Assembly: GCA_963665405.2 (NCBI GenBank)
Contig: OY762261.2
Coordinates: 1,241,944 to 1,273,943, forward strand
DNA from: Dehalococcoidia bacterium
GTDB lineage: Bacteria > Chloroflexota > Dehalococcoidia > Lucifugimonadales > G963665405
Direction of reading: 5' to 3'
DNA: 32,000 bases
Part shown: piece after piece, positions 1 through 32,000 of the stretch
Layout: every line of letters begins with the position of its first letter
Position numbering within the stretch: position 1 is the first letter of the stretch
The notes under the pieces: model-generated
The model's database searches: none
What the model saw: the letters and a program-made list of their open reading frames with translations, nothing else
What the model was told of the DNA's origin: nothing
Translations under genes and position numbers: made by a program

Positions 1-575
1 ACCTGCAGGCGTGGATAAGGCGGCGGGCGGCCGCCAAAGGGACCGATATCGAGCCAAGGGCCGTGGCCGCCCTGGCGGACAGCGTGGGAAGCGATCTCCA
101 CCTCGTCGACGTCGAGCTCTCCAAGCTGGCGCTGTACCGGTGGGGCGAAACGATCCGCTTCGAGGACGTCCAGGACATGGTGGCGTCGGCGAAGGAGGGG
201 AACATCTTCGCCGCGGTCGATGCGGTGCTGGAGGGTCGATCGCGAGCGGCCGTCGAGCTGACCCACCAGCTCCTGGAGTCCGGCCGGCCCCCGGTGTACG
301 TCATCTCCATGCTGGCGCGGCAGGTCCGGCTGCTGATGCTCGCCAAGGAGTTGAGGGGCCGGCGGCTATCCCAGATCGAGATCGGCCGCAGGCTGGGCCT
401 GTCCGACTATCCGACGCGGAGAACGCTGGAGCAGGAGGTCCGGTTCACCATGACCCGTCTGGTCCGGATACACAGGACTCTGTTGGAGGCCGACCTGGCG
501 ATGAAGACGGCGTCTACGGACGAAGGGCTGATCCTGGACCTGATGGTCGCGGAGCTGGCATCGACCGCGGGCTAG
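1..575 (+). CDS. holA: DNA polymerase III delta subunit, C-terminal part (5' end outside window)
   Basis: Frame 3 is open from the window edge (LQAWIRRRAAAKGTDIEPRAVAALADSVGSDL...). The ORF-track protein 63..575 shows the delta-subunit C-terminal helical pattern (DVELSKLALY, NIFAAVDAVLEGR, LLEADLAMKT). Called by recognition only. Confidence 0.75.
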   Translation, partial: LQAWIRRRAAAKGTDIEPRAVAALADSVGSDLHLVDVELSKLALYRWGETIRFEDVQDMVASAKEGNIFAAVDAVLEGRSRAAVELTHQLLESGRPPVYVISMLARQVRLLMLAKELRGRRLSQIEIGRRLGLSDYPTRRTLEQEVRFTMTRLVRIHRTLLEADLAMKTASTDEGLILDLMVAELASTAG

Positions 576-1594
576 GCGGTCCTCCACACCATGTCCCGGT
601 CGTGACTCATCCGGTTGTAGCAGGCCACCCAGTGGCCCGGCGCGACCTCCATTAACTCGGGCATGGGGCTGGTGCGGCACTCGCTGGTCGCCTTGGGACA
701 CCGCTCCAGGAAGGGGCACTCGTCCGGCGGGTCGATCATCTTTGGGGCCGTCCCCGGCATGGGCCTGAGCGAATGCTGGTCGGAGTCTAGCCTGGGCATC
801 GCCTGGAACAGCCCCCAGGTGTAGGGGTGCAGGGGGCGCTTGAACAGGGACTCGGTGTCCGTGTGTTCGACTACGTAGCCGCCGTACATGACGATGACCG
901 AGTCCGCCATCTGGGCTATGACGCCCAGGTCGTGGGTGATCAGGACGATAGCGGTGCCCCGCTCGCGCTTGAGCTGCTTCAGCCGGTACAGTATCTCGGC
1001 CTGCAGCGTAACGTCCAGGTTAGAGGTCGGCTCGTCGGCGATCAGCACGCGCGGGTTGAGCGCGATGGCGATGCTGAGCATCACGCGCTGGGCCATCCCA
1101 CCGCTGAGCTGGAAGGGGTACGCGTCCAGCATCCGTCTGGCATCGGCGATCCCCATCTTCGTCAGCAGATCTGCCGCTGCCGCGCGCGCCTCTCGCTTGC
1201 TCACTGCGGTGTGCTCCAAAAGCACCTCTTCGACCTGGCGTCCGATGGGGATGACGGGGTTGAGGGCCGAGCCCGGGTTCTGGAAGACCAGGGATACGTC
1301 CTTACCACGTATTTGGCGCAGCAGCGCCGGCTTCATCGCCACTAGCTCGGTCCCATCGAGTCGCACGCTTCCCTTGACGATCTCGCCGGGAAACGGGACG
1401 AGCTGGAGTATGGACAGGGCCGTCACGGTCTTGCCGGAGCCGCTCTCGCCGACGATCCCCAGGATGCTGTGCTCCTCGAGGCTGAAGCTCACGCCGTTGA
1501 CGGCCTTGACCGTCCCGTCGGTCGTCTTGAAGTGGGTGTGGAGGTCGGAGACCTCCAGGATTGCCTTTGCCATATGGCCGTTAGTTCCCTTCAA
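572..1594 (-). CDS. Oligopeptide/dipeptide-type ABC transporter ATP-binding protein (OppD/DppD family)
   Basis: Walker A GESGSGKT, signature LSGGMAQR, Walker B LIADEPTSNLD, H-loop ITHDL, and the C-terminal Opp/Dpp extension with Cys motif (CPFLERCP...C). No permease or binding-protein gene is adjacent. Confidence 0.9.
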   Translation of the reverse strand: MKGTNGHMAKAILEVSDLHTHFKTTDGTVKAVNGVSFSLEEHSILGIVGESGSGKTVTALSILQLVPFPGEIVKGSVRLDGTELVAMKPALLRQIRGKDVSLVFQNPGSALNPVIPIGRQVEEVLLEHTAVSKREARAAAADLLTKMGIADARRMLDAYPFQLSGGMAQRVMLSIAIALNPRVLIADEPTSNLDVTLQAEILYRLKQLKRERGTAIVLITHDLGVIAQMADSVIVMYGGYVVEHTDTESLFKRPLHPYTWGLFQAMPRLDSDQHSLRPMPGTAPKMIDPPDECPFLERCPKATSECRTSPMPELMEVAPGHWVACYNRMSHDRDMVWRTA

Positions 1595-1637
1595 GCTGAG
1601 AGCTTGCGAGCAAATCCCCGCCCAGTTGTCATTCTGA

Positions 1638-1668
1638 GCCGCAGCGAAGAATCTGGGGAGGCGGAGGG
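1638..1668 (+). repeat. GTCATTCTGAGC-N-AGCGAAGAATCTGGGG motif, copy 1
   Basis: gtcattctgagccgcagcgaagaatctgggg. It is nearly identical to the reverse complement of 3838..3867 and related to 3767..3813. Confidence 0.8.
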
Positions 1669-1714
1669 CCTCCCGCGCGTGCGCCGATCAGGCCCCACTC
1701 CAAAATCAAGAGGT

Positions 1715-1788
1715 ATATGATCTCTGAGGGAAATCTCCATCCATCTCAGACTCCCGGCGATCCCGACTTGTCGGGATCTGCACATCCC
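1715..1788 (+). repeat. Composite hairpin repeat, copy A (H2 arm disrupted, H3 type 1)
   Basis: ...atatgatctctgaggg[aaatctccatccat]ctcagactcccggcGATCCCGActtgTCGGGATCtgcacatccc. It shares the cagactcc core and the 8-bp GATCCCGA/TCGGGATC hairpin with copies C, E and F. Confidence 0.8.
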
Positions 1789-1818
1789 ATACCGTTCTCA
1801 TTCTGCGCTACCGGCCAC

Positions 1819-2505
1819 TCACAGACTCGGCGTACACTGCGGCTCACGTGGGCCCATCGAGGCGTCCAGCACGGCCGGACGGAACCTGCCCCCCCGAAGC
1901 TCCCGGATCAGCTCCTCGACGCATCTGACCGGATTCTCGAACTCCGTAGCGTATCTTCCTAAGTCGCTCGCCACGTGGGCGTCGCTGCCGCCGGTTCCGC
2001 TAAGGCCGAGACGGCCGGCGAGGTCGGCGGAGAAGCGGTTTTCGGCGTCGGAGCCGCGCCCGTTCAGCGTCTCCAGGCCATCCGCCAGACCGAAGAGCTC
2101 GTCCCCGCTCGTCCGATCGATCAGTGCGTCGTAGGCTTGCCCCGGGGATGCCACGCCCTCCCGATAGACCCGCCTGTATGGATGAGCCGCGATCATGAAT
2201 CCGCCTGCCTCGTCCACAAGCTCCCTCACGAAGCGGGGGCGGTGCATCCCGAACGTGAACGCCTGCAGCCCGAACACGAGAAGGTGACCGGCGTCGGTCG
2301 TGATCTCGGCACCGCCGATCACCACGAAATCGTGGGCTTCCGACACCTCGTCCAACTCCTCCTGTGGCCAGAACCGATCGTGCTCCGTAAAGCACACCCC
2401 GTCGAGTCCAGCACGCCTGGCCTCCTCGATGAGATTGTCGGGGGTCAGCAGGCTGTCATCGGAGGCCGGATAGGTGTGGGTATGGAGGTCGATGATCACC
2501 GGCAC
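1819..2505 (-). CDS. PHP-domain metal-dependent phosphoesterase
   Basis: N-terminal IIDLHTHT motif, CFTEHD, and C-terminal GGSDAH, all typical of the PHP family. The start is GTG. Confidence 0.8.
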   Translation of the reverse strand: MPVIIDLHTHTYPASDDSLLTPDNLIEEARRAGLDGVCFTEHDRFWPQEELDEVSEAHDFVVIGGAEITTDAGHLLVFGLQAFTFGMHRPRFVRELVDEAGGFMIAAHPYRRVYREGVASPGQAYDALIDRTSGDELFGLADGLETLNGRGSDAENRFSADLAGRLGLSGTGGSDAHVASDLGRYATEFENPVRCVEELIRELRGGRFRPAVLDASMGPREPQCTPSL

Positions 2506-2599
2506 GCCTTACCCCGGACCGCGCCCCTCAGGGCCCAGTCTGACACCGTGGGTCCCCACAAGTCAACCGGTGCGACGCCTCCGCCGCCGCCTGGACGAA

Positions 2600-3547
2600 T
2601 CACTCCGTCAGGAGCGCGTCGATCTCGATCATATCTTTGTCTGTCAGATGCCACTCGTGGGTCCCGGCGTTGACCTCGACCTGCCGAGGGCTGGTCGCTC
2701 CGGCTATCACCGAGCTGACGGCCGGGTTCGCCAGCAGCCACGCGAACGCCAGTTCCAGAATGGTCTTGTCGTGCCTGGCCGCGAAGCTCTCCAGACTTTC
2801 CACGCGATCGAAGTTTGCGTCGGTCAGGACGCCGCGATCCTCTGAAGCCAGCCTGGAGCCCTCGGGAGGTGGCTGGCCGCGCCGGTACTTCCCGGTGAGG
2901 AGCCCGTGGAAGAGAGGGAAGTACGGCAGCAGGCCGATGCCGTACTCTTTGCAGAAGGGGATGACCTCGGCCTCCTTTTGCCGCTCCAGCATGTTGTAGC
3001 GTGGCTGCTCGCTGACCGGAGAGACGAGGCCCTGTGACCTGGACGTCCAGACCGCCTCGCATAGCTGCCAAGATGCGAAGTTGGAGCAGCCGACGTACCG
3101 CACCTTCCCTTGGTAGACCAGATCGTCGAGAGTCCGCAGCGTCTCCTCGATGGGAGTATCGGGATCGGTGGAGTGGAGCTGGTACAGGTCGATGTAGTCT
3201 GTTTGCAGGCGGCGCAGACTGTTCTCGACCTCACGCGTGATGTGGAGCCGGCCGCTCCCCGCCTGGTTCGGACCATCCGCCATCCGGCTCCACACCTTGG
3301 TGGCTACGATGGCCAGATGACGCTTGCCCTTCAGGGCCTTGCCGATGTGCTCCTCGGACGCCCCGTCGCCGTACGCGTTCGCCGTGTCGATCATATTGAT
3401 CCCCAGGTCCAGAGCCCTGTCGATGACCGCCGCGGAGCTTTCGGCGTCCATGTGGAAGGGCCACCGGTCTCGGTTGCCGAAGTTGTTCGTCCCCAGCCCT
3501 ATTGCCGAGACTTCGAGTCCGGACCTGCCGAGCCGGCGGTACTCCAT
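2600..3547 (-). CDS. Aldo/keto reductase family oxidoreductase
   Basis: MEYRRLGRSGLEVSAIGLGTNNFG..., IDTANAYG, and YIDLYQLH are typical AKR motifs. A strong SD (aggagg) lies upstream of the ATG. Confidence 0.9.
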   Translation of the reverse strand: MEYRRLGRSGLEVSAIGLGTNNFGNRDRWPFHMDAESSAAVIDRALDLGINMIDTANAYGDGASEEHIGKALKGKRHLAIVATKVWSRMADGPNQAGSGRLHITREVENSLRRLQTDYIDLYQLHSTDPDTPIEETLRTLDDLVYQGKVRYVGCSNFASWQLCEAVWTSRSQGLVSPVSEQPRYNMLERQKEAEVIPFCKEYGIGLLPYFPLFHGLLTGKYRRGQPPPEGSRLASEDRGVLTDANFDRVESLESFAARHDKTILELAFAWLLANPAVSSVIAGATSPRQVEVNAGTHEWHLTDKDMIEIDALLTE

Positions 3548-3636
3548 TGTTTCCTCCTAGCGACTCCGTACTGAGCCCAAGCTGGCTACCCCGTCTCTTC
3601 CAGCAGCGTGCTGTAAGACCGTTTCGACCATCCCCC

Positions 3637-3727
3637 GGCCCCTTCCGGGCAAGGAAGGAGGGGAGACATCATATCTGAGGGACACCCTCAGACTCCCGGC
3701 AGAGGGGCTTCGTCCCTCTGCAGACCC
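3637..3727 (+). repeat. Composite hairpin repeat, copy B (H1+H2+H3 type 2)
   Basis: ggCCCCTTCCgggcaaGGAAGGaggggagacatcatatCTGAGGGacaCCCTCAGactcccggCAGAGGGgcttcgtCCCTCTGcagaccc. The H2 and cagactcccggc core are identical to copy D. Confidence 0.85.
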
Positions 3728-3766
3728 AAGACTTCATCATCCCGCCAGCGCCCATGAATCAGGAAT

Positions 3767-3813
3767 GTCATCCTGAGGAAGTCCTTCCCAGAAGGACGAC
3801 GCAGGATCTGGGG
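3767..3813 (+). repeat. GTCATCCTGAG...GCAGGATCTGGGG motif with internal 7-bp hairpin insertion
   Basis: gtcatcctgag-gaaGTCCTTCccaGAAGGACgac-gcaggatctgggg. The ends match the 1638 motif, and it faces the inverted copy at 3838..3867. Confidence 0.65.
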
Positions 3814-3837
3814 CCGGGCACGTCTGTAGTCCCTCCT

Positions 3838-3867
3838 CCGCAGATTCTTCGCTCCGCTCAGAATGAC
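3838..3867 (-). repeat. GTCATTCTGAGC-N-AGCGAAGAATCTGCGG motif, inverted copy
   Basis: The reverse complement reads gtcattctgagcggagcgaagaatctgcgg, about 29/31 identical to 1638..1668. Confidence 0.8.
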
Positions 3868-3898
3868 GTTTTCGGTGGACAGGGTGTGGCGAATCTGC

Positions 3899-4588
3899 TT
3901 AGAAATGCCTGGGTTGCGCCACGAGCAGCCCGTCTTCACGGACGACCTCGATTGCGAAAGGAAAGGCGTCGATCTGCAGGGCCAGCTTGATGTCGCTGGG
4001 GTGGAAGTGGGGTCGCGAGGGGTCGCCGTACTTCTGCGCCTCGGCGCCTGCGAGCACCAGGCTGCGCACGGCGTCGGGGTCCGGCGACCGGCCCTGAAGG
4101 ACGTTGCGTAGGTAGAGTGCGCACTGCTCATCCTCGTCGGCGCGGGCTCCTGCCTCGACGCCCATGGCCACTATCGTGACCAGCTCGGGCGCGTCCAGGC
4201 GCACCGCTCTGGCCGTGGCCCCGGCGGTCACTAGGGACGCGGCATAGATCCGGTCGGCGCCGCCGGCGGCCGAAACCCCCATCGTGCCCGCCCGAGTAGA
4301 CTGGATCAGCGTCTTGCCCTCGACGTCCGCCTGGGACATCTCGAACGGCGAGTTGCCCAGGTCGAAGCCGCCGGGCCTCATTCCGTCCACCTCGCCGATA
4401 CACAGATCGCCCGTGCCTCGACCGCGAAGCTCCAGCGCCTCCTCCACCTCGGCTACCATCACTATGCGTCGTGCTCCTCGGGAGAAGGCGATGGCCGCCG
4501 TCGTGAAGGCCCTGAAGACGTCGATTATCACGGCGGTCCCCTCTGCGTGGCGCGCCCCGCTCAGCAGGCTGCCTACCCTGATCTCCAT
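3899..4588 (-). CDS. comB: 2-phosphosulfolactate phosphatase family protein (ComB-like)
   Basis: IIDVFRAFTTAA near the N-terminus, GxxDLGNSP, and a length of 229 aa fit the ComB family. Confidence 0.75.
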   Translation of the reverse strand: MEIRVGSLLSGARHAEGTAVIIDVFRAFTTAAIAFSRGARRIVMVAEVEEALELRGRGTGDLCIGEVDGMRPGGFDLGNSPFEMSQADVEGKTLIQSTRAGTMGVSAAGGADRIYAASLVTAGATARAVRLDAPELVTIVAMGVEAGARADEDEQCALYLRNVLQGRSPDPDAVRSLVLAGAEAQKYGDPSRPHFHPSDIKLALQIDAFPFAIEVVREDGLLVAQPRHF

Positions 4589-4681
4589 CCTAGTCCCGCG
4601 AGCCCTGACCGAGATGAGGCTCCGCTCTGAACGGGCGAGGGCTCACGCGGTGCTCCCCTACGTGGAAGTCACGGGTCCGCA

Positions 4682-5602
4682 TTATTTGCGGTGAGTGTAG
4701 CTGCGCCCGCCGGCGACCCGGTCTATCACAGATATTCCGGGCTTCTTGATGCGGGTGACGTATACCGCCTGAGGTGTCGTGATGAACAGCAACTTGCAGT
4801 CGAATCCGTAAAAGGCGACGTTCGACGTCACGTCGGGCGTGCGAATGATCCCCAGCGGAGTCCCGTCGCCGGCGGCGACCCACACGCCTCCGGGTCCGGT
4901 GACGTAGGCGTTCCCGTCCACGTCCACCTTCATTCCGTCACCAAGGCCGTCGACGCCGTACTCCATCTGCAGCCACAGGCGCTTGTTCGACAGAGAGCCT
5001 TCGGCCCCGACGTCGAAGGCGTATACGCTGTTGTCCGCCGAATCAACCACATAGAGGACGCTCTCGTCCGGTGAAAGGGCCAGCCCGTTCGGCTTGGTGA
5101 GCTCGTTGGTCACTCGGGTCAGGTCGCCGCCGGGCGACAGCCTGAACACTCCGCAGTAGTCCTGCGACATCAGGGACGGCGCCAGCATCGCCTCCACATC
5201 TCCCATGAAGATCGGATCGGTGAAGTATATGGACCCGTCTCCCTTCACGACCACGTCGTTCGGAGCGTTCAGCGGCTTTCCTTCGTAAGAGTCTGCGAGC
5301 ACAGTTACGGAGCCGTCCGGCTCGGTACGCGTCAGTCTCTTGAAGCTCCCCTCGCAGGCGATCAGGCGCCCCTGGGCATCGAGGGTCATGCCGTTGGCGC
5401 CCCCGGACGGCTGACGGACGATCCCGGTCCAGAACGGAGGAACGTATCTCATGATGGCGTCGTTGCGGATGTCGGCGAAGATTATGTACCCCTCTGGCAG
5501 AAACAGCGGGCCCTCGGTGAAGCCGAATCCGTCCGCGGCCATCCACAGGTCGTGCTCGTCGACGAGGTCGTGAAACCGTGGATCGAAGACTACGTTATTC
5601 AA
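4682..5602 (-). CDS. SMP-30/gluconolactonase/LRE-like beta-propeller protein
   Basis: FTEGPLF, ANGMTLDAQGRL, PNDVVVKGDGSIYFTDP and PNGLALSPDES are propeller-repeat motifs. The ORF-track 428-aa form overlaps ispH, so I trim it to the in-frame TTG at 5602, which overlaps the ispH stop. The start is uncertain. Confidence 0.75.
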   Translation of the reverse strand: MNNVVFDPRFHDLVDEHDLWMAADGFGFTEGPLFLPEGYIIFADIRNDAIMRYVPPFWTGIVRQPSGGANGMTLDAQGRLIACEGSFKRLTRTEPDGSVTVLADSYEGKPLNAPNDVVVKGDGSIYFTDPIFMGDVEAMLAPSLMSQDYCGVFRLSPGGDLTRVTNELTKPNGLALSPDESVLYVVDSADNSVYAFDVGAEGSLSNKRLWLQMEYGVDGLGDGMKVDVDGNAYVTGPGGVWVAAGDGTPLGIIRTPDVTSNVAFYGFDCKLLFITTPQAVYVTRIKKPGISVIDRVAGGRSYTHRK

Positions 5603-6534
5603 GCGGTCGTGCCCTCCATTGGAACCTGTCGGGTCTCGCGAAGCTCTTTGGGGAGCACGAAGCTTACGTCCTCCTCGGCGCCCTCGATGGGAATCACCTC
5701 GTCGGGTGCCAGCGCGCTGATGACGGCGGCCACCAGCTCCTCGGGGGTGGACGCGCCGGAGGTGATCCCGATCCTGTTGCTGCCGTCGAGCCAGGCTGGG
5801 TCCAGCTCGTCGGGCCCGTTGATCAGATGGGCGGTCACGCCGTTCGCCTCCGCGACCTCCCGAAGCCGGCTGCAGTTCGAGCTGTTCGGAGCGCCGATCA
5901 CCAGGATGAGGTCGACCCAGCGGCACAGCTCCTTCACGGCGGTCTGGCGGTTGGTCGTGGCGTAGCACAGGTCGTTGCGAACGACCACGTCGGAGAACCT
6001 GTCGGTGATGCGTTGTATCGAGTCCCTGGTGTCATCGACCGACAGGGTGGTCTGGGTCAGCACGACCACTGGAGTGTCCTTGTCCCAGTCGGGGATCTTC
6101 TCCCCCTGACGGTCGTCCAGAAGTGCCATGGAGCGCTGTCCCATCGTCCCCTTCACCTCCTGGTGACCGCGATGGCCGACCAGGATGATACGGCGGCCCT
6201 CGCCGGCGTACTTGATCGCCTCGTTGTGCACCTTCGTCACCAGCGGGCAGGTGGCGTCGACCACATGCAGGCCTCTCGCCGACGCCTTCCGAAAGTCCTC
6301 AGGGGGGGAGCCGTGGGCAGAGAAGACTACCGTGGCGCCGTGAGGGATCTCGTCGACGTCCTCGACGGTGATCGCTCCCTTCTTCTCCAGCGACTTGACC
6401 ACGTAGGGATTGTGGACGATCTCGTGCTTGACGTAGACGGGCACGCCGTACTTCTCCAGCGCCAGCTCCACGACCTCGATGGCCCTGACGACGCCAGCGC
6501 AAAAGCCGCGCGGCACGCCCACGTATACCTTCAT
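5599..6534 (-). CDS. ispH: 4-hydroxy-3-methylbut-2-enyl diphosphate reductase
   Basis: GFCAGVVRAI, SAHG, DATCPLVTKVH, and HQEV are IspH/LytB hallmarks. An SD (aaggagg) is present. Confidence 0.9.
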   Translation of the reverse strand: MKVYVGVPRGFCAGVVRAIEVVELALEKYGVPVYVKHEIVHNPYVVKSLEKKGAITVEDVDEIPHGATVVFSAHGSPPEDFRKASARGLHVVDATCPLVTKVHNEAIKYAGEGRRIILVGHRGHQEVKGTMGQRSMALLDDRQGEKIPDWDKDTPVVVLTQTTLSVDDTRDSIQRITDRFSDVVVRNDLCYATTNRQTAVKELCRWVDLILVIGAPNSSNCSRLREVAEANGVTAHLINGPDELDPAWLDGSNRIGITSGASTPEELVAAVISALAPDEVIPIEGAEEDVSFVLPKELRETRQVPMEGTTA

Positions 6535-6705
6535 CGGCTCCTCCTTGCGAGAGATGCGGGATGCGTCCCGGATGGCATTTTACCATAGGCCCCACCGCCG
6601 CCCGCCGTGTATACTAGGGGCCCCATCAGCGAAGAGGCGGTGCAGCGCGGAGTGTCCCAAGAGAGGCGACCCCGCCTTCACGGGACCGTCATCGGAAAAG
6701 CGGCC

Positions 6706-7872
6706 ATGAAGCTAGCGAAAAGAATGGACCGGCTGGGCACCGAGATGGCCTTCGAGGTCCTTGCCAAGGCGAGGAGGCTGGAGGCCGAGGGCATGGACAT
6801 CGTCCATCTCGAGCTGGGTGAGCCCGACTTCGACACCCCGGCCAACGTCATCGAGGCGGGCGCACGGGCGATGTCCGAGGGGCACACGCACTACGGCCCC
6901 TCGCCGGGGTACCCCGTCCTTCGGCAGCGGATCGCCGAGGAGGTATCGGCAACCAGGAGCATCTCCGTCACCGGAGACAACGTGGTCGTCACGCCCGGCG
7001 CCAAGCCCATCATGTTCTTCGTCATCCTGGCGCTGGTCGACCACGGCGACGAGGTGCTCTACCCGAATCCTGGCTTCCCGATCTACGAGTCGATGATCCA
7101 CTACGCCGGCGGAATACCGGTGCCGATGAGGCTGTATGAGTCCAACGACTTCAACGTCGACGTGGACGAGGTGTCCCGCCAGGTGACCCCGAACACGAGA
7201 TTGATGATAGTGAACTCCCCCAACAACCCGTGCGGAGGAGTCATCGACGAAGGCCGCGCCAGGGCGCTCGCTGACGTCGCGGCCGAGAACGACATCACCG
7301 TGCTCTCGGACGAGGTCTACAGGCGGTTTCTCTACGAGGGCGAGCACCACAGCATCGCGAGCTTCCCGGGGATGCGGGACCGTACGATCATCCTCGACGG
7401 CTTCTCGAAAACGTATGCGATGACAGGGTGGCGGATCGGCTACGGGGTGATGCCCGTGGAGCTTGTCGAGCCCATCTCCCGCCTGGTGGTCAACAGCGTC
7501 TCCTGCACGGCCGGCTTCACCCAGATGGCCGCTCTGGACGCGTTCAACGTGCCGTCTGAGACAACCGAAGGGATGATCTCGGAGTTCAAGAGGCGGCGCG
7601 ACATGATCGTCGACGGTCTCAACGGCATCTCCGGAATACGCTGTCCCAGGCCCCAGGGCGCCTTCTACGTGTTCCCCAACGTGGAGGGCACCGGAATGAC
7701 CAGCGTCGAGTTCGCCGACCGGCTGCTGGAGGAGGGTGGGGTGGCCTGCCTGTCCGGGGACGGGTTCGGTAAGTTCGGCGTCGGGTACATCAGGATCTCC
7801 TTCACCAACTCGGCCGAGAACATCCAGAAGGCCCTGGAACGGATAGAAAGCTTCGTTGCGAAGACGACCTAG
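6706..7872 (+). CDS. Class I/II pyridoxal-phosphate aminotransferase (aspartate aminotransferase-like)
   Basis: FSKTYAMTGWRIGY (PLP-lysine motif), NPNNP-like SPNNPCG, and FYVFP. I prefer the start at ATG 6706 (MKLAKRMDRLG...) over the ORF-track 6607. Confidence 0.85.
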   Translation: MKLAKRMDRLGTEMAFEVLAKARRLEAEGMDIVHLELGEPDFDTPANVIEAGARAMSEGHTHYGPSPGYPVLRQRIAEEVSATRSISVTGDNVVVTPGAKPIMFFVILALVDHGDEVLYPNPGFPIYESMIHYAGGIPVPMRLYESNDFNVDVDEVSRQVTPNTRLMIVNSPNNPCGGVIDEGRARALADVAAENDITVLSDEVYRRFLYEGEHHSIASFPGMRDRTIILDGFSKTYAMTGWRIGYGVMPVELVEPISRLVVNSVSCTAGFTQMAALDAFNVPSETTEGMISEFKRRRDMIVDGLNGISGIRCPRPQGAFYVFPNVEGTGMTSVEFADRLLEEGGVACLSGDGFGKFGVGYIRISFTNSAENIQKALERIESFVAKTT

Positions 7873-7903
7873 TTGGCCTCTCTGTCGGGAGCCTGAGCAT
7901 TCG

Positions 7904-8530
7904 ATGACGACAAAGCCCGCGCCCAGAACCGGTCACCCGTATTACATGCACGACGCCGTTCACGGACAGCCCTCGGCCATCGCCCGGGTGCTGACGGAGG
8001 AGCGGGCCTCCGTCGAGGCCGCCGCCCGGCTCCTCGGCTCCGCCCGACGTATCCATCTGGTCGGTATCGGCACGTCGTGGCACGCGGCCCTGATCGGCGA
8101 GTACCTGCTCAGGACCGTCGCCGGACGCGAGGACGCCCGCGCCTGGAACTCGTTCGAGTTTGCGGTCGACGGTCCCGCCCTGGACTCCGGCGATGCCGTC
8201 GTCGTCCTGACCCATACCGGAAGGAAGTGCTACTCGGTACAGGCTCTCGAAATGGCCGGGTCGGCCGGGGCGGCTACGGTGCTCGTGACCGGGATCGACT
8301 CTGTGGCAAACACCGGGCTGGCCGGGGTGGTCGTTCGGACGTCGTCTCAGGATAGGTCCTCCGCCTACACGATCAGCCACACCACGGCACTAACGGCCCT
8401 GGCGATGCTGGCACGCGAGCTCGGACGGGCCGCGGGCCGGGACCCGGACGGCGAGGTTCAGAGAGAGATCGAGGAGCTGCCAAGCCTGATGAGCCGGGCC
8501 CTGGGGATGGAGCCCGAGATCAAGAGGTAG
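7904..8530 (+). CDS. SIS-domain sugar isomerase/deglycase-like protein, N-terminal SIS half (ends at in-frame TAG)
   Basis: HLVGIGTSWHAAL and VVVLTHTGRK fit a first SIS domain of the GlmS-isomerase/FrlB/AgaS type. It stops at TAG 8528..8530, and the reading frame continues in the next ORF. Confidence 0.7.
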   Translation: MTTKPAPRTGHPYYMHDAVHGQPSAIARVLTEERASVEAAARLLGSARRIHLVGIGTSWHAALIGEYLLRTVAGREDARAWNSFEFAVDGPALDSGDAVVVLTHTGRKCYSVQALEMAGSAGAATVLVTGIDSVANTGLAGVVVRTSSQDRSSAYTISHTTALTALAMLARELGRAAGRDPDGEVQREIEELPSLMSRALGMEPEIKR

Positions 8531-8539
8531 GCCGAGAGC

Positions 8540-9004
8540 GTGGCGGACGTAGAGACCTTCCACTTCGTCGGGTGGGGGCCGAACGTCGCCAGCGCCTACG
8601 AGGCCGGCCTGAAGATGAAGGAGACCAGCTACGTGGCTTCCGAGGGCTTCCAGCTGGAGCACTACCTTCACGGTCCGTTCTGCGCGGCCGAGCCGGGAGT
8701 AGCTCTGACCCTCATCGCTCCGAACGGCAACGGCCTGGAGCGGGCGGCCGTCGTGGCCGCCGCTGCCGACACGGTTGGCGCTCGCACCGCAGCGATAGCG
8801 CCGGAGGGCGGGAGCGAGGTCGCGAGGCTGGTCAAGACCACGACAGCGATGCCTCATGTCTCGGAGCCGCTCACCCCCATCGTCTACCTGGTTCCGCTGC
8901 AGCTCTTCACCTACTGGGTGGCCGTGAGCAGAGGCCGCCAGCCCGACGCCTTCCGGCTGAACGAGGCTCCTCACAAGGCCGCCTACGACCAGTACCGGCT
9001 ATGA
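8540..9004 (+). CDS. SIS-domain protein, C-terminal SIS half (same frame as 7904..8530)
   Basis: FHFVGWGPNVASAYEAGLKMKETSYVASEGFQLEHYLHGP is a typical second SIS domain. It is in the same frame as the upstream ORF, separated by TAG plus 3 codons. The putative restart is GTG 8540. Confidence 0.65.
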   Translation: MADVETFHFVGWGPNVASAYEAGLKMKETSYVASEGFQLEHYLHGPFCAAEPGVALTLIAPNGNGLERAAVVAAAADTVGARTAAIAPEGGSEVARLVKTTTAMPHVSEPLTPIVYLVPLQLFTYWVAVSRGRQPDAFRLNEAPHKAAYDQYRL

Positions 9005-9046
9005 CCCCACGCCACGCTTCTGGACGCAGCCCCCAGACCCCAGGCG

Positions 9047-10768
9047 ATGCGCTCTCTTAGACTGGCGCTGGCCCAGATCGACGTCACCGTCGGCGACCTG
9101 GACGGCAATGCCCAAAAGATACTCGAATACCTGGACAGAGCGCGCTCGCTCCGCGCCGATCTCGTAGCCTTCCCGGAGCTGGCGGTTACTGGGTATCCCC
9201 CGGAGGATCTGGTCTTCAGGCCTCAGTTCGTCGAGGAGAACCGGGCCACTATGCGGCAGATCGCCCAGGCTACCAGGGACATTGCCGCGGTCTTCGGATT
9301 CGTCGATGCCGACCCCGAAATCCGCAACGCCGCCGCGGTAGCCTTCGACGGGAACCTGGTCGACGTCTACCACAAGATCCATCTTCCCAACTACGGCGTC
9401 TTCGACGAAGATCGTTACTTCAAGCCGGGCGGGAAGTGCCCTGTATATGTCGTGGGCGGCACCTCCGTGGGGGTCAACATCTGCGAGGACATCTGGCAGG
9501 AGACCGGCCCGTCGACCGTACAGGCGGCCGTGGGCGCGGAGGTGATCCTGAACATCAACGGCTCGCCCTTCCACATCGGCAAGCGTGATTCGCGCGAAGA
9601 CATGCTGTCCGCTCGGGCGGCCGAGAGCCAGGTGTTCGTCGCCTATTTGAACCTGGTGGGCGGCCAGGACGAGCTGGTCTTCGACGGTGGGAGCATGGTA
9701 TTCGACCCGACGGGGCGGAAGATCGCCCAGGCGGCCCAGTTCGAGGAGGACCTTCTGGTCGTCGACCTCGAGGTCGAGGAGGCCCTTCGCTCGAGGCCAC
9801 CCAGGAAGAGGGTGGCGACCGCGGAGAGCCAGGGCGCGCCGATCTTTCACGTCTCGGGCCGTGCGAACGCCTCGCCGTCGTCCCCCCTCACCCGGTCTGA
9901 GCCGTGCCTGCGTGACGAGCTCGGCGAGGTCTACGCCGCCCTGGTGACCGGGACCCGCGACTACGTGCGGAAGTGTCGGTTCGAGCGTGTTCTTGTCGCA
10001 CTGTCCGGCGGACTCGACTCCAGCCTGGTGGCCGTCGTCGCCGTCGATGCCCTGGGGAGCGAAAACGTCGTCGGCGTGGCGATGCCGTCGCGGTACTCGT
10101 CCGAGGGCAGCCTCCTGGACGCCAGGGCTCTGGCTGATAACCTGGGAATCGAGCTGCGGACCATCCCGATCGAGGGCCCGTACTCGGCCTTTCTGGAGGC
10201 TCTGTCGCCTCAGTTCCAGTCGGCGGAGCCGGACGCCACCGAAGAGAACCTTCAGGCGCGTGTTCGGGGAGACCTGATCATGGCCGTATCGAACAAGCTC
10301 GGCTGGATGGTCCTGACGACCGGCAACAAGAGCGAGATGGCCACGGGCTACGCGACACTGTACGGCGACATGTCGGGCGGGTTCGCCGTGATCAAGGACG
10401 TGCCAAAGACCATGGCCTACGCGCTGGCCGAGCATCGCAACGCGGTCGGCCCGAAGCCTGTGATACCCCGGAGCGTCATCGAGAAGCCGCCGAGCGCCGA
10501 GCTGCGTCCCGACCAGAAGGACGTGGACTCCCTGCCGCCGTACGATATCCTGGACCCGATACTAAAGGCGTACGTCGAGGAGGACCGGGGCTTCGACGAA
10601 ATCCTCGCGATGGGGTTCGACGAGGCAACCGTGAGACGAGTCATCGCTCTGGTGGACAGCAACGAGTACAAGCGCAGGCAGGCGCCGCCTGGGATAAAGA
10701 TCACCGAACGCAACTTCGGGCGCGACCGGCGCATGCCGATCGCCAACCGCTACCGGCCGTTCCGGTAG
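9047..10768 (+). CDS. nadE: Glutamine-dependent NAD+ synthetase
   Basis: An N-terminal CN-hydrolase (nitrilase) domain (FPELAVTGYPPEDL, ICED) plus a C-terminal PP-loop synthetase domain (ALSGGLDSS). Confidence 0.9.
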   Translation: MRSLRLALAQIDVTVGDLDGNAQKILEYLDRARSLRADLVAFPELAVTGYPPEDLVFRPQFVEENRATMRQIAQATRDIAAVFGFVDADPEIRNAAAVAFDGNLVDVYHKIHLPNYGVFDEDRYFKPGGKCPVYVVGGTSVGVNICEDIWQETGPSTVQAAVGAEVILNINGSPFHIGKRDSREDMLSARAAESQVFVAYLNLVGGQDELVFDGGSMVFDPTGRKIAQAAQFEEDLLVVDLEVEEALRSRPPRKRVATAESQGAPIFHVSGRANASPSSPLTRSEPCLRDELGEVYAALVTGTRDYVRKCRFERVLVALSGGLDSSLVAVVAVDALGSENVVGVAMPSRYSSEGSLLDARALADNLGIELRTIPIEGPYSAFLEALSPQFQSAEPDATEENLQARVRGDLIMAVSNKLGWMVLTTGNKSEMATGYATLYGDMSGGFAVIKDVPKTMAYALAEHRNAVGPKPVIPRSVIEKPPSAELRPDQKDVDSLPPYDILDPILKAYVEEDRGFDEILAMGFDEATVRRVIALVDSNEYKRRQAPPGIKITERNFGRDRRMPIANRYRPFR

Positions 10769-10822
10769 AGAGCTCCGGAAGCGCCTAGGGGTGCACGGCC
10801 GTGCGCCCGCTGGAGGGACCTG

Positions 10823-11725
10823 ATGAAGATCGGCGTGGTCTTTCCGCAGACCGAAATCGGGACAGACCCGATCGCCGTCCGGGACTACGCTCAAGCCGCC
10901 GAGTCGCTGGGCTACGACCACCTGGCGGTCTTCGACCACGTCATCGGGGCCAACGCGGAGAGCCGTCCGGGCTGGACAGGCCCGTACAGCCACGTGAGCA
11001 TGTTCTTCGAGCCGTTCGTCCTGTTCGGCTACCTCGCCGGCCTAACCGAGAGTATCGAGCTGGTCACCAGCATCCTCATACTCCCGCAGCGGCAGACCGT
11101 ACTGGCGGCCAAGCAGGCCGCTACCGCCGACCTGCTGTGCGATGGCCGGCTGCGGCTCGGAATGGGAGTCGGCTGGAACCCGGTCGAGTTCGAGGCACTC
11201 GGCGAAGATTTCTCAGACCGCGGAGCGCGGTGCGTCGAGCAGATCGAGCTTCTGAGGGCGCTCTGGACGCAGGAGCTGGTTACCTTCGAAGGACGGTGGC
11301 ACAAGGTGACCGACGCGGGCCTCAATCCGCTGCCGGTTCAGCGTCCGATACCGATCTGGATCGGCGGCGGCGCGGACGCCGTTCTTCGGCGGGTCGCGCG
11401 GCTGGCGGACGGCTGGTTCGCCAACACCAGCGTTCGAGCGCCCCACGTCACCGGGATTCCGCCGCTGTTCCCCGACGATCAGGGCCGGGCCACCATTGCG
11501 AGGCTGCACGGTTACGTTCGAGATGCCGGCCGCGATCCGGCGAAGCTCGGGATCGAGTGCCGCATCGAGGTGATGGACCGGACCCCCGAGGAGGCCGCCG
11601 AGGATGTGGCGATGTGGGCGGACTTCGGCGCCACACACGTCCAGCTCGGCACCATGCGGGCCGGTCTCAAGTCGCCGGACCAGCACATCGACGCCGTCCG
11701 CCGGTTCAAGGAGGCGCTTTCTTGA
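10823..11725 (+). CDS. Luciferase-like monooxygenase family, probable F420-dependent oxidoreductase (paralog 1)
   Basis: MKIGVVFPQTEIGTDP..VRDYAQAAESLGYDHL.VFDHV is the pattern of the Rv2161c-type LLM family as I recall it. An SD (ggaggga) lies upstream. Confidence 0.8.
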   Translation: MKIGVVFPQTEIGTDPIAVRDYAQAAESLGYDHLAVFDHVIGANAESRPGWTGPYSHVSMFFEPFVLFGYLAGLTESIELVTSILILPQRQTVLAAKQAATADLLCDGRLRLGMGVGWNPVEFEALGEDFSDRGARCVEQIELLRALWTQELVTFEGRWHKVTDAGLNPLPVQRPIPIWIGGGADAVLRRVARLADGWFANTSVRAPHVTGIPPLFPDDQGRATIARLHGYVRDAGRDPAKLGIECRIEVMDRTPEEAAEDVAMWADFGATHVQLGTMRAGLKSPDQHIDAVRRFKEALS

Positions 11726-11774
11726 GCCGGGCCGGGGCCGGCGGATCCCTCCAGGCGCGAAGGAGAGAACGTCA

Positions 11775-12650
11775 GTGAGAATCGGAGTCGTCTTCCCACA
11801 GACCGAGATAACCGCCGACCCGGCCGCCGTTCGCGATTTCGCGCAGGCCGCGGAGGGCCTTGGGTTCGACCATCTGCTCGTCTACGACCATGTGCTGGGG
11901 GCGAAACCCTCCAAGGACCGGCAGAGCGGGGTGTACACTCACAACGACATGTTCCACGAGGTCTTCGTGATGCTGGGATTCATCGCCGGATTCACCAGCC
12001 GCATCGAGCTGGCGACCGGCATCCTGGTCCTCCCCCAACGACAGACGGCGTTGGCCGCGAAGCAGGCCGCGGAGGTGGACGTGCTGAGCGGCGGCCGGAT
12101 GAGACTGGGGATAGGCGTTGGCTGGAACCCCGTCGAGTTCGGAGCCCTCGGCGAGGATTTCTCTGATCGTGGGGCGCGGTGCGCCGAGCAGATCGAGCTT
12201 CTGAGGGCGCTCTGGACTCAGGAGCTGGTGACTTTCGAAGGACGGTGGCACAAGGTGACCGACGCGGGCCTTAACCCGCTGCCGGTTCAGCGCCCGATAC
12301 CCATCTGGATCGGCGGCGGAGCCGAGCAGACCCTGAGCAGGATTGGACGCCTCGGCGACGGCTGGATATACCCCGGATACGCACCCCGGCCCGACGACGA
12401 GGCTCGACGGAAGCTCGACACCATCGGCAAGCACGCCGACGAGGCCGGCCGGGACCGGGGTCAGATAGGCCTCGAAAAAGTCTTCGGCCTGGCCGAAGGG
12501 CCGCTCGACGAGCTGGCCGGCAACATGGACGCCTGGAAGCAGGTAGGAGCGACTCACGTATCGGTGAGCACCATGGGGGCGGGCCTCCGCTCGCCGGACG
12601 AGCACATCGAGGCGATCCGGCGAATCAAGGGCGCCGTCCAAGGGGTCTGA
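11775..12650 (+). CDS. Luciferase-like monooxygenase family, probable F420-dependent oxidoreductase (paralog 2)
   Basis: The GTG start at 11775 (VRIGVVFPQTEITADP...) is preceded by an aaggagag SD. The gene is collinear with paralog 1. The ORF-track N-terminal extension from 11604 overlaps paralog 1 and is rejected. Confidence 0.8.
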   Translation: MRIGVVFPQTEITADPAAVRDFAQAAEGLGFDHLLVYDHVLGAKPSKDRQSGVYTHNDMFHEVFVMLGFIAGFTSRIELATGILVLPQRQTALAAKQAAEVDVLSGGRMRLGIGVGWNPVEFGALGEDFSDRGARCAEQIELLRALWTQELVTFEGRWHKVTDAGLNPLPVQRPIPIWIGGGAEQTLSRIGRLGDGWIYPGYAPRPDDEARRKLDTIGKHADEAGRDRGQIGLEKVFGLAEGPLDELAGNMDAWKQVGATHVSVSTMGAGLRSPDEHIEAIRRIKGAVQGV

Positions 12651-12709
12651 GCCCTCGGAGCGTCCCGCGAACCTGCCCAAGAGCCGAACGTCCAAGAACA
12701 GGACGAGCC

Positions 12710-13810
12710 ATGGAAGAGCAAGGAAAACTGAGACGAACTCCGCTCTACGACGCCCACGTTGCCCTGGGCGGGCGGATGGTGCCCTTCGGTGGCTGGGAGA
12801 TGCCCGTCCAGTACAAGAGCATCCTGGACGAGGCCAGGGCCGTTCGCAAGCGGGCCGGCATTTTCGACGTGTCCCACATGGGACGCGTCGCCGTGGAGGG
12901 ACCGGGCTCCGCCCCCTTCCTCGACTCGGTGTTCAGCGTCGCAGTCTCGACCCTGAAGATCGGCCGGGCCCGCTACGGCGCGATCTGCAACGAGGACGGA
13001 GGCATCATCGACGACGCTATCGTCCTCCGCCGAGCGGAGAACCGCTTCCTCCTGGTCCCCAACGCCTCCAACACCCCGCCGGTGCTGGAGTGGCTCCGGA
13101 AGTGGGAGCCCGGTCCGCAGCGGGTCACCATCCAGGACCTCACCGACGAGTACGCGATGGTCGCCCATCAGGGTCCGGAGTCCTTCGCGATGGTCGGCGA
13201 CCTCGTCCCGGTGGACCTCGCCGCCGTCAGACGCTTCGCCGCGGTCGAGACCGAGCTCGCTGGCCTCCCCGTGACACTGTCCCGGACCGGCTACACGGGA
13301 GAGGACGGGTTCGAGGCGATAACGCCGCGTGAGCACGTCGAAACGCTCTGGAACCTGTTCGTCGCCATGGGGGCCGAGCCCTGTGGCCTCGGTTCGAGGG
13401 ACGTGCTGCGACTGGAGGCCGGGCTGCTCCTGCACGGGAACGACATCGACACCTCCACGAACCCGTACGAGGCGGGGATGGACCGGTTCGTCGATCCGGA
13501 CCGGGAGGGCCTCGTACCCGGCGACGCCCTCCGCCGCATCCGGGATGAGGGACCCTCCCGGCGGCTGGTCGGGTTCAGCATGGTGGGCAGGGGCGTCCCA
13601 CGCCACGGCCAGCCGATCGTAGACGGCGCCGAGTCCATCGGCGTCGTGACCAGCGGTGGGTACTCGCCCACCCTTGACAGGAATATAGGTTTGGGCTATG
13701 TTCCAAACGGCTATACGGCGCCCGGCAGCCGGTTCCACGTGGATATCCGGGGCCGGATGGTCGAGGCCCAGGTCACCGCGCTAGCCTTCTATTCCCGGAG
13801 CACCGCCTAG
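12710..13810 (+). CDS. gcvT: Glycine cleavage system aminomethyltransferase T
   Basis: RTPLYDAHVALGGRMVPFGGWEMPVQY, FDVSHMG, and TGYTGEDGFE are GcvT hallmarks. Confidence 0.92.
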   Translation: MEEQGKLRRTPLYDAHVALGGRMVPFGGWEMPVQYKSILDEARAVRKRAGIFDVSHMGRVAVEGPGSAPFLDSVFSVAVSTLKIGRARYGAICNEDGGIIDDAIVLRRAENRFLLVPNASNTPPVLEWLRKWEPGPQRVTIQDLTDEYAMVAHQGPESFAMVGDLVPVDLAAVRRFAAVETELAGLPVTLSRTGYTGEDGFEAITPREHVETLWNLFVAMGAEPCGLGSRDVLRLEAGLLLHGNDIDTSTNPYEAGMDRFVDPDREGLVPGDALRRIRDEGPSRRLVGFSMVGRGVPRHGQPIVDGAESIGVVTSGGYSPTLDRNIGLGYVPNGYTAPGSRFHVDIRGRMVEAQVTALAFYSRSTA

Positions 13811-14199
13811 TGAATCCGCCAGACCTCAGATACTCCGAAGAGCACGAGTGGCTTCGTACTGAAGAGGACGGCATCGGGGTGATCGGCATCACCGAGTTCG
13901 CCGCCGAGAACCTGGGCGACGTCGTGTTCCTCGAGCTGCCTGAAGCGAACACGAAGCTCACTCAGTTCCAGAAGCTGGGCGAGATCGAGTCGGTCAAGGC
14001 CGTGTCAGATCTCTACGCGCCGGTAGGCGGCTCGGTGGTGGAGAGGAACGAGCTGGCGGTAGACAATCCGCAGCTCGTCAACGACGGGCCATACGATTCC
14101 GGCTGGCTCCTGAAGCTCGCGTTGTCGGACCGCGCAGAGATCGACAAGCTGATGACCGCCGAGCAGTACGACGCGTTCCTCGCGTCGCAGCCTCAGTGA
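13810..14199 (+). CDS. gcvH: Glycine cleavage system H protein
   Basis: YSEEHEWL and the lipoyl-lysine motif ESVKAVSDLYAP. The GTG start shares one base with the gcvT TAG stop. Confidence 0.9.
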   Translation: MNPPDLRYSEEHEWLRTEEDGIGVIGITEFAAENLGDVVFLELPEANTKLTQFQKLGEIESVKAVSDLYAPVGGSVVERNELAVDNPQLVNDGPYDSGWLLKLALSDRAEIDKLMTAEQYDAFLASQPQ

Positions 14200-14205
14200 T
14201 CCCGA

Positions 14206-15540
14206 TTGACGGAGAGCTCCGGGTTCACGTCCCCGTACACCCCCAACACGGACTCCGACCGCCGCGCCATGCTCGATGCCGTCGGCGCGGCCTCCGCTGA
14301 AGACCTGTTCCAGGACATTCCTCGAGAGCATCGCAACCCTACCCTAGGTCTGCCACCTCCGCTCGCCGAGCTGGAGCTGATGCGCGAGGCCGGGGAGATG
14401 GCTCGGATGAACGTCGTCCCCGGGGAGTACGCGTGCTTTCTTGGAGCGGGCTCGTACCGCCAGTTCGTCCCCGCCATCGTTCGGCAGATAGCGAGCCGCA
14501 GCGAGTTCATGACGGCGTACACCCCGTACCAGCCGGAGGTCTCCCAGGGCACCCTCCAGGCCGAGTACGAGTTCCAGTCGCTCGTGTGCCAGCTCACCGG
14601 GATGGAGGTGGCGAACGCCGGTATGTACGACGGCTCCTCGGCGATGGCCGAGGCCGTCCTGATGGCGGCCCGCATCACGAACGCGGACCGCATCGCGGTC
14701 CTCGACTCCGTCTCGCCCTTCTACCGCGACGTACTGGAAACCTACGTCCAGGCTCCCGGCCTGAAGATCGACCCGATCTCGGCCGGCCGGACCGATCTGG
14801 CAGACGGAACCGCCTGTCTCGTCGTCCAGCAGCCCAACTTCTACGGGTACATCGAGGACCTTGCAGGTCTGTCGGAGCTCGCCCACGCAACCGGTGCGCT
14901 TCTGATCGTCTCCGTCGATCCCATCTCGCTCGGAATGTTCCGGCCGCCGGTGGACTTCGGCGCGGACATCGTCGTGGGCGAGGGACAGCCCCTCGGTGTT
15001 GCTCCGACGTTCGGCGGGCCCTACGTCGGGCTGTTCGCGTGCAGGCAGCAGTATGTTCGGCAGATGCCGGGCCGAGTCGTGGGCAAGACCGTCGACACCC
15101 GTGGCAGGACGGGCTACACGCTGACCCTGCAGACGCGAGAGCAGCACATCAGGCGAGAACGCGCCACGTCCAACATATGCACCTCCGTGGGGCTCATCGC
15201 CCTAATGTCTACCGTCTATCTGGCGGCCCAGGGCAGGCGGGGCCTGGAGCACATCGCCCGGCTGTGCTATCACAAGGCCCACTACGCGGCCTCGCTCATA
15301 GCGCAGATTCCGGGGTACTCCGTGCCCGCCGAGGGCACCTTCTTCCGCGAGTTCGTCGTCGAGTGTCCTCTGCCGCCGGCCGAGATTAACGAGAGGCTGC
15401 TCGGCTACTCGATCCTCGGCGGTCTGGACGTGAGCGCGACGATTCCGAACGGCATGCTGGTCTGCGTGACCGAGATGAACCCGCGGGAGGAGATAGAGCG
15501 CCTGGCGAACGCGCTGGCCGAGATAGGGGCTGAAGGTTGA
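14206..15540 (+). CDS. gcvPA: Glycine dehydrogenase (decarboxylating) subunit 1
   Basis: FLGAGSYRQFVPA, YTPYQPEVSQG.LQ and EGQPLG are typical GcvPA motifs. The start is TTG. Confidence 0.9.
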   Translation: MTESSGFTSPYTPNTDSDRRAMLDAVGAASAEDLFQDIPREHRNPTLGLPPPLAELELMREAGEMARMNVVPGEYACFLGAGSYRQFVPAIVRQIASRSEFMTAYTPYQPEVSQGTLQAEYEFQSLVCQLTGMEVANAGMYDGSSAMAEAVLMAARITNADRIAVLDSVSPFYRDVLETYVQAPGLKIDPISAGRTDLADGTACLVVQQPNFYGYIEDLAGLSELAHATGALLIVSVDPISLGMFRPPVDFGADIVVGEGQPLGVAPTFGGPYVGLFACRQQYVRQMPGRVVGKTVDTRGRTGYTLTLQTREQHIRRERATSNICTSVGLIALMSTVYLAAQGRRGLEHIARLCYHKAHYAASLIAQIPGYSVPAEGTFFREFVVECPLPPAEINERLLGYSILGGLDVSATIPNGMLVCVTEMNPREEIERLANALAEIGAEG

Positions 15541-17021
15541 CATCCCCGAAGCTGGAGATCGACGTCTTCCGGAGACGCCTGCTGATGGACCGCAGCGTGC
15601 CGGGCCGGCTGGGCACCACCCTGCCGCCGCTGGACGTTCCCGAGCAGAAGCTGCCCGAGGCGGCGCTTCTGCGCGAGGACCTCGACCTGCCGGAGGTGAG
15701 CGAGAACGAGATAGTCCGGTACTTCGCTCAGATCAGCCAGTTCAACTTCTCCATCGACCACAACTTCTACCCGCTCGGCAGCTGCACGATGAAGTACAAC
15801 CCAAAGCTGAACGACGAGATCGCCGGCCTCGCCGGCCTGGCCGAGATACATCCTCACCAGCCGGAGTCGACGGTCCAGGGCGCCCTCAAGCTCCTGTACG
15901 ATCTTCAAGGGTACATGGCCGAGATGACCGGGATGGTGGGGTGCTCGTTGACTCCGATGGCGGGCGCGCAGGGCGAGCTCGCCGGCATGCTGATGGCCAG
16001 GGCCTACCACCTGAAGCGGGGCGACCGCGATCGGAAGAAGGTGCTAGTGCCGGACAGCGCCCACGGGACGAACCCCGCCTCGGCCGTGATGGCCGGATTC
16101 GACGTCGTGGCGCTGCCCACCGACTCCGACGGCAACACCGACCTGGACGCCCTGCGATTCTCCGTCGGCGACGACCTGGCGGCCCTCATGACCACCCAGC
16201 CGAGCACGCTCGGGCTGTTCGACACGAACATCCTGGAGGTGGTTCGGATCGTCAGGGAGGCCGGTGGGATCGTCTACGGCGACGGGGCCAACCTGAACGC
16301 GCTGCTCGGCCGCGTCAAGCTCGGCGACATCGGGTTCGACGTCGTCCACTCCAATCTGCACAAGACCTTTACTCAGCCCCACGGCGGCGGCGGGCCTGGC
16401 GCGGGTCCCGTCATGGTCGGCCCCAAGCTCCTGCCGTTCCTTCCGGCGCCCGTGGTCGAGCGTGCCGTTGCAGACGACGGCCAGGAGCGGTACACACTGG
16501 GGAGGCCCCCAGACTCGATCGGCAAGATGGGGGCCTTCCACGGCAACTTCGGGGCGCTGGTCCGCGCATATGCCTACATCCGCACGCTGGGAGCCGAGGG
16601 GATCGCTCGAATCAGCGAGGATGCGGTCATCAATGCCAACTACGTGCGCAGCCAGCTCAAGGGCCACTACGACCTGCCCTACGACCGGACCTGCATGCAC
16701 GAGGTCGTCTTCTCGGCCAGGACCCTGAAGAGAGAGTACGGAGTCGCCGCACTGGACGTCTGCAAGCGACTCATCGACTACGGCATACATCCGCCGACGA
16801 TGTACTTTCCGCTAATCGTCGACGAGGCGCTCATGATCGAGCCGACCGAGACCGAGTCCAAGGAGATACTGGACTACTTCATCCAGGTCATGAAGGACAT
16901 CGCCCAGGAGGCGAAGGACGACCCGGACCTGCTCCACGACGCTCCCCACGACACACCCAACACCCGTCTGGACGAGGCGCGGGCGGCTCGTCAACCCGAC
17001 CTGCGCTGGCGCCGCTCTTAG
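15537..17021 (+). CDS. gcvPB: Glycine dehydrogenase (decarboxylating) subunit 2
   Basis: YPLGSCTMKYNP and HSNLHKTF..PHGGGGPG (PLP-lysine region). The TTG start overlaps the gcvPA TGA (TTGA). Confidence 0.9.
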   Translation: MTSPKLEIDVFRRRLLMDRSVPGRLGTTLPPLDVPEQKLPEAALLREDLDLPEVSENEIVRYFAQISQFNFSIDHNFYPLGSCTMKYNPKLNDEIAGLAGLAEIHPHQPESTVQGALKLLYDLQGYMAEMTGMVGCSLTPMAGAQGELAGMLMARAYHLKRGDRDRKKVLVPDSAHGTNPASAVMAGFDVVALPTDSDGNTDLDALRFSVGDDLAALMTTQPSTLGLFDTNILEVVRIVREAGGIVYGDGANLNALLGRVKLGDIGFDVVHSNLHKTFTQPHGGGGPGAGPVMVGPKLLPFLPAPVVERAVADDGQERYTLGRPPDSIGKMGAFHGNFGALVRAYAYIRTLGAEGIARISEDAVINANYVRSQLKGHYDLPYDRTCMHEVVFSARTLKREYGVAALDVCKRLIDYGIHPPTMYFPLIVDEALMIEPTETESKEILDYFIQVMKDIAQEAKDDPDLLHDAPHDTPNTRLDEARAARQPDLRWRRS

Positions 17022-17060
17022 AGGAGAGGGCGGTCTCTTCCAGCTCCTGGCGGGTAGCTG

Positions 17061-17120
17061 AAATCTGAAGGATACCGTCAGACTCCCGGCAATCCCGGCT
17101 CGTCGGGATCTGCATACCCC
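17061..17120 (+). repeat. Composite hairpin repeat, copy C (degenerate H2, H3 type 1)
   Basis: aaatctgaaggataccgtcagactcccggcaATCCCGgctcgtCGGGATctgcatacccc. Confidence 0.8.
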
Positions 17121-17168
17121 GTCTTTCGTCGCTGCAGGAAGCTGCCCGCCACCGCCGGCCCCATCCCC

Positions 17169-17177
17169 TGCTATAAT
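17169..17177 (+). promoter_or_regulatory. Candidate extended -10 promoter element (TGcTATAAT) for the peroxiredoxin-trmI unit
   Basis: A perfect TGnTATAAT lies 31 nt upstream of ATG 17208, in otherwise GC-rich DNA, with an SD (ggaggt) at 17197. I see no convincing -35. Confidence 0.4.
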
Positions 17178-17207
17178 GACGGCCGACTATTCTCCCGGAG
17201 GTAGCAA

Positions 17208-17669
17208 ATGATCACCGCAGGGCAGCCCGCACCCGACTTCGAGCTGAAGGACCAGGGTCAGCAGATCGTCAGCATGAGCCAGTTCAAGGGCAACAAGAAC
17301 GTGATCCTGTCGGCCCACAAGTTCTCGTTCACCGGCGGCTGAACGGACCAGGTCGCCTCGTTCCGCCAGCACAACAAGGCGTTCGAGGAGAAAGATACCC
17401 AGGTTCTGGGTATAAGCACAGACTCTTGGGCGACCCACAAGGCCTACTCTGCCTCTTTGGGAGGCATCCCGTACCCGATCCTGTCCGACTACCATCCCCA
17501 CGGCGATGTGGCCAAGAAGTACGGGCTCTTCGACGATTCCAGCGGGACGTTCTCGCGAGCGATCATCATCGTCGACAAGCAGGGCGTCGTGCGGTTCGCC
17601 CGGACCTACGCGTCCGCCGCCGATCTCCAGGTCCCCGACATCCTGGCAGAGGTGGACAAGCTAGCCTAG
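17208..17669 (+). CDS. Peroxiredoxin (AhpC/TSA/Bcp-like) with in-frame UGA at 17340..17342; candidate selenocysteine protein
   Basis: My translation from ATG 17208 (SD ggaggt 5 nt upstream) is MITAGQPAPDFELKDQGQQIVSMSQFKGNKNVILSAHKFSFTGG*TDQVASFRQHNKAFEEKDTQVLGISTDSWATHKAY...RAIIIVDKQGVVR...KLA. The TGA sits exactly at the TxxC peroxidatic-Cys position. The frame stays open for 109 further codons with conserved Prx motifs. There is no Cys anywhere else in the protein. Confidence 0.6.
17357..17387 (+). promoter_or_regulatory. Candidate bacterial SECIS-like stem-loop downstream of UGA
   Basis: CTCG-tt-cCGCC-agcacaacaa-GGCG-tt-CGAG: 4+4 bp with an internal loop and a 10-nt apical loop with G at position 2. 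The apical loop starts 25 nt after the UGA. An alternative hairpin at 17337..17367 encloses the UGA itself. Confidence 0.3.
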
Positions 17670-18544
17670 TGCCTGACTCCGGCCAGCCGAGGTACGTCTT
17701 TAGGGAGGACGACCACGCCATCGCTGTCGATCGCAAGGGACGGCGATACCTCGTCCAGCTTCGGGGCTCGGAGACCTTCCACACGCACGTGGGCAACTTC
17801 GCACACTCCGATGTCATAGGCCGGGTGGAGGGGAGCCGGATCACCACGTCCCGGGGGCACAGACTGCTCGTTCTGAAACCCTCGATGGCGGAGTTCACCA
17901 GGCTGATGCCCAGGATCGCTACTGTCATCTACCCCAAAGACCTGGGCGCCATCGTCGTTCACGGGGACATCTTCCCCGGCGCCTCGGTGCTCGAAGCCGG
18001 GGTTGGGTCGGGTGCCCTCACCATAGCGCTGCTGCGGGCCGTCGGAGAGTCCGGCAGCGTCGTGTCGTACGATGTCCGCAGCGACATGATCGAGCGGGCA
18101 CGGGCCAACGTCGAGGCCGCTGTTCCCCTCGGGTACGATCTCACGCTGAAGATCGGCGACGTGTACCACGGTTTCGAGGAGAAGGAGCTTGACCGGATCG
18201 TCCTGGACCTGCCCGAGCCCTGGCGGGTCGTGCCGTACGCTTCGGAGGCCCTCGTCCCAGGCGGGGTGTTCCTGGGCTTTCTACCCACGGTCCCCCAGGT
18301 CAGCGACCTCGTCGGAGCCCTCCGCGCCGAGCGGACCTTCGACATGATCGAGACGATAGAGCTCCTGGAGAGGCCGTGGTCGATCGACGCCAGAAGCGTC
18401 CGTCCGTCCCATCGGATGGTCGGGCACACGGGATTTATCACGGCCGCGCGGAGGTGCGAGCCGGCGCCCAGACCGGCAGACACGGCGCCCCCGGACGAGG
18501 ATGAGGCCGCCGAGGCAGCGGAGCCGGAGGACGTGCCCGACTGA
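17669..18544 (+). CDS. trmI: tRNA (adenine(58)-N1)-methyltransferase TrmI/GCD14-like
   Basis: Contains PRIATVIYPKDLG, the SAM motif LEAGVGSGALT, and HTGFITAARR. The GTG start at 17669 shares one base with the peroxiredoxin TAG. The ORF-track extension from 17426 overlaps the peroxiredoxin and is rejected. Confidence 0.8.
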   Translation: MPDSGQPRYVFREDDHAIAVDRKGRRYLVQLRGSETFHTHVGNFAHSDVIGRVEGSRITTSRGHRLLVLKPSMAEFTRLMPRIATVIYPKDLGAIVVHGDIFPGASVLEAGVGSGALTIALLRAVGESGSVVSYDVRSDMIERARANVEAAVPLGYDLTLKIGDVYHGFEEKELDRIVLDLPEPWRVVPYASEALVPGGVFLGFLPTVPQVSDLVGALRAERTFDMIETIELLERPWSIDARSVRPSHRMVGHTGFITAARRCEPAPRPADTAPPDEDEAAEAAEPEDVPD

Positions 18545-18554
18545 CGGCGGGCTG

Positions 18555-19805
18555 TTACGGAGAGTCCTCGCCGCCCCCGGGCCAGAGGTAGCCCGGGTCC
18601 CAACCTGCGTGGGGATAGCGTCCCTTGAGCAGGGGGATGTGCTCCGTCCGCAGCAGCGGCGGCTCGGCGCCGGTGGTCTCGGCCTCGGCCGGTGGGAACA
18701 GCTCGGACAGGTGGTCCACCCCGCTGGCGCGCTCCTGGATCAAGACCCTGAAGCCACCCAGGCCCTCATGCTTGACCAGGTCTCGCATCGCCATAACGTT
18801 CGACTCATGCTCGGCCTGCGGCAGCCGCATCCGCCTAACCCTCGTCATCATCGCGTCAAACCCCAGCCGGCGCAGAAACTCGGACTGGGTGAGGAGTCCG
18901 AGGCGTCTCAGTCCCGCGGCCTCACCCTCGGTCGTGAGATATGAGAAGTCGACGTGCGCCATGATGTCCTGTCTGCCTATCCGCTCGTAGGGGCTCGCCG
19001 TCTCCGTGTGGCGGAAGTAGGTCTTTAGGGTACCCTTGCTCCTCGAGGGCGCGTAAAGCTCGGCCGCCTCGTAGCCGTAGTCGATCGTCAGCACGAACCC
19101 CATTTTTAGGGCGTCGGCGACGGACCTCATCCAAATTCCGCTCTCCAGGCACACCTCGCCCTCGAAACTCTCAGGAAGCGCAGACCGGACGCCTCGAAGC
19201 CGCTGCTCGATCTCGGGCGAAGAGGGGTCGCCCAGAACCTCGGTAAGCTCCCCGTTTTCGACGGCCAGGAAGACCTCGCGGACCGAGCCGTTCTCTACGC
19301 GGAAGCGATGGGTCGGCATGGCGTCGACCAGCTCGTTAGACAGCAGGCAGCCGACCACGCTGCCAACCGGGACCCGTTCGGAGACGAGCCGGTCCAGACC
19401 CTGTGACCAGCCGTCTGACGGGGCGTAACGATCCACCGCGACGTAGCGCAGGGCGGCCGCGAACTCGGGAGCCGCCCGCTCTGCGTACTCGATGGCGTCA
19501 CGGGCAAGCAGGCCGGAGCCCGCTCCCATCTCGACGGCGTGGAAGGGGTGAGGGCGGCCGAGGAGCTCCCACATGCCCTCGAGGTGGATGGCGATAAGGG
19601 CCCCAAATGCCGGGTGTGCCGAAGGACTGGTGTAGTAGTCGCCCCCGGCCCCAACCGCTCCGGCCCTGGAGTAGTATCCGCCGCTGGGATGGTACAGAGC
19701 GACCGAGACGAACTCGGCAAAAGTGATCTGTCCTCGACCCGCGATCAGGGTCCTGATCTCAGCCTCGGGCGTGTCCTCCACCGGTCGGAGACCTCGCGAA
19801 ACCAA
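18555..19805 (-). CDS. MidA/NDUFAF7-family class I SAM-dependent methyltransferase (DUF185)
   Basis: ITFAEFVSVALYHPSGGYY, GDYYTSP..HPAFG, and VEMGAGSGLLARD. The start is uncertain: TTG 19805 lies inside a terminator-like hairpin, while GTG 19781 has a gaggt SD. Confidence 0.75.
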   Translation of the reverse strand: MVSRGLRPVEDTPEAEIRTLIAGRGQITFAEFVSVALYHPSGGYYSRAGAVGAGGDYYTSPSAHPAFGALIAIHLEGMWELLGRPHPFHAVEMGAGSGLLARDAIEYAERAAPEFAAALRYVAVDRYAPSDGWSQGLDRLVSERVPVGSVVGCLLSNELVDAMPTHRFRVENGSVREVFLAVENGELTEVLGDPSSPEIEQRLRGVRSALPESFEGEVCLESGIWMRSVADALKMGFVLTIDYGYEAAELYAPSRSKGTLKTYFRHTETASPYERIGRQDIMAHVDFSYLTTEGEAAGLRRLGLLTQSEFLRRLGFDAMMTRVRRMRLPQAEHESNVMAMRDLVKHEGLGGFRVLIQERASGVDHLSELFPPAEAETTGAEPPLLRTEHIPLLKGRYPHAGWDPGYLWPGGGEDSP

Positions 19806-19835
19806 GAAGGGGCGCCGCCGTCAGGTCGCCCCTTC
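19797..19835 (-). terminator. Candidate intrinsic terminator after the small zinc-ribbon ORF
   Basis: The minus strand reads GAAGGGGCG-acctgacggcgg-CGCCCCTTC-ttggtttcg: a perfect 9-bp GC-rich stem followed by a T-rich run. Confidence 0.4.
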
Positions 19836-19873
19836 ACTGTCTGCCGTTTCGGAAACCGGCTGCGAGCCGGCCG

Positions 19874-20119
19874 CTACTTTCGTGCCTGCCGGGCCCTCCT
19901 GGCCTGAGGGCTCTCGCGGTCCCAGCCGGAGCCCTGGGTCGAGTTCTTGAACTCGTTCCGTTGCCCGCACAGCTTGCACGTGCCCTGACTCGTCGGCCCG
20001 TTAGGGCTGTCTATGAGCCAGTGATGCTTACATTCGATCAGCAGCTCCTGGGCTTCACTCAATGGCCGTCCCCTCTCCTCACGGTGTGCTTTCGGTGCCG
20101 TGTCTTGATGCCGACCCAT
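19874..20119 (-). CDS. Small hypothetical protein with CxHH...CxxC zinc-ribbon-like motif
   Basis: 81 aa, with ECKHHWLIDSPNGPTSQGTCKLCGQRNEF and a basic C-terminus. It has high GC3 and an SD-like gggag upstream. I cannot name a family. Confidence 0.45.
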   Translation of the reverse strand: MGRHQDTAPKAHREERGRPLSEAQELLIECKHHWLIDSPNGPTSQGTCKLCGQRNEFKNSTQGSGWDRESPQARRARQARK

Positions 20120-20199
20120 CGGGCTCGCCGCTCCCCGCTTGGGTCTATCTCCCCTGGTGCTGCCCGCAGTCCCTCGCCTCGATCAGCCTTTTCGCGATC

Positions 20200-21342
20200 T
20201 CAGCCCCTCTGGTCGATCGGGACGTATTCGACGTCCATCGGCCCTTCGTACAGCAGTCTCGGCCGCAGCAGTATGTTGTTGTCGAACTGCTCCATCACCT
20301 GCAGGGCCCATCCCGGAATGCGCCCCATGGCGAAGATCGAGATGAACAGGTCCTCCGGTATGTGGAGCAGATAGTAGATCGCGCCGGTCCAGAAGTCGAC
20401 GTTCTGGCTGACGCCCCTCCTCGCGTAAGGCTCCATGGCATCGGCGACCGCCTGAAGGATGGCAAACCATTTCGGCTGTCCCTTGCGGTCGCCCAGCGCC
20501 CTAGCGCCCTCTCTGAGGTGGACGGCTCTGGGATCGACAGACTTGTATACCCGGTGTCCGAAGCCCGTGACCCGGCCGCCCTCCTTGAGGAGTTTCTTCA
20601 CATAATCAGCTGCGTTCGCTTCGTCGCCGATCTCGAGCGCCATCTGCATGACGGCCTCGGCCGCGCCTCCGTGGGCCGGACCCTTCAGCGTCGCGATGCC
20701 GGCGGTAACGGCAGAGTGCAGATCGGCCACGGTCGACGCACAGATCCGGGCGGCGAACGACGAAGCGTTGAGACCGTGTTCGGCGTGGAGAACGAAGTCC
20801 TTGTCCACGAGTGCGGCGTCAACGAGGTCGGGCGGCTCGCCGGAGATCATATAGAGGAAGTTGGCCGCGTGACTCAGGCTGTTGTCGGGGGCGACGATCT
20901 CCCTGCCGCTTCGCAGTCGCTCGTGCACTGCCACGACGGTCGGAGCCGCCGCTGTCAGCCTTATCGCCTTCCGCAGCGTGGCATCCGTTGAGTTGTCCCC
21001 GACCTCCGGGTCAAAGGTGGCCATCGCCGAAAGAGCCGTCCGCAGGACGTCCATCGGGTGGCCGGATGCGACCAGCCTGATGATCTCGACGACGGCGTCG
21101 GAAAGCTGCCGGTTCGCCTTGAGCTGGGCATCGAACTGATCGAGCTGGCTTCGAGTCGGGAGCGAACCATAGAGGAGGAGGTAGCTCGTCTCCTCAAACG
21201 TGGAGCTCTCCGCCAACTGGTGGATGTTGTAGCCGCGGTAGAGGAGCTTCCCGGCTTTGCCGTCGATGAAGCTTGACTGGGTTCGGTCGATGTACACGTC
21301 GCGAAGGCCGCGGCGAATCTCGACCTTCCCCGTTGGGACCAT
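20200..21342 (-). CDS. gltA: Citrate synthase
   Basis: LLYRGYNI..L, GFGHRVYK, and a length of 380 aa. An SD (ggaggag) is present. Confidence 0.9.
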   Translation of the reverse strand: MVPTGKVEIRRGLRDVYIDRTQSSFIDGKAGKLLYRGYNIHQLAESSTFEETSYLLLYGSLPTRSQLDQFDAQLKANRQLSDAVVEIIRLVASGHPMDVLRTALSAMATFDPEVGDNSTDATLRKAIRLTAAAPTVVAVHERLRSGREIVAPDNSLSHAANFLYMISGEPPDLVDAALVDKDFVLHAEHGLNASSFAARICASTVADLHSAVTAGIATLKGPAHGGAAEAVMQMALEIGDEANAADYVKKLLKEGGRVTGFGHRVYKSVDPRAVHLREGARALGDRKGQPKWFAILQAVADAMEPYARRGVSQNVDFWTGAIYYLLHIPEDLFISIFAMGRIPGWALQVMEQFDNNILLRPRLLYEGPMDVEYVPIDQRG

Positions 21343-21559
21343 CGATTCTCCTCCCCAATCCCGCCGTGGCGGCAGGCACCCACTTCACCGACAAGCCTCA
21401 GGGAAAACTGAGCCTCTGCGGATGGCCCTCCGCACGTCAACACAGCGGCGCCGGGACTTTTCAGACCCGGCGGATGAGCACGCAAAGTCTAGCACTCCGC
21501 GTCGGGGGTGTCAAACAGCCCCGAACTGGGTAATACACGGCTCTCTCGGGTCATGCCGG

Positions 21560-21577
21560 TAGTGCCATCCTTCACAA
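21560..21577. promoter_or_regulatory. Weak candidate Rex operator upstream of rex
   Basis: TAGTGCC-atcc-TTCACAA versus the consensus TTGTGAA-N4-TTCACAA. The right half matches 7/7 and the left half 4/7. Confidence 0.25.
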
Positions 21578-21589
21578 TCAATCGGGGGA

Positions 21590-22273
21590 GTGGTATCGTA
21601 TTGCCCAGAATCCGATCAGGTTCGGGAGGCCCTGAGCGCCCCCATGGAAACGCTTGGAACCCCAGAGGTCGTAGTCCAGCGGCTACCGCTATACGTCAGG
21701 GCGCTGACGCAGCTGCAGTCGGAGAGCAAGCTGGTGGTCAGCTCCCAGCAGCTCGGCAGCCGGCTCCAGATGACCCCCGCTCAGATCAGGAAGGACTTGA
21801 GCTACTTTGGAAGATTCGGAAAGCAGGGCAGAGGCTACCACGTAGAGTTTCTGCTGGCAGAGCTGCGCCAGATCCTCGGCATCGATCGGAAGTGGAACGC
21901 ATGCGTAGTGGGGTTGGGGCGGCTGGGTCGAGCTATCGTCAACTACGCGGGGTTCGCACCGGAGGGTTTCCGCATCGTTGCCGTGTTCGACAACGACCCG
22001 GAGCAGATCGGTCAGACGATCGGCGAGCTGACCGTCCAGCCCACAAGCAGGCTGGGCCTGGCTGTCCAGGAGCACGATATCAGTATCGCGATCGTCGCGG
22101 TTCCCGCCACCGCGGCCCAGGCGGTCATCGACCAGGTGGTCAGGGCTCGTGTGCGGGGGATTCTCAACTACGCGCCGACAGCGCCTCACGTACCGCCGGG
22201 GGTGGTGCTGAGCAGCATCGACCCGGTGCTGTCGCTCCAGTCGATGACCTACTACCTGCTTCGTGGCGGCTAG
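21590..22273 (+). CDS. rex: Redox-sensing transcriptional repressor Rex
   Basis: The winged-helix part (RLPLYVRAL...QIRKDLSYFG.FGK.G.GY) plus a Rossmann domain (VGLGRLGRAIVNY). An alternative start is ATG 21644. Confidence 0.9.
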   Translation: MVSYCPESDQVREALSAPMETLGTPEVVVQRLPLYVRALTQLQSESKLVVSSQQLGSRLQMTPAQIRKDLSYFGRFGKQGRGYHVEFLLAELRQILGIDRKWNACVVGLGRLGRAIVNYAGFAPEGFRIVAVFDNDPEQIGQTIGELTVQPTSRLGLAVQEHDISIAIVAVPATAAQAVIDQVVRARVRGILNYAPTAPHVPPGVVLSSIDPVLSLQSMTYYLLRGG

Positions 22274-22315
22274 TTTTCTCGACAGGGGCCGTTGGGGCGC
22301 TGGTGATCGAGGACC

Positions 22316-22744
22316 CTATCCTGCGCCGGGGGGCGGCCCGGTCCGGCGAGTGCGCCTGCGCCGGGAGACCAGCAGACGAGCCTGCGACCTCCTGATAGAT
22401 GCCAGAGCCCGCTCCAGATCCATTGCTGCTGGAGCCGCGGTGACCTTCTCCTGCGCCCTCTTGAGGGCCGCCTCCGCACGCTCCTCGTCGATGTCCTCGG
22501 CATACTCGGCGGTGTCGGCGAGGACGGTGATTTTGTTCCCCAGCACCTCGAGGAACCCGCCTGTGACAGCTACGTAGCTGTCTTCCCCATCCTTGCCGAC
22601 GCGTAGCTCGCCGGGCTTCAGCACGGTCAGGAGAGGGGCGTGGCGAGGCAGCACCGTGAGCTCTCCGAGCATCCCGGGCACGACTACCTTGTCCACCTCT
22701 TCCGAGTAGACCTGTTTCTCAGCGGTTACGATCTCAAGATGCAT
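22316..22744 (-). CDS. atpC: F-type ATP synthase epsilon subunit
   Basis: MHLEIVTAEKQVYSEEVDKVVVPG..GELTVLPRHAPLLT.LKPGELRV...GGFLEV. It is separated from atpD by the inserted cassette. Confidence 0.9.
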   Translation of the reverse strand: MHLEIVTAEKQVYSEEVDKVVVPGMLGELTVLPRHAPLLTVLKPGELRVGKDGEDSYVAVTGGFLEVLGNKITVLADTAEYAEDIDEERAEAALKRAQEKVTAAPAAMDLERALASIRRSQARLLVSRRRRTRRTGPPPGAG

Positions 22745-22760
22745 AGGCTCTTCCTGTCGA

Positions 22761-23468
22761 TTATTTTATGCTCATGGCCAACTGCCTGACTCTCTCTGGT
22801 GGCCTCGATGCAGCATCTTCCAATGCCCTACTGAGATCACTCTGACGTTTCAATGGGATCGCCGACGCTTGCAGGAGCTTTCGATTGCCCTCGCGTCCGG
22901 CCATCTGCTTCGAGTATGCGATAGCCCAAAGCGGCTTCCCCTGGCGCACACATTCAAGGGCGGCGTTGATAGTGCCACCAGTTTCTCGAGCCTCAACCAC
23001 AAACACCCCCGAAGACAAGCCGACTATCAACTTATTCCGCTCCATAGCCCGCCACGACTTCCACACTGCTTCGGGCTCAAACATTGAGACCGCTAGGAAG
23101 TTCCGCGTTAGATCAGCGCTTGGCCTGAGTTCCCGTATTAGCCTAAACGCGTTTACCCCCTCAGGAAGGACGGCGATTGTAGCTCCCCCGGCCTCAAGCG
23201 CCCCCTTGTGAGCCTGTCGGTCAACCCCACGAGCATAGCCACTGATCACGACGAGACCCTGTCTTGTGGCTTCGCATCCGAACTTAAACGCATACGTCAA
23301 CGCTTCAACTGACGCGTCGCGAGACCCGCAGATGCCTATCCCCTGTCTACTCAACAAATCTACGTTCCCGACAGCAAACAACTGGGCGCCAGCCAGTAGG
23401 TTTCTCAGACCCTCTGGATATTTTGAATGGGTCGGCGGAATAACAGAATACTCCGGGGTCATTGCCAT
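22761..23468 (-). CDS. Stand-alone DprA/Smf-like Rossmann-fold (SLOG superfamily) protein
   Basis: GICGSRDAS, VVISGYARGVDRQAHKGALEAGGATIAVLPEGV, and ERNKLIVGLSSGVFVVEARETGGT match the DprA core. It lacks the N-terminal SAM and C-terminal winged-helix extensions (235 aa). The start ATGGCAATGA overlaps the stop of the upstream gene. GC is lower than in the flanks. Confidence 0.75.
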   Translation of the reverse strand: MAMTPEYSVIPPTHSKYPEGLRNLLAGAQLFAVGNVDLLSRQGIGICGSRDASVEALTYAFKFGCEATRQGLVVISGYARGVDRQAHKGALEAGGATIAVLPEGVNAFRLIRELRPSADLTRNFLAVSMFEPEAVWKSWRAMERNKLIVGLSSGVFVVEARETGGTINAALECVRQGKPLWAIAYSKQMAGREGNRKLLQASAIPLKRQSDLSRALEDAASRPPERVRQLAMSIK

Positions 23469-24331
23469 CGCTCCATCGACAGGTTGAGCCCTCCCCTAGC
23501 GAACCTCGCGTCTTTCGCTGCGGTCAATCCAAAGACTCTGCTGGCGCCGGCTTCGTGCAGAGCTCGGCCGACTTCCCTAATCGTACCACCCGAACCAATC
23601 GTGTCGTCGATGATGAGTACGCTGACACCCGACTGGAGCGGTTCTACCTCCACGCTATTGGCCACCCGACTGGCCGACGCGTCCTCGCTCTCAGTCTCAC
23701 CGAGTTCCTTTTGCGGACCAGTCTGCCTAGTCTTCCGGGCTCGCAGAAGCCGTAGGCCGAGTGTATCTGCGATTTCTTGCGTCCACACCCCGGCGAGATC
23801 AGGCGTGCTGGCGACCGACTTTGGCGCTGCAACTATGCAGTCGACGTGCCTCAACCTCGGATGCTGCGACACAAAAGTCTCCAACTTGCCTCGGAGGGCC
23901 ATCATCGCGGCTTGCTCACGTTGGTATTTGGCTCGATGGATGAGGTTCCCTAGAGCTGCTTGCTGACGTTCCCCGTCCTCGAACGTCGTGTATGGGCCCA
24001 ACGCGTAACAATCCTCCACAGGCGGGTACAGATTGACGAATATGACCGAGCTCAACAGTTCGAGTAAACCCCTAAGTTGGGACTCGTGCGTTACACCCGA
24101 GAGAGTAAACGTCCGACCAGACCACGACAACTCGGTAGAGACTGACTGAGTGAATCCTGACCCTTTCAGTACGTCTTCGAGATTCACTTGTCCTTCAATG
24201 CTTAGTTCGAGTTGGTACTCACCCGGGCCTGTCCGAGTCAAACCATAGTTATGAAAGCAGCCGCAAAGAGGCATATCCACCAGAACGCATGTGCTATACT
24301 GCATGATCTCAGGATTCGGGCGGACTGTCAA
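23459..24331 (-). CDS. ComF/GntX-like phosphoribosyltransferase-domain protein with uncharacterised N-terminal domain
   Basis: The C-terminal PRPP loop VSVLIIDDTIGSGGTIREVGRALHEAGA and ComF-like spacing (HRAKYQ...VDCIVAAPKS...RKTRQTGPQKEL). About 140 N-terminal aa are unassigned (CVLVDMPLCGCFH). The start is ambiguous: TTG 24331 or ATG 24304. Confidence 0.7.
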   Translation of the reverse strand: MTVRPNPEIMQYSTCVLVDMPLCGCFHNYGLTRTGPGEYQLELSIEGQVNLEDVLKGSGFTQSVSTELSWSGRTFTLSGVTHESQLRGLLELLSSVIFVNLYPPVEDCYALGPYTTFEDGERQQAALGNLIHRAKYQREQAAMMALRGKLETFVSQHPRLRHVDCIVAAPKSVASTPDLAGVWTQEIADTLGLRLLRARKTRQTGPQKELGETESEDASASRVANSVEVEPLQSGVSVLIIDDTIGSGGTIREVGRALHEAGASRVFGLTAAKDARFARGGLNLSMERWQ

Positions 24332-24352
24332 GCGCGGACCGAGCCGCCGGCC

Positions 24353-25765
<1,413 letters not shown>

Positions 25766-25883
25766 CTACGCCGGCTCCGCAGGTCGTCTGCGACTCCTGC
25801 ACCGGCTTCCCCTCTTACAGGGAGGAAATAGGGTATCGATCTCTGGGGGACGGCCGTTCGACAGGCTCGTCCAAATCAACATG

Positions 25884-26744
25884 CTAGCCTTCGACACCGG
25901 CGACACCACCTACGATGTCGAGCAGCTCGCTCGTGATCGCCTCCTGCCGGACCTTGTTCATCACCAGCGTAAGGTCGGTCGCCATGGCGTCGGCGTTGTC
26001 GGTGGCGCTGCGCATGGCCACCATGCGTGCGGACTGCTCGCTGGCCACGGCCTCCAGAACGGCATGGAAGAGCTGATTCTCCACGTACCTCGGCAGCAGG
26101 GCGGACATGACATCACTGGCGTCGGGCTCGTAGATGTAGCCGACGGCGTCCTGGGGTCTCAGCTCGGCCGGCACGACCGGCAGCAGCGGGACGATCTCCG
26201 GGCGCTGCACCGTCGTGTTGACGAACCGGGCGTAGATGACGTATACCGCGTCGACGCGTCCGTCGCTGTAGTCGTCGATGACGACGCGGGCTATGGGAGT
26301 GACGTCGGTAAGCGCGGGACGGTCCCCGAGATCGGTGAAGACGGCGCGGACGTCCGACGTGTGGCGGGTCATGAAGTCCCGCCCCTTCTTGCCGACGGCT
26401 ACGACCGAGACGTGGGCGGTCTGGTCGACGAGAAACTGTCCGGCCGCGCGATTGAGGTTCGTGTTCAGGCCGCCGGTAAGGCCGCGGTCCGGTGTGATCT
26501 CGACGAGCGCGATGTTTTCCACCTCGCGGCGGCGCAGAAGCGGGTGGACGTCCTCGTCGTCCTGGCGCTGCGCCGCGAGATCGGCCAGGAGGTCGCGCAT
26601 CAGATCGGAGTACGGCCTGCCCCGCGTCGCCATCTCCTGCGCCCGCCGCATCTTCGAGGCTGCGATCATCGACATGGCCTTGGTGATCTTGGCCGTGTTC
26701 TGGACGCTGCGGATCCGGCGCTTGATCTGTCTTACGTTGGCCAA
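25884..26744 (-). CDS. atpG: F-type ATP synthase gamma subunit
   Basis: MANVRQIKRRIRSVQNTAKITKAM.MIAASKMRRAQ and C-terminal ITSELLDIVGG. The start is TTG. Confidence 0.92.
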   Translation of the reverse strand: MANVRQIKRRIRSVQNTAKITKAMSMIAASKMRRAQEMATRGRPYSDLMRDLLADLAAQRQDDEDVHPLLRRREVENIALVEITPDRGLTGGLNTNLNRAAGQFLVDQTAHVSVVAVGKKGRDFMTRHTSDVRAVFTDLGDRPALTDVTPIARVVIDDYSDGRVDAVYVIYARFVNTTVQRPEIVPLLPVVPAELRPQDAVGYIYEPDASDVMSALLPRYVENQLFHAVLEAVASEQSARMVAMRSATDNADAMATDLTLVMNKVRQEAITSELLDIVGGVAGVEG

Positions 26745-26770
26745 AAGGCTGTCCTCGTGCCGTTGGTCGG

Positions 26771-26878
26771 GAAGGGCTGGTTCAGAGGCAGCCCCACCCC
26801 TTTTGAAGGGGGGGAAAAGGATTACTGAGGGACACCCTCAGACTCCCGGCAGACGGGCTACGCCCCTCTGCACTCCCC
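26771..26878 (+). repeat. Composite hairpin repeat, copy D (full length, H3 type 2)
   Basis: gaagggctggttcagaggcagCCCCaCCCCttttgaaGGGGGGGaaaaggattaCTGAGGGacaCCCTCAGactcccggcagacgggctacgcccctctgcactcccc. Confidence 0.85.
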
Positions 26879-26916
26879 GGTCTCCGTCTAGATTCTATCT
26901 AGGGGCTAACGAGCGA

Positions 26917-26950
26917 CAGCCCCGCCCCTTCTACAGCCCCGCCCCTTCTT
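26917..26950 (+). repeat. Tandem direct duplication of a 17-mer
   Basis: cagccccgccccttcta followed immediately by cagccccgccccttctt. The second unit forms the 5' arm of copy E. Confidence 0.85.
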
Positions 26951-27018
26951 AAGGGGGAGATTACTGAGGGACACCCTCAGACTCCTCGCAATCCCGACTT
27001 GTCGGGATCTGTACTCCC
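26934..27018 (+). repeat. Composite hairpin repeat, copy E (H1+H2+H3 type 1)
   Basis: cagccccgCCCCTTcttAAGGGGgagattaCTGAGGGacaCCCTCAGactcctcgcaATCCCGActtgTCGGGATctgtactccc. Confidence 0.85.
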
Positions 27019-27045
27019 GCGCTTCGTCTAAACACCGTTTGTCGC

Positions 27046-27152
27046 GAAGGGCTGGTTCAGTGATAGCCCCCCCTTTGAACTAGGGGACAGGGATTACTGA
27101 GGGACACCCTCAGACTCCGCGCAATCCCGACCTGTCGGGATCTGCACTCCCC
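27046..27152 (+). repeat. Composite hairpin repeat, copy F (full length, H3 type 1)
   Basis: gaagggctggttcagtgatagccccccctttgaactaggggacagggattaCTGAGGGacaCCCTCAGactccgcgcaATCCCGAcctgTCGGGATctgcactcccc. Its 5' end is identical to that of copy D. Confidence 0.85.
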
Positions 27153-27181
27153 ACAGTACCCCGTACCCTAAGCCCCATACC

Positions 27182-28693
27182 CTAGTACGCCGCGGTTGCT
27201 TTGAATCCCTCGATGCCCTTCTTGAGCGCTTCCTCGATCTCCTCCGGCAGGTCCCCGGTCTCTCTGATCTTGTCTTGCAGATCGCCGTGGTTGGCTCCCA
27301 TATAGTCGTGGAAGGCCTGCTCGAATGCCTGAACCTTGGGCAGTGGAACGTCGTCCAGATAGCCGTTGACGAGGGCGTACAGGATGGAGACCTGACGCTC
27401 CATCGACAGCGGGACGTTCTGCCCCTGCTTGAGAACCTCGACGGACCGCTGCCCGCGCTCGAGCTGCTGGCGGGTTGCCGCGTCGAGGTCGGCGGTGCCG
27501 AACTGGGCGAACGTGGCCAGCTCCCTGTACTGAGCGAGCTCGAGGCGCAGCCTGCCGGCGACGCGCCGCATGGCCCGCGTCTGGGCGGAGCCTCCGACTC
27601 GCGACACCGAGAGGCCGGCGTTGACGGCCGGCCTGATGCCGGAGTTGAACAGCTCCGGCTCGACGTAGATTTGCCCGTCGGTGATCGATATGACGTTCGT
27701 GGGAACGTAGGCCGACACGTCGCCTGCGAGGGTCTCGATGACCGGCAGGGCGGTCAGCGAGCCGCCTCCATGTGCGTCGTCCAGCTTGGCCGCCCTCTCA
27801 AGTAGTCTGCTGTGCAGATAGAACAGGTCGCCCGGATACGCCTCGCGTCCCGGTGGCCTGCGCAACAGGAGCGACATCTGCCGGTAGGCCCACGCGTGCT
27901 TGGACAGGTCGTCGTAGATGATCAGCGCGTCCTTGCCCTGGTTCATGAAGTACTCGCCCATGGCGCAGCCGGCGTATGGAGCCAGGTACTGCATCGGCGC
28001 GGGGTCGGCAGCGTTGGCGGAAACCACGATGGTGTGTTCGAGGGCTCCGTACTGCTCTAGAAGGCCGACCACCTGTGCGACCCTGCCAATCTTCTGGCCG
28101 ATCGCCACGTAGATGCAGACCAGGTCTCCGCCCTTCTGGTTGATGATCGTGTCTGTCGCCAGGGTCGTCTTGCCCGTGGACCGGTCCCCGATGATCAGCT
28201 CGCGCTGGCCTCGACCGATGGGGATCATGCTGTCGATGGCCTTGATCCCGGTCTGGACGGGGGTGTTCACCGATTGCCTGGAGGCGACGTCGGGCGCGAC
28301 GATCTCGATGGGGAGCGACTGCTCGGACGCCACGGGACCCTTCCCGTCGATCGGCCTCCCGAGGGCGTCGACTACCCGGCCGATCAGCTGCTCGCCGACG
28401 GGCACCTCGACGATCCTGCCCGTGCTCCGGACCTCCACACCTTCCTTGATGCTCAGCGGATCGCCCAGGATCACCGTGCCGACGCTGTCCTCCTCGAGGT
28501 TCAGGGCCATGCCCAGGATTCCTTCGGGGAACTCCAGCAGCTCGCTGTAGCTCACGCCCGACAGGCCGTGAACGCGGGCGATACCGTCTCCGACCTCTAC
28601 CACGACCCCGACGTCGACCAGCGTCAGATCGCGGCCGAACTCCTGGATCTGGCGCTTGATTACCGAGGCGATGTCCTGTCCTCTGACTGTCAT
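27182..28693 (-). CDS. atpA: F-type ATP synthase alpha subunit
   Basis: Walker A GDRSTGKT, plus YDDLSKHA and PGREAYPGD motifs. Confidence 0.95.
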
Positions 28694-28760
28694 TCCGCTC
28701 TCCGCTAATCTGGAAGGGGGTTGCTCCCCTATATTCCGAAGTTTCGGCGTGGCGCCGGTT

Positions 28761-29306
28761 CTACGCCCGGCGTCCGACGAGACTCCGCCGCATATCCTCG
28801 AGTCTGGTCCTGGTACTGCCGTCGATTACCCTATCGCCGACCCGGGCGACGATCCCGCCGACGATCTCGGGGTCCACGCGGTCCGTCAGCCTTATCTCCA
28901 TGCCGACCATCGCCTCGAGGAGATCGGCTATCCTTCTCTGTTGAGCGTCGTCTAGAGGGACCGCAGAAACGACCTCGGCCTGCTCGACCCCCCTGTGGGC
29001 ATCGACGAATCTACGGTACTGCTCGAGCACGCCTGGTAGCAGGTGTGTCGAGCCCCTGGTGGCCAGCAGCGACACGAGGTTTCGAGCGAGCGGGCTGATT
29101 CTATCGGTGAAGGTCCGGCCGATCACATCCAGTTTCTGGCTCGTCGGCACCTGGGGGGCGTCGAGAAGGTCCGACAGCTCCGTGCTCTCGAAGGCCTCGG
29201 CGATAAGGGCCAGGTCATTCGACCAGCCGTCGAGGTCGTCCGCTTCCGAGGCGATCTGGAAGACCGCCTGGGCGTAGCGTCTGGCTGAGGGCGCTCGTGG
29301 CATCAA
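28761..29306 (-). CDS. atpH: F-type ATP synthase delta (OSCP) subunit
   Basis: ARRYAQAVF at the N-terminus, C-terminal GG...VGD.VIDGS, and its position between atpF and atpA. The start is TTG 29306 or ATG 29303. Confidence 0.85.
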
Positions 29307-29351
29307 TCAGTCCTGTTCCGGTGCTCGCGTAGCCGTGATGGCAGCGGTAAC

Positions 29352-29852
29352 TTATTGCCCGCCGATCCGGGAACCTTCCTCCAGGACCTTCTCGATCAGG
29401 TCCCGGTGGGCCGACTCGTCGAGCGACCGCTCGACGACCTGCTCGGCCGCCGAGATCGCGAGGCCCGAGAACTCTCGGCGCAGCTCCTCGATGGCCGCCT
29501 CCCGCTCTCGCTGGATGCTGGCTTCGGCCCGAGCCCGCTCAGCCTGGATCTCCTCGCGGGCCTTACCGAGCTCCTGCTCGCGGAAGCGTTCGGCCGCCTC
29601 TCTTGCCTGCGCTATCAGCGCCTGGCCCTCGCCGCGCGCCTCCTCGATCTGCTTCTGCATTTCGGCCTGCGACTGGGCCGCCTCTTCTCTCACCCGCTCG
29701 GCCGTCTCCAGGCTCTCCTTGATGCGGGTGGAGCGCGAGTCGAGCATGCGCAAAAGAGGCTTGTAGAGGAGGGCGTACAGAACCGCAAAAAGCAGCAGGA
29801 AGCTGACTATCTGAGTTATGAGCCCGGCCAGGTTTATTCCCAGGGCCCCCAT
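29352..29852 (-). CDS. atpF: F-type ATP synthase F0 subunit b
   Basis: A single N-terminal TM helix (LITQIVSFLLLFAVLYALLYKPL) followed by a long charged coiled coil. An SD (aaggaga) is present. Confidence 0.88.
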   Translation of the reverse strand: MGALGINLAGLITQIVSFLLLFAVLYALLYKPLLRMLDSRSTRIKESLETAERVREEAAQSQAEMQKQIEEARGEGQALIAQAREAAERFREQELGKAREEIQAERARAEASIQREREAAIEELRREFSGLAISAAEQVVERSLDESAHRDLIEKVLEEGSRIGGQ

Positions 29853-29886
29853 GGCTTCTCCTTGGGCGTCGGCTAGCGCCGCCGGG

Positions 29887-30270
<384 letters not shown>

Positions 30271-30285
30271 GTCTTCATCACCCCA

Positions 30286-31362
30286 TCAGTGTTCCTCGGC
30301 GCCGTGCAGAGCAGTTGCAGTCGCCGCGAATACCAGTGTGAGCATGGCGAAGATGAACGCCTGGATCGCCCCCACGAACAGCTCCAACCCCAGGAACGGT
30401 ATGATCCCGACCAGGGGGACGAGGAAGGCCATGGCGACCAGCAGGACCTCCCCCGCGAAGATGTTGCCAAACAGCCGGAACGTGAAGCTGATGATCCGGG
30501 CGATCTCGCTGATTAACTCCAGGATGCCGACGAAGAACCAGACGGGGCCCTGCTTCACGTTGAAAAACTTGCCCAGATGGCTGAAGACCCCAAGCGTACG
30601 CAGCCCCCACCACTGAATCATCGTCATGGCGATGAGGGCGATCGCCAGGGTCATGTTCACGTCCGTGTTCGCGCTGCGCAGGAACGGCACGAGAATCCCG
30701 GCCCGTTTGCCGTTCGCCAGCTTTCCGGTCTTGATCTCCTCGGCGCTCAGCCTATCGGCCGATATCAACCCCTTCTCTGCGTCGACCGAGCCGAAGCCCT
30801 GGATGGCCAGAGCCCCGTCACCGTCGAAGATGTGGAGCGTGATCGTCGAGAGGTCCACGTGCTCGTCGTCGCTCTCGGCATGGTGGATCACCTCTTCGGG
30901 AGTCTCAACCCTGCCAATGGTCCCGTAGCCGGGCAGTATGCCGAGCCAGTTGGCCGTGACGATGAAGATGAAGATGGTCATCACGAGGGGCAGGAACCGG
31001 CGGGCCTGTTTGGGGCCCGCCACGCTTTCCGCCAGGTTGATGAAGAACTCGATGAAGGCCTCGAAGAAGTTCTGGAGGCCGGTAGGAACTTCCTTGATCC
31101 GCCGCGTAGCGAAAAACGAGAGGACGGCCAGGACCAGGATGGTCAGCCACGTCGCCAGCATCGTGTTGGTGATCGACCAGCCGAGGAACAGCTCGTTAGG
31201 GGTTACATCCTCGGCGGCGAGCTGGAGGGCGGCTATGGGCGAACCGAGGAATCCACCGCCGAACTCGTTGCCCAGCGCCCCGCCGGCGAGACCGACGATG
31301 AAGGCGGCTCCGAGGGCCAGGAGCGCGATGAGGAGTTTGGGCTTCCGGAGGAGAGCCGACAC
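30286..31362 (-). CDS. atpB: F-type ATP synthase F0 subunit a (long form, about 70-aa loop insertion)
   Basis: RLFGNIFAGE (essential Arg), SANTDVNMTLA, and QAFIFAMLT. The GTG start shares one base with the atpZ TAG. Confidence 0.92.
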   Translation of the reverse strand: MSALLRKPKLLIALLALGAAFIVGLAGGALGNEFGGGFLGSPIAALQLAAEDVTPNELFLGWSITNTMLATWLTILVLAVLSFFATRRIKEVPTGLQNFFEAFIEFFINLAESVAGPKQARRFLPLVMTIFIFIVTANWLGILPGYGTIGRVETPEEVIHHAESDDEHVDLSTITLHIFDGDGALAIQGFGSVDAEKGLISADRLSAEEIKTGKLANGKRAGILVPFLRSANTDVNMTLAIALIAMTMIQWWGLRTLGVFSHLGKFFNVKQGPVWFFVGILELISEIARIISFTFRLFGNIFAGEVLLVAMAFLVPLVGIIPFLGLELFVGAIQAFIFAMLTLVFAATATALHGAEEH

Positions 31363-31601
31363 TATCGGCTTTCCTCGTCAGTCCGATCTGCGGAACTCGC
31401 CAGTACGGCCATAAGCATCCTGTACATTCCGATGATCGCCAGAGCGACACCCAGCAGAGTGCCAACCAGAGTAAAGACCGGGCTGCTCTCGAGCCAGCTG
31501 TCCAGCCAGAAACCACCAATCGCACCCGCTGAGATGCAGATGGCGACGTACCATCCGACGCCCAGCAACCGGAGCACGATGGCGGTTCTGCTCGAGTTCA
31601 T
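31362..31601 (-). CDS. AtpZ/AtpI-like small membrane protein preceding atpB
   Basis: A two-TM hydrophobic 79-aa protein (MNSSRTAIVLRLLGVGWYVAICISAGAIGGFWLD...FTLVGTLLGVALAIIGMY) directly upstream of atpB. I prefer ATG 31601 because the longer ORF-track form would cover the predicted promoter. Confidence 0.65.
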   Translation of the reverse strand: MNSSRTAIVLRLLGVGWYVAICISAGAIGGFWLDSWLESSPVFTLVGTLLGVALAIIGMYRMLMAVLASSADRTDEESR

Positions 31602-31620
31602 GGGGAGCCCGCCGTAGCGG

Positions 31621-31638
31621 TTGTGTAGTATATCACAA
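31621..31638. promoter_or_regulatory. Candidate Rex operator upstream of the atp operon
   Basis: TTGTGTAGTATATCACAA versus the consensus TTGTGAA-N4-TTCACAA: 12/14 half-site positions match and the TTGTG-N8-CACAA core is perfect. It is an AT-rich island in GC-rich DNA and overlaps the -10 element. Confidence 0.55.
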
Positions 31639-31655
31639 TCGAAAAACAGGGCCAA
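31627..31655 (-). promoter_or_regulatory. Candidate sigma-70-type promoter of the atp operon
   Basis: The minus strand reads TTGGCC-17 nt-TATACT, with TGa immediately upstream of the -10 (extended -10). The -10 lies about 25 nt upstream of ATG 31601. Confidence 0.5.
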
Positions 31656-31696
31656 CTTCCGCCGGCTCCGGATCGCCGGGTGAGACGGCAGCCTGC

Positions 31697-31733
31697 CCAA
31701 AACAAAAGGAACCCCGCTCTGTTCGGGCGGGGT
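31697..31733 (-). terminator. Rho-independent terminator of the upstream gene
   Basis: The minus strand reads ACCCCGC-ccgaacaga-GCGGGGT followed by tccttttgtttt. It lies 36 nt after the stop at 31769. Confidence 0.7.
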
Positions 31734-31768
31734 CCTCTGGTTAGCTGAGCTGTTTCGACGTCGAGCGG

Positions 31769-32000
31769 CTAAGGGCTCTCCGAGGGTGGGCTGGTGGGGT
31801 TCCCCAGGTCCTCCAGGTTGAGCGTCTCGACGAAGTCGGTGAAAGCAGACAGGCTCCGGAGCTCCTCTTCTCTGAGAGGCCGGGCATCGGTGCCGTCTCC
31901 GTTGGCGAGGATCGGCTTGCCGGTCTCTTCGTCCATTTCCACGCCGGCCTTCTGGATGACGGCGTCGTCGGCAAATATTGGCGCCCGAGTCCGCACGGCG
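31769..32000 (-). CDS. Hypothetical protein, C-terminal fragment (5' end outside window)
   Basis: The frame is open to the window edge, has high GC3 compared with the overlapping 31741..31974 frame, ends in an acidic tail (...FVETLNLEDLGNPTSPPSESP), and is followed by a terminator. I do not recognise a family. Confidence 0.45.
   Translation of the reverse strand, partial: AVRTRAPIFADDAVIQKAGVEMDEETGKPILANGDGTDARPLREEELRSLSAFTDFVETLNLEDLGNPTSPPSESP

Follow-up and report, generated by a model that had tools for sequence, protein, structure and literature searches.

Organization of the atpD–atpC insert

The window, a 32,000 nt stretch of DNA from an uncultured Dehalococcoidia bacterium, harbors two minus-strand open reading frames, here termed g1 and g2, which lie in the same direction and occupy the spacer between atpD and atpC (Table 1). 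As had been read from the sequence in the original prediction, the two genes overlap, their neighbours are atpD and atpC, and neither a helicase nor a nuclease is adjacent to the pair in the window. The g1 stop codon (TGA; 23459-23461) is located inside the overlap ATGGCAATGA, and two candidate starts are available for g2 (ATG 23468 or ATG 23462, yielding 235 and 233 aa, respectively). An overlap of 4-10 nt is retained in nearly all homologous loci, indicating that g1 and g2 are translationally coupled. In the homologues the g2 stop codon is found 0-17 nt from the atpC start. No terminator can be read in the 16-nt junction between g2 and atpC, and atpC is therefore read through from the cassette. 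The region 22000-25000 has no match to a structured RNA in Rfam.

Table 1. Features of the insert between atpD and atpC and of its flanking genes.
Feature	Position	Strand	Length, motif or evidence
Whole insert, atpD stop to atpC start	22745..24352	-	1,608 nt
atpD (F1 beta subunit), upstream flank	24353..25750	-	ORF and synteny
Promoter-like site, TTGACA, 17 nt, (TGn)GATCAT	24303..24331	-	Consensus match
Operator-like palindrome GCACATGCGTTC	24283..24294	-	One mismatch from GAAC-N4-GTTC; between -10 box and start codon
g1, putative toxin, 271 aa, orphan N-terminal domain and PRTase	23459..24274	-	PF00156, PADLOC, AlphaFold2
g1 N-terminal domain, aa 1-88, beta-rich	24011..24274	-	Model pLDDT 81
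g1 PRPP-binding loop VLIIDDTIGSGGT	23582..23620	-	Direct reading of sequence
Overlap of g1 stop and g2 start ATGGCAATGA	23459..23468	-	ORF coordinates
g2, minimal DprA-like putative antitoxin, 235 aa	22761..23468	-	PF02481, PADLOC PsyrA
Junction of g2 stop and atpC start tcgacaggaagagcct, 16 nt	22745..22760	-	AGGAAG Shine-Dalgarno-like motif
atpC (F1 epsilon subunit), downstream flank	22316..22744	-	ORF and synteny

The g1 protein product

All 21 homologues of g1 begin with MPxCGCFH (alignment of 22 family members), and the start codon is therefore ATG 24274 (MPLCGCFH). The presence of this motif in every homologue rules out both ATG 24304 and TTG 24331, the start originally assumed, which instead forms the beginning of the promoter-like TTGACA (-35 box) upstream of the coding region. 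It follows from the revised start that the "CVLVD" of the previously proposed Cys/His cluster is not protein; a conserved set of such residues does exist, and comprises C4, C6, H8 and C89, from which a metal site could possibly be formed in the N-terminal domain.

The prediction of a PRTase with an intact PRPP-binding loop is upheld by a match to Pfam PF00156 (Bitscore: 33.5; cut-off: 26.3) and by the DD and SGGT residues of VLIIDDTIGSGGT, which are invariant in the family alignment. The loop is furthermore under purifying selection in most of 52 family proteins. The PADLOC profile for PsyrT matches over model positions 537-684 of 689, that is, the C-terminal 150 residues only (Bitscore: 50.2), and that for ShosT over the PRTase part only (Bitscore: 21.8); both of these toxin-profile matches are weak and restricted to the PRTase domain. 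The ComF/GntX models TIGR00201 (Bitscore: 19.3; cut-off: 233.55) and NF008616 (Bitscore: 20; cut-off: 304) are not reached, and the APRT and other salvage equivalogs likewise score far under their cut-offs. Foldseek matches of the AlphaFold2 model (pLDDT 88.5; pTM 0.88) include PurR, APRT, ComF (7p0h) and ShosT (8zvb), the last of which is among the top matches.

The region in front of the PRTase domain, originally described as about 140 aa that resisted assignment, is indeed without a known assignment, but the domain itself spans only about 90 aa. It is predicted to be discrete and to consist of two hairpins, two helices and one further strand. The structure prediction and Foldseek search proposed for this part of the protein return no significant fold match in the PDB (best e-value: 0.15, GyrA tower domain, TM 0.5) or in BFVD. 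A profile search with the domain against 1.84 billion representative proteins yields only 35 matches, all of them N-terminal and in proteins no longer than 295 aa, of which those of full length measure 235-295 aa and the others are shorter fragments. Judged from the predicted model, the N-terminal domain of g1 represents an orphan fold.

The g2 protein product

The g2 product matches Pfam PF02481 over residues 7-204 of 235 (Bitscore: 145.5) and is therefore restricted to the DprA Rossmann core, without SAM or winged-helix domains, as had been predicted. Among the profiles tried, the highest score is obtained with PADLOC PsyrA (Bitscore: 169.4; e-value: 3e-50; model positions 95-307 of 398), and ShosA is matched over positions 79-294 of 303 (Bitscore: 118.2). 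The DprA equivalog models TIGR00732 (Bitscore: 123.5; cut-off: 191.15) and NF008007 (Bitscore: 103; cut-off: 495) are not reached, and PF18306 and TIGR00725 score 38 and 36 bits, respectively. The best sequence match in the PDB is DprA (3uqz; e-value: 2e-18), and ShosA (9vzo) is matched with an e-value of 6e-8. A total of 332 homologues are found at e-values of 1e-20 or below, and among the 120 matches listed the length ranges from 198 to 250 aa, nearly all being 227-245 aa. Relatives of g2 on plasmids share less than 35% identity and are uninformative, and g1 has no match in either the phage or the plasmid collections.

Promoter and operator of the cassette

The promoter-like site upstream of g1 matches 10/12 consensus positions, includes an extended -10 element and is unique within 22200-24600, where shuffled sequence yields a mean of 0.3. 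In 16/22 distinct homologous upstream regions, TTGAC precedes the g1 ATG by 55-59 nt. The box GCACATGCGTTC lies 20 nt from the g1 ATG. Across the 22 homologous upstream regions, GAAC-N4-GTTC is perfect in seven, carries one mismatch in seven and is missing from eight, and where present in the homologues it is always situated 20-27 nt from the ATG. In the retrieved DNA (811 kb) there are 17 unique perfect copies, seven of which occupy the position upstream of g1, indicating a strong enrichment of the box upstream of this gene family. The non-atp locus L107 has likewise kept both the TTGAC promoter element and the operator. Together, these features indicate that a sigma-70-like promoter and a conserved operator (GAAC-N4-GTTC) are part of the cassette itself.

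The LexA protein of Dehalococcoides reportedly uses GAAC-N4-GTTC, as Fernandez de Henestrosa and co-workers are said to have described in 2002. Rex, which is encoded next door, was considered as a further candidate for binding the operator, but its half-site spacing (TGTGAA-N4-TTCACA) is incompatible with GAAC-N4-GTTC. The latter is the LexA motif of B. subtilis and Gram-positive bacteria (PMC3323433), and on the basis of this Gram-positive consensus the operator is probably bound by the host LexA, which we regard as its putative regulator. No lexA or recA genes occur in the 811 kb of retrieved DNA.

Foreign origin, distribution and allele exchange

The G+C content of the insert is 0.53-0.58 versus 0.63-0.68 in the flanks, and GC3 values of 0.62 (g1) and 0.58 (g2) compare with 0.78-0.89 in atpA, atpG, atpD and atpC, a composition which marks the pair as foreign DNA. 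Co-occurrence of both genes, a check proposed in the original prediction, is conserved, with g1 and g2 recurring together in more than 25 loci. Among Dehalococcoidia, more than 20 assemblies carry the pair at this same atpD–atpC site. The site is, however, empty in 63 of the 80 related contigs (nearest atpC loci), including the nearest relatives of the window; in one locus with an empty site (L033) atpD is 92% identical to that of the window. Empty sites in relatives have spacers of 51-212 nt, and occupied sites are found at at least seven separate places on the atpD tree. Strict vertical inheritance is ruled out by the empty-site survey, sliding identity plots and the atpD tree. A transposon- or integron-type insertion was also rejected, as there are no target-site duplications, terminal inverted repeats or integrase at the insert. 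Elsewhere, the pair is located directly after dnaN (L019 and L021) or adjoins CO-dehydrogenase genes. Its persistence in some lineages and its housekeeping neighbours (atp, dnaN) are also compatible with a domesticated function.

Loci with closely related flanks differ sharply in their cassettes. In L013 and L015 the flanks are 95-100% identical and g2 98-100%, while g1 shares only 57-63% identity; in L012 and L016 flanks of about 92% identity enclose pairs that are 45-68% identical throughout. These comparisons indicate that alleles have been exchanged with sharp edges and that g1 is hypervariable, whereas the mean pairwise identity of g2 is 60%, versus 63-68% for atpC and atpG. In L106, g1 is replaced by Nmad3, which is followed by g2 in the same site. 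In four further loci g2 is intact and g1 is broken by a nonsense codon (L018), truncated (L104), deleted for its PRPP loop (L107) or degenerate in this loop (L022). This asymmetry is toxin-like. Part of these g1 disruptions may be assembly errors of long-read MAGs. The sequence comparisons point to a cassette that is mobile and fast-evolving.

The atp operon as a site for cargo

The atpD–atpC gap, when cargo located between the two genes or directly upstream of atpC is counted, also holds other genes in Dehalococcoidia. These include a Fic/Doc gene beside a 69-aa ORF judged by eye to be RHH-like and, in other genomes, an RHH, DUF4258 and MqsA-like combination as well as PaREP1/HEPN and HNH proteins. 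DUF4258 and DUF2283 are among the classical toxin-antitoxin (TA) cargo of the site. No other defence genes are found in the 32 kb window. The atp operon of L018 encodes HEC-01A/B (Bitscores: 397 and 181; PARIS-like) and an HSDR_N protein. The pattern of cargo indicates that the atpD–atpC gap is a recurrent landing site for selfish and defence genes in Dehalococcoidia.

Putative function of the g1–g2 pair

We consider the pair to be probably a TA or abortive-infection cassette that belongs to the PsyrTA (RqlHI)/ShosTA family, was acquired horizontally and now sits in the atpD–atpC spacer. If g1 works in the way of ShosT and RqlH, it would use PRPP and disturb nucleotide or DNA metabolism, leading to replication stress. 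Its orphan N-terminal domain may stand in for the helicase of PsyrT or the pyrophosphatase domain of ShosT in an accessory role, which could be one of targeting or sensing, possibly via a Cys/His metal site. The g2 protein would, as a type-IV-like antitoxin, not bind the toxin; instead, it may bind ssDNA and recruit RecA for repair, again by analogy. Such a repair-type action would explain why g2 stays constant despite swaps of the effector (divergent PRTase alleles and Nmad3). Toxicity would be unleashed if a phage caused g2 to be no longer supplied or functional, and host LexA acting on the operator would probably render the cassette inducible by DNA damage. Spread probably occurs by homologous recombination via the highly conserved atpD and atpC arms.

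A bolder proposal, which we put forward tentatively and regard as possible rather than probable, is that short DprA-like proteins such as g2 are effector-agnostic, repair-type antitoxins combined with interchangeable nucleotide-targeting effectors, in a module that is wired to the SOS repressor, resides in a new type of hotspot and spreads by recombination through the atpD and atpC arms. If so, g2 would act against one type of damage to DNA or nucleotides and not against a particular toxin, the position within the atp operon, coupled to atpC, would make the module hard to delete, and the RecA-loading activity of the cassette might itself aid its spread between species.

The conserved LexA-type box and promoter, the housekeeping contexts (the atp operon, and the position directly after dnaN in L019 and L021) and the conservation of g2 at about the level of atpC and atpG could also be those of a domesticated, non-toxic SOS module, recruited into housekeeping operons, in which g2, a LexA-controlled RecA mediator, and g1, a ComFC-like ssDNA handler, act together on damaged DNA; the proposed hand-over of ssDNA from ComFC to DprA (PMC9005727) and the binding of RecA by ShosA (PMC12961424) would provide the precedents. 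We nevertheless consider this unlikely. The nearest relatives do without the pair, 63/80 sites being empty, and its composition is foreign. Moreover, g1 is hypervariable, exchanged between near-identical genomes, repeatedly inactivated while g2 is kept, and replaceable by the unrelated Nmad3. TA and defence cargo is found in the same sites, and the best profile matches are to TA and defence families, not to the DprA and ComF equivalogs.

Decay of the toxin with retention of the antitoxin, classical TA cargo (Doc, DUF4258/DUF2283 and MqsA-like) at the same site and a hotspot within an essential operon, coupled to atpC, would be expected of a pure addiction element, which confers no host benefit and is kept because loss of g2 kills and imprecise deletion harms the atp operon. 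This reading differs from the TA/abortive-infection cassette in benefit, not in mechanism, and it is improbable given that the PRPP loop is under purifying selection in most family proteins, that the quick turnover of alleles resembles diversifying selection on immune genes, that bona fide defence candidates (HEC-01) are located in the same operon and that defence by ShosTA has been demonstrated by experiment (PMC11961720).

Two further readings are very improbable. Ordinary competence genes, comFC and dprA, that happen to sit in the atp operon would account for the weak similarity of g1 to GntX/ComF (19-20 bits) and of g2 to the DprA equivalog (123 bits), as well as for DprA 3uqz being the best PDB sequence match of g2, but both proteins fall far under the NCBIfam cut-offs (19 vs 233; 123 vs 191), the defining 4-Cys zinc finger of ComFC (PMC9005727) is missing from g1, g2 has neither a SAM nor a winged-helix domain, com context is absent from the window and the pair is patchy among close relatives. 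A metabolic accessory of the ATP synthase, in which a purine or adenine salvage PRTase and a LOG-like nucleotide hydrolase co-expressed with F1 tune the adenylate pool, would fit the embedding in and co-transcription with the atp operon, the coupling to atpC, the resemblance of the PRTase fold to APRT and the SLOG/LOG-type matches of g2 (PF18306 and TIGR00725), yet is contradicted by salvage equivalogs, including APRT, far under their cut-offs, by the clear DprA/PsyrA type of g2, by occurrence of the same pair after dnaN and beside CO-dehydrogenase genes, by its absence from the operon in most relatives and by unrelated selfish cargo in the same gap. The TA- or defence-like reading of the original prediction is supported, with canonical comFC and dprA excluded by the TIGR00201 and TIGR00732 scores.

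Comparison with known systems

The link to PsyrTA/RqlHI drawn originally is corroborated, PsyrA and PsyrT being the best profile matches (169 and 50 bits). In both cases a toxin gene, putative in the case of g1, is followed directly downstream by that of a DprA-homologous antitoxin, and the PRPP-loop aspartates required for the genotoxicity of RqlH, in which D663A abolishes toxicity, are present in g1 too (PMC4670107). PsyrT is, however, a RecQ-like helicase-PRTase of about 690 aa, whereas the 271-aa g1 product has no helicase and carries the 90-aa orphan domain in its place, and the PsyrA model extends beyond g2 by about 95 residues at the N-terminus and 90 at the C-terminus. Further differences from PsyrTA/RqlHI are the chromosomal position of the cassette, within the atp operon, and its LexA-type box.

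A helicase-less PRTase and DprA pair had been thought undescribed. ShosTA is already such a pair, in which adjacent and co-directional genes encode a toxin with a PRTase domain and an antitoxin resembling DprA, and the arrangement is therefore not new (PMC11961720, PMC12961424). Its crystal structures and a proposed mechanism have been published (PMC11961720, PMC12961424), and its defence activity has been shown by experiment (PMC11961720). Toxicity is proposed to depend on PRPP, and the antitoxin to act via ssDNA and RecA and not by binding the toxin (PMC11961720, PMC12961424); ShosA binds RecA (PMC12961424). The aspartate pair of the ShosT PRPP loop, of which the DD>AA mutant has lost its toxicity (PMC11961720), is shared with VLIIDDTIGSGGT of g1 as regards presence only. 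ShosT is a 424-aa protein in which an N-terminal pyrophosphatase-like Rossmann hydrolase (1-164) precedes the PRTase (PMC11961720), whereas g1 has no match to the hydrolase. Its N-terminal domain is instead an unrelated beta-rich unit of 90 aa, its PRTase part is much shorter and the sequence likeness is marginal. The N-terminal extension of ShosA (about 80 aa) is likewise missing from g2.

ComFC and DprA have the same two folds as g1 and g2 and cooperate on ssDNA, which ComFC binds and is thought to pass to DprA (PMC9005727). The N-terminal 4-Cys zinc finger of ComFC (PMC9005727) contrasts with MPxCGCFH in g1, which is not of the CxxC...CxxC type, and canonical DprA has SAM and/or winged-helix domains around the Rossmann core, of which g2 has neither, nor any com context.

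As in core-gene-flanked integration or defence hotspots, where two-gene defence systems of the PARIS/HEC-01 type occur, one site holds alternative cargo (PRTase-DprA, Nmad3-DprA, Doc, HEPN, HNH and HEC-01), no integrase is present and the cargo edges abut conserved flanking genes. Unlike the usual hotspots of this kind, the site is located inside an essential co-transcribed operon (atpG|atpD and atpD|atpC spacers), with cargo translationally abutting atpC, and a full-text literature search returned no earlier description of a hotspot in such an operon. An essential, highly conserved operon can host TA and defence cargo. Such sites would escape a search for defence systems that relies on islands, since they are surrounded by housekeeping genes.

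In Chloroflexota, for which phylum there is, to our knowledge, almost no experimental defence biology, the conserved LexA-type box suggests a link between this family and the response to DNA damage. The compact g1–g2 system may serve to probe the roles of the PRTase and accessory domains, and the combination of a constant g2 with a swapped effector offers a direct route to testing the repair-neutralisation model of ShosA. As an inserted cassette in a hotspot, with its own promoter and LexA-type box, a swappable toxin and an orphan N-terminal domain, the pair is therefore a distinct variant, and would represent a third toxin architecture in the PsyrTA/ShosTA family, in which the accessory domain is the orphan domain (about 35 protein clusters) and the antitoxin is the DprA core.

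The gene pair and its products

The atpD–atpC spacer of the ATP-synthase (atp) operon is occupied by two minus-strand ORFs which, as originally predicted, overlap at ATGGCAATGA and are translationally coupled: a PRTase gene (gene 1, the putative toxin) and a DprA-like gene (gene 2, the putative antitoxin). The start of gene 1, first listed at TTG 24331, was relocated to the ATG at 24274, since 21 aligned homologues (208-287 aa) all begin with MPxCGCFH; this ATG is preceded by GGTGGA, and the rejected TTG is the first base of a promoter-like TTGACA. The remainder of the window is made up of housekeeping genes (holA, an Opp-type ABC ATPase, NAD synthase, glycine-cleavage genes, citrate synthase, rex and the atp operon) and, in agreement with the initial reading, no helicase or nuclease adjoins the pair, nor could a helicase, nuclease or defence island be identified elsewhere in the 32 kb.

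Features of the window and of related loci in other Dehalococcoidia or Chloroflexota genomes
Feature	Locus	Position	Strand	Remarks
atpD	window	24353-25750	-	upstream flank of pair
TTGACA-17-(TGn)GATCAT	window	begins at 24331	-	promoter-like site
Palindrome GCACATGCGTTC	window	24283-24294	-	one mismatch from GAAC-N4-GTTC
Gene 1	window	23459-24274	-	271 aa; start fixed by homologue alignment
PRPP loop VLIIDDTIGSGGT	window	23582-23620	-	in gene 1; read from sequence
Gene 2	window	22761-23468	-	235 aa; PF02481 over residues 7-204
atpC	window	22316-22744	-	downstream flank of pair
rex	window	21590-22273	+	redox-sensing repressor; convergent with atpC
81-aa ORF	window	19874-20119	-	CxH...CxxC; between methyltransferase gene and citrate synthase
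Luciferase-like ORFs (PF00296)	window	10823-12650	+	listed 10823-11725 and 11604-12650
GGAACCTCTGTTCT	L004; L010	9149; 12107		perfect GAAC-N4-GTTC
dnaN-linked pairs	L019; L021	6788-9445; 6643-9308		
Nmad3 gene	L106	2576-3481		301 aa; PF18754, 8e-70
HEC-01A/HEC-01B	L018	4750-6482		atpG–atpD spacer; MAG OZ251500.1
HSDR_N/REase-like gene	L018	9635-10666		343 aa; between gene 2 and atpC
Aspartyl-protease-like gene	L005	4152-4526		124 aa; atpG–atpD; PF13975, 3.7e-9
106-aa Cys-rich ORFs	L071; L104	492-812; 2275-2595		atpD–atpC gap
69-74-aa ORFs	L059; L099	2241-2465; 4607-4816		

The expected Pfam matches were obtained for both products, PF00156 (33.5 bits) for gene 1 and PF02481 (145.5 bits) for gene 2, which also matches PF18306 (38 bits) and consists of the PF02481 core alone. 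Among the PADLOC models, gene 1 matches PsyrT (50.2 bits), in its C-terminal PRTase part only (model positions 537-684 of 689), and ShosT (21.8 bits), while gene 2 matches PsyrA (169.4 bits) and ShosA (118.2 bits).

The AlphaFold2 model of gene 1 (pLDDT: 88.5; pTM: 0.88) comprises a beta-rich domain followed by a PRTase fold, and as a whole matches the structures of PurR, ShosT (8zvb/c/d), APRT and ComF at low TM-scores. Modelled separately (pLDDT: 81), the N-terminal domain has no significant match in the PDB (best E = 0.15) or among viral structures. Its profile matched only 35 of 1.84 billion representative proteins, in all of which the domain is N-terminal; those of full length comprise 235-295 aa and the others are shorter fragments. 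The conserved residues C4, C6, H8 and C89 may form a metal site.

Two further features of the window were observed. The codon bias of the 81-aa ORF resembles that of the host; its only match, to DUF5817 (18 bits), is below threshold, and it may encode a small zinc-ribbon protein. The adjacent luciferase-like monooxygenase ORFs overlap as listed, and the second probably starts at a later codon than the listed one.

Putative promoter and operator

The promoter-like site is the sole one in the region (mean in shuffled sequences: 0.3). Its layout is conserved among homologous loci, where 65-76 nt separate the atpD stop from the gene 1 ATG and harbor, in order, TTGAC(A) at -55 to -59, a -10 box resembling TAnAAT, a palindrome GAAC-N4-GTTC with an AT-rich N4 between -20 and -27, and a ribosome-binding site of the GGTG type. 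Of the 22 distinct upstream regions, seven have a perfect palindrome and a further seven one with a single mismatch. The 811 kb of retrieved DNA contains only 17 unique perfect copies, seven of them at gene 1 promoters. Promoter and box accompany the cassette at a non-atp locus (L107) and are missing from the dnaN loci and the L018/L020/L022 group. A perfect copy is also found upstream of a DUF503 gene beside rex in two related genomes.

The LexA protein of Dehalococcoides is reported to bind GAAC-N4-GTTC. In B. subtilis and other Gram-positives, this motif serves as the LexA box (PMC3323433). Recognition by a conserved host repressor appears more likely than autoregulation, since the box is constant while genes 1 and 2 diverge, and neither protein contains an HTH. 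No terminator was found 3′ of gene 2, and in homologues 0-17 nt separate its stop from the start of atpC (16 nt in the window); atpC is therefore expressed through the cassette.

Occurrence and exchange of the cassette

Homologues of gene 1 (22 clusters and 17 loci from species-representative genomes) all derive from Dehalococcoidia or Chloroflexota MAGs. The order atpD/gene 1/gene 2/atpC, with rex convergent downstream, is found in 15/17 species-representative genomes and in all of the long contigs inspected. Two genomes carry the pair immediately 3′ of dnaN, and one carries it after CO-dehydrogenase-type genes. The dnaN-linked copies have a shorter gene 1 (247 aa), with a gene 2 of 197 aa in L021; beyond them lie DinB_2 and DnaJ genes in the opposite orientation. 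Convergence of rex with atpC is seen in nearly all related Dehalococcoidia loci, occupied or empty, indicating a conserved atp–rex linkage.

The distribution of the cassette is patchy. When metagenomes were scanned with an atpC profile, 63 of the best 80 loci had an atpD–atpC spacing of 51-212 nt, i.e. an empty site, and gene 2 was present in only one of the 80. Empty sites include the closest relatives of the window (L033, atpD 92% identical; L040, L037 and L044, 86-88%), while occupied genomes share only 77-78% atpD identity with it. In a neighbor-joining tree of atpD, the occupied sites are scattered over at least seven positions, with empty sites between them. Sliding nucleotide identity shows sharp-edged replacement of cassette alleles: between L013 and L015 the flanks are 95-100% identical, gene 1 57-63% and gene 2 98-100%; between L012 and L016 the flanks share about 92% and the whole pair 45-68%, with breaks at the atpD stop and atpC start; and between L020 and L022 flanks of 93-97% enclose a gene 1 of about 50-55%. 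Strict vertical inheritance is contradicted by the empty sites, the atpD tree and these comparisons. The pair is also compositionally foreign (GC3: 0.62 for gene 1 and 0.58 for gene 2 versus 0.78-0.89 in atp genes). Neither repeats nor an integrase were found at the cassette edges, and the conserved flanks probably allow alleles to be exchanged by homologous recombination.

Gene 2 is the more constant partner (mean pairwise identity: 60% versus 44% for gene 1) and belongs to a far larger family (332 matches at E<=1e-20). In L106 it is preceded, at the same site, by a gene for an Nmad3 protein unrelated to gene 1; PADLOC and PHROGs contain no model for the Nmad3 protein, and its gene lacks an upstream TTGACA or GAAC-N4-GTTC motif. 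Gene 2 is likewise intact where gene 1 carries an in-frame stop (L018), is truncated before the PRPP loop (L104), has lost that loop through a 35-residue deletion (L107) or has DDALESGDT in its position (L022), although some of these disruptions could be assembly errors; the other loci retain the loop.

Additional cargo in the atp operon

The atp-operon site is a hotspot for cargo, of which no report was found by full-text literature search. In the atpD–atpC gap or directly upstream of atpC, related contigs harbor a Fic/Doc toxin gene preceded by a 69-aa RHH-like ORF (L093; RHH assigned by eye), genes for RHH, DUF4258 and MqsA-like proteins (L086), a 74-aa ORF with PaREP1/HEPN (L059), an HNH homing-endonuclease-like gene (L102) and several small unassigned ORFs (L060, L071, L098 and L099), while in L104 a DUF2283 gene, a Cys-rich ORF and the cassette stand in tandem. 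L018 encodes a complete HEC-01A (397 bits; AAA_21/AriA-like ATPase) and HEC-01B (181 bits; DUF4276), a candidate defence pair, as well as the HSDR_N/REase-like protein. The aspartyl-protease-like gene of L005, found in one Dehalococcoidia lineage, is of retroviral/gag type, and similar atpG–atpD gaps occur in the related loci L009, L013, L014 and L015.

Two small ORF families recur. The 106-aa Cys-rich family (MEFI.RS.RN.PDVVEVRYDC.CGCKPRA...) has no Pfam match, and the second (69-74 aa) adjoins the PaREP1/HEPN gene in L059.

Interpretation and comparison with known systems

On balance, we favor the reading that the pair is a mobile toxin–antitoxin or abortive-infection cassette of the PsyrTA/ShosTA family, in which a toxin of novel architecture is paired with a minimal antitoxin of DprA type, probably SOS-linked and located in an ATP-synthase-operon hotspot of Dehalococcoidia. 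Gene 1 would be toxic through a PRPP-dependent mechanism and neutralized by gene 2 via RecA, with LexA putatively controlling a cassette that may be transferred by recombination. The loss or replacement of gene 1 beside a retained gene 2 fits the pattern expected of toxin and antitoxin. The same asymmetry is compatible with an antitoxin that counters damage rather than the toxin; a domesticated SOS repair module is considered unlikely, and a purely selfish addiction element somewhat more so. A role in competence is highly improbable, as both products score below the NCBIfam equivalog cut-offs (ComF: 19 bits against 233; DprA: 123.5 against 191) and the N-terminal domain of gene 1 is not the 4-Cys finger of ComFC (PMC9005727); an adenylate-pool accessory is equally improbable.

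The mobile cassette that we propose belongs to a known family; its orphan accessory domain, the effector swapping around a constant DprA-like partner and the operon-embedded hotspot would be surprising to specialists and are directly testable. The pair was originally predicted to be an undescribed minimal variant, which is only partly correct: its architecture is new, but ShosTA is already a characterized helicase-less PRTase and DprA-like pair (PMC11961720, PMC12961424). ShosT combines a pyrophosphatase-like domain (residues 1-164) with a PRTase domain and requires the PRPP-loop aspartates for toxicity, while ShosA binds ssDNA and RecA, not ShosT (PMC11961720; PMC12961424). The genotoxicity of RqlH (PsyrT) resides in its PRTase domain, which is, however, insufficient alone (PMC4670107).
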